Assembly (NCBI GenBank): GCA_965637545.1
Contig: OZ281494.1
Span: forward strand, 8,742,001 to 8,806,000
From: Phallusia mammillata
Taxonomy: Eukaryota
Direction of reading: 5' to 3'
DNA length: 64,000 nucleotides
Position numbers and translations under genes: made by a program. Within the stretch, counting starts at the first letter, position 1; every line of letters begins with the position of its first letter. Positions 1 to 64,000 of the stretch are shown in pieces. Under the pieces are notes generated by a model, which did not search any database, was not told the origin of the DNA, and saw only the letters and a program-made list of their open reading frames with translations.

Positions 1-7
1 AACTTAC

Positions 8-176
8 AGCAATGTAGAGTTGATTCTACAGGTGGTCCACATCGCAAGACAAGACAACCTACATCGGGGAGATCGTGTTTAGTAGTTTTAGGACTCAGAT
101 GATACACGCATAACTTACCTTCGACGAGGCAAATGAAAGAGATTAAACTCAAACACTTCAAAGTAACTTTATACAT
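8..176 (-). CDS. First two coding exons of a secreted/membrane protein gene continuing beyond the left edge (possibly another adhesion GPCR paralog)
   Basis: Exon 119-176 encodes MYKVTLKCLSLISFICLVEG (signal-peptide-like, phase 1, donor GTAAGT). Exon 8-58 encodes CLVLRCGPPVESTLHC (phase 1-1, AG acceptor, donor GTAAGT). Family identity cannot be determined from this window. Confidence 0.5.
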
Positions 177-321
177 GTTAACCTTTCCAGTATTTAGGCG
201 AGTTTACATTTACACAATTTTACTCAATTTTTTACACAATTTTTACTATCTTTTTCCGAAAACAACACAATTTTTTTAAACAAAACTGCAAGAGAGCTTG
301 TGCATAAAAAATAACATCGTA

Positions 322-362
322 TTGAAGACGTTTCAACAATCGCTGTTGTCATCATCATTCTA
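322..362 (-). ncRNA. Degenerate minimal hammerhead motif (family A)
   Basis: Minus strand: ATGATGA-TGACAACAGCGATTGTT-GAAAC-GTC. A 26-nt block is identical to the copy near 30300. Confidence 0.4.
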
Positions 363-1813
363 AGGTAATTGCAGAAAGCAACTGTTCAACGTCTGCACTA
401 CGATGTATAACTTACACAAAGGCTCTAAGACAGTTGTTTTTGATCAAGCTCTTTTTTAACTCCATTTTTAGAGATTTAGAGCTACAAAGCAACATGACTA
501 AACAAATTGCGCAAAAAAAGAGATATTAATATTAAAATTCAGAGACACTCATTTTACGCCTGACAGTCTAACTAGCAATTTGGAATTTTTTTCAAGATAT
601 CCATCTCAGGTCGCAACCCCACATTTTTTCTCATCAGGTTTTACTGATGTTACCATACCAGATGATCTAAAGCCGAGAAATTAATATTTTATAGGTTTAC
701 GCGAAACCGGTTGTTAACCAACGCCACTGGTTATTGTTGGCTGCACGTTGTCCGGGTAAAAAGCAAACACCACATTCCGGATAAAGGTCAAATAAAAATT
801 GTAAGCGGGCTGTTTGGAATTGATTGCGTGACGACGTTAATATTTTGATGTTAACTTAGACCAGGTACGTGTAAACATTACTTCTTAGGACCAACACAGT
901 TTACCCATATTGAAAACAATATTTATATCGATGAAAGTACGCACCAGACCAACTAGAACCGCCTGAAGCGTTTTGCATAAGTTGCTTCAAACTAGCAATA
1001 CTGCACTCACCCTGGATAAAAAAACCTCTACCCTTCTTTTTTCTTCAATTGATCCTGTGTTACTGCGTATCAAAGATCCTTAATGAAATGCCTGTTTAGT
1101 TTGTTAATAATTGTCACGCCTTTAAAGCCTACTGAAAAAGCACACGAAAACTGTACTCACCAGTGAAACTTTGCTGTTTTCACACACACAGAAAAAAACA
1201 CTGTAAAAGAATGATGCAAACAAGCACTGTGCAAGTTTCAAACATTATCACACATCACAACTGTAGCTAATCAAGTGTTTTAAAAGCAATGCAAAAGAGG
1301 CAAGAACAAGTGCAGGCAAACACGGAAAATGCCGGGGGATTAAATTGCTCGTGGAACCCGTTCAAAGCAACGTACGCCTGATTAGTGGTTGAAAAAGAAC
1401 TCCGTGCATTAAAAACACAGAAATTCAGTTGAAATCACCACAAGAACGGTAAAGTTATAAACATTTCTATCTGCTTGCCGAAGCACGTAACAAATACATC
1501 AGAAAAGTCAAAACAAGTAAACGAACGTTGGTGATACACTGACGTAGCAAAAATTTAGAAGAAAACGTTTGTATTTTGCGATTGTAAACAATGTTAATAT
1601 TTATAAAAGTGACCTTCAAGTTGCTGCAAATCTCCTTACAGCAATCAAAAGTAATTTACGTAGTCAATGCTTGTAGATTTTAGACAGTAAAGACATGTAA
1701 CTGCCAGACACAGCTAGCTCTTCTAGTGAATGCGGTGTCTATATCTGTTTTGCCGCCCAATTTGGTCTATTCTGCGAAATAAATACATAGTAATGTGTCT
1801 TGTAGCAACGTTT

Positions 1814-4800
1814 TTACTTCGGTGGGGCGTTAGTCACTGCAGTGGTAATAGTGACCAGTTGCTGGCCGCCTTGACTTGCTGTGCTCATTGCTTTGCTGGC
1901 CTTGGCATGACTCGGCGAAACCCAGGACATGATCATGTTGCGCACATCAGGATTCACAACCACACATAAAACAAAGATCATCATTCCTTGGAGTCCGTTC
2001 ACGATGGCATTGATGTACATAATCAGAACTGATGTTTCATAATCGCCGAAACCTGTGTCGTTAGCAAATGGAAAGTAGTTTAGATTTTAAGCAAGTTCAG
2101 CGACAATCCTCTGAGGTATATGGATAAACGGTTTTCGACCTTAAATTTGTGGTACACAAGGGTCAATGGGACTGCTTCATGGGTACGAGAGGGCGAAAAA
2201 GTTTATAAAACTCCTAAAGGGGGGCACAGAAAAGTTTAACCACTACTGCTAACTTAGCAGTGCGTTAGCGTATTTGTTAGGACAGTAAGAAAATTTCCTC
2301 AACGTGTTTTCGTACCGTAAATTATGTGTTAGTAAAAAGTAGCGATGGTCGATAATTACACGGTTTATTGAAGGATCAAATATTAATAGTGTTTTTTGTT
2401 ACACTTCCTTAGACTTTATCTATCAGATATATTTGGTTCGGGTTAATACTACGTTGACGATATTGTTGGTAATATATGTCCCAGACGTTTTATTCGACAA
2501 ACAAAACGTAATTTATAGAAAATCGACAATTTCGTACCTGTAAAGAATCCAATAGTCCATGGGATGCCAAGCACAGGTATAAGAACCACGAGTGCCCTCA
2601 CAGCGGAATATACGTCATCTTTAATCGTCAATTTCTCCTCGGACTTTTTGTTTCGGCGCTTTTTGGATCGCCTCTTCATTTTTATAACAGTCACTGTCAC
2701 TTTGGTTGTGATCACAACGTTCAGAAACAGCACAGTTGCTATTGGAACGATAACGGCCACAATAAATAGTGTTGTAGTAGGGTCGAGCCAGCATCTGTCG
2801 TATTTTTGAACCCAGTCGGTATGCTGTTCTGGATTGAGTTCATGTTCTGCTAATTGCTTTTCGTACAGATAGCAAGGTTTCATGTAACTGTCGGTTAGAG
2901 TGCCCACGACAAGAGCAGGAATCACGATTAACAATGGAAAGCCCCATCCCGTGAAGAGACAACACGTACGTTTACGTCTGTAACTCTGTGCTCTGTACAG
3001 TAATGCGTGATCTGAGGTAACTATTAAAACCCTGGTCCCTTCCACTAGCATCCACATTCCTGTAAAAAAACAAACAAGTTGTTGTAATAGTAGTAGCAAT
3101 CTTCCATGCTAAACAATTCCTGTCCAACCAACACATTTAATATGTATTGCATATATATTTCAATAAGAAAGTTTTTAGCAGCATTTTACCGGCACCGCAG
3201 CGTCGTATAAACTGGTTGTTATTATAACAGTCGCAATGTTAATCTATATGGAACCATTTAGATTCATAGTGTGTTACGTAAGTATGACACAGTATGGAAG
3301 TGTTATCCAGCTTTTATTAGGGTATGGGTTTGGCGTACGAGCATAATTTATTTTTACACTTGATGATAATTTCCCTTTTCAACAACAAATATTTAGCGAC
3401 ACACTGAAAAATCTCTACCGGACACTGCGGCGCGACCAAGTGGTTGAAAAATAGTGCATGAAAGATTTCTGTCATAACGTATTTTTTTCTAATGAAAACT
3501 GTTTAAAATGTAAAAGGTTCTGGGATATTAATAGAAAATAAAAACCTAACCACCGACAGTGAATCATGTACGTAGTATATAAAATCACTGACAAGATTCA
3601 GTTACGTAAGTTTTCTTATGCTATATCACACTTCCATAAAGGTCTTATTACGCCAACATGACATATTTACCAACTAACCTGTCGTGCATAAGAAGTAGTG
3701 GGAGGCCACAGCTAGACAGAAACACGCAAGGTCATTGTCCAGTGCAAGGTCATGGAACAAACTGACCACATGAAGCATAAGGAGTGAGGCTGCCGAATTA
3801 ATCTGGACCACGACGCGGTCAAGATTAGAAGCTGTTTGTCCGAATCGAAGCAAACCAACGGTGACCGCGAGGAAAAACACTGATAGGGATTCGGTGACGT
3901 ACGAACAAATCTAAACAGAGAAAATAGATTTTCTCTAGATGAATGAAACAAATGTACTCAAGAACAGCAATTGGCACTGTAACCAGAACAGAAGTTCGGA
4001 AGAGGCCAAAACCATTTGGAGAAAGAACTAACGATTTTTGACTAGGTTCAGTAGGTTTAAAATACTGCATCATGTTCTTAAAAGGCACGATTTTAAATAA
4101 GGTAGTGAGAATAAGGGGGATGGACTTGGAACCTTTCAAGTATAACTCCAGATGTGAAGTTCTCACTCAAGCAACAATGTTATGATGTAAATTCATTCTT
4201 TAATCCAGTCTATTAGTGTTTCTAACTAAAAACTGTTCATAATTTACCTGTACACCCCTCGGGATGACCGATGCCTGTACTGATAGCATGATCGCAAACA
4301 CTGACGTATGATTGCTTTTACACTTAACTTCATCGGGAACACCGGTGTCAATGCGCATAGTTCCGTAAGTTGAGAACCTTTCTTCTTCAGTATCGAAGTA
4401 GCCGCACGTGTAATCGGCTCCATGAAGAAATACCTTTTCTCCTCGCTTTCGTTTTTCCACTTGTTGCATGAATTTTTCCACGACGTTTTTGGTGTGTGAC
4501 ATTTTCGCAGTAAATGCCACGTTTCCATTCAGTTTTCTCATGTCCTCCGTAGCGTAACCAGACACACTGAGATATGGCGAATCTTCAGGCATCATCATGT
4601 ACTCCCTCTTAGCGTCCCACTTGCTCCTCTTTTCCTCTTTAGGAATAAAACTGTTTCTTTGCTCTCGGGTCCCGTTAAACTGCGACGCAGCTACAACATA
4701 CTCAGGGCATTCACCGTTGGGCCCAGTGTGCCCGAAAGCACACAAAAGTGTGAATTTACCGAGCTCTATGGTGTCTGTACTTGTGCAGTTTCTCCGCGAA

Positions 4801-7618
4801 GTTATGATTTTCATAGTGTTGTCGCTGTATTTCAGTTGGTTGGTTTTGTTGCGAACCGACCTTTCCCCGATTTTCATAAGGTTTTTTTCGATCTTCATGA
4901 ACATTTTCATTGAAGAATTGTCGCGGCAAAGCATGCGTTGTAAGTTTCCGATTTCGGTCTCATCATTATCTTGTGGAATCGCTGTTTGATTGCTTGTTAC
5001 GGTTGCAGCCGTGGAAGAAACTGTAATTTGTTATTTGGTTCAAATTATGACATTTTGTTTTTAAATATAGAATTGATAAAATATAAAGATTTAATAAGTA
5101 CCGTACGAAAGTTTTTTGTACCGACGTTTCAACGTCCATTATAGGTCACATTTTTTTAGGGTAAATAAGTATTATTTACAGTGATGAAGGTGATATGTAT
5201 ATAGGACATCGAAACGTCGGTACAAAAAATACAATTTCCAGACTAGCTGTATATAAATTGATATTATGCCTGAAAGCAACAGGGCAAATACTTTTATTAC
5301 CTGAAATAAACCCATAAAAACCCTCCAGGAAATAGTTTGCTGTTAGTTGCCACTGACAAATGTTAAAAACAAAAATTCTACAATATTTATTTATACTTTT
5401 TTTTCATTAGCGAATGAATACAAACTGATTTACCCATGTTTGTAGCCATGTTGTTTGCCAGTTCACCTGCAGCCGTGTGATTGAGTTGAACATTAGGCCA
5501 AGTAAACGTGCTAGTTTCAAACGTTGTCGTATCTGCAACTGAAAATTGCCTTGAAGTTACATCAGGTGTTGTATCAAATGTATTCGGTCCAGCTGTGGTT
5601 CCTACAGAATTTTGACCGCCTGTAATCAAAATATATTAGCACGTAAATAAAATCTTAAATTTATTATTTTTGCTTCTTACATGTCCGGTGTCGTGGAGGC
5701 ACACGACAGGAGAGCGCGTGCATTCTGTTGTTGCAATTGCAGCCCTGAACTGTAAATAAAAATGTTTAGTTATTGTTCTCAACAATTTATGGCAATTTTT
5801 TTTGCATTAACATTACACCATCAATCGTATATTAGTCATGATGAAATAAAAATAAAACGTAAACCGGTGTTTATGTTTTATGCTAGCGTGTCGAATTTGT
5901 TATATTGTTTTGCAAATCAATGTGCAATGCATTAGATATGACAAGGATTAATAGGAGGCAAGTCGCTTTTAACTCAGGGTTTTATGGCAGGGTTGTAAGT
6001 CGGGCTGGCTTTTTCAGGTTAGGTTATTGTTTGCACTGGATAAGGGCATGAGTTTCTACTTGCCGCATTTTCGTCGTATGCTAATTTTTTCATTCTTATG
6101 TATAAATGGTTGCGCGTGGATTTGTTGCATACAAACATTGTTTCGAAAACTTTTAAATGAAACTTGTCTGCCAAATTACATTCGGTAAAGTATAAACTTT
6201 AGGACCTAAACTAAACACTAATTCAGAACTAAAACAACTTGACTTGGGGTAGGTTTCGGGTTTTAAGTTGAGCTTGCTTACAACTCTTACCTGTTGTCAC
6301 ACAAATTGTCAACACACTTGAACCACTTGAAACCGGGCAACAAGTTCCATTTGTGCACCTCACTGCATACAACCGAAATATTAATTTTTAAACTTCTGTC
6401 TACCACAGTTAAACGGCCATTACTATGTCACCAGGGCGGTTAGTTACACAAAGCTTGTTCTTTTTTCTTGTGTCTTCAGACCATTTCAAACGATTTTAAC
6501 GATTAGCTTTTTTGAATTGTGAATACGAAACAAAAGAAAATTTGGGCAAGTTATGTATTTTACATAAAATGCTTTACATAAAAGTCAAAAAAAGTTTTAA
6601 AAAACAAAAGCATGTTGCAGTATTCTTCATTATTGCAATATTTAACAACTTTTACAGTCGAGTAAATTATACATTGACCACTTCATTAACTTTAAACAAT
6701 TCAAAGAAATCTAGTAGACATTTACTTATTGGCGATGGCAAAACGTTTCCTAAAAATAGAGTCAAGGCTTTATTGTCATCGCAAAATCAGCCAGTCTATT
6801 TATAACCGAAATCCCTTGTTTTAAAAAAAATCGACTTGAAAAGCAAAAACAAAAACATTTCGACAAAAAGATGAAGAAAAATGCGTACCTGATCCGCCCT
6901 GTAGTGACCAATGGTGTGTTCGTTGGCCTACATTTGGACCACAAACTGCAAAAACAATTTGACATACGGTTTAAAATCCGACATACATACTACTGTAATG
7001 GGTTCGAATCCCACGGCGGGCTATTTTCTAGACTGTGCGAAATTAGGACTCGTACATTTCAACCCCTGTAAATCATTGCAATCGCGTTGTTCATACCTGT
7101 GTCGTCGTAGGTAACCGGTGTACAAAGTCCGTCGACCGGTTTAATCTTACAGCGGGCGTAATAACATTCGTCTGCACAACAACAAATTAGATAAGCTATA
7201 TAATCGCCTCTAGTCAATTTCTATTTGTAGTCATGATGAAAACATAATTTAAGTCGAATCTCAGAAATAATTGAAATAATTGCAGCAACGGTTAGAAGCT
7301 TCAAAGCTACAAGATTATGGCATTGGATAATACTATCCGCTATTTCGAACTGCCAAAGGTGTATCTAATTACGTGCTAATCTCACCATTAAAGAGTTGAA
7401 AGTAAAACCTGCATAAAACTTATCTGCATAAAACAGCATGTCAATACATACTATATATGTTTTCCTCTTTTGCTTCTACTTTGTTGATTGTTTTAATAGA
7501 GTAACTTGCATTCACCTGTAGCGTGGGCGACAATTAAGAACAAGCCCCATAGAACTAAGCACATCAACGGTTTGGGTGCAGTAGTCCGTCTTGCATCAGT
7601 AACTATCAGTTCCATCAT
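1814..7618 (-). CDS. Adhesion GPCR (family B2, GAIN/GPS + 7TM), paralog 1, 10 exons
   Basis: Phase-consistent GT-AG exons: 7516-7618 (signal ...MCLVLWGLFLIVAHAT), 7097-7171, 6889-6945, 6291-6362, 5681-5749 (Cys-rich mini-exons), 5434-5619 (Ser/Thr stalk), 4248-5020 (GAIN, GPS CKSNHTSVFAIML), 3679-3910 (TM1-3, VQIN), 2538-3059 (WMLVEG, GWGFP, RCWL, LGIPW), 1814-2052 (NGLQG TM7, stop TAA). Confidence 0.9.
5112..5229. repeat. Palindromic element made of two back-to-back degenerate hammerhead motifs (family B)
   Basis: 19-bp perfect inverted repeat TTTTTTGTACCGACGTTTC / GAAACGTCGGTACAAAAAA. The plus arm reads GTGATGA-AGGTGATATGTATATAGGACATC-GAAACGTC; the minus-arm core is destroyed. Confidence 0.55.
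5990..6288. mobile_element. MITE-like element of the GTTGTAAGTCGGGC family
   Basis: Ends GGGTTGTAAG / CTTACAACTCT. Related CGGGCCGGG-rich pieces occur at about 22447-22660, 41718-41810 and 53705-53870. Confidence 0.4.
6995..7025 (+). other. tRNA-derived (SINE-like) B-box fragment in an intron
   Basis: GGGTTCGAATCCCACGGCGGGC matches a T-arm/B-box; no cloverleaf 5' half is present. Confidence 0.35.
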
Positions 7619-9630
7619 CAGTCATCCAGCAGTTATCTTCTACTCGGTGTTAGTGCAATTGTGTAGCTACTTCTACTTTCACCAAGCAAAAAAAAAACGC
7701 ATTGTGAAACGTACTGGTTAAAAATAGTGATATTCCGAATATTCGGTATGCTGAATGTTTTGGCCGAATCGGTGATTTTTATGAAGATTCGGCTTCGGGG
7801 GAATAACTTGTTGCGACTAGGCCAAAACCAAACCTTTTACAAATACCACTTTAAAGCGCGAAACGTGTTTTTAGTCTATTTACTTATTCCAGGACCATTT
7901 AAACTGCGCATTAACTAAATCGTGTTCGATATTGTAATTTTCAAAGCGTAATCATTTTATATCCTCCAGATAAAACATAGCACTATTACATTTGCAGGTT
8001 GGCTACGACCGCCAGTACAACCATTAAATCCATAGTTCTAAGATCATTTTGTTACACAACTATCCTATTGTAGTAGCATCGCTGTTTGCCTGGCAGCAAA
8101 ACAAGCTCTTTATTTCTAAATCGTAGCGCACGACTTCGCAAGACAAATAATTCGGTTTCAGGCCGAGCCCAAATAGCATCACCGGTCATAACACTGGTGT
8201 AACTAGCATGTATGGTTATCACACAATTTAGATTAGCAAATTTCCAATTGTATTGAATTGAAATGAACTGTTAATTTTATTTCCCAGAAGTCCCTTTTAA
8301 TCAAAATTTTCATCATACTTCTTAATCGCAGTGGTCAAAAGGGTGAAATGCCCGTCTCATTCTATCTCGTACACTCAACGTAAACGTGCCTCAACTCAAG
8401 AAACATATTTGCATTTGCTCTACAACCCACATGAACCGGTCAACAATTAAATGTTGTTGATTGCGTTGGACGATGCACTTCGCTATGGCTGCTTGCTGTA
8501 ATGAGACTTTTACTAATGAAAGTCGATTACTCGGGTGGCCAATTAAACGCTAATTGAATTGACTCTCGAGAAGTGGTCGCCGCTGACAAATGGGTTAATC
8601 GACAACATTAGTTCTTCCAGAAATACAAAATTGGATACTAATGAAAATAAAATTGGTAAATGAAGGTTAACATATAAGCTAAGAATTAACAACCAGAAAA
8701 CAAAATATATTGTAATACAAATCTGAAATTACAAACGTTTTTCATGACCGCAAAGTGATAAAGTGTATTCACACATGTAAATTATTTTGTATTGCGTTTT
8801 TGTCTAGACGTTTTTTTGTCTGTTAAAACATATAAACATTACGCCAACAGAAAACAATTTTCTAAGGCAGACAAATACGAGATCAAAACACCCAACCACT
8901 AAGTAGGAATTCTGTTTCAACTACATTACTTCAAATGCCTTTGCTTGAAAAGGAAGATTTCAGTCCTAACTTGAAACGCGTTTTAAACTATAAGTGGATG
9001 ATTTTTTGACGCAAATATTTATAAAATTTATACTTGAGATTTCCCGCGACCCATATGAGCTGTTTCGGTTGTATTGATTGGTAAAAAAGGAAAAGCTTTT
9101 CGAAAATTTAATGGAAATTGCTGATGTGCAAGTTTTGGCCGAAATGATTCGTTCTATTCGCCAAACATTCCCATTGAGCTTAATTTAAGATAGGTTCGCT
9201 ACATTATCAGCCAGGCAACTTGTGACGTCGCAATCAGAAGCAACGTTAACTCGTCAAAAACAAGTCGTAGGTACATTTTTTTCACGCAACACTTTATAGC
9301 CATGGCAAATAAAAACGCAGCAAGGCAAAGTTATAGAAAAATAGTGCTTTTAGTACAAAACAACTAATACTTTGGGAAACATCGCCGTTCACCAAGTTTC
9401 TGCTGGTTCCAATTCTGCCCCAGCCGTTCGAGTTTTCCAGGAAGAAACTTAGTCACATTGATCAACCAAAGGCAATACAACAAAAAATTCAACAAACAAA
9501 ATTATCATGACCGATTTTTTTCTTCTTTTAGATAAAAAGTATACTAAACAATGGTTATGAACTTTATATGGAAGTGTGAGTTGTCACGGATACAAAATAA
9601 TAAATAGTATTTCACAGAAGCAATAAAACG

Positions 9631-12600
9631 CTAAGTTTGTTCTTCATCGTTAGGTTTAAAAGCAACATTAGATTCGTCCCAATTATTGTCGCCCCGATCA
9701 ACATCCAAAGTTGGTTTCTTTTTTCTTCCTCTCATTGGATCTTCGTAATCGATTCCGAACCGAAGAACCTTGCGTATTCGCTCGGGGGTCCATCGGAATA
9801 TGGCCAGGTCGAAAAATGCGATCGTCACTCCTTTAGGCAGGTCCCGCGGTCTTTGGAAACCTAAATGATGTCCCGAATTCAATGTGTTGCTGAAATTTCT
9901 AAATGCCTTTGACCAAAACCTTGGACAGAGCCTCGGTAAAACCTTCCCTTCGATGGGAAGCCTTGGACAGGCCCTTGGTAAAACGTTGGACAAAGTCCTG
10001 GTCAAACCTCGGACAGACCCTTGGTCAAATCTCGGTAAGGGCCTCGGTCAAACCTTTGCCTGAGCCCTGGTTAAACCTATGAGCCTTAATTAACTGACGT
10101 TTGGAGCGTTAGAGGGTAAAATTTAAGTTCTTGTGTTATTTCATACCTGTAAAAACAGAAACTACGTGTGCGACAACAATGTTCACAATAAATCCGAACA
10201 CCCCATAAAGTGTGTAGCTCATGGCGTAGAACTCGGCAATAGGATGTCTCATCTGCGTTTCAAAGGCGGTTGTGTTTGTTCCAAGGTCTGCCCCCCAAAA
10301 AAGTACAATTAAAGTATACAGAAATCGGTTTTATTGTATATTAAAGAAAGAAGCTGAAGATGCATTGCCATGAATTTTAAGTACAACAAGTAAACAATGG
10401 AGAATTTCTTTTACAATTTGTTAGTTGATGTAAGTATTACCAGGGTTGCGATCGATCTAAGTGCAAAATAAGGACGATGGGTAACAGATTGTATATGTCC
10501 CAATCAAACATCACTTATGCAAATATTTTATGATATTCAAATAGCCAGCGAGAATTGTTCAATTTACTCTGGTATTACTTAACTAAATCTTGTTTGTCGT
10601 GTCTTGAATAGAAAAAAACGTACATTGGCAGCTAAGATTAAAAAGGAATAAAACCTTTTTTTTAAATAAAGAGAATCAGACGTTGTCTAACAAAACGAAA
10701 ACAAATTTAAAAAATAAACGCGCTATGACAAACCAGGTTATTCCGTTGGAAGCTATGGCATTGTTAGGGTGATGAAACAACAACTGTCTCAAGAAACAAT
10801 ATACATCTGATTCGTACCGTAGCTCAATGTTGTGGTGTTGAGAGAGGCAACTGTGGTGGAGTTAAACGCTGTCATATTCCCCATCTCACACGCCACAGTA
10901 ACTAACTCCAACCTTCTCGCGTATTGCTCCAAGGGTGGATGAATTTGTTTACCCACAAGGCACCACGAGGCTCCCATAACACCGCTTGTCATGCCTACCA
11001 TTGCTCCCTATAATAAAAAACAAAATGCGTAACAATGAAGCACCTGATATGTAAGCCAATAAGAGTTATTAAGAATTGGTACTTATTTGCCCCAAAATTA
11101 TTTCGCACAAATCTTACTCACTTATCCAACGTAGAGCTTCTAGTACCATACCGCTCGGCAGTCCTTATTTTAAATACTAATATCTTACCCTAACGCACTT
11201 ATCCCTAACCGTAAGCATTTTTAGAGAGATATCGTTAAATGGGTGTTAGTGCTCTTTGTGCCAACTATCGGAATATAAAGTGTTGGGACTGCCGTCAGGT
11301 ATGGTGTAAGTAGATTTTTCGTTATCCAAGAATTAATCCATAGAAATCTTACTGACTTACCCACAAATTAATCCATGGAAATCTTACACACTCCCCAAGA
11401 ATTAATTCATTGAAATCATACTCAATTATCCAATAAATAATCCACCAAAATCATACTCACTTACCCAAGAATTTATCCAAGGAAATCCCCACCCCATGGT
11501 GAAAAGCGCAAGAGAAGGGCCAAGTACTACAGCGTTCACGCTAGCAGCTGCCTGAAAAATCTCACCAAGATTTGCTGCCAAGACAACTGTGGCTATGCAC
11601 GCCGCTCCGAATAAAACGACCAGCATCTAAGTCCCCAACAACATAAATTATGACTTACTATTATTCTTTGACCGATTTTAAGCACACGATAGCAGTTTAC
11701 CGAAGTTTCTCCTGAAGGATTTTGATCAAAATCGAACAAAAACAGCTAAAACTACAGTTCTACCTATAATTATATGCTTCGCACCTATAATAAACGTGTC
11801 AGGTGCCAGGTCGAATACCCAAAAATTTCGGTTGTGAAGGTTGAAAGTATGCCTGACTAGCCGTTGCAATCGCAAAAGGTAATTTGCAGTAATTTTCAAG
11901 TTCATAACGTCGATAAACAAACTGAGATCTTAGAAGAAAATTTATCACCAAAATCGAAATGCCAGATCGAATAATGAGTTTATAAGCATAGCGGTGGGTA
12001 ATGACCGGTAAATGGTACCTATTTACCCGCGACAAAACATGCATTTTAGCGAAAAGCATTTGAAAATAATGTAAATCGCAAGATAATTGGTAAATACGGA
12101 TCGTATAGAGTAGCAACAGTAAAAAAGCTAAACCACATTGTAATTATTTTACCTTTGACAACAGCAGGGTAACACGTGAACTGAGGCGCTTATAAGGCTT
12201 GATAAAATCCTCCAAAGCAACTGCCGCCATTGCGTTCAATCCTGAAGATATCGTGCTGCAGATATATGCACATAACCAGTGATTTGTGAGCCACCACTGC
12301 AGCCAGAACCATTAACTTATATCCATAAAACGGGTAGTTGATCTCAACCTGTGGCACGCGTACCACAGATGGTACGCTGAAGCTTTTCCGGTGGTACTTC
12401 TGTCATACTTGTCAAATCATTCATTGCAACTCAACTGACCCAACCGAACCGTCCTGGTTTGGGGCTAGACTTAGGTTTTGGACAAGCTTTTGGAATTGCT
12501 AACCTTATTGGTTTCGGAAACATGCTAGCCTGATGGTGGAACAAAATAGGCCTACCTCTTGATCTACCTATTCAAATAGGTAGTATACGCATCGATAGAA

Positions 12601-15600
12601 AAAGTCGCCAGGTGGTACGCGATCGGTATAAGGTTGAGAGCCACTGGTCTACAGCCACCACGCCAACGATAAGCGCCACAATACCAACCACAACAACAAA
12701 AGTAAATCTTTATACATTGGATTGACGTTATAGTTTTTCGTAATTACGAAGTCTTTGGTCATGGTTTGTAGTAAATGTGAGTTACCTGCCATTTAAACTC
12801 CTCAATTGTGAGACTGTCTTTAATATTTAATTATTGAGGTGCTATTGGCTCTATATTGAATCTACAACAGATAGTTAAGTTAAACAAAAACACATTTACC
12901 TCAAACTTCCGCTCAGGGCGCTGCAAACGAACAAACCGGGCAGACCTGGAAATTTTGACAGAATGTCCATTACAAGATAGGGAGTAAGTTGGTCACTCGA
13001 TGTCACCCAGCCCGCTGTGTAGGGGTCGCATTCGGCGTAGTAGGCGTACATTGTAATTCCAGCTAACCCCGCAAGCACGTCTATTGCAATGATGCCCAGG
13101 AAGTTTAAGTAGAGCGCTCTGAGAAAGTTTGTCATAAAATTATGGTTTGTTATGATAAATTGGGCATTTGTAAACAAGTAGAATATATTTCATAAAAAGA
13201 TTGTCGTATAATGTAGCGTAGAAGCAGGAAACAGTTGCAAACACAAGGAAACAATTTCCTGTGGTGAGGATTTAAGTTTTGGGTATTGAATAATATTTGG
13301 CTTTTGCTTGCAGTTTGGCGACCATTGAATTTGCCAAACACACTTGTAATGTATAATGTATCAGTGATTCAACATTTCTAGATTCGCTTTACGCACGTTA
13401 TAGCTGCAGCGCGTTTAGTCATGATTTACTAATTCACCAGCTTGCGTTTCCTAACGTTATAGGAGCTATTTTCGGATTGGTGGTTGTTAAGTGCAATTGT
13501 GTCGCTGTATTTTCTTGTACTAAGCGGAAGAAACTCAACTTAACTTAACTCATACCAAAGAAACAGCACAAACCATACAACAAGCTAAAGAACTTACGCT
13601 TTGGCGTGGGTTTCAGTTTTGCAGCATAGATATCGTTGGACGGAAGTGTGTGTTGTGCCGTACCTTCCCGCCCAATGTATTGTACCTCCCACTATCATCG
13701 TCCAAAACGAATGGCGGACGCGTGGGTCAAAATCAAAACTAGAATCAACAACAACGTTCGTGACCCATTGATGTTAAAGGGATACCAAGCATAACTATTG
13801 TTTATGTTGGCTAATTTAATCCAATTTAAAATATTATTAGCTTTGTATTCTTCTGAATATAGTTGCATGATATTTATAACATAACACTTTTTGTTTTGGT
13901 GAACGATTTTAGGAGTGGGGCTATTGGAGCCTTTTCAGATGATATTGTAGATGCTTTTAAATACGCCTAATGTCTTGCACTAGCTATTTGATTGTCTTTT
14001 ATACAAATAACTTGGCACACAGTTGTAACTTGGAATAAAAATTTAGACTCAAATATATTTTGATTTAAGCCAAGAAATTAAAGTTTCAATAAAATTGTAT
14101 CCGATTGTTAAATAAGGTATTGTTGCCAGGCTATAAACGAGTATTGCTCTTCCAGCAGTTTTTGTGATAAATAATGAACGTTTCGACGTCCCATACCGAT
14201 TGGTAGTTCAGGCTCGAGTCGTTGAAACCTGTTTCTAAATATAAACCTGGCCCGAAAAGCCGAACCTGACTTTACCTTGCAACATAATGTGAACATAAAA
14301 GTTTTAAGTTTAACCTTACTGGTTGAAATCAATCCTTCCTCCGCGCTCGGCAATTTTCCACATATTTTTTGCGCCACCCACCAGATAACAACCACGTACA
14401 ATGATAGCCAAGAAACCGGCGAGCATAACCGTGAATTGGAAGACATCTGTCCAAATGACAGCACGTAAACCACCGGTAGTTGTGTAGAATGTACACACCA
14501 CCCCCGTCATAAGTATTGCAGTCCATAAGTCAAGTCCAGTAACTGTACAAAAAAATTGAGTTTTTAATTAAGATAAATGTACAATAGAACATTGATGGTA
14601 GCATAAAATGACTTCGTTGAAAAGACAATGTTGGATAAAAATGCAACATAAGCTTTGTGTCAGCAAAGTCTCCAGTGTTTTGATTCAATTTAGTGTTTTC
14701 GTTTCACTTTGTTGTGTTTTATTTACTTTTATTCTTCTTTTATGGATGTTTATCTTGAGATTTTATTTAGGTACTGAAGATGTCATTAGGCGAAATATTT
14801 ATTTTCTACGATATTCATGGAATAATTTCGTTACTAGGAAGATATTATTTTACATTCTAGGTTTGTTGTGCTATACTATATAATACAATATTGTGGTCGT
14901 TATAAATACCACGAACTGTTTTGCATTCCGGAATTATGTGACAATTTCCCGCCAGTGACTGTGACAACCACAGGATGTGTCCGAAAGACAGAGATTACAA
15001 ATGTGCAACTATAGTTGTTGGTTTATAGATAGCTGTAATTTTTGAGGGATTAATTGCAATGTTCGTTCAAGATATCACTAAAAATTCGCCCCTTTTTTAA
15101 ACATTGTTTGATTTTGAAATACCAGTCAAACTTAATTGCCTCGCAAAAGGTCCCTACATTACAACCCACACTTTTAGGCTTAAACACTAATATTACTTTA
15201 TACCTACGCCTGTGAATAAATGTGGTTATTTTTTAAACGATTGGGCTGTTTTATCGATAAACCCTTGGCTTATCTCCACAATAACCCTAACAAATGTATG
15301 TTTTGTATTGTAGTATCACACCATACCAAGTATCTTGTCTTTTGAGTTTTGACGCTTATGTTGCTGTCAAAAAAGTGTGCGCTTGCCTATAATCGGTCAT
15401 AATAGGGAGTTTTTGTTAAAAAGCGTTGCTTTGATTTTTACATTGTAGTATCACTTCCAACCAAATATCTCGCGTTTTCCATTTTGGCGTGTATGTTGCT
15501 GTCAAAAAGTGTACATTTGCTTTAAATTGGCCGTGAAGGGCACAGTGTTTAATTTTTGTTAGGAGGGCAACTATAAAGAAAAAAATGTTCAAAAATAAAC

Positions 15601-16830
15601 AGATGTGCTTACCAGCATTAAGCGCCAGGGCTGGAGCATAAATAACAAGGGCGCAGTACATCACTTGTTGCAGTATAAAGATGGCGCTCACCAGAAGTCG
15701 GACCCGACGATCAAAACGCATTTCTAAATACTGAAATCAACAAAACAAACAACTTTCAAAACAATGACCACATATGTGCAAGAGAGAGTTCTGCAGCGAG
15801 TGCGGAAACCACGTACAACTAATTTCCGCAAACTGAAATTTAATATCCGTAAACCATGACGTGTTGATGTTGTTATCGCGACACGATAATCGAAATTCTC
15901 AACATTCACACGGCATACATTTTTGAAAACAAAACTGTAGGCCCAACCTCATAAGTGCTATTGACTCCCAGCCGATAGAACAGTGGCACGTATATTGACG
16001 AACAAATGATGGCGTTGAGAAAATAGGTAATAACATAGTAGAGGTACATCGTTCCGTAGCGGTAAAACTCGGCAGGCGTTGCGATAACTGCAAAACAAAC
16101 ACCCCTGGCGTCAAATTGCGAGAGTAGCTTTTTTGGGGTTTAGATCGTTTAGAATTGGATCGTGGCGTTAACTAAAAATATGCACTTCTGGCGTCAAATT
16201 GAGGAAGTGGTTTCTCTATTTACGGTATAGATCGTGTGTATCGGATCTACGTTTTGCATCAATAGATACGATAATAGGTCCGAGTTTCTCAACTGGTCCG
16301 TAAAAGATTTTCATGAGTCCATGAAACGGCGTGAAATATTCTTTTTATCCACACTGTTTGCATTGCTTCACCGCGTTATTGGGTCCACAAATAGCTATAC
16401 TAATGGCTATGCAAAATGGTCCAACACCTATAAGGTAACCATAACCAAGGCTTTAATAAACAAAAAACACAAAAAATACTCCCTACTCCAAATATACTAA
16501 GACTTAATTAAACGTAAACAGCAAAAATACTATTTATTCGAAACATAATGCTACATTGTTCGTCTACATATCAGACTATTATTTGTTGCACAAAGCGTTG
16601 GTAAAATTTATGACATTTTTCTTACTTGCAATCGCTGACAGAAACCCAGTTGTTGCTGAAAATGCCACCGGCACAGCATGCATGTTTCTCCCGCCCATTA
16701 GGTAGTCAGAGGTCTTGGCTTTCTTGCGATCCCGTATAGCGAAAAACAGACCTATCCCTGACGAAATGGCAAACAGCAAAACCAAGACTATGTAGTCCCA
16801 TATGTTCAGATAAGTTTCGACTTTCCACAT
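9631..16830 (-). CDS. SLC5A8: Sodium:solute symporter, SLC5A5/6/8/12 clade, most like the sodium-coupled monocarboxylate transporter SLC5A8; 11 exons
   Basis: The spliced product contains [105 protein letters not shown] and MSYTLY. Thr-Tyr at the positions equivalent to NIS G93-Q94 matches SMCT1 rather than NIS. One-to-one orthology is not established. Confidence 0.9.
9914..10085. repeat. Degenerate ~23-bp minisatellite in the last SLC5 intron
   Basis: About 7 copies of CAAACCTYGGACAGRNCCTYGGT. Confidence 0.7.
11325..11490. repeat. ~36-bp tandem amplification of an SLC5 exon end plus splice donor
   Basis: The minus-strand unit TTTCCWTGGATWAATTCTTGG-GTAAGTGAGTATGA recurs about 4 times with decay; the first copy is the true exon end (FPWINSW). 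Confidence 0.7.
12335..12646. mobile_element. hAT-like MITE of the same GTGGTACGC family, in an SLC5 intron
   Basis: Ends ..TCTCAACCTGTGGCACGCG and GTGGTACGCG..AGGTTGAGAGCCACTG. Confidence 0.55.
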
Positions 16831-19527
16831 GATTTTGCTGTTAGTTCCAGCCTGCACAGCAAAAATATTTCAAATAGCCTTTGCACGAAATGCCCACAGG
16901 GCGTCTGGCGTTAACGGCCGTTGGATTAAGATTGACATTAAAAAAAGGTCTTTTTTTTCGAAGCACTCGTTTATACAACACCCGCTACATCGCGTAAAAG
17001 CTGACGAACTGCTTCCCCGTAACTACACAAACTGACAACATATATATGTTATCCGGCAAGCTGCAGCCTTTTTCGATTTCATTTTTTTGAAAAACATTGC
17101 CTGCACACCGAATACGGGCTTGTCCACCTTACGGGCCTATCACATTTCCTACACGACCCACACATTTACAAGTATAAAAAGCCGTAACGTCATGTTATGA
17201 CAAAATATGACATGTCTGTCAAAAAAACATTTAAATTATGTAACAAGAATTTGGTCACAAAAATCACGAGCTGTGTTCCAGGGGGGCGCGGGTGTAGATT
17301 CACCAGAAAAACCTACTAAAACATTTTTTCGTTTTATCTTTATTCCCTAATTTTTTTACTGTTTCACATACTATTTGTCTTTAATGAGGTTTTTCGCGAT
17401 TGCGGATTCTTGTTTACTCTATTCGTCCTGTTTAAAGCCGAAATTAGTACCGAATTCCAACACGAGATTGTCATTTACATTTTTAAGGGGGCCACAGGTC
17501 CTACAGGGTTACCTAAAGGGGGCCCATGAGGACCAAAAGTTACTTTTAGGGGGCTATGGTCCACAAAAGATTGAAAACCACTGGTTTAGACTAACACCCT
17601 TCACTGTGCATTTCGCGTTTACAATGTAGATCGCTGTATTTTATATCTTAATGCGTATACTCAATTCTTTAACACTAGTCTTTTGCTAAATATATTTCCA
17701 ACCAAATAAAATGCAGTGTCGTTGTACTTTACTTCAGGATAGGCAACCCAATAAAATAGAACTCAAGTGCGTCCTTATGGCTATCGTGTGAATTAAATAA
17801 GACTCAATTACTAGCTGATATTCCTAAGACAAAACAATAGGCTTGTAAAAGCAACATGAGGCGCAAGAAATGCATAAAATAGTGCATAGAAATTACCACT
17901 AATATCGAACAGAAACTCTCAAATATTGTAACATTTTACTCACTTGCACAGTGGTCTGCATCTTCAAAATTTTTAAATTTTGTGTTTGGTCTAATTCCTT
18001 TCCGCAGTAGAATAGAACTTTCGTAAGCAACCAACGACCAACAAAGTCAGTTGGTAAGGGTAGCCCATCGTGGCGGTATTATTGCAGCATTTCTGATAGT
18101 TTCATTATTTTTAAACCAAACACAATAAGAAATAATTCCTCACTACTATTGAGTCGCTGATGAGCAATCGTTTTGTGGTCTGTTTATGTATAATTCTTTA
18201 ACGAAAGTTCTGCATTTTACTCTGGTTGGCTGACAATGCTTAACTTACAGTTTAAAAACTATTTTTGTAAACTATTATTATTTTCACACTGACGAATATA
18301 TACTTATAGATTACGAAGATAAATTAAACTAGATTTCAAACATCAAAAACAGTCTATAAGAAATACACAACTTCATACCAATGAAAGCAAGTGCTAACTC
18401 ACATTTTACACCTCATGCTTATAGACGCCACAAGGTGAATAAGGGAAGCCAAACAATTACGAAAAGTTGCTCAAGGGATTTTACGGAGGTAACTGATGAA
18501 GTGACGCACGTCACAATTACGCGCAAAGGCGCGGGTCACATTCGAAGAAAAACGTCTTTAGAAATTTAAACAGATATGGAGCAAAAATTGTACGCAAAAA
18601 GCACCCCCCTATTGTTTCTACTGCAGTTTACATTTGTTGGCATTTTGTAAAATAATTTTGCAGTGTATTTTTCTGTAATCAGTTAATAGCAGTCCCGCTA
18701 TAGGACTTGTTGACAAAACAAATATTCGTACAATATTATTGGTGTCCGTTTGCGTTTGTAGTTTTGAGGCAAACTAAGCAACTTAAACTTCTTTGTATCA
18801 TTTAACTAATATACAATAGGAGAAATAAACATGTAACAAAATGGCCTAAGTCACATCACCCATACACTAACTCTTTTAAATGGTAATCTTGCTTCCATCT
18901 TACATATGTGCTGTTACCTATGAAAAGATGAATAAACGTTCGGCATCAAAACTGACTGGTTGGTTCTACTTTATTAAGAACTGATGGTTTTATAGACTAA
19001 TTTGGCAGTTTTGTCCGTGTCTTGCTTTGGGGCAATCATTGGGAAAAATCTGAATCACTGTATGCCATTCGTTAGACCCTGTTCAGTTGGAAGTAACTTT
19101 ACGAAACGTTTTCAACTTGGTTTTTCCTTGCTCTCGATCACACAAAGTGCTGTATGCATTGTATTTACAAAATATAAATAAAATAACACGGAGAAGTTAT
19201 TTTTTGTTTCCACTCTTTCCTTCTAACCAGAACCTTCTTCCACGGGCAACATCAGGCTGCGCAGAAAAAAACATCCTTAAATTCTTCACCCCAGCCCTTA
19301 TCGCTCATAATGCCTTTATCCGGAGGTACTGATAATGCTCCAAGTATGTTTCTAGTAGGACTTCTGCCCACGGCATCAACAGGTTTTAAAATCTCTTAGG
19401 GAGAAACGAATCTCTTGTTTTGTTACAAATCTCTTGTTTGTGTATAGAGTATTATTTATGCGCACTTGCTATCCTTCGTACTATAAAATATTAATGTGTT
19501 CTACAGAATTTGCATATGCTCCCACAC

Positions 19528-22500
19528 TTACGTGCAGGTAACGCTGAATGGCGGGTCCCAGTTCCCAGCTGTGCATGTGGAACTGGATTGTCCCATCATT
19601 TCGTATCCCGCGTTGCATGACATTGTGGCAACATCTCCGTTCTTCCAGTGTAAGGTATCACTTGCCATCAATGTCCCATTTCCAGGAGCAATTGGCGTTT
19701 CGCATGTCTCTGCAAACCAAAATAAATTGGAGTTATTAAGCTTTAAAGTTGAAGATAAGTGCTTGTTGTCGGCAATAATTAAAAGTAAAAATGTTACCGA
19801 CAACTACTGTAAGATTTCTTGCCTCTAGTGGCGCCAAGCTGTTATGTACGGGTACCGGGAATATCGTCCTGGCATTGCTATTGACGCAACAATGATGTTG
19901 TGACGTCAAATCCATTGTGATGCAATTACCTTGTGCGAGACCGCATGGTTTGCGTTTATTAGTGTCTGCTTTATGTGCTGACCGCATGAAAGTGATTATG
20001 TAATAGGTAACTAACTGGTATGTGTTTCTTTCTATGTAAATAAGGAAGTTTATTGATAATATGTCAACTGTCGACGGATATATTTGAGCTGTGTAAAGAC
20101 TTGAGTTATTGGTGAGCATTCTATGTTATTACGATTTGCCTGCACAGTACCAGTTATTGACAACACGTTGTCTTATATTGTAGCGAACCCAAGTTGGACC
20201 TGCATACGATGTGTTGTGCATTATACTGTTGCAACCCGGTTTATTTACCGGTAAGTTGGTGTGCCTAATAGCGTCGTTATTTATGCTTTACTTGAATGCA
20301 TAATTATACCGCAACCATTACAGTGGACAAGAATCAATTGGTCATTAACCTGTGTATCTGTGCGACGAAGTGGCTCGGCTGCATTGAACGCCGTGCTTAT
20401 AGTCAACCTGTGATCGTATACGTAATCGAAAATCTTGGACAGGTCAAAGTTTGGTATGTTGCTTCTTACTGTACATATGTTTGTCACACGTATGGTGTCG
20501 CTATTGCTCGTTCTGATTTTCACTTGTGGCGTTTCTTTGCAGAAAACCGCGTTTACTGCGCGCGTCATTCAACCTTGATCCAATATAATTCTGTTGCTCG
20601 CACTGGCAGTTTATCCAGGTTCTGCACTAAAGGTGCGACGCTACAGCTACAATAATAAGTTGGCAAATCAAAAAACATATTTCCATGCATACATTTACTC
20701 TCAAGGCCTATCAAGCTTATTCTTCGTTGTAAATTTATTTTCATTTAAATACCGTTAAATTAGCTTTAGCAGGAAGGTATAAGAGATTTTTTAACTTTCT
20801 GAAACGGCTTTAAACTTACGACACATGTAATGCTCACAATTTATGCCCAAAATGGGTAACGTACCGACGCATTGAGGAGGTGAATTGGTGTAAGTGCCAC
20901 CGCTTTGACACTGGGACTCTGCTACTCCAACCAAAATAAAGCCTTCGTTGCAGCTGTACGTAACTGTATGACCGGCAGCCCACGACAGACGACTTGAAGG
21001 TGTCATTTTACCGTTGCCGATAGATGGCGGTGGGGAGCAATCGTGTTCTGGAGGTAGGAAATAAATAGTTTATCTAATAATAAGAGGTTTTTAGTGACTG
21101 GCACGGCGATTTGTTCACTCAAGGTGTAAAATTTTTGATATAACCTGCAATGGGGCACAGATTGTTTTGTGCAACTATAGTTGCAGGATCATGTCCACCC
21201 AATCCGACCAAACCACTATTATCAGTCTTAAACATTTTTTAACTGAAATGTATTTGTAATAAAACAAGAACGCGCTTATGCACATTATTAATTTTATATA
21301 GTCTCAAAAAATAATTTGCATGCAACGTTGGTCGTGTTTGTATGAAACATCGATCTTATTACATTTTAACTAGTCAGTTGTGAAACTTTGGGCACTGATT
21401 TCATACAGTTAAAAAACGCAACATCGCCAGAACCTTTCGACCCCCAAATCAGGTAACCACAAACATAATTTGTATTTGAGGGAGAAAATGAGATTTACAG
21501 GCAGCCATACCAAGTAAACAATATGTCGGTGCCAGACGTTGTAATCGCATTACTCACTTCGGTGTTTTCCACTGTTGTGGTGTGAAATCTTATAATGCCT
21601 TAAAGTGTTTTCAAGTGCCGAAGGATGTAGCGATTGTGCTTTTTTGATGAAACTGGATAATCAAGTTTAGGAGGATATCAGGAAAAGTTAAAGTAAAAAC
21701 ACGCAAAACTTACTCATCCTAGAAACTCTTTTGGGGGAAGGAATGCGTTACCAAGCAGGGTAGACTAAAACTGTTTCAAAAAAACCTTTTTCGCATTTAA
21801 TCAAAAGAAAAATATACGCGCCCAATTATTTAAAAAGCGACAAGAATGCTGCAGTCAAAAACAGTTAAATGTAAGTCGGTAAACCACACCATCAGAATAC
21901 TAAACTAACATATTGCAATTTTCAAAATTTTGACAGAACAGTGAAGTGTAAATAAATTCCCGGTAACCTATTTACTAACCATGATTTTTTCCGATGAAGG
22001 TGCATTACGTTTCGAAATCATTTTTGCGCCATTTAGTGTTTGCAAAATCGATCTGTGATCTTATGGTGACAAATTATTTTGTGTAATGTCATATAGTGAT
22101 CTTAGCATGCAATGGCCTAAATGACAATCTGCTTGACATGAAAACAGAGAGGCGTAACACTGCCTGCAAGTTACTACTTACTTAAGCAAACAGGAGGGTT
22201 GCTGTTGAAAAAACCATAGCGACAATACGCTGTGTTTCTTCCATAAAATCCCTTGTAGCCGGGATTGCAAAAAAATTCGACAGTATCCCCATCATCGTAC
22301 TCTTGCTTATCTGGTTTTAGCCCGCCTTCAGAGGGAGGCCGAGGCCTATCGCAGGTCCCTGATAAACACAGCTGTTTATAGTTCTTGGAGAAACGTTTTT
22401 TTATTCCCATTAGTATTATTCTGATTTTACAATGTGTTGATGCCAGAATTGTAAGTCGGGCCGGGTTTTTTGGTCGCATTAGTTTGAATAAAATGAACTT

Positions 22501-23866
22501 CATTCGGGACTAACTACACACTCGGCCACATTTCTGTCGTAAAATGACTTTGGAAAGTATAATGTTCAATGTAAATTCGGGATTAAATTTCAAACCAAAT
22601 TAAACTCGGGTCGGGTGTCAAGCTTATACGTATTGGATCGGGCCAAAACTTTGACCAATTTTACTTCAGTGGTTTATGCAATTCTGTGTGAATAGAATCT
22701 TTGCATATGGTATAAATCAAATGGAGTTAAACATTTGTAATTTCACCTAATACAGGCAATTAAGGATTAATGATTTTGTTACCAAATAAAAGGTCAAGAT
22801 GAACATAAATTTATAACTGGGATAAGCCCTGACGCGTCTATATGCAGACCAGCGATCGCGACACACTCATGTATCAATCACAGTACGCCAGGACCATTTT
22901 AGAGATCATAAGCTATAGTTGTAACAACTGGTTTAATCTTTTTTGCAACAACACAAAAAAGTCAAATCAAAACACTGCAGCATTTTAATAGCGTGTGGCA
23001 TTTTTCACTGCACAAACAATAATTGTGGTCAGAGCACCTACTTTCACAGTTGCGACGGCCATCTCCACTGTAGCCATCCTTGCAATCACATCTATAGCTA
23101 CTGAACGTCTGCGTACAAATTGCGTTTCTGTGGCAAACTCGTCGCCGACTGAGGCACGGATTTTCCTCTGTAAAATTAAATCAACATCTTGCGAAATGTT
23201 TTCAATTAGTTCGGGATTTTAGTTTTTAACAAACAGCCCCTAGTGAAGTTCAATAAAGGCCTAAAAGGGATATTTTGGCAAAGCGTGGATGTTTAAAAAA
23301 AATTGAATTTTTTGGACATGTGTTTTATTAAGGAAAAACAAAATAGAACCAAATGCGTTTTGAATAAAAAATCCTTGCAGTAAATGCATGCATCCGGATC
23401 GCTTATTCAACTCTTTACACTCCAGTTCCAATAAACTTATACCAGATATAAAGTTTTTACTAAACAGCCAAAGCAATATGTATGTAATATCGCCTGTGAA
23501 GTTCAGCTTTGTTGTATAAAACGAGTAAGAGTGCGACTAATTAGATATCGTAAGTCGGAGTATCTTAAGTCTTAACTAAACACATACGCGGGGTTTACCA
23601 TCAATCTGGGTCTTATAATAAGAACGACATGTAACAGATCATGACTTTTCTGATCTAAAACATTCAAATAAAAAAAACTGATTTCTCACTCTCACACGAA
23701 GGATGCTGTATAGTCCATATTTTGTTTGAACATATGTTGACTGGGCTTCCGGTTAAAGTGTATCCAGGGTTACATTTGTACGAAAGCACACTGCAACATG
23801 CACGCAGCAGCCGATTCGGCTGACACGCAGCTCTTCCATTTCCGAAGTACACCAAGGGTGTGCAGC
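19528..23866 (-). CDS. CCP(sushi)-EGF-CCP-CCP-CCP protein, probably secreted; 5' exons unresolved
   Basis: Exons joined by phase-1 introns: 23690-23866 (CCP, YKCNPGYTLTG..W...PSC), 23042-23167 (EGF, CHRNAIC..YRCDCKDGYSGDG), 22182-22358, 20865-21047 and 19528-19709 (CCPs). The last ends in TAA or an overlapping phase-2 donor. No TM exon found. Candidate signal exons at about 25400-26015 are ambiguous. Confidence 0.8.
20120..20620 (-). mobile_element. Possible decayed non-LTR retrotransposon RT fragment in a CCP-gene intron
   Basis: FDLSKIFDYVYDHRL resembles the RT motif DLSKAFD.V.H..L; RQRVVNNW resembles the CR1 end motif. Reading frames are broken. Confidence 0.3.
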
Positions 23867-26800
23867 CTGAAACACAACACAGATATAAAAGCACCTATTT
23901 CTGAAAACCTCATTCTGATAGTAACACAGTAAATGAATATGAATGTTTATTTTTAAGTCGAAGTAAATCGGTTAATGGAAGGATCGGGCTATTAGTGGCA
24001 CGCTAAATTTACGAAAAGTTACACAGTTTCGAGCCTGTTTTTACCGCATTTTAGTTGTAATTTCCTTTTTCTTATCCACCTGCTTAAAGTTATAAGTGTT
24101 TCTTAGGTCCCTATGGGATCATTTCAAAATACGTATTAGCCCCTAAGTCAGAACTCTCCATGTGGTGGTCCATAGACCACTAGTCCGGCGAATTTGGTTG
24201 TAAACTCAAGATAGATTGTATATTATATACGAAAGAGGGTCAAAATGTCATTTGTTAACGATTTTATCTAATTTCTTTTGTCTTCTACATAGGATGTATA
24301 AGAATCGTTTCAATCCAAAATGATGCTTAGTGCGTAACCATACTTTAATTTGAATCGAAAATGGAATAGAGTAAACCACCATAATATTTTTACTGGGCCA
24401 GTGGTCAATGACCTAAAAACGAGTTAAGTCTTAAGTCGATTTTTCCGTTTGAAGTATTTGGCTAGATTGGTCTGGATAAAAATCTGCGTTCAAGGGCGTT
24501 TGCACACTCTCAAGGAAAGCAAAACCTAATGCGCTAATATAATAGCACAATTGAAATTTGGGTCGATTTTAAGTCGATTTACGCCATTACCCGAAACCAA
24601 CTCAAAAACACTGCCCAGCTTGCAACTCTGTCACCACCGAATTGTTTTTTTCGGTACATTTCAGTCGAAAATAAAGGCTTACAAAACTTTATATTTTACG
24701 CCTAACGTCCACCTTGCACTCCAGGGTAAATGTAGTAAAAAGAAGACCAGAAAACCATACAAAAATCATTTAAACACTTACAGTTTTTGTACAAGTCAAG
24801 AAGAAAAAACGAACGACTTTGATGAACAGCAAATATGGCCAACACCAAAGCAAACAGAGCCTTCATCTTTTGTATCTTGTAATAAAAGCAAAATCACATT
24901 TACCGCCTAAAAATACGTTTTTGTACAAAATAAATCAAGTCAATATCTATGAGCATTTCAAAAACTTTACTGGTCTAGGCAAATATTACACTAATTTACA
25001 TTAGCTCCGCTAACTATAACAACACTATTTAATATACAACTAATGTCTTGACGCTTCGCCTTTCAGAAACCTACAGTTTAAAATATCTAAGACAATTTCA
25101 AACCCTGTTTACGCGCAATTCTGCAGAAAAGTGCATGTCAATGTTAAAGGCAGCTGTCTTTATACCCGTTTGTCAACTCATTGTGTTTTTACCTAAATTT
25201 CGCTCCAAAAACGCCAGGTAATACCGTGCAAAAATTTACATTGCCACAGGCAGTTTTCCACAGAGCCAGATTTCGCGATTGGATGACTAAAAACTGTAAT
25301 CCTGCACAATCAGGTCAACAACGAAACTTGTGACTAAGTTTGTAAAATAAACAGAAAGCCTTACTAGCACTAAAGAGACGAATCCATTCACACATTAGCT
25401 TTATTTATGCTTACAATTTTTGGAAACGGTCCAGTACGCCGAAGCAGGGTGTATGCTGCTGAAAGCAAAGATACGAATTTACGCTTGAAGAACGAAATTT
25501 AAAAGCACTAGAAAAATATTGAACAAGCCTTCTCGAGTTTTACGAAACAATTGCAATAATGAAAGCATAAACATAAAAAATATGTGCAAACAACAAGACA
25601 ACAACCAAAGTATATTCACGTATAACCTGTCTTAAAGGATCGGACATCCCCACTTTACAGTACATTAACTGGGCATAAGCAGTAAATATATAAAAGCTCA
25701 AGTTAAAATAAATTATTTACGATTGACCAAACAAAAATAATCTTACACAGAAAACGTACAAGCATAAAGTTAAGAACAAAAAACGGAAAGACCGCCAGTT
25801 TGGCCAAATTAGACGTGTCCTGTGATTGTTGTTCAAAATGCGTCATCCTTATCTAGTGCAATATCTCGGATTACACGGTACAGATTAAGTTCAACCAGTG
25901 CAATGATTCAGATGATATTTTACACAGTAAAGAGAAATAACCCGGATGGATTGAAAACGGGCATTACAAGCGCAATTGTGGACAAACAAAAGAGTGGCCA
26001 ATGCATTTTCCTACATCGTATGTCACTTGTAAGTATGTGCGATTCTATACTACCCCTTGCAAAATATGAGTTGCAGATTACATAAGTATGTGTACAAATG
26101 AAGCACAATCATTTGGTTAGTCCAGATCGGAAATTCTCAACCTTTTTGTATGACCCACCTAACCAATATTTTTACAAACAAAATTTTCGTTACACGGTGT
26201 GGTATAAGGTATTGTAAGACTATAATAGTTCGTGTAACGCCAACATAATCGTACTAAATTCCCCGACGTAAGCATTGCCACCCAGGTTAAGAGACCACTG
26301 ATTTAAATCATCAAAGAAGAAACAAATTTAAATAAGAAAATACCCCACAAACTTTTAAGGCACAAAAAGTTTAAAGTTACGTAAAAAACAAGTCGTACAG
26401 AATAAAATGTTAAACCCTACAAAACCGTGAAATGTTTAGGAGACTCGGCAGTGTGCGATGTATTTGCAGTAAAATCTGTTTGTGGGTGGCATGAAGTGGC
26501 AATACGTTCGCAGTGTGATTCACACCTTGTTAAGCGGAAAAAATAAACACACACCATGAAATACGTGCACTTCTAGCTAAAGCAAGTTCGAACAGCGGGC
26601 AAGCAGACTCCACAAAAACCGCGCTTCGACTGATTTGTCTTGAAAACATGCAATGAATTGACTTTGCCAACCACCGGCTGTAAAGTACGAGGTTTTCTGA
26701 AATTTGTCAGCCTAAGGTGGTATTTTGTTTAGAATTTGTTGAAAATACGTGTTCTGCATGTGACCTGTATGACGGTTCCAATTGTGCTCTGTCATGTACT

Positions 26801-27133
26801 TTGAGCGTCACGTAAAAATGAGCAAGTCATCTTGATTTCAAGCTCACATACCAGAACATTGGTTTGATCCATATTAAAACCGAAGATATTGCATCGCATA
26901 TGTGCAAATTGTTGGCACGGTAATACAATTTGTAACATATAATTGCAATGCCTTCCCGTGTTGTGTCATACAAATTGTTTGTTTAACCCACAGTGAGTCT
27001 ACGTTGCTCATATTGTTTGTGTATTGTTTTTAACCCGCCATGCATTGACAGCGTACATTATAAGGTTCGGCATTTTTTTAATGAGAAAGACTCGACCGCA
27101 GTAGCAGTGTAGCTCAGCATTTCTGCATGGTAA

Positions 27134-30100
27134 TCATTGGTCGTCGGGTTGAGTGTTGGAACGTGAATGGGATTGGCTGGTTGTGCTGATTCCCCTTTTT
27201 TCCAGCTCGCGATTCAACGCCTTTCTCACTTCTTCACCCCTGACGCAGTAGATGAGAAACAGGAAAGGCCCTTGCAGACCGTTCAGCACCACGTTTATGT
27301 ACAGCAGAACTTGGCTTGAAGTCGCTTCCAACCCTGTGGAGAACAAAACCGTATAGTTACATCACAAAAATAGCTTTTTCAGAAAGGTCGAGCTAGCCAA
27401 AATAAGCATAGCGCGATTGTTTTCATGAATTGCAAACAGTGTACACTGTTTCGACCAACAAGGTCTCATTAGTGCCATTGTTGAAAACAAATAATAAGTC
27501 GTATTGGCTAGTGTAGCCATCTAAAGGCACTCCAGTTGGTTGAAGCCACACACTGTTTCGACCAACAAGGTCTCATTAGTGCCATTGTTGAAAACAAATA
27601 ATAAGTCGTATTGGCTAGTGTAGCCATCTAAAGGCACTCCAGTTGGTTGAAGCCATGTCTCTGCGGGTGTACTGTCTGCAGGATTATCATGTTATCCAGA
27701 ATCGAATTAACCTGTGATATCAAGATGTTAATGAAATAGAGTGGGCAGCAACTGAAAATAATTAATACTAAAGTGTTGCCCACTACGGAATACGGCTTAC
27801 GGAACCATCGAAGAAAAAATGAGTTTTAGCGGCCCCTTGCGGCAAATGTTTTTGTTACATGATTAGCTGCAGACTGTGCACATTTTGTCGACCTTTAGGG
27901 TTTCATCAGTATAGCTGGTGAGAAGAGATCGGCCGTATGGGCTAATGTAGCCAACTTACACTCCAGTTTGTTGGGAGTAAATAGCAATAAAGCCATGCCT
28001 TACCAACATGCTCGATGCCACAACTGGACATTAGCGATTGGTTTACAACGTCCAAACCCATGTTTGGGAACAAAGCGATTTGGGCTCATGGTCACAGTAT
28101 TAATGTAATACTATGAAAGGCTGGCTTTTCAGCCTGTTGCTTCAAACAAACTGAAGTGCCGTAAAGTGGCTACATTATAATATACTTTCTGCAGCTTATC
28201 ATGTTTTGGCTCGATGCTTTTTATTTCGTTAAATTTAACAATTATCTAACCTGTGACGTGCGTTATTTTTAGTAAAAGCGCATGCAGTTTTGACAAAACA
28301 CAATTACCAAGTAAATTGAAATACAAGGGTTGAAAATGCATCCTACCGATAAAGAAGGCGAAAATCCATGACGTGCCCAGGGCAGGAATCAGCACCGCCA
28401 ATGACTTGGCCGTTTCGATCAGGACCTCAACCTTCACCAGGTGCTCGACAAACATGATTTGTAAGCCGTTGCGGAGAGGCAGAGTCGGTTTCTTTTGCAA
28501 GGTGCAGATTAACACAGCTACCCTGATCAGAATGACCAAGTTGACCAGCACAACTAACGCCATTGGAATGAACACACTCCACCAGAATGTGAAGTACGAC
28601 GGTTCAAGCCAACAGCGTAGGTATTTCCATTCGGACATCTGGTTTTGCTCGGCAACGCTAAAGGCAGGGTTAATTGCAATGTAGCTTCCATTGCGGAATC
28701 CCAGGATTGCCGCCGCCGCTGTGACCCCACCTGGGATGCCCCAGCCAATCAGCACTCGCACCGTATTTACAACACGGGGGTCGTGAGAGGTGAACTTGAT
28801 CGCCGATTTCGAGGTTTTCATGGAAAGAGTGATCCCCTCCACAAGCATCCAAAAACCTAAACACCATGAGATTTGCACATAATGAATGTGTTATTTACAA
28901 TTAGTGCCAAGCTAGTCTCGTTAAATCGACCCTGTTGATACGATGTAGTCAATATTAATATTTACTTTCGAAACATATCAACACTCAGGATATCGTGTCT
29001 ACGAGTTACTATAACTTTGTATTACCTGATTTCTTTCAACAACATTTTAAAAGAAATATAAAGGCTCTACAAGCGTGTGATTGTTTGTTGATAAGGTAAT
29101 TTTTAGCGTTTCTCATTGTTTGTAAAACAGTGACAAACAACGTACGTTTCTTAAATATTTTCTATATTTATGTGACGTCAAAACTCCCGTTCTATGTTTC
29201 TCGCTGTAGCGAATAGTCGTTGTGACTCAATGAGGCAAAAAAGCTGGCAGTTGGTGTTGAGCAGGGGTGGTTTCTATAATTTCTGCGCTGCTTGTTTTGT
29301 TTTTATCGTTCATAGACTTTTGATATTTTGGTTAAGAATCGATTTCTGTACTGACTAAAGTCCCTTATAAGAGGACAAATAAGGGGCGTTACATTTTTAC
29401 ACAAGGCAACTGAAAATGTTTGTCGTGCACTCCAACTGTTGTATGCAGTGCGTGGAACACCATGTCGCTAAAAGGTTAACCGATCAATGCATGGTGCTTA
29501 AACGCCAACATTTTCAGAAATCGTATAAACCGTTTGCGAAAAACAATGCTTGACAGGACAGTGTTCCACTGGGACAAAGACATATTAGGCTTGTTTTACG
29601 TTATCGCTGCTTGAGAAGAACCCAATCACCTCTGTTTAGCATGTATCAGACCTAACAATTGCTAGTAATTTTGTGCACCAAGTCCGGATGTGATCATGTT
29701 TGACGCACAAACGACTGATGGCGTTCTGAGGACAAGCAGACAAAATTTAGCTTGAAGCTTTAATGGTGCAACACCACAACACAACTGAAGCTTAGTTAAT
29801 TAAAACAAAAAGTAAAAAAGACAAGGTTGCATGATCTGTGGGCTCCCGATTAGTGTTTTTTTTTGACACACGTAAAGAGGGTAGAGCTACTAACACCATA
29901 ACGAGAATCTACCCACAAATTTGATTAGGGGGCGTAAAGAGCTGAATTTTTATTTAGCGGCTATAAATGGGTTGGGTTGGAAAATATTTACTTAAAATTT
30001 TTACATTAGTAGCTAATTTTTTGGGTTGGTTGTATTAAATTTTAAGTGCTAATACCTTACCCCGACCCTAATAGCCCTAATCGTGAGCATTTTTGGAGAT

Positions 30101-33100
30101 ATTACCAATCAAATTTGGGGGTAGATTCTCATTATGGTGTTAGTAGCTCTACCCGTAAAGAGAGGGTGTAAAAATACCGCCCGCCCCTGTGTGAAAAATA
30201 TTTTACCCCAAACAGTCCTTTTTTCACAAACTTAAGATGACAGTTTATTCAAAAACATAACTGTCAGACTACTTGTGTACTTACAATACATCATGCAGAC
30301 GTTTCAACAATCGCTGTTGTCATTATCAGTGCAAGTTTCTTAAAACCACGTAAAACTATATGAAAAAGGATTATGAAGGTGACCCCTAACCTGATGACAG
30401 TAGGAAGAATTGCAGAGACACGGTTGAAATCTCGCACAACAATGCATTTCGGACGAAGACTTCATTGAAGACGCTGATACAATGCATGAATGTCAGGGCA
30501 ATACAGAGGTTAATCTGTACCATGGTGCGGTCGTTGTTTATAGTGTTGCGGACAGTTGCAAGAGCGGCAGTTGTTATTGTCAAAAACACGATGGAGGTGC
30601 TTTGGGCGACGTAAGTCAAGATCTGTTTGAGAAATATTGATTTGGGCAGTTGTTAAAAATGTGCAAACTGACCTAAAAATGATGTTTAGAAACATAAATT
30701 CATGTCTAGAAAAAAACATGAATTTTTAGACATTGCGTAAAAACTTTATTTCAGGTGGCCATGCATGTAATGGTTAAATGTTTTATGTACCCATGTTACT
30801 GGTACATTGGTTGATAGTTTTAAGCTACCCATGTTACTCGTATACTCGTTGATAGTTTTAAGCTACCCATGTTACTGGTATACTCGTTGATAGTTTTATG
30901 CTACTCATGTTGGTTTGTTACGAGGACAGACAGCACTGGTATTCAAAAGATTTATAACATAACCTGTTTAGACCCATTTTGTACTAATTAAAGTAAATTT
31001 TAACTCATGTCATTTACCTCCAGGGTGTCGGAAACAAACACGGTTTCAACAGCCAGCATCACCGTAAAAACGGACGTATGGTTGCAGGCACATGTTGTGA
31101 AGTTAACCGTCGTCTCCATCAGCTGACACCCGTAAGTGCTAAGGCTGTAATTGGTTCCGTTAGGACGCAGATAAGCGCAACGGTATTTTGCATCAGTAAT
31201 GTAGAATGTCTTTCCTTCTGCCGTTCGGGTCACCTCCGGAACAACCAACGATTCAAAAATATCTGTTGGTTTAATCGAAAAGCTGACGCTTGCGGCGACT
31301 TTTTTTTCTTTGTCCGGATCATAGACATCAATTAGTACGTAGTCTTGTTCGGCAATGAAGTTTTGCTCTATGACTCCATTTTGGCTGGGAACGGTGATGT
31401 TTTTGTCTAACCATTCTTTGGAAATGTTTTGGTTGAAAGTAGCCTGGCCGTAGGCTAACGCCAAGCGCTTTCCATTCATAGTCGCGTTCACGGACCTTAT
31501 AACACTTCCCTGAGTTTGAATGCCGTTTGCGATGCTCTCTGAGAGGTCCGATGTCTCGATGTTGCGGGTGGCCGTCGCTACAGATCCCCTTAAATCGGTT
31601 AAAGGAAATGAGAATGCTATATCCTCAAGATGTGAAACAACGTCGCCAACCGCTCTATCCTTCACTGCGCCAGTCAGTAGCTCTCTTAGTTCATCTGCAT
31701 ACAAAAATAGGACTCATGTTTCTACTTTAGATGCTATTTTCCATTTAAAACCAAAAGCAGAAAAACAATTCCCATACGGTTTCAAAAACATATAGAGCAA
31801 TTTAATCGCTAAGGGGCCTGGGAGTATGTTTCAAGCTGTACATGAACTTTTTTTGTTTTGAAAGATTTACAGTGGTTCCCAAACGGGGAGAAATTTGCAA
31901 ACTTGAGGGGAGAAATTTACTTTAATTTTTACATATGGTTTGTAACAAGACGCTTAAGCTCTAAGAATATGACCTGTAAAGTTGATAGAAGACCTAAATT
32001 TAAATGATTTGGTATAGTTTAGTACAGGGGTCGGCAAACTTTTAAGCGGCGCGTGCCAATTTACTTATCCGACGCCTGGTTTAGTACCTACCATGTAGTA
32101 TACGACGAAATTAAAATGTTCGTCAAAATAATTATTTAAAAAATGTTGGAAACCACCCTAATACAAACTTTTCAGCAAAAAGGTACTTACGTGGGTGTTT
32201 ACACACAATCTTAACACTTGTGTTAAAAAAAAACCTTTAAATTGTTTTTCTTTTTGCGTTAAAGTCTACAGTTCTCAAACTTTGTTTTTCACCAGCAGCA
32301 AATTTACAAGCAATGCACTATTTGTTGTATTTAGACTTGAATAAAATACCTTTTCGGCTTTTATTATCTTACCAATGCGTATAAACGTGACAGAAAATAG
32401 CCCAAAACGGCACTTGTCAAAACCACAAATGGCGCTCGAGTATGGCACTGATACCAATGATCTATTTAACGCGGTTTATTCTTACCTGCAGATTTGCAAT
32501 ATGTTGGTTCTTTACACATAAACCTGCCCCAATCCGGATCTTTGTTGGGTACGCTTTCACCTATGCAGACAAACACTTTTTGGAAATGCATCCATTTTTA
32601 GGGAGGTTTGCCTTATGTACTGTACTACGAAAAGGAAATTACCTTCACTTTTACGTTGACAAATCACTTGTCGAAAAGTTTCGTCAGTGTTTATTGCATC
32701 CCACTTTAGTTCTTTGGTAATGAGAATCTGGGTTTTATTAATGTCAAAATTCTTCGGGGGAAGTTGAAACGCACTTTTATCATGTCGAATTTGTCGGGCA
32801 ATGGGCAAAAAAGTATCACCTTTGTCAAAAAATAAAAGCTCAATTGTCTATTACTGCACTTTTTCAAGTTATAACTTAGACAAAATACTCAACTAGGTAT
32901 ACGTATGTATGCTGGGTTGTTCTTGACCTTAGCTAACTTACTTCAACTTCTTTTTACTGTAACAAGTTCGCATTTGCGATTTAACCTAAAATTATCTATT
33001 AATTAATCAAACCTTCACAGGAAAACTGTTCCGGGAAGGACATATTTACAAAGCAATAGAGGTCATAGCAAGTTGGTAGATGAGCCAAGCTTGAGTTCAA

Positions 33101-36100
33101 TGCTTTGCAAATCTCCTTTCCTGCCCCTATCTCCTGATTACCGGTGTTAATGTAGGTAAAGTTTCCGCAAGTGTTCCATTTTTCTGTTGGAATCAGAAAT
33201 TAAGTTTTTAACTGAAAATTGAAAGTGTTGTTCAAGTAACAGAATCAATCAATTTATGATTCAATTTGAATAAGGCACTAGAGATGACAGTTAGGCGAAA
33301 CATATATCTTCCATCTAAATTAGTTATTATTTTATTTTCTTGCTTTAGAAATTTGAGACTTTTTTGTCTTCGCTTTAAAGCCGTAAAAATAAACAAATAC
33401 TTATTTTAGAAAGTATTTAACATGTAGTACAAGCGATGATATAGAGAGTGGTAAAATGGATGTACGTTTTTCATCCAATTATCGGTATTGACACTAGAGT
33501 AGCGTTTTACTCTTTAACTTAGGGAATCTGACAAGAACGACTAAATATTAGCACTTACTTTCCAGCCTTTTGCACAAAACGTACGCGTTACCGTTGCATT
33601 CAGTAAAGTTGTCTGATTTTGTCCAATTAAAGTCACAATAAAGACTCCCAGATTGGGAAGCCATGAAATAAGGTGTTCCAGGAACTAATGGTATTTAAAA
33701 ATACAGCAATGATATTATTGGCTAATTTAGAGTTTCTCCACTCTTTTAACCTTGATTGTTAAGCCAGAAATAAAAAAGGTTTTCCATAAACGGTGTAATA
33801 TATTTTATGATTAAGCTTGTCTGTAAAAACACTTTTCGTGAAAAGTCATGTTTTGGTTCACGATGGACATTCATTGTCAAACAAACAAATTACCAAAAGG
33901 TGTTGACAAGTTTTGTTACTAGGGCTTACCTGAATTTCCGAGAAATTTGCGAACAGTGGCTTCGAAAGCATTTTTCGAAAAGTAATCTCTTTCGAATTTA
34001 TACTTCAGGTTCATTACCAACTGAGAATCATTTCTTACTGTTTTACAATTTTTTTCCAACTGCTGCACAGTTTTGTTAGTCATATCCATATAAAGCACTG
34101 CGTATTGCCACACTATAAAGCGCCCCCACTCCGGATCACCTGTAAACAAAAAAAGCAAACAAAACAAACAAGGCCCCTTTTCTGCCCTACCCAAGTGTTT
34201 CCCATATTTTGAGCTTGTTCAACACGACTACAATTTTTTGTGTGGTGGAGATTTAAAACAGAAAACTTGTTATTAGGTAGGTCAAAGTACAATTTTACCT
34301 GATGGAAGAGGTTGTCTTTGGCGACAAATGGGATCATTTTTTTAGCCTGTCATGCACTACCTTGTTTCGCCACAAAGTCAATTAAACACGCAATGGAAAA
34401 TTGGGCAGCAGTACTAAACGTTTTGTACATTTTAACACTATATACGCACCTATTTATAAGTTCAATGATGAAAATACCGCCCCAAATATATCACTGACGA
34501 TGGCATGAGCATTTGCCGAAACGTTTGAAAAATAAAGCATGTCGTCGCTTTTACGGCTATTTGGGCCGTTATTTTCATCATTAAGTTTTGCACATTATTA
34601 TTTATGTCACCGCTATACTAAGTACGAGATTGTTCGTGGTTATATTGAATTAGTTAATTAGTTAATGTATTTAGCTATAGGAGTGCTATTATACTTTCAG
34701 GATCGATATGAAATCATTGGTAAAAATAATCTGAACCACTGGCACAACAGAAAATTAAGATAAACCCAAGAGGAGAGTTTCCTGACTCTTGTAGTGACTT
34801 GCACTGCAAACTTGCTTTATACACATACTTTTATACACTGTAATACACATACTTACTCTTGTGCCGAAAGACAAACTGACATTGACTTTCGTTGAAACAC
34901 ATACACTCTTTGCTATCACCTTCAGTGGAGTACAATGATACATTGAAAAATTCTGTCGAAAAACCATATTGTTGTGTAAATGAAACGTGTCGGGCGGAAA
35001 TTGCTCATACATGTCTGACTTCGTTTTAGTTTGTTTTGTTTTTCTGAGAAAACCTTTTTTAAAAAAATATAGGCGTGTTTTTATCAGATGGTTTTGCAAT
35101 GATTTTTAGATTGTCAATAAAACACAAAAACATACCGAATAAATTTGAAAATATGTACAATATTTAAAAGTCGTACAGACGTATAAGTTGCTTTTCAACA
35201 GTGTATTGCCAAATTTGTTACTCTTCAAACAGTTTTACCTTTAAACAGTGTGTAACAAGTTAATTTTTTGCCTCGGCTTAACTATGAAGCACATTTGTAC
35301 AATATTTTATAATAAATCATAGCATTGTTTTCCGCCCTAAAAGTACTATTGACCGATGTTTTATCGATGAAATGCATAGTTCTGATTTGTTTCAACTTAC
35401 GTTTCAGCGCGGATGGTAACAGCACTGGTTCAACAATCTCAATCGTCTCGAAATCTTTGGTGTTAAATTCCGTAACGGTGTTATTGCAAGTTTCAAAGTC
35501 CATGTCCGGGCTTGTACGATATTTGTGTAAACCCCATTGCATTCCTCGACCTACATCGACAATAAATATTGAAAATTATGTTAAAAAAGCGCAACAAATT
35601 AAATTGCCAAAGAATGCATGAAAGCACAGATAGCCATCGCAAAACTTTTATGTGCGGTTTCTTTCGATCGGATGGACAACATCAGCAAACATGTATCTAC
35701 AATTGTAAATTTAATTTCTTACGTGATTCCATCATGACGTATCGTCTGTTGCGACCCGAATTGAAACATTTATTCTTCTTCTTCACTGAGTCATCACTGA
35801 TGCCAAGCTCTTCTGCAAAAATGATCAAAACCAAACGCGGATAAATAAGGACTAATACTTTGCACACTCTTACTCTTAACTTCTGACGTTAGATTAGCTA
35901 TAAGTTGGGATATGGGACATTTTTCGGCTTCTTCTTCGCATTGATTGTGTTCATCGCTTAACCAATAAAAGTTAGCATTCTCCCAGGCAATGAAATTTTC
36001 TGTAGCGTAAAATAAAAGAGTCTTTAGTTAAATATGGAGATGTACCGCTTATTCGATTTGGCCGAAGTTATTTCAAAGATTCGGTTTCGGCAGAATAATT

Positions 36101-36862
36101 TGTTGTGATTCGGCCGAAACCGAATCTTTTACGAACACAAATGTAAAGCGTTAAACGGTGTCATTTCAGCTTAGTACGGTACCACACAATCTTCCAAACA
36201 ACACCGCAACTAAAATAGCGTCAATTTTTATAATTCGTAAAACATTATCGTTTTTCCCATAGTAGATAAAAAAATCAGTAATTCATCGGGAAACTGGCAA
36301 CTATGCTTGTGACAATGTTAAACCCCACAAAACTAAACTTATGTTTCCATGTCCAACGCTTAATAGCGCACGACTTCGGGTGACCACATGTCTAATTGAG
36401 TTAATTCGAAATTTAACCAATTAGGTACATCTCTGATGAAATATAGCCTTAATAAAACTGTTGCAGTAATGTCAACGATAAGATTATTTGTTTACAAATA
36501 TGTTCGTACAACAAACGCCCTAAACGTCAAAAAAATAACACATACGATTCGAATTACAAACAATTGGTAAAGTTGAAACTTTTACTTAAATAGTGCATGT
36601 GTCTATCTTATGGCAAACTGTTGACAGTATGCAAATATTAGCCTTAATCAAACAGTGCTAGAAGTTTCAGCTGTGTTGCACCTTGTATTAAAAACGTCTA
36701 TTAGGGCAGTAAACAAACTTATAGCAGTAAGGTTTAACACAAAACAACGTTAAACTTACTTTTTTCATCGCACTGTGGAGCGTCCGTTTCCTTCATTGCA
36801 AGAACCACGAAAACTTGCAAACTCAACAACAAGCAGCCCAGCATGAACAATTTCACCGCCAT
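27134..36862 (-). CDS. Adhesion GPCR paralog 2, ectodomain with degenerate C-type-lectin-like segments
   Basis: Signal exon 36760-36862 (MAVKLFMLGCLLLSLQVFVVLA), several small ectodomain exons between 32.5 and 35.6 kb, GAIN exon 31018-31694 (GCQL..CACNHTSVFTVML), TM1-3 exon 30391-30622, TM3-6 exon 28347-28856 (WMLVEG, GWGIP, RCWL), TM7 exon 27134-27333 (NGLQG..LIYC). One ectodomain junction (about 33.7-34.0 kb) is uncertain. Confidence 0.88.
27428..27479 (-). ncRNA. Type I hammerhead fold with a G5A core substitution (family C)
   Basis: Minus strand: AATGGCA-CTAATGA-GACC-TTGTT-GGTC-GAAA-CAGTG-TA-CACTG-TT-TGCAATT. All three stems form; the core reads CUAAUGA. Confidence 0.55.
27443..27655. 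repeat. Perfect 107-bp-period direct tandem duplication of a hammerhead-bearing element
   Basis: The sequence starting ACACTGTTTCGACCAACAAGG at 27443 repeats exactly from 27550 to 27655. Confidence 0.9.
27865..27916 (-). ncRNA. Degenerate hammerhead motif (family C)
   Basis: Minus strand: AGCTATA-CTGATGA-AACC-CTAAA-GGTC-GACAAAA-TGTGCACA-GTC-TGCAGCT. The GAAA is disrupted. Confidence 0.45.
29880..30153. mobile_element. Mutator-like MITE (about 47-bp TIRs, 9-bp TSD)
   Basis: TIR GGTAGAGCTACTAACACCATA..AATTTGATT with about 2 mismatches between arms. TSD CGTAAAGAG at 29871-29879 and 30154-30162. An older relative lies at about 11131-11320. Confidence 0.8.
30294..30333 (-). ncRNA. Minimal hammerhead motif with a G8A substitution (family A)
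   Basis: Minus strand: TGCA-CTGATAA-TGACAACAGCGATTGTT-GAAAC-GTC-TGCA. The sister copy at 322-362 has core ATGATGA. Confidence 0.5.
30788..30912. repeat. 38-bp tandem repeat, about 3.3 copies
   Basis: TACCCATGTTACTSGTAYAYTSGTTGATAGTTTTAAGC at 30788, 30826 and 30864, with a partial copy at 30902. Confidence 0.85.
34491..34528 (+). ncRNA. Minimal (Penelope-type) hammerhead ribozyme motif, core intact
   Basis: TCA-CTGACGA-T-GGCA-TGAGCATT-TGCC-GAAAC-GTT-TGA: stem I TCA/TGA, stem II GGCA/TGCC, core CUGACGA...GAAA, ACGU palindrome at stem III, NUH = GUU. Confidence 0.6.
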
Positions 36863-37932
36863 TTTGTTGAATATACGCAACAGCCTGGTAATACAAGCTT
36901 CTTCTAGAATTGCTAACGACAACTGGGCGTCTTGCTATCATGTCACCCTCTCTATATGTCTGCTTATTCCCGATAACAGATCTACAGGTTTTGTTTTTAA
37001 TTTCACATCTACCTGCAACATCCATGCGTTGGACTCGTCCACTTCCCATTCTTCACCTGGTAACTGGCGTACCGAGTCTTGCAACAGACGTATTATTCCT
37101 ATAAGTGTACACATGACGTATACAGAAGGTGATGTGTTAACCTGATACATTACAACACCAACACAAATTGCAGAAGCATCATGTTTTAGAATTGACCGTA
37201 AACAGGTACAACATGTTTTATTAGCTCCTGATCTTGTGAACATAAAACAATGACTGCACACAGATTTTGTACTTACGTTTCGTTTCGGGAAATTGTAAAG
37301 GAAGTAGTCGTCTTACAGCAGTTCGCTATACGCCTGGTATACACATACGGCAGCATTACAACAAATTACAACGCCTTGAACACTCCTTATACAAACAAAT
37401 ATTTTTATCTGCGTTGTTTAGTGCAACAAAAAAACGAAACACTTTTTCTGTACGCTACTGGGTCCACAAGAGTCCAAATGTTAAGGTTTTTAAAGCGAGA
37501 TTCATTCAACAAAACTGTGAAGCCAAGAGTCTGTCAAAAGCGTTTCGCCCGAAACAAGGCAATTAAATAGCAAGCGTCGGGTTGCAATGCTGCAGAACGA
37601 AGCACTGCCTGCCTCTGGAAACAAAGCGTGCAAGGCTGTAGTACACGATGATACAACAACTGCAAAGTTTTGACATATATTTGGGAAACACTTATACTCC
37701 AAACCTAAAATTAGGATCTACAAGCTCGTTGCTTAGTAGATAAACACTATAGTGAACCTTCTATTCGAAAAATGTGTCAATTCTTTTAAAACCTATCAAA
37801 TATGTACAGGACTGTATACACATTACCACTACGACACGATGAAATGTTTTCTGTCCTAGGTGAATGTTTTAGCGCTGTTGTACTGTCACGATTGATTTTA
37901 TCTTGCAAAATGAACTCAACTCAGTTTAATCA

Positions 37933-37980
37933 AGCTTTTAGTCCTGTGATAAGTGCATTTAAATACATGCAGATGTTGTC
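37933..37980 (-). pseudogene. Decayed duplicate of the TM7 exon of adhesion GPCR 3
   Basis: The minus strand reads ICMYLNALITGLKA*, versus IFMYLNALVTGLQG at about 39000-39035, with near-identical DNA. Confidence 0.55.
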
Positions 37981-38910
37981 CCAACGTAATGCTTCGTTTG
38001 CTCAGGTCTGTTATGAACAAAATTATATGCAGCGTGTCAGCTCTTTTGTGAGTCATTGCCAAAATTTTTCCATTTTCATACGTCTGGTGTCGTGCTTCTC
38101 AAACTTTCTCTGTGCCCCAATTATTAAAGGCAAATTAATACCTAATTGTTTTCACACAACATTCATCGAAAACAGAAGTGTTGCGACCACTGCATTTGGA
38201 CTTGGACTCGCGGTTTTTGCAGAACAAGTCCATGTCGGATAGACAAATCTGTTGCAAATGTTTTCATTTCTCAAAAGACGTATGTTATGTTTTATTTTGG
38301 ATTTAGCCAATAGTGATTGGCCGAATCCAGATATGTATTTTCGGACTTGAACTCGAACTTGAGAAAAAATTTCAACCGCCGTTTCGCAAAAAAAAGTTCA
38401 ATCGCCGTTTGGCAATGTCGCAGGGTCATTAATAAAGTATCAACTTCATGCTGCATGAATTCGCAAATCAGGAAACGTCAAACAAATTTGCATTTTAGAA
38501 TGGTACTCAGATATCAAAGGATTAAGGCAATACTCTATTCGACGACTGTTTACCAACTTAATCAAAAGATGACACACTTTGGGGTCGTGGCCCACCGGTT
38601 GAGATGCATTGTTTTAATAATGTGCCATTGTTTCATGCTGACCACCTGCACGACTATGTGATGTCATCGTGACGTCATGTTACTGGTATTTACTAAATTT
38701 TGAATACACACGACGAATGCAAACATGCAAACATCGATGGTTTAAAAATAAATAAATACATTGACGGACAGCTAGTAAGGTGCAAAATGTTACACAAAAT
38801 ACGTCAGATCGATTTTCACGAGTGATGAAAACTGGACCTTTACACTTATGTTAACTGGTGTTACACAATACATCATAAAAGACTGCTTCGGTGTATACAT
38901 GCGCATTATT

Positions 38911-41900
38911 TCATTCTGTTGAAAATTGCATTCTTCGCTGCATTAGTCGTCGAACGTTTGTGTTGAACACGCAATAAACGAGCAACAGCATGAAGCCTTG
39001 TAATCCTGTGACAAGCGCGTTTAAATACATGAAAATCTCGGACGACATCGCATCCTCCATACCTAAAACAAAACAATGGGATAAATTATGCAAACTGCAT
39101 GGGACACTAGAATTACAGTGGGGGTCAATTTCGACCCAGTATGTGTTTTTGAAGTTAAATTTTGAATGGTTTGTTGCAAACTGCTGTTGTTTCTGGACCT
39201 ACATAAGAATTATTTGTACACCATTGGTCACAATGAACAAAACTGGCTTATGAAGATGTCCAGAAAAGGTGCAACAAAATATTGCACCATAGTACAGTAT
39301 AAAGGAACTGGATTTTGACCGACTTGTAATTCCAATGGGGTAGATACTGACCCAGTAACGAACAGGGAAGTAGTCCAAAAATCAAGTATCGAAACATAGC
39401 TAGATGCGTAAAGCTAAACGTCAACTTACCAGCGAGTAAAGCAAATACCCAAGAGATTCCCAAGGCAGGCACAAGCATACAAAGTGCTTTGGTGGCGGCC
39501 ACCAATTGATCCAACTCAACAGGGCCGAGGTTGAAACACGAGCATTGCTGTTCATGAGGGACATATTTTTTCTGCTCCTCTCGCATTTTTGCCACAAAGG
39601 CAGCAACCTTGATAGCAACGATCACGTTAAATGCCATTGCGACCACCAAAGGAAGAACCACAGCCGGTATTCGAATCTTTGACGAAGAACTAAGCCAGCA
39701 GTAGTTGTATTTTGGTAGCGTGGAGTTCGGATAAATCGCAAATCGCTTGTGTGCTTTAGACACGTCCATGTAATTTTCTGTGACGAAGCCAATAACGGAA
39801 GCAAAGGCTACGATAATAGCGGGGACTCCCCACCCGAGCAAGTACTTCCACTTTAGGATTGCTTTTCCCTTTTTCGCCTGCAGTTCTAGTGTTTTGTGAG
39901 AAGTAATCATGAGGAGAACCAAGCCTTCCACGCTCATCCATGCTCCTTAGGGAAAATGGAAGGTGGTTGTAAATATTTTGTCAAAATATGTAACCGCATG
40001 ATGAACTGCAATTAGTTCATACCCTCGCTAATTTTACATCGTTGGTTTGCAAATAAAAGAGCTTTTTCATATTTATAATTTGAGCAAACTAATGTATTGC
40101 AGGCCTGTGTGTAACGCTAACCAAACTTAAACAAACATCCAAAACCATCCAGGCAAACAGGCGATGATGCTTTGATTAAAGTCAGCTATTATTCGTATGT
40201 CGCTTGTTAAAAGTTCTTCTTTGAATTTAACTTTTGGCCACCAAACGATGGCAACATCAATCATTTGAAAAAATATGAAAACAACTTTGTACCTGATGCG
40301 AGGAGAAAGTAGTGGATTAGTACTGTCACCAACTCACACGTCCGATCGTTGCCAACAGCAAACTCTTGGAAAAGGAGGACGAGATGGAGAAGAAAAAGAG
40401 CAACGCACAAGTTGATTTGAACCCACGTCCGGTCGCTGTCGATGTTTTGTCTCAGTTTGACAAGAATTGCCACCGTGATGACGAGACAGATGAGAGAGAT
40501 AGACTCGGTGATAAAGGATAAAATCTGCAACAGTTGTTAAAATGAATATTGTTTCAGGAAGGTTAGTAACAAGCTTTTTTCACTCTTTACTTATAGCAGT
40601 TTACAAAACATACTGCAAAATGTTTTTAACACAGTGATCCAGCGAAAGTAAACAGTTACAAAGCACAAAAGCACAAAGCATGTCTAATTACTTCTTCAGG
40701 CTAAGTTTATTCCTGATTATGAACTTCGGAACTTTATATAATTGTGTAAGCAAGCAAGCTTATATTCAGTAGAATGACAATTTCAACTTGTTGTTTAAAA
40801 CACTTTCGACACAAATGATTTGATCAGTAGTTTCCAGAATTTTTTGCAGTAACTTTGATTCCCTGGACCCCAAGCACTGTATAATACTGACAAATAAACA
40901 ATGGTATATATTCGAAGAAAAATAATATATAAGAACTACCTTTACACCATGCGGGACTTCAATCGTTGTCGTAGTAAGCAGGACAGCAAACATTGTTGTG
41001 TGGTTGCACGAACACGTGATGTTCCGTTTGTCACGTGATGGGACGAGCTGGCACCCAACGGAGGAAAACAAATTCGTTTTTGTGTCGACAAAACTGCAGA
41101 TAGGTACTAAGTTTGTCACAGCCAGCCGTTTGCCTTTGTCTGCATGGTGAGTTACTTCTTCAATACTTTCACTTCTCATTTGAAAAGTGAATTGGATCGA
41201 CGTGGAATTGGTGGAGCGACCATTTGAACTAACGCCCCCAGCAGTAATGTACGGTGTATAAGGAAGCAAGGTCGTCTTTTGCTTTTTCATTTCCTTATCA
41301 TCACTTCTCGTGTTATTTTGAATTAAAAGTGACATTGCGTCTTCAGGAAGATTTAATCTCGCTGCATAAATGCTGGTATGGGTATTGTTGTCATCAGATT
41401 TTAGCTGTATCTTCGTATCCGCAACGTTCAAAGTAACACCGGCAGTGGTTTGAGAAGTTGAAAGAACACTTGCTAATGAAAAACCTAATTTATTGATCGA
41501 CGTAGAGTTTGAATTTGACACGTTGATTGCCATGAGTTTCACTTCATCTTCAATGATCTTTAGATTTTGAACTACTTCCGAACTGGATGATGATGTTGTA
41601 ATGTTCAGTATTGAATCGATGATGACTTTATCTGTCGAGTTAGATGGATAGGTGGGCTCTGTTAAAAGTTAAAAGATTTTTAATTGCTTTTTTTACACTA
41701 AAGCGGGACTGTGGACACAGAGTTGTAGGTCGGCCTGGGTTCGGGCCGGGTTTCGGAGCGGGTTAGGCCTTAGGTTATTCAAAAAAAACGGGCCTGATTC
41801 GGACCTGACGTTACACTCTTTGTCATTATTTTCTACATTAATTTAACTGGCTAAGTAGCTAGTTTCTGGACCTAACCTAATGTCAAACAGCCCTAAAACG

Positions 41901-43743
41901 CCTTGTTCAAGACCCATTGTCTATTATTGTCTGTTGTGTTTGTTGTCTTGGGCTTTCCTGGTGCTTCAATGTATAGGCCTGTCAATCAAACTTTCGGGCC
42001 TAAACGGACTTCTCAAAAACATATCGGATGTGGGCCGCGTTCGGGCTATATGCAATACCAAGATATGGGGTGGAGCACGCTTAGGTACATTGCTCCGTGC
42101 AAAAAGAGAAGTAATAAAAATGCAGGGTACGCATCGCTTGTACTTTAGCCTTTTAACTACGCTGGTTGATAAGTTGTTGGTTTAAAAACGTACACTCATA
42201 TGTAAATCGTAGTACATCAGGCCTATTGAAGACACCAAATAACGAATCAAATCGGTCTCCTACATACAGCGAGGAAACTAGACCAAGAACCTTTACTTAA
42301 TGACTGAAAAACATATTAGATATTACACGCATGAATTGCAAATATTACCTTCCGTGGTGTTTGAAAACGATGCGATCCCGATTTTGCTAAGGCATTTCTT
42401 TTCTGTGAAAAATATAAAACAATTAAGATTGTAAGCTCTTATATTAAGCGTTAAAACCAGTCTCACTCACCAACAAATATTTCCATATCTTGGTCCCATG
42501 TACACCTGACCCCTCTACGTTTTTTCTTGCACTTACATTTGCAATAACCTGCGACAACATAATTTAAAATTACCCCTTAACACTTTCGACTCTCACAAGC
42601 AGATAATAGGTTTTGTCTTCTCAACAGTTAAAGGTCTATTAGTCTTACAAGCAACATTTTCGCAAACATTATAGTTAAAAAACATTTGTTTAGTTAAGTC
42701 AAACTTACTCTCACACAGCTTATTCTTCGCGTTAGCTGAAAGTTCTTTAACATCATCATTCTTGTCGTAGTCGTCGTCTGAAAAATTCAATTCTATCCAA
42801 GCAATCGGTTTCAGAGTTGTAAACGAGTCTGAAATTGGAGGCCGAAGCCGAATCGTTTTTAAAGCCCGTTTAGGCGCAAAAGTTTAATTGACAGGCCTAT
42901 GTGTTTCAGTGCTGTTGGGCATAAGAATCCAGCAACTAGCTGCTTAGCTACGTAATTTATATTAAAAAAAATACAGACACAGAATGCAGGCCCGAAACAA
43001 GTCTGTTTGCTATAAAAAACAAACAAGACACGACTCTAACAAGCCCAGGCTCCTTTTTTCTATTTTTTAATTGAACTATTTCGCCAAATGCTTTTTGTAC
43101 ATAAGCAACATGCATTAATGGCAGCTGGTCAAATTTTAGCAATTTTAAATTGCCCAAGTTTTACAAGTGCTTTTGTTTTTATGGCGTTCGTGTTGTGTCA
43201 ATTGATCAATAAATGAGTCGATCTTTAGTTGATTTTCTACGTTACTATATAGTCTTTTTTCTGCGATTTACAATACTTACAAACGACCCAGTCTTTTTTA
43301 TTACAGTCATACTTCAGTGAATATAAGTTTCTCCATTCGTTCCAGACATCAATCCGTTCTGTCATAAAGTAAGTTCAAAACTACAATTTTTATAAACCGA
43401 ACAAAATTAGACAACTCCACACACTGCAAAAGCTTTGTTTGCATTTAGGTTTTACTGTAAAAAAAATGACTGCAAAAAGGTATGCAAAGGTAAAAATCAA
43501 ATCCACTAAAAAAAACAGCATACATACGGCGTCGTTTCCATGTACAAACACCTCCATTTTCCTCAAGGAATATAGGTGGTTTGTGAAAGCCTTTGAATAG
43601 TGAGTGGAAAAATTTTAATAGGTGACCTATGAAAGTAAGTCAAGCATTGCAAAAATGGGAATATAAATCCACATCTTATACATACCTGTTGATGGTCCAG
43701 TCAAAACTACCAGAAGCACTATTACCAGGTAAAATTTGTCCAT
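38911..43743 (-). CDS. Adhesion GPCR paralog 3
   Basis: Signal exon 43686-43743 (MDKFYLVIVLLVVLTGPSTG), five phase-1 ectodomain exons between 42.3 and 43.6 kb, GAIN exon 40940-41658 (GCQL..CSCNHTTMFAVLL), TM1-3 exon 40293-40524, TM3-6 exon 39430-39945 (SVEG, GWGVP, YCWL, LGISW), TM7 exon 38911-39062 (TGLQG..VYC). Confidence 0.9.
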
Positions 43744-44033
43744 TGACCAAGCATAAAACACAGAAATATGAAAACTACAGCACAACCTGTTATACTACTG
43801 CTTTATAGAGTAAAAATGTTTCAGTGCAATCATACCTTAGGTACAAAATTATTTTTAAAACACATCTGGCAAGCTAGCAAATTTCTGTAACAGCCTTAAG
43901 CCAAAACTGCAACAGTAACACAGTCTATTCATGTCACGGGGTCTACTTTAAGCAAAACTGTAATTTCATTTTGGGTGAAACTGTTTCGACAATCTTCTTT
44001 ACTGGATTTTTCTCAAACTAACTAATATAAGTA

Positions 44034-44084
44034 AGCCGCAGAAAGTGCATACTGTTTCGACCTATAGGGTTCATTAATGCTGCT
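44034..44084 (-). ncRNA. Degenerate hammerhead motif (family C)
   Basis: Minus strand: AGCAGCA-TTAATGA-ACCC-TATA-GGTC-GAAA-CAGTATGCACT-TTC-TGCGGCT. It shares the flanking ggccgtatgggc..tgtagcca tail with the 27.4-27.9 kb copies. Confidence 0.45.
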
Positions 44085-45030
44085 GGTGACAATTAAGACG
44101 CAGGCCGTATGGGCGAGTGTAGCCATCTAACGACACTTTAGTTTGTTGGAATGGGAATAAAAGGCCTAAAAGTCTTCCTGACCATTCTGTTCGATGCCCC
44201 AACAGACTGGAGTGTCGTTAGATGGCTACACTTGTGCGAAACAGTACGCACTGGCTGCAGCTTGCTTATCATTTGTTGGCTTGGTGCTTTTATATGACTA
44301 ACATACGTTTGCACGAAATTTACGCTACCTAACACATTTAAAATATTAAAAAAAGCTTTTACAGTTTAGATTTCCTAACCAAAACAAGCGGTCTAGTGAC
44401 CTTCAATAACAAACATGCGTGAATACGTTTTTATTGCAAACATCGACAAAGCTCTCTAACAGTAAGGCGTTCAAGATATCTCGGTCAAAAGTGCCTGATG
44501 ACACACCCAGCGTGACTCTACCATTTATCAACACCAGTGTGCGTATTACTGCAAGGAAGTGATGCGACTCCATGTTGTGTATTACTGCTTTGGCGTACTT
44601 TTACCATCCTGTGTGTACTACAGTCGTGATATAAGTCAGCACTAGTATATACCAAGCGAAGTTTCAGGCCTGGCCTATTTGTAAAGCTATTTTGGTTTAG
44701 TGAAGAGAGCACAACATAGTATTTGTCTTTTACATCGTGTCGGTTTCAATTTTTACCTAAGATTACTTGTAAAATCTTAAATTGAATGCGGAGAGATAAT
44801 CTTGATTAATTCGATCGTTTGTTGCTGATTTGAAATTGGTATTGAAACCTGAACAGTGATTGTAATACACACATTCAATTGGACAATTTTTTTTTAAAGA
44901 AGAAGTAACATGTTGAACTCTACTCCAGAGTATGTTCATTCGCTCAATATGTTTTATTATGATGTTTAACATTTAAAACAAGAACGGTTTTAACAAATAT
45001 TTAGAGCTCTTCTGGCAGTTATATTTTTAT

Positions 45031-45072
45031 TCCAACATTTCGACGTCCTATATAGGTCGCCTTCATCAGGGT
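45031..45072 (-). ncRNA. Hammerhead motif (family B), core CUGAUGA/GAAA intact but stems I and III weakened
   Basis: Minus strand: ACC-CTGATGA-AGGCGACC-TATATA-GGACGTC-GAAA-TGTT-GGA. A more decayed relative lies at 14177-14212 (minus). Confidence 0.45.
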
Positions 45073-45633
45073 AAACAACACTGAATGCGACTAGTACAGT
45101 GCACGATACACAAAGGAAAAAAGATAAAAACGCAAGCACGTAACAACGCAACGAAAACACTGTGCGATAACGAATGATTTGGCTTCTATTCTTTAAACAG
45201 GACGCCAAATTCGTTTGACACTGCTCGTCAAAAAACTTGGTTTAAAACATAATAAAATCATCCGTTGTAGGTCGCAACGGAGTAAATCAAAATACTTGTT
45301 CCTAAGACACCGAAGTTGTGCTTTATCACTGTTCAGATCAGAATTTAAAACCTAGAAGTAAGTTGCAGTAAGACAAAAAACAGTAACACATCAGGTTAAT
45401 AGATCGTTTAAATTTTATTAAATCGCTACATTATGAGATAATTGGCAAACAATGGCATCGAAACATAAAATGGCATCAAAAACTATTTTCGAAGTATATA
45501 CAAGTACAACGTATACAAGTGCAATTGTGTAATGGTATAGTATGGTGGCAATGGCATGGCGTATTGCGAGTTTTTTTTCATGTGAATATCAGTATAGCAA
45601 CTCTTGAAACAGCATGGTTTGTAGAAACTCAAG

Positions 45634-48353
45634 TTAGAAAACGCAGACATGCTGACTGGGATCAGAGAAATCAAATCCAAGACATTGTTCTGTCACATTC
45701 TGAAAATATACATGAAGGAATAATATAGTGAACTAATAGAGTGACAAGCAATGATATACCTCTTGGTTAATATTAGTAAAACTATAAACACGCCATGTAT
45801 TTAGACAAATGTTTAACTTCGCTAAGATCACAACCAGGGCTAGTAGGCTATTTTGAAATAGTCATTGACTGATTGCTTTTTATGAACCATTGTGTCAATA
45901 AAATACACTCCAATACTTTCCTATTAGGGCAAAACTGATCCAGATTAGTTACCTGAAGCATAGAAGTAAGAGAGTTTCCAGAAAAGTCTGCATAGTAAAC
46001 TCCTGGCTTGCGGCATACGACTCCAATGGATTCAATCTAGAAACAAAACGGTTGATTTTGACATGAACTTGCATTCCAGAAATTTCGATTTGAAAGATCT
46101 TCCAGCAATTAAAGTATTGGTATGACTTTGTTCATACCAATTTGCTTCTGGGTTCGCCGTACTCTGGATCCGACGAGAGAGCAGTTGCCTGCATCCAATT
46201 GTCGGCTACGTTAAAACTTTTGATGTTTTCCATTCCGATAAACATGCCTCGACTCAATGTTGCGAGTCCTACAAAAATAAGATTCGAACATTATGATCGT
46301 ATACGCCATGATGTAAGACTGCTGACCGGTGATACTGCCTTAATCATGACTCATGTACTTAACCTAAAACTGAATATAACAGATAAACTGACAGAAAATT
46401 CCACTTACCATTATGTGACAGATCCAACTCGCGCAACTGAGGCATGTGAGCAAAGGTATAGTCGTCAATTGTTCTGATGACGTTGTAGCGCAGGTTCAAT
46501 GTTTTCAGTGACGTCAGGCCGCTGAACGTTCCCAGCGTGATCTTATTCAACTTGTTTCCTAGAAGACAGATGCATTGAGTTTTATTATTAGGCACTGCCG
46601 TATAGGATTTGTGAAATTTTAAAATTAGCGATATTTGGATGGTGTTGAAAACCTATTTTATTTTTTGCAACCAAAGGATATGAGAATGGTTTATTTATCG
46701 TATATATTCTGGCAGTTTACCAGACAAGTCCAAGGTCTCCAAATTTGGTTTGCTGTTGAAAGCACCATCCTCGATGCTTTCGATCACGTTGTCCTTCAGA
46801 GATAAATGTTTAAGAGAGTTCATTCCTGTAAGTTTGCTGCCATCAAGTGAGGAAATACGGTTGTAGGCGAGGTGGAGGTACTTGAGTTGCCATAGAGACG
46901 CGAAGGCGGCGCTTAACCACCGGCTGATGTTGTTGTTATCGAGATAAAGGTACTGGACCTAGTTCAGTAAGAAGTCAAAATGGACCCATGTCAATATGTG
47001 TATGGTTTAAAACAAATAATTACGACAGCATGGCACACAAATCACTGGTTGCGTATGGTTTGCAGCATCCTATGATTTAGACTACCTGGTCAAGTCCCTG
47101 AAATGTGAAGAAGTTGATCGAAGTAAGATTGTTGTTGTTCAAATTTAAAGTTTTGACGTTGCTCAGTGGCACGAACGACCGCGGTTGGATAGTTGTGATG
47201 GAGTTATCTCCCAAATCCAGATTCTCCAGATTCGATGCACCAGAAAAGGTCAAAAGTCCAATACTGACAAGGCTATTTTGGCCAAGATTCAGTTCCTAGA
47301 GAAGACAGAATAATTGCTTTTTTCAGCACCTTGTGTATTGAAGTCGCTAACTACAAGGTAGGAATTTTTCAATTATTTTGCGATTTGGAAGGTACGATAA
47401 CCGTCGTTGCGAAAGCGGCAATATCTATTTAATGTTTACCTTAAGATTAGGTACGGATCCAAAACCAACGTCTTCTATAGCGCTGACCCCAGACTCGGCC
47501 ATGATAAGGCGATATGAGATTGTGTTTGACGTTGTGTCATCTTCTGTATCAGTAACTGCAGACTCTTCTGCAAGAACAAATTAAGACTTGAGCAAAGAAC
47601 ACTGTACTGAACTTTCAACAAGTCTAAAAGAGGTACATTGATCGCTTGTGTGAGTATGATGCAGGGTATGCTGTCAAATACCATCAATAATTCCGTATGC
47701 GGTATTGGAATTACACCTTCTTGGTAACAAGACAACATCAACGCAAACATTTAAATGCATCAAGTAGTTCAAAAACACTATTTGTATGATAGCCCATGCA
47801 TTTTCTTATTGGTTGTGCTTTATCACCCAAAATTTTCCATCGTTTTTGAAAATTTCCCCGTCATATATACACTTTAGAGTTAGCGTTTAAATTTAGCTTA
47901 ACATATTAACATACAATGCTCGACCTTGTTAAGTTGTTGTTCAGCTTCCAGTATTACAAAACTTATGACTTTCCTTGATGGCAAACTTCCTTTTTTTTAA
48001 ACATGCTTAAATAGTTTAAAGCAAAATAAATTTTTGGAAACTTACTTTGCTTGGCAGGGTTTTGGATTCCGTGGAGAGTTGCATACGTAAAGTTTTCATT
48101 AATTGTGATTGGTCCGTCTAGGTGACACGTGACAGTCACAGTAGTTTCGTTGCCGTAGTGAGACAGGACCCTGGTGCATTCATCTGCAATGGCAGGAAAA
48201 TAACTTTTACTCCGGACATAAAGTTACACAATCACATACATGTTAAAGCACCAGAGTTTATGAAGCCTTGCAATTCTTACCTTGATTTTCTTGAGCCACG
48301 GCAAAAGTGGCGCACAATGCCAATACTAGAATAGCAACCAGCTTTGTCAACAT
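45634..48353 (-). CDS. Secreted LRR-only protein, copy A (about 11-12 typical 24-aa LRRs, no TM); intact only if two small exons are skipped
   Basis: Signal exon 48281-48353 (MLTKLVAILVLALCATFAVAQ), Cys-containing cap exon, LRR exons (ELNLGQNSL, LDLGDNSI, LNLNNNNL, LHLAYNRI, LSLKDNVI, LDLSGNKL, LNLRYNVI, LDLSHN), last exon NVTEQCLGFDFSDPSQHVCVF*. Exons 47925-47973 and 47682-47716 carry 1- and 2-nt deletions relative to copy B. Confidence 0.8.
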
Positions 48354-49313
48354 TTTTTAATCTAATTTTAAATTTTAGGCAATATTTCAGTACTTTATAT
48401 CTCTTTCTGCAAAACGCGCAATGAAAAATGTTCAATCACTAATACATGTGTATTCCACTAATTTTTAAGTGCGCTTTTTGACATTTTCCAAACGTCTAAA
48501 CAGCGCTTGTTGTCTTTGCAACTTCCATAACGTTTTAACCCTACTTTTAAAAACAGCTTTCAAACGTTTCTCGTCGACCAATCTATACTTCGCCGACTGT
48601 CTTGCTAGCTCTGTACCGTTATCGAACCCAAGCCCTTGTATTTATGCTAACAAACCTGATGCCTCGCAGCCATTCGCGATTTCAAAAAGCGTCTCGAGCT
48701 TACCTAATGTGCAATGAGAGCGCTGACCGAACCACAAGCTAGCACACGGGCACCACCCGAAGCTATTTTAAGCGCACGATTTTATGCGGTCTATTTTACA
48801 CCGTTTGGAGATTTTGGATTTTTTAAAATATGCATTCTGGCGCCCTTACCCGGCTTATTTCGTGGGACGTTGTTGTGTGAACAGAACTTAAGTTGTAGGA
48901 CAAACTATAGTTTTGTTGTGTGCGGCTTCTTTGTACTATAGTATGAATGGCTTGGGTTATGCAAAACCATGATAAGTAAAACACTTCTAAAATTGTCTGA
49001 CACCGACCCTTGCTAGATATTCGGTTTTCGTGTGTCTCAAAGCAGAGCTCTTTGGCGTGGTTTTCATCTAATACTCACAGAGATACTTTTTATTATTAAA
49101 CTATTACTACGGACAATTACGCTTCCCATAGTTATAAACCCTTAATGTTTGTTGCCTAAAATGGTAAACGGCACTGGTTTAGTGTACGGAGAATTGATAG
49201 ATAGTGTCAGTAGAGTTAATAGAGTCATTAAACTTCTATGATGATGAGATTGTTTGCTCATTACGCAACATACAAATACGTTTCCATATACGTTGTGTAC
49301 GCAACCTATAGGT

Positions 49314-49838
49314 CCTATACTATAGGGGTTCCCAACCTGTGGTACGCGTACCACTAGTGGTACGCGAAAGTTGTTTAGGTGGTACGCGAGTAGCTTTCGC
49401 TTTTTTTCACAAAAATTTGGATTCACAACTTGATATTTTGTTAATCTGGTTTTGTTTACAAAAAAATTCCCCAAGCCTCTTTTTATTGTTACGTAACTAT
49501 TTCTGTTGTTTCGTTCGTTAACGATCTACAAACTACAGGTTATGTCAATTGTCAACAAGAAGCACAGTTGCTTTGAAAAGCCGTACAACGCTGTGGGACA
49601 GTGGGCGTTGATGACGGCCAATGATTGCTCGGCCAATTGGTGGACAGTAAACAAAAACAAAAATATCATTAAATTTAGTGGTCGTGCTTTAGTGTTATTT
49701 TAGTAGGTCAATATTATTATTCTTAATAAAATATGATTCGATTAAATAAGTTGTTCTGCAAGAAGTGGTACGCGTTGCAGTACAAAGCGTCCAAGTGGTA
49801 CGAGATCGAAAAAAGGTTGGGAACCCCTATAATATAGG
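49314..49838. mobile_element. hAT-like MITE with GTGGTACGCG subterminal repeats, present in unit A only
   Basis: TIR TATAGGGGTTCCCAACCT / AGGTTGGGAACCCCTATA. The paralogous site in unit B (about 59030) is empty. No clean TSD. Confidence 0.75.
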
Positions 49839-51070
49839 AACGAGAAAAAACCTGCCATGAAGAAAAATTCGAAGCAACTTGGTCGTATGACCCTTACAGG
49901 GTTCGAAACCCCCGTCATGTTTTTTTTGCAAATCGGCTGTACATATAAACGTGTGAATCATTTGTTTGTTATTTTCGCGCTTAGTAGATTTCAAGTTACA
50001 GATTTGCGTATGTTACGTGATTTGGAAAAACCGTTGTAAATTTCTGACAATTCGTTTCCAACTTATTTTTGAGGGAGAATGGTTTTAGACGAGTATACGC
50101 TTTTTCTATATTTTACAAGGTTTCAACAAATTTTTACATAATTTCTTTCGCCTAATTTACAAACACGTGTTGATTAATTGCATTTGTAGAAGTTTATAAA
50201 TTCAAAAATTAACGTTTAGGAGAAATGACAACTATAATACCTTTCATTTCTTCTCCATTTAAGACTCAATCCTTAAAACACACGACTAATGAGAAAATCC
50301 CTTTAAAATGACGCGCATCAATTTCGTAGCGATGGAACCAAGCCCGCATTATAATTTTCATACGACATGGCAAGCTATCGTACGCACGAGATCAGTGTGA
50401 GATCACGAATCTAAGGCCCAAGGCGCCATTATAGTTCATACAAATCTAACATTTCGGTGTCTGCATGCATATTTGGTGTCGAATTCTTGGAATTCATAAA
50501 CTATGTGTTAAGTCAAACAGAGGCTAAATGTTTAAAAGGGTAGAAATTTTGCCTGCACGTATGTAGACGTTTAGAGCCCGAAACCGACCAGAAAATCGTA
50601 AAACCCAAATGCGGTGCATCACATTGTAAACAAAGAAGTTTCCAATCTGAACAAAGATGTCTCGTAACATTTGACAACTAGTGGTAAACTTTTAACCGGG
50701 TATTTTGACAATCTAAGATTATTCACGCGTTTTCATGCCGCACTCTATTGTCTCGCTGTGTCATGTGTCATACTTTAACATGTTTTGTTGGAATTTGATG
50801 CAATTGCGTATTCGTGCACCTTGAGGTACACCAATGTACTTCCGGCAATTGTGTCGAAATCACACGAGCAAACAGTCGGTTCAAATTGGAGCTCCACACG
50901 TGCGGTAAAACGTTGTTTTCTTCCCAGAACACAGTTAGAAATCGGTCCGTATTTTGGGACAGCAGACACACACAAAATTGTAATGTAACCTAATACCATG
51001 CGCTTTTGTGAAAAAGGCACTTTGTCGGAAAGCGTGTGAAAACATTTTTCACTTTAAATACCGGGATACG

Positions 51071-51110
51071 ATGCAGGTATGCAGGTATGCAGGTATGCAG
51101 GTATGCAGGT
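51071..51110. repeat. (ATGCAGGT)5 microsatellite
   Basis: Directly visible. Confidence 0.9.
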
Positions 51111-52206
51111 ATATACTTTTGTGGGTACAAGGCCGTGGCCCAAAACGGGATGTCAAAATAACCAAACTCTGCTATATGGTCAAATATGTGTCTTTCAATA
51201 AGAAGGCTCTAGGATTCATTAGGCAAGTTTTTAATGACGTGAAAATCAAAGTTTTATATACAATATCAGGATACGATCCAGGTATTCGTGTGACGCAACT
51301 TAATACTAGCTCTGAGTCCAGTTAGTACCTTCGTGCAATAAAACAAGGCTAGAAATCAAGTGTTTGACGCCCTAAATGCGGCGTCGCTAACATATGTTGC
51401 GAAAGATAAAACAACGTCGCAAACAGGATCAATTAAACGCATTAAAGCTGAGTAATGCCTTCCTCGGAATACTAATTATTAATACCCTGAATATAATAGG
51501 TAACGTTCTAAAGCTGCGTTAAGTGACAACAGAGGAAATAACAATCATGAACAATGAGCTAAGAGCTGGCGGCATATGGGCTTTTCTCCAACTAAAATGC
51601 AACCAAGAAAACTAACAGTTAGGATAGCGGCCCTTTACGTTTGAAGTATGTTCAGATTAGTTGTACAGTAGTTGCACAGAGAAGAACTATGCATTTGCTC
51701 ATTTTTCAAGAAAGCAATAGAAACGCAGCTTCTAAATGCCATTCAAAATATTGCTTGCCTAACTTGTACATGCATGGAAAAACTCGTTAGGGTAAAAGTC
51801 TAAAAAAATGAAAAAAAATGCTACTGTTACCAATTTAAATGTGATAATTTGTTTGACCCATTTACATAAAAAACTATATTTTTTCACTGTTTATGGCCGT
51901 AATTTTCACCAGCTGTTTTCAAACGTGAGCAATTCAGGATAGAGGTCATTTCCCATAGCATGAGTAATTGAGGAAAAAGCTGTTTTCGGCTTTATAACAC
52001 GTAACAAGTATTGCCGCGATTTTGTTTGCCGTCCTGTTGAACTAAAGTTGCAAAGGAAAACTTTTGTGAAGTCACATAACAAAAGTAAGTACCATTACAA
52101 TAATGCTAACAGTAGTTTCATGTTTAAGGGAAGGTTATATGTGCAGTAAAAATGACAACAAAAATTTGTTATAAAAACAGTCATATTGTGTTGCATTGTT
52201 TTACAG

Positions 52207-53162
52207 ATGAACAGCAAGGTGTTCTCTATCGTTTTGATCTGCCTTCTTGTTTTCTGTCGCCAAAGCGATGCATCATGGTCGAAAATAAAAAAAATTGCTA
52301 AAGCAGCAGCTAAAGGAGCAGCAAGGTAAACTGTTTTCTTAAATAGAAATCGTTAGACATTCTAACCAAGCGTAAGACAATATGTTAAGTCTAGCTTCTT
52401 AGAGAGTATTTCTGACTGAGAAATTTTACCAGTGTTTATGTTAACATTTAGACATAACACTATAACGATAAAAAAATACGAAATGATTTAATTGGTTTCT
52501 ATTTCTCTGAAGTTTGGCACTACATTGGCTTGTGAACAACACGCTTTAATACATCTGATACCGATGCAATATGATTGTTGATTTGAAGTTATAAAAACAA
52601 AATAGTAAGCCTAAACTAAAAAGAAAAAAAAACTTTTAGATTGATACAAGCTCCAACATTTACGCAAATCTGTGTGGAACACCAATAAAAAAATTGACAC
52701 GAAAAAACGACCTTTTTTTCTTTATAACCTATGCAAGTGATTAGCTAAACTAAATTTGAATTTTATTGCGTCTTTTTCAGTGCACTTGGAGATTCTAGAC
52801 AGCACGAAAGATTGACCATGGGTAAGTTACTTATAACAAAAAATAGATTTTACAGCAGGGATAGGCAACCTTTTCTTCTATTGCAACCGTTTGAAACTGA
52901 AATTTTATCGCGGACCGGCTATCAAAAAAACAAAACAAAAAAAACTACAAATATTTGAAAACGTCTAAATATGTTTATCATCCCGGAAAAACATTGGCAA
53001 AATGTTCCTGAGCATTTAACCTAAAAAATTACTCGGCCCTGGTAACGAACTCGTCGTGGACCGGCAGTTGCCCACAGCTGTTTTAAAGGACGAACTATCA
53101 CATATTTCGTTGTTTCAGATGACATCGAATTCATGGAAGAAATGGAAGACCTATTTGATTAG
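52207..53162 (+). CDS. Candidate antimicrobial peptide precursor 1 (signal + cationic amphipathic helix + Gly + acidic tail; styelin/clavanin-type architecture), 67 aa
   Basis: join(52207-52325, 52781-52821, 53119-53162) = MNSKVFSIVLICLLVFCRQSDA-SWSKIKKIAKAAAKGAASAL-G-DSRQHERLTMDDIEFMEEMEDLFD*. All junctions are GT-AG and phase-consistent. An upstream non-coding exon has its donor at about 52085, and AATAAA lies at about 53206. Confidence 0.85.
52856..53080. mobile_element. hAT-like MITE in intron 2 of peptide gene 1
   Basis: Imperfect TIR CAGGGATAGGCAAC / GTTGCCCACAGCTG with near-identical 8-bp flanks TTTTACAG / TTTTAAAG. Confidence 0.55.
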
Positions 53163-55070
53163 TGTGAATCGTTCACACTGTTTTATTACGTGAATTGACA
53201 TTCATAATAAATAAAAAATTACGTGGACATTACCAAAAAATTGTGAATTTGGCAGCGTATTAAGGCAGTTTGATCCAAAGACGTTACACCAACCACGAAT
53301 CATTTAACTTTTTTAGTTTTATGCGCGCCAACCTGTCTGTTTTCTCAGTTCAAAAAAACATGAGAAGCATGCACTCACAGTGGAATTTAATGTCATCTCG
53401 TCACAAATTATTTTAACGTGTGGAATAATGTCAACTATTCGGTTTTTCCATCACTCACGTGTGTATTGTAGTTTTTAATATTGCACAAATTAAGTCTAAA
53501 ACGTTTATTCTTTGTCCCAACTTTTTTGTAAAGCGTTGCCTAATTGCAAAGCAAGCAAATGTCTTAAAACATACAGCATTTCAGCCTGCATGCCTATTTG
53601 GTTTTTGAATTTATAAACCATTTGAGTCAAACAGGGGCTAATTTTTTTTAAATGAATGTTTTCTATTACACACTGACATGGGTAGAAGTTTAACTGTTAA
53701 TAAATGACCAAAACTGGACCGGAACCTGCATTTGTTGGAATAAATCTGTAATTAGATTCAAAAGTTGATGAAATAGTGGAACCAAGAGTCAATTTATTAT
53801 TCTGGCCCGGTTCAAGGCCGTTTAATATGAACTTGAGCACAAAACCGACTAGAAAATCCCGCCCGAAAAATAATTAGAAGTTGTTTGATTTACGCGCACT
53901 CATTGCATTGTAAAAGCTCACACAAAGTTCAATAATACCATCCTGCTTCCACAGCCATATGGGGATACTTAAAGTTCACGACATGAAGGCGGTGCTTGGT
54001 ACGGTCCTAAATACAATAGGTTTGCCAGGAAATTAAAGCTACAATTCAAAATCTTCCGAAAATAGCGGCTGCTCAACAGTTTCCTGTCTGCCGTTAAACA
54101 TATTGTACAACTGCAATATGTTTAAACCGCACGGCAAGTGGCATATGCTTTGAAATATGTTGATGTGTCAAGTCCCATAGCTGTTGCAGTTGCAAAGCAA
54201 TTTTTTTTTCATTTACAGTCACAAACTTGTGCCTTTTCCTCAAACTAGACAAAAAGTGTTACCCTAAACTAAACCCTGCTACGAATGATTTAAACCCTGC
54301 TACGAATGACAAATGATAACGAATGATTGTGCCTCTAATCATTGAGCAGGTGCCTGTAACGATTTTGTTCGCGCAATCTGTAGAATAAAATAGATTCGAC
54401 AAGTTAATGTCACTGGTCGAGGTTGTGACAAAAACTGTGTTTTTTTACATAGTTCTGTACCGCATATATTAGTACTCAAGCTTGGAGAAAACAAGTTTGG
54501 CCCAAATAAAAAGGATCGTATTTATTATTAAAAATTGCACGCCAAAATCATTTGTATTTGACGAGTCAGCAAATATTGTCATTGCAAACGCTTATGCTCC
54601 GTTGCGTCACCTATCGAAGATTAGCAGGTCTGTGCCGTGAGTTCTTGTGTTAGTAGTTCTATCAGGAAACTTGGCTTAAAACGCATTAAACGTCCGTTGT
54701 GGGTCGAAACGTAGTAAATTAAACAACTTGTTCCTAGGCCACCTAAGTGAAATTTTATCGCCGCTCAGATTAGAATTTGCAACCAAATCCAGAAGTTGTA
54801 TTAGGTTACTTAAAGTAACCTTTTCAAGACAATAACACATTAGGTTAACACATCGTTTTTACTTTATTTAATCTCTGCATTGTGAGATAATAGGAAAACA
54901 ATGGCATCGAAAACTTCGTTTACGAGAGTATGTATACAAGTACAACGTATGCAAGTGCAATGGTGTAAGGGAGTAGTATGGTGGCAATGACTTGGCGTGT
55001 TGCGAGTTTTTTCTCCGTGTAAAGACCAGGATAGAAACTCTTGAAACATCATGGTTTGCAGTAACTCAGC

Positions 55071-57825
55071 TTATAAAACGCAGACATGTTGACTGGGATC
55101 CGAGAAATCAAAGCCAAGAGCTTGTTCTGTCACATTCTGAAAATATACACATGAATGATTAATGTAGTGAACTAATAGAGTGACAAGCAATGATGTACCG
55201 CTTGGTTAATATTAGTAAAACTATAAACACGCCATGTATTCAGACAAATGTTTAACTTCGCTATAATATCACAACCAGGGCTAGTAGGCTATTTTGAAAT
55301 AGTCATTGGCTGTTCGTTTTGTATGAACCATTGTGTCAATAAAATACGATACTTTCCTCTAAGGGCAAAACTGATTCAGATTAGATACCTGAAGCATAGA
55401 AGTCAGAGAGTTTCCAGAAAAGTCTGCATAGTAAACTCCTGGCTTGCGACATACGACTCCAATAGCTTCAATCTAGAAACAAAACTCTTGTTTTTGACAT
55501 GAACTTGCATTTCAGAAATTTCGATTCGTAAGATCTCACAGCAATTAGAGTACAAGTTTGTTCTTACCAATTTGTTTCTCGGTTCGTCGAACTCAGGTTC
55601 CGATGAGAGAGCAGTTGCCTGCATCCAATTGTCGGCTACGTTAAAACTGTTGATGTTTTCCATTCCGATAAACATGCCTCGACTCAATGTTGCGAGACCT
55701 ACGAAAACAAGATTCGAACATTATGATCGTATATGCCATGATGTAAGACTGCTGACCGGTGATACTGCCGTAATTTAGACTAATTTACTTAACCTAAAAC
55801 TGAATACAACAGATAAACTGAGAAAAAAATCCACTCACCATTATGTGACAGATCCAACTCGCGCAACTGATGCATTTGAGCAAAGGAATAGTCGTCAATT
55901 GTTCTGATGACGTTGTAGCGCAGATTTAATGTTTTCAGTGATGTAAGACCTCTGAACGTGTCCACCGTAATCTTACTCAATTTGTTGCCTAAAAGACATG
56001 AAATGCACTTTGCTAATACATGTCTATATGATCGACAATTTTGAAATCAGGACATACCAGACAAGTCCAAGGTCTCTAAATTTGGTTTGCCGTTGAAAGC
56101 ACCATCCTCGATGCTTTCGATCACGTTGTCCTTCAGAGATAAATATTTAAGAGAGTTCATTCCTGTAAGTTTGCTGCCATCAAGTGAGGAAATACGGTTG
56201 TAGGCGAGGTGGAGGTACTCGAGTTGCCATAGATACGCGAACGCGGCGCTGGACCACAAGCTGATGTTGTTGTTATCAAGGTTGATGAAGTTGACCTAAA
56301 TCAGAAAGAAGGCCTGGGTAAAAAATGCTTGCGAATTTTCCGATGTCATTATTTTTGTGGTTTTAATACCAACAATCAATTACTCTTGCAGGATGACACA
56401 CAATCACTGGTCTCGTGCTCTTTGTAGCATAATATGTTTTAGACTACCTGGTCAAGTCCCTGAAATGTGAAGAAGTTGATCGAAGTAAGATTATTGTTGT
56501 TCAAATTCAAAGTCTTAGCGCTGCTCAGTGGCACGAACGATCTTGGTTGGATATTTATGATGGAGTTATCTCCCAAATCCAGAATCTCCAGATTCGATGC
56601 ACCAGAAAAGGTCAAAAGTCCGATATTGGTAAGGCTATTTTTGCCAAAGTTCAGTTCCTGATGAAAACAAATGTGCAATAAAGTTTTTGCTGCCTGAAAG
56701 GCCTTGCGTAATAACACCTGGTAGTAGTTTATCGATTATTTTGCAATTTTATAAATGCGCGATCACGCTACTCAGAAGATTCAGTCGTTAAAAACTCTTG
56801 AAGCGGCTTTATTTATTGTTTACCTTAAGATTAGGTACGGATCCCAAACCACCATCTTCTATAGCGCTGACCCCAGAGTCGGCCATGATAAGGCGATATG
56901 AGATTGTGTTTGAAGTTGTGTCATCTTCTGTATCAGTAAGCGCAGACTCTTCTGCAACAACAAATTAAGACTTGAGCGAAGAACATTAAAGTTCTAATGT
57001 AGAATGCGCGCGTGGAGAATGAATGTTTTCAGCACAACACGGCTTTAATGTTTAAACTTTGTAAAACTATATACTGTGAGTATGATTAATGGTTTGCTGT
57101 CAGATACCATCCTCAAATGCGTTCTCGGCATTCGAATTAAACACCTTCGTGGCAACAAGATAACATCAACAAAAACATTTAAATGCGCCAACCAGTTCCA
57201 AAACGGTTTATGGTTGTCCACATACTTTTTCATGTTGGTTGTGATTTCTCACCCAAGTTTTTTACATCACGTCATATATCTACTATACACTTGAGCGTTT
57301 AAATCTAGGTTCCGCTCAACATATGAACATGAAATGCGCCGCCTTGTAAAGTTGTTGTTCAGTTTCCAGTATTACAAAACGCGTGACTTTGCCTTTATAG
57401 AAAACATCCATTTCGGTAAACATGCTAAATTAGTGTAAAGCAGAACGAATGTAACAACACAAAAGTTGAAACTTACTTTGCTTGGCGAAGTTTTGAATTC
57501 CGTGGAGAGTCGCATATGTAAAGTTTTCATTGATTGTGATTGTTCCGTCAAGGTGACACGTGACCGTCACAGTGGTTTCGTTGCCATAGTGAGATATGAC
57601 CCTAGTGCATTCATCTGCAATGGCGGAAATATTACCTTTATGTTGCACTAGTATAGTATTTCTATAACTTCGGACAAGAATTACACAGTCACATACATGT
57701 TAAACTTTGACATGTTAAAGCACCGGATTTTATCAAACCTTATAACTCTTACCTTGATTTTCTTGAGCCACAGCAAAAGTGGCGTACAGTGCCAATACTA
57801 GAATTGCGACCAGTTTTGACATCAT
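55071..57825 (-). CDS. Secreted LRR-only protein, copy B
   Basis: Signal exon 57753-57825 (MMSKLVAILVLALYATFAVAQ). Same exon series as copy A, with in-frame small exons 57343-57392 (GC donor) and 57108-57144. Ends NVTEQALGFDFSDPSQHVCVL*. Confidence 0.85.
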
Positions 57826-58389
57826 TTTTTCATCTAAGTTTTAATATTAGGAAATAATTCAGTAGCTTGTGCTTTCTTTCTGCCAAACCGCAATGAAAAA
57901 TGTTCAATCACTCATACATGCATATGCCACCATTTTTCAGATGCTTTTTTTGACATTTTCCAAATGTCTAAACCGCGCTTGTTATCTTTTCAACCTCCAA
58001 AGCGATATCACTCTACTTTCATACACAGTCTGGCTTCTAAAAATTATCATCTGGCTTCTAAATATTTCTCGTCGACCAGTCTACATCGCCGACTGGCTTG
58101 CTGGCTCTGTACCGTTCTAGACCCAAACCCTTGTATTTATGCTGAGAAACCTGATGCCTCGCAGCCATTCGCGATTCCACGTAATCGTCTCGCGCTTACC
58201 TAATGTACGACAGGAGCGCTGGCCAAACCATAAGCTCGCACAAGGGCTCCACCTAAAGCTATTTTAAGCGCAAGATTTTATGCAGCCTATTTAACACTTA
58301 GCATGCTCGTTTGCATTGGACGCTTTCTGCCGGAGCCAAGATTGCGAAAGTCTGTCAAAATGTTTTGTAAAGTATATGTTTAGGTAGAC

Positions 58390-58555
58390 TCGACAAGATG
58401 TTGTTGGTTGCATTCAAATGCAAGCAGGTGACCGCAAGTCTCCAACTGACCTTGAACCAAAATTCGCAGCAAACAGTTCTGCTGAAAAAAGATGTATTTC
58501 AAATTGAGTTGTCCTTTAATCGCGTTCATAACCTCTGGAAGTTGTTACCGTGACA
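58390..58555 (+). mobile_element. CR1/L2-type LINE ORF2 C-terminal relic
   Basis: One frame ends ..LSFNRVHNLWKLLP*, resembling the F..RV.N.WN.LP end motif of CR1/L2 ORF2. Absent from the paralogous site in unit A. Confidence 0.35.
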
Positions 58556-59934
58556 GCAAAAGCAACGGTGGGTTCAGTGATTTCGTGGGATGTTGGTATG
58601 GAAACAGAAGTTGAATTGTAGGACAAATTGTAATTTTGATTGTGTGATTAGTTTTCTTTTACTAAACTTTAGATGGCTTTGGTTCTGCTAACCACAGGTA
58701 TGAAACTACACAAATCGTCTGATACCAACCCTGTGTTAGATGTTCGTTTTTCGTGGGTCTCAAAGCAGGGCTCTTCAACGTGGGTTTCGTGCAACACTCA
58801 CAGGGATTCCTTAATGATTTATACCACTGTTACGGACAATTATGCTTTCCAGCACAGAGTGGCAGACCATTGTTGTTCATGGAGCCAAAAATATATTTGG
58901 GTAAAAAACTCAAAATACAACTTTTATGACCTCAAAAGGTAAATAGCACTGAGTCAATAAACTTCTATGATGATGAGATTGTTTGCTCATTACGCAACAT
59001 ACAAATACGTTTCCATGTACGTAATGCACGCAAATTTGGAACGAGAAAAAATCTGCCTTGAAGAAAAATTCGAAACAACTTGGTCGTATGACCAATACAG
59101 GGTTCGAAACCCCGTCATGGTTGCTTTTATCATCTGCAATTCGACATTACACACAAACGTGTGAATCATTTGTTTGTTATTTTCGCGTTAAGTAGGTCTT
59201 AAGTTACAGATTTGCGTATGTTACGTGATTCGGAAAAACCGCTGTAAATTTCTGACGCTTCGTTACCATCTGCTTTTTTGGGGAAGAATGGTTTAAACGA
59301 GTTTCCGCTTTTTTCATATTTCACAAGGTTTCGACAAATTTTCACATGATTTCTTCCGCCTAATTTGCAAACACATGTTGATTGATTGCATTTGTATAAA
59401 GTTCATGCCCAAAAATTAACGTTCAATAGGAGAAATGGCTCAACAATACCTAGATGAGTAATGAGAAAATCCCTTTTACAAATGACTCACATCAATTTTA
59501 TCAGCGCCTGCATGTCAGTTTGGTGACGAATTTTTGGAATTATTAAACGATGTCAAGTCAAACAGAGGCTAAACTATTCTTAAGGAATGTTTTCTATTTC
59601 ACACTGACAAGCGTAGAAGTTTACCTGCGCTTATGTAGACGAAAATGCGCTAACATTTCTCTAAATATGTTAGAAAGTTAAAAAACACTTTGGTTTAGGC
59701 GTACAGTGTACAACGTAATTTTGATTACCGCTTGCTGATTCACAAAACCAAAATGTAAGTAAAAAAACATGCTTCCTTGAGAGTGGTATTTGTGCCATAA
59801 AATAAACCTGTTTCTATGTAGCAGATTCACAGCTAGTTACAAATGGTTTATTGGCAGTTTAAAAGTCAAAACGATTGGCAGTTCTTTGAAGGAACACTCA
59901 AGGGTCACTAATGATTGACAACTTGGTCGAAAAC

Positions 59935-60623
59935 TTAATCTTCTTCTGCAGCATCCTCCAATTCATCGTTGTTGTCCTTCTCGTTCTCTTGTTCTTTGTC
60001 TAAAATTTAAATAGTGATTCAATAGTGGTCAAAGAAATGCAAAAGCTGCATAAAGCGGTAGCTAGAACTCGCTATTTGACTGTCAAATACTTTTACTTGG
60101 TAGACTGGAACTTAAAATTGTATACAAGGTTTTTTTTTCGGAGGTTTTTTAGGTAACACTTATTTCAAGATAGTTGGGTATATCTAGCCTACTTTCTAAC
60201 TAATTTATTGATAAAATTCGCATTATTTACAAAATCCACCAATATATGGCGACTGGAAAAACAACATTAGGGGCGATAGCTATGAACGCAGTAATGTTTG
60301 CAGTAACTCTTTTGCTGGCGATATTTTTCCTGTAAAAGACTCTTACCTGACAAAAATTACGGGCAAAAACATATTACACCAGGGTTAGGCAAATCTCAGG
60401 CTTGTTAAATTTAGCTAAAATGCACGAATATAATATTCTGTATTCTATAACACTTAAAATTATCACATCTGTTGACAAACAAATATTATAACGCACCTCC
60501 TAGGTTGAAACGTCGCCTTGCAACGTATCTTCGACGACTTCCATCATGCCATGCGCCTTCACATTCTTCAACCATGGTGCAGAGCACGCCGATAAAGAGA
60601 AGAGCGAGCAAGAGCTTGTTCAT
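59935..60623 (-). CDS. Candidate cationic host-defence peptide precursor 2 (Arg-rich peptide + Gly + acidic tail), 63 aa
   Basis: complement join(59935-59999, 60497-60623) = MNKLLLALLFIGVLCTMVEECEG-AWHDGSRRRYVARRRFNL-G-DKEQENEKDNNDELEDAAEED*. The acceptor AG lies directly before the ATG, and a 5' UTR exon has donor GTAAGT at 60692. Confidence 0.8.
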
Positions 60624-60720
60624 CTGCGAAACATCAAATGTTACCGAGCCGTTTCGACTCATTTTGTTAATCAAACAGCTTCCTCCACTTACCTTGAATG
60701 CTTGTTTGTGTTGGTCACAA

Positions 60721-60758
60721 AATGAGTATCGATTGAGCTGTTTTTTCTCGTATTTATA
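60721..60758 (-). promoter_or_regulatory. TATA box and Inr-like element of peptide gene 2
   Basis: TATAAATA at 60751-60758 (minus strand), about 31-35 nt upstream of ACTCATT (60721-60727), which begins the 5' UTR exon. Confidence 0.55.
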
Positions 60759-61279
60759 CCCTTTACCATGGGCTCTGGCATACGCCGTGGCTTTTTTCTT
60801 AAATCAAAGCATATTGCAGTTGTACAATATGTTTAACAGCGAACAACAAATTTGAAGTTATTGTGTTTAGGACCGTACCCAGCACCTATGTTGTGAACTT
60901 TATGTTTCCTCCCCATATGACTGTTAAAGCAGGATGGTATTATTGAACTTTGTGTGAGCTTTCACAATGTAAATAGTAAAAAGCCAAAGTTCAGCAGATA
61001 AACTCATACAATAATGATTCATTAAGGCATATCTAACTGACAATGGCCCGTGTGGGTTAACGATGTTATCTGTGCCCTCTGGCCACCAGCCAATATGCGT
61101 AGGCGCAATGGAGTTGCGTCTGTGGCTAAACTTGTTGTCGAATACCCGGAACCTAAGAGCGTCGCTGTAATAACGGAGAGATAGAGTATAAACTTACTTG
61201 CTATACTAAGGGGTTTTCTCGTGTGTCTCAAATGGCAAATAATGCCAGTGTTACAAACTACTTTCCCGTTAATTACGTA

Positions 61280-61380
61280 GGTACTTTCCTGTTTTTAATT
61301 GGGTACTTTACCGTTTTGGGTTGGGCACTTTCCTGTTTTTAATTGGGTACTTTTCTGTTAATTATGTTTGGTACTTTCCT
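61280..61380. repeat. Degenerate minisatellite (GTACTTTCCTGTTTTTAATTGG)
   Basis: The GKACTTT(C)CTGTT motif recurs about 5 times. Confidence 0.55.
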
Positions 61381-61784
61381 CTTAGGTAGGGGTGGCTTGT
61401 TAATTAGAATAGATGCATACATGTTCTTGGTGTGTAACTAAACGTTACATATAAAACTGCTCTGTTAGGTGTTTAGCATAATACAGTGATTTTTACACTT
61501 TTTTTTCGTTGCGACGCCTCTGGAAAAGTTTTCGTGACTTGCGACGCACCAGCAAATTAAAGTTCATGAGGAAACGTTTCATTAAGTTGTGAAATTTAAA
61601 TTTATTAAGCTGTGTTTAGTAATACAACAAAATCGCGAAGCACATTTTGAGAACTACTGGCATAGTAGATTTGCTTGTGCTTGCATTATTCCAGAGAAAA
61701 AAAACTGACGGTACATATTTTGACAATTCGTATTGTCATGCATTCGGTTTCCTGTCATGCATAAAGGACAAACCAAGCTAATCG

Positions 61785-62381
61785 TTGCTTGTTTGGAGGC
61801 AGACAATACTTCTACTGTATTACAACCCGACGCCTTGCGTTTCTACAAATCGACGCTGGCTATTTAATTGCCTTGTTTCGGGCGAAAAGCTTCTTGTCTT
61901 TACAGTTTTGTTGAATAAATCTCGTTTTAGAAACTTTAACATTTGTATTGTTGTGGACCCAGTAGCGTATAAAAAAAGTGTTTCGAGGATGCGAAACAGA
62001 GGAGAAGATCCAGGCACAGGAGATGCGTTGAGAGCAGCAAAGGCTTTTTTCTTTCTGTTCCTGATGCTCGGTGGAACTTGGGTTTTGGCTTTTTTTGCAG
62101 GTAAATTGGTATCTAAACACATACATTTGCGGAGCTAGATTGGCTACTTTTCAAAGAGGTGGTTTGGATTTAACAAACTCATATCGTATTTTACAGGAAT
62201 CGGAGACGAGAATTCGAATGAGGTGTTCATGTACATTCATAGCTTGGTAAACGGGTCGCAGGGAATCGTCGTCTTTCTGCTGTACTGCGTCATGGATGAC
62301 GACATCAGACAGGAAGTCCTGTTGCGCATGCGCAATGCTGGTATCAGAACGGAGCAGCAGCTTAACGCAAACCCACAATAG
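61785..62381 (+). pseudogene. Orphan 3' fragment of a fourth adhesion GPCR (ECL2/TM5-like, TM6, TM7), inverted relative to the cluster
   Basis: The ORF reads ..DALRAAKAFFFLFLMLGGTWVLAFFAG up to a GT donor at 62101. Exon 62197-62381 encodes IGDENSNEVFMYIHSLVNGSQGIVVFLLYC..*. The CWL motif reads RWL, and no TM1-3 or GAIN exons were found upstream on the plus strand. Confidence 0.65.
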
Positions 62382-64000
62382 TGGAGAGTTCAAATGTTAG
62401 CGAGATCAAAATTTAAGCAGAGGGGGGGGATGAAAGTTTAAACAAGTAGTTTTGAATGTTTTGGTTATTCTCAACTTCCCTGTATTTGTAGGAATCTGTC
62501 TTTGGTTCTTTAAACAATGACGACATTAGTTTGGTTTCTACAAAATTTCATTGCAATTAGTTCGAAGTAGGCTCTGAAAAAATACATTCAACCAAGCCTC
62601 TTGCCTGAGCTGTGGGTCACACTAACGTCGCTATTTTGTGCATTACCCCTTTTAGTGTCTTAAATGCTTAACGTGTACATAAGAGTGTTGTAACACCGTT
62701 GCTGCAAGACCAAATATTAACAATTAATCTATTGTATTTCGTATGTTGTCGCTATGTGATAACACCAGTCGCAATTTCGCTATGTGATAAAACCAGTCGC
62801 AAATCATATTAAACCGTTTCAACTTTTAAACACGGGCTCTGCACGTAATATTTTGCTTGGTTAAAACAAATATACATGCAATGGTAGTGGTTCTTTTTAG
62901 TCTTTTATGCAATATTAGTTCTTTTTACCAAAGCATTTGTGTATTTAACCACTGGTGATGTTGTAAAAAAGCAAATGGTTAACTCATTTGTGGCTTTGAA
63001 AGGATAAATATATAATTTTTCAAACAATGCCACTATTTTACCACTATTGTGTTATGTTTTCTTCTTTTGCTATTATTTCTGGCGTGTAAAGTTACACGTA
63101 CTCGGAGCTGCTATTTCATGGTTATTGTTAACGAGTCTATTTGCAGATAATGACAAAACATTTCCAGTTCCTCTTGTCTGCATGTTGAACGGCTTCAGTA
63201 TACGGCAAATAGCACAGGAATCATCCTTGCATGCGCTGTTTGTATCGTTTAGATAGGCTAAATATAAACATTTCATTAATATCATGACAAATGTCCTTTA
63301 TCTATTGTGATCTACTGAGAGTTGTACTTCTCATTTGTGTTCTGTGTCAACCACAGATCTTCCTGTGGTGAAAAACAACAAGTTTTGACCAAGTGAACGG
63401 GTGCAGTCTGTATAGTAGTGACATTTTAAGTGCCCCCCATAAAGGTTAAAGCACAAACAGTAAAATTAGGTTTGTCGTAAGTTTTATCCTCTAAATTGAC
63501 TATTTCATCAGATAAGGGACAATCAAAAACAGAGCCATAACACGATAATACACACCAATCCCACAAAAAAGCAAGTGTAAGTCAAAATCAAACGATATGA
63601 GACACATGGTCAACAAGTTTGCGGTATTTAAAACTATACGAAGTTTAAATGGTAAAATTATAAAAATACATAACTGCCACGCCTTAGTACCACCGCACGA
63701 TAAATGAAACTACGTTTGATATTACAAACGGCACGCTAGTTGACAAACACGAATAATCGAAATAATAGTTTGAATCTCGTCACTTGATAAAAACTTGTTG
63801 TTTGTATTCAAATGCAAGCACCTGATGGCTGTTGATTATGGGAACTTTTGAGATCATTTTTTTGGCTGATGTTTTATAATATGAAAGTACTCGGTACTTT
63901 TATACTTTCTTTCTGCAAAAACCGCAATGAAAAATGTTCACCCTTTTCATAAAATACACAAGTAATGAGAAAGTCCCCCTTTCAAAATACTCACATCACT

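Follow-up and report, generated by a model that had tools for sequence, protein, structure and literature searches.

An expressed gene of four exons, the first of which is non-coding, lies on the forward strand of the window (the whole 64-kb stretch of Phallusia mammillata DNA that was analysed); it is real, spliced and transcribed, and it probably encodes the prepropeptide of a linear cationic alpha-helical host-defence peptide of the antimicrobial type, to be released by the processing steps proposed below. Reading the exons from the sequence and splicing them by script gives a 204-nt in-frame CDS on the plus strand and a precursor of 67 aa, which is composed, in this order, of a 22-aa signal (MNSKVFSIVLICLLVFCRQSDA), a 20-aa core (SWSKIKKIAKAAAKGAASAL), a single Gly and a 24-aa tail (DSRQHERLTMDDIEFMEEMEDLFD). 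The gene is apparently unannotated to date.

Gene structure and transcripts

The features of the gene are collected in Table 1. All coding exons follow a pyrimidine tract and AG, and the intron donors are gtaaac and gtaagt.

Table 1. Features of the gene, in positions of the window
Feature	Position	Strand	Evidence and content
TATA-like element TATATTTTT	51875..51883	+	Pattern scan; ~30-35 nt upstream of the most 5' contig end
Non-coding 5' exon	51912..52084 (start = minimum)	+	Joint 52084->52207 (GT..AG, skips 122) in X1, X2 and X3
Coding exon 1	52207..52325	+	Sequence, script splicing and contigs; signal residues 1-22 (52207-52272), first 17 residues of the core (52273 onward), Ser40 codon up to its second base
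First coding intron	52326..52780	+	455 nt, gtaaac..tttcag, GC 0.29; joint in four runs
Coding exon 2	52781..52821	+	Script splicing and contigs; last core residues (S)AL, Gly43 (52788-52790), tail start DSRQHERLTM
Last intron	52822..53118	+	297 nt, gtaagt..tttcag; joint in X2, X3 and X7; repeat-like stretches at 52919-52951 and 53041-53072
Coding exon 3	53119..53162	+	Script splicing and contigs; remainder of the tail, (D)DIEFMEEMEDLFD, and TAG stop
3' UTR	53163..53539 (3' end approximate)	+	AATAAA at 53206; contigs extend to 53350 (X2) and 53539 (X3)

Among the public sequencing runs, nine small ones cover the stretch in part, and two larger ones cover 98-99% of it. Contigs were examined in four of the small runs, which belong to three studies and are coded here as X1, X2, X3 and X7, their RNA nature being presumed. 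In these four runs and three studies there are contigs from which exactly the predicted coding introns are absent: the junction 52325|52781 is present in X1, X2, X3 and X7 and the junction 52821|53119 in X2, X3 and X7, both with GT..AG introns, and the coding sequence is identical across the contigs of the three studies. The sole contig of X1 that covers the last intron retains it, running continuously from 52779 to 53147 at high word depth, and the other three runs are spliced at this point; retention of this intron would alter the tail alone, after ..ERLTM. Intron-less contigs occurring alongside an intron-retaining form make up the pattern that is expected of RNA, and a processed DNA copy as the source of the intron-less contigs is a formal and unlikely alternative.

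At the 5' side, the most extended transcript contig (from run X1) begins at 51912, and we infer a promoter role for the TATA-like element ahead of it. A scan with the NF-kB consensus found no site near the gene. The initiating ATG lies directly after a 'ttttacag' acceptor, because the non-coding 5' exon splices onto 52207. According to an ORF scan of the spliced mRNA, this exon holds a 3-codon uORF only and an in-frame stop ahead of the main ATG; the 67-codon ORF is the first one in the spliced mRNA that exceeds 3 codons, and it has an A at -3.

An earlier note on this DNA had put forward a three-exon gene. Its three coding exons and their splicing were reproduced to the exact coordinate, and the check that it proposed, i.e. 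to look for the junctions in RNA, came out in its favour, with both coding junctions found exact in intron-less contigs; the exon count, however, has to be raised to four to accommodate the additional non-coding 5' exon. The note had also counted correctly: a signal of 22 aa, a core that has 5 Lys and lacks acidic residues, a Gly, and a tail of 24 aa with 10 Asp/Glu.

Some distance downstream, several unrelated transcript contigs in three runs match a piece of 44 nt (54315-54358) with 2-4 mismatches; this piece is probably either a short repeat element or part of a multi-copy transcript in which it is conserved.

Properties of the precursor, its paralogue and the genomic surroundings

The signal displays n-, h- and c-regions, and its predicted cleavage point, SDA|SW, obeys the -3/-1 rule and coincides, in the alignment, with the end of the signal in the Ciona protein H2XPU9. 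The core is free of Cys. Helical properties were calculated with a HeliQuest-type script, the output of which agrees with the published values of KH.S908.1, Ci-MAM-A and Ci-PAP-A. For the core the script returned a hydrophobicity of 0.233, a hydrophobic moment of 0.437 (reached by 1.4% of shuffles) and a charge of +5, and for the 18-residue Cys-free window of the core a muH of 0.43-0.44; the low mean hydrophobicity is due to the core being Ala-rich. On a helical wheel all five Lys fall within one 160-degree arc, and Trp2, Ile5, Ile8 and Leu20 occupy the opposite face. By a rough hand estimate, the aggregation propensity would be near zero. The tail has an H of 0.147, a muH of 0.343 and a charge of -8, and the pI of the pro-form is ~4.9. 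The boundary between core and tail reads L-G|D-S, with no dibasic or monobasic site beside the Gly.

These values can be set beside a published screen for linear cationic peptides of this kind in Ciona (the LCAMP screen of Ohtsuka & Inagaki 2020, PMC7387483). That screen selects precursors of 50-100 residues with an N-terminal signal and no later transmembrane segment; a Cys-free 18-residue window with a hydrophobicity of 0-0.6, a moment of 0.1-1.0 and a charge of +3 to +10; a C-terminal anionic helical region with an H of -0.7 to 0.4, a muH of 0-0.5 and a charge of -10 to -3; and a boundary that has an acidic residue and no basic motif (PMC7387483). It also makes use of PROTEUS helix prediction, an AGGRESCAN range of -30 to 30 and a DeepLoc assignment as secreted (PMC7387483). 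The 67-aa precursor lies within the limits for length and signal, core window, anionic tail and boundary, i.e. for all of the computable criteria. All five of the five tested Ciona candidates that passed the screen were antimicrobial (PMC7387483).

The same runs hold an expressed paralogue transcript, the locus of which lies outside the window; within the 64-kb window, tblastn and blastn searches with the precursor found no paralogue. Over the signal part (52207-52271), contigs of the paralogue differ from the gene at 5 of 65 nt; beyond it they part from the gene and read ..D-A | G-W-K-K-L-K-R-F-G, again with a Trp at position 2. In a contig of 307 nt, 99 letters stand where the studied gene has 60, after which the match resumes in exon 2 (52787-52819, 2 mismatches in 33 nt). 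The core of the paralogue, of which the sequence ends alone are seen, is unrelated to that of the gene and counts 33 residues, starting with GWKKLKRFG and ending with GAMS, and is followed by G-D-S; its tail continues as ..T-I-D-D-I-E-L-I-E-E-M. The reading frame, the signal and the Gly-Asp boundary are all kept, and the changes in the tail are conservative (M to I, F to L). The gene and its paralogue form a small family with a shared signal and acidic tail and with differing cores. Families of antimicrobial peptides in which the signal and pro-piece are conserved and the core is variable have been described, with reference to frog studies, and Ciona behaves likewise (PMC7387483).

A second small peptide gene is found ~7 kb downstream of the studied gene, on the minus strand (59935-60623). 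It has a signal (MNKLLLALLFIGVLCTMVEECEGA) and a core (WHDGSRRRYVARRRFNLGG), a GT donor and a ttttag acceptor, and then an acidic tail (DKEQENEKDNNDELEDAAEED). Its signal resembles the consensus of the 'novel family' in PMC7387483 (MNKSALLxLLxxGLxVLxExxxA), and its core resembles Ciona KH.C7.94 (..SRRRIYVARRRS..), the peptide of which has been shown to be antimicrobial (PMC7387483); a Pfam search with this second gene gave no match. Leucine-rich-repeat ORFs flank the studied gene on the minus strand (46359-46595 and 56439-56717), and leucine-rich-repeat exons lie between and beside both peptide genes. Further out (2449-41542 and ~61785-62138), exons that encode GAIN/GPS-type motifs (C.C.HTS.FA.L) together with seven-transmembrane segments stand in a row and look like tandem adhesion-GPCR-like genes; for one large exon of a neighbouring receptor gene a single protein was found (43% identical), which carries Pfam PF01825.

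A Ciona relative and the proposed release of the peptide

The closest known relative is KH.S908.1 of Ciona intestinalis/robusta, a plausible homologue. In Table 1 of PMC7387483 this peptide is given as KGGKFLNFLKKAAKVGAKVGMAAL followed by G and DEGEIEAF..., and a search with this sequence recovered the full Ciona protein, H2XPU9, of 74 aa. Against E. coli and S. aureus the synthetic KH.S908.1 peptide has an MIC of less than 3.125 uM, and it remains active in 500 mM NaCl; in haemocytes, LPS induces its gene (PMC7387483). A pairwise BLASTP of the 67-mer with H2XPU9 gave an E of 3e-4, with 13/31 identities across the core-Gly-Asp boundary. In region-wise shuffles the whole precursor reached a z of 4.7-5.3 and the signal one of 3.5, and the tails taken alone showed no significant likeness. 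When the shuffles preserved the polar/apolar pattern, the match of the core to KH.S908.1 had a p of 0.036, and dermadistinctin K, a frog peptide and thus no candidate for close kinship, did better (p 0.008); the similarity of the core to known antimicrobial peptides is largely a matter of composition and amphipathic pattern.

The two precursors are of similar total length (74 aa in Ciona versus 67 aa) and have in common a 22-aa signal that ends in ..D-G/A and a Cys-free, Lys/Ala/Gly-rich amphipathic core, which ends in ..AAL in KH.S908.1 and in ..SAL here. In both, Gly-Asp comes next and then a helical tail of acidic character that lacks a basic cleavage site. They differ in the core, that of KH.S908.1 having 24 residues and starting with KGGKF, whereas that of the studied gene has 20 and starts with SW. 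The Ciona peptide has been assayed, whereas the present one is known from its sequence and transcripts.

Wider searches added no further relative. A word-index search with the 67-mer among 5.8 billion clustered proteins gave no candidate, exact look-ups of the 67-mer and of H2XPU9 in assemblies found none on record, and Pfam gave no match for H2XPU9. An exhaustive profile search (H2XPU9 plus the exon translations, 1.84 billion representatives) found no bridging sequence and returned only H2XPU9 and one other protein, P0003. The latter, an AK-rich repeat protein that matched the AK-rich core of the profile alone, was rejected as a relative and treated as low-complexity or convergent. It is a secreted repeat protein of 336 aa from a metagenome or genome collection, with four copies of W(H)KVGxxAKxxAKIGADILSKR, each followed by an acidic spacer, and resembles a polyprotein that has Lys-Arg sites and several copies of a cationic peptide.

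We propose that the signal would be removed after Ala22 and that, inside the producing cell, the acidic tail (net -8) would neutralise the +5 core, which would result in a charge-neutralised storage pro-form. The tail would then be cut off between Gly43 and Asp44, in the manner of the Asp-side cut of styelins and clavanins, and Gly43 would be converted to a C-terminal amide on Leu42. The free 20-mer, SWSKIKKIAKAAAKGAASAL-NH2 (calculated monoisotopic mass 1998.21 Da, as against 1999.19 Da for the free acid and 2076.12 Da for a 79Br form), would fold into an amphipathic helix on anionic membranes and permeabilise microbes in a carpet-like fashion. The Gly|Asp cut, the amidation, the mature end and the activity are those that the precedents of Ciona, styelins and clavanins would predict.

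Other readings of the gene have to be weighed against this proposal. The peptide could be secreted and cationic and nevertheless have a main role other than the killing of microbes, be it as a haemocyte cytolytic or allorejection effector, as an anti-fouling or anti-predator peptide of the tunic, or as a metamorphosis-associated peptide. Such a role is compatible with the fact that the screen of PMC7387483 lists Ci-META4 and Ci-META6, which are of the metamorphosis-associated kind and have the same precursor design, that reviews describe styelins as haemolytic and cytotoxic, and that the transcripts turn up in several runs from three studies without known immune challenge. Nevertheless, we judge it unlikely: the closest relative and all five tested Ciona peptides of the same design are potent antimicrobials, and as membrane-active peptides usually show both activities, the difference is one of emphasis more than of mechanism. 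A quite different role, in which the peptide would be amidated and would signal through a receptor as a neuropeptide or hormone, we consider very improbable. The signal peptide, the short product and a Gly placed as amidation donor would all suit it, and adhesion-GPCR-like genes occur in the same window, a relation of proximity only; yet the Gly lacks a neighbouring dibasic or monobasic site and cleavage would occur at Gly|Asp, like that of styelins and clavanins, the core is an amphipathic helix of Lys and Ala whose charge the acidic tail balances, and, in contrast to receptor ligands, it is hypervariable between the paralogues, in sequence as well as in length.

It is also conceivable that the transcript is real and its small ORF untranslated or non-functional, i.e. 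that it represents a non-coding or decaying copy, which would agree with the absence of the protein from all protein collections searched and with the one contig that retains the last intron. This we hold to be extremely unlikely, in view of an intact ORF that starts in a favourable context and precedes any other long ORF of the mRNA, of a signal, core and tail that are all coherent, of a coding sequence that does not vary between three studies, and of a paralogue in which the frame, the signal and the G-D tail are kept with conservative changes.

Taken as the precursor of an antimicrobial-type host-defence peptide, which is the reading that we prefer, the gene would add one expressed candidate to the salt-tolerant antimicrobial peptides. 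Together with its paralogue it shows a family of conserved signal and variable core, and next to the validated Ciona relative it offers a second species in which the release at Gly|Asp and the bromination of Trp2 can be asked about. The public protein collections that were searched seem to lack short multi-exon genes of this kind. The value of the finding is likely incremental, and no new principle is involved. The novelty that the earlier note claimed for the peptide holds in the searched literature, in which no paper contains the peptide string; nor is Phallusia mentioned in a review of ascidian immune peptides from 2023.

Comparison with styelins, clavanins, papillosin and dermaseptins

The earlier note had assigned the peptide to a styelin/clavanin type, an assignment that stands as regards the order of the parts, the length of the signal, the Gly and the acidic tail; membership of these families is not supported. 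The published styelin layout consists of a 22-aa signal, a peptide of 31-32 aa, an amidation Gly and a C-terminal pro-piece of 26 aa (PMC8659048), to which the 22 + 20 + G + 24 arrangement of the studied gene compares well apart from its shorter core. The gene thereby resembles the styelins in its 22-aa signal, its amidation-type Gly, its Asp-side boundary, its similar tail (24 versus 26) and its Trp at position 2, and the paralogue does so as well with its GW start and its core of 33 residues, against 32 for styelin D. Styelin D of Styela clava (32 residues) is amidated and indeed carries 6-Br-Trp at position 2, as the note had stated (PMC8659048); bromination of Trp2 in the present peptide is pure speculation. 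In styelins as in clavanins, cleavage takes place on the N-terminal side of D and DD (PMC7387483). The differences, in a comparison by described features, are as follows: the core of the gene comprises 20 residues, is rich in Ala and Lys where styelins are Phe-rich, and lacks Phe, Tyr and His as well as the KHK motif that has been described as conserved in styelins and botryllin.

The clavanins of Styela clava are amidated helical haemocyte peptides that are followed by a Gly and an acidic tail, which is cut before DD, a design that the gene would share. However, clavanins have 23 residues and are rich in His and Phe, whereas the core of the gene is without either. Membership of the clavanins was rejected, a local alignment to clavanin A being no better than chance (z -0.45). 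Membership of the Ci-MAM group is doubtful and was set aside. A global alignment with the Ci-MAM signal consensus (MDRKIVFALxLVxxLxVSxxxA) has a z of 2.2, with only M, K and A identical, and such shuffles overstate the likeness of signal peptides.

Papillosin, a 34-residue antimicrobial peptide purified from the haemocytes of Halocynthia papillosa (sequence in PMC4306955), has several traits in common with the core of the gene, namely the octamer KAAAKGAA, a Trp near the N-terminus and a Lys/Ala/Gly-rich amphipathic character. In pattern-preserving shuffles the p for papillosin against the core was 0.015, which is not decisive, and papillosin is possibly another relative.

The frog dermaseptins, represented by dermadistinctin K (PDB 2jx6; Pfam PF12121, DD_K), have a WSKIK start and AK-rich repeats like those of the gene core. 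Among all of the peptides compared, dermadistinctin K gave the best-scoring core alignment. Frog precursors carry an acidic pro-piece ahead of the peptide and a Lys-Arg site. The likeness in WSKIK and AKAAAK, which the earlier note had pointed out and thought probably convergent, is real and remains below threshold: DD_K, the only Pfam match for the 67-mer, scores 11.2 bits against a gathering threshold of 20.9 (E 0.38), and a search of the PDB returned dermadistinctin K alone, with an E of 2. Kinship with the dermaseptins was rejected on the sub-threshold Pfam score, and the likeness would be convergence or chance at most.

That the gene, its GW-starting paralogue, KH.S908.1, papillosin and the styelins all belong to one pan-ascidian superfamily of common descent is doubtful, and we rate it as rather unlikely. 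The design of such a superfamily could be a 22-aa signal, a hypervariable cationic core with a Trp near its N-terminus, a Gly for amidation, a cut on the Asp side and an acidic tail. If the superfamily existed, it would point to a Gly|Asp-specific processing protease common to all ascidians, and it would be the tunicate counterpart of the dermaseptin superfamily of frogs, the dermaseptin-like WSKIK...AKAAAK having been reached independently.
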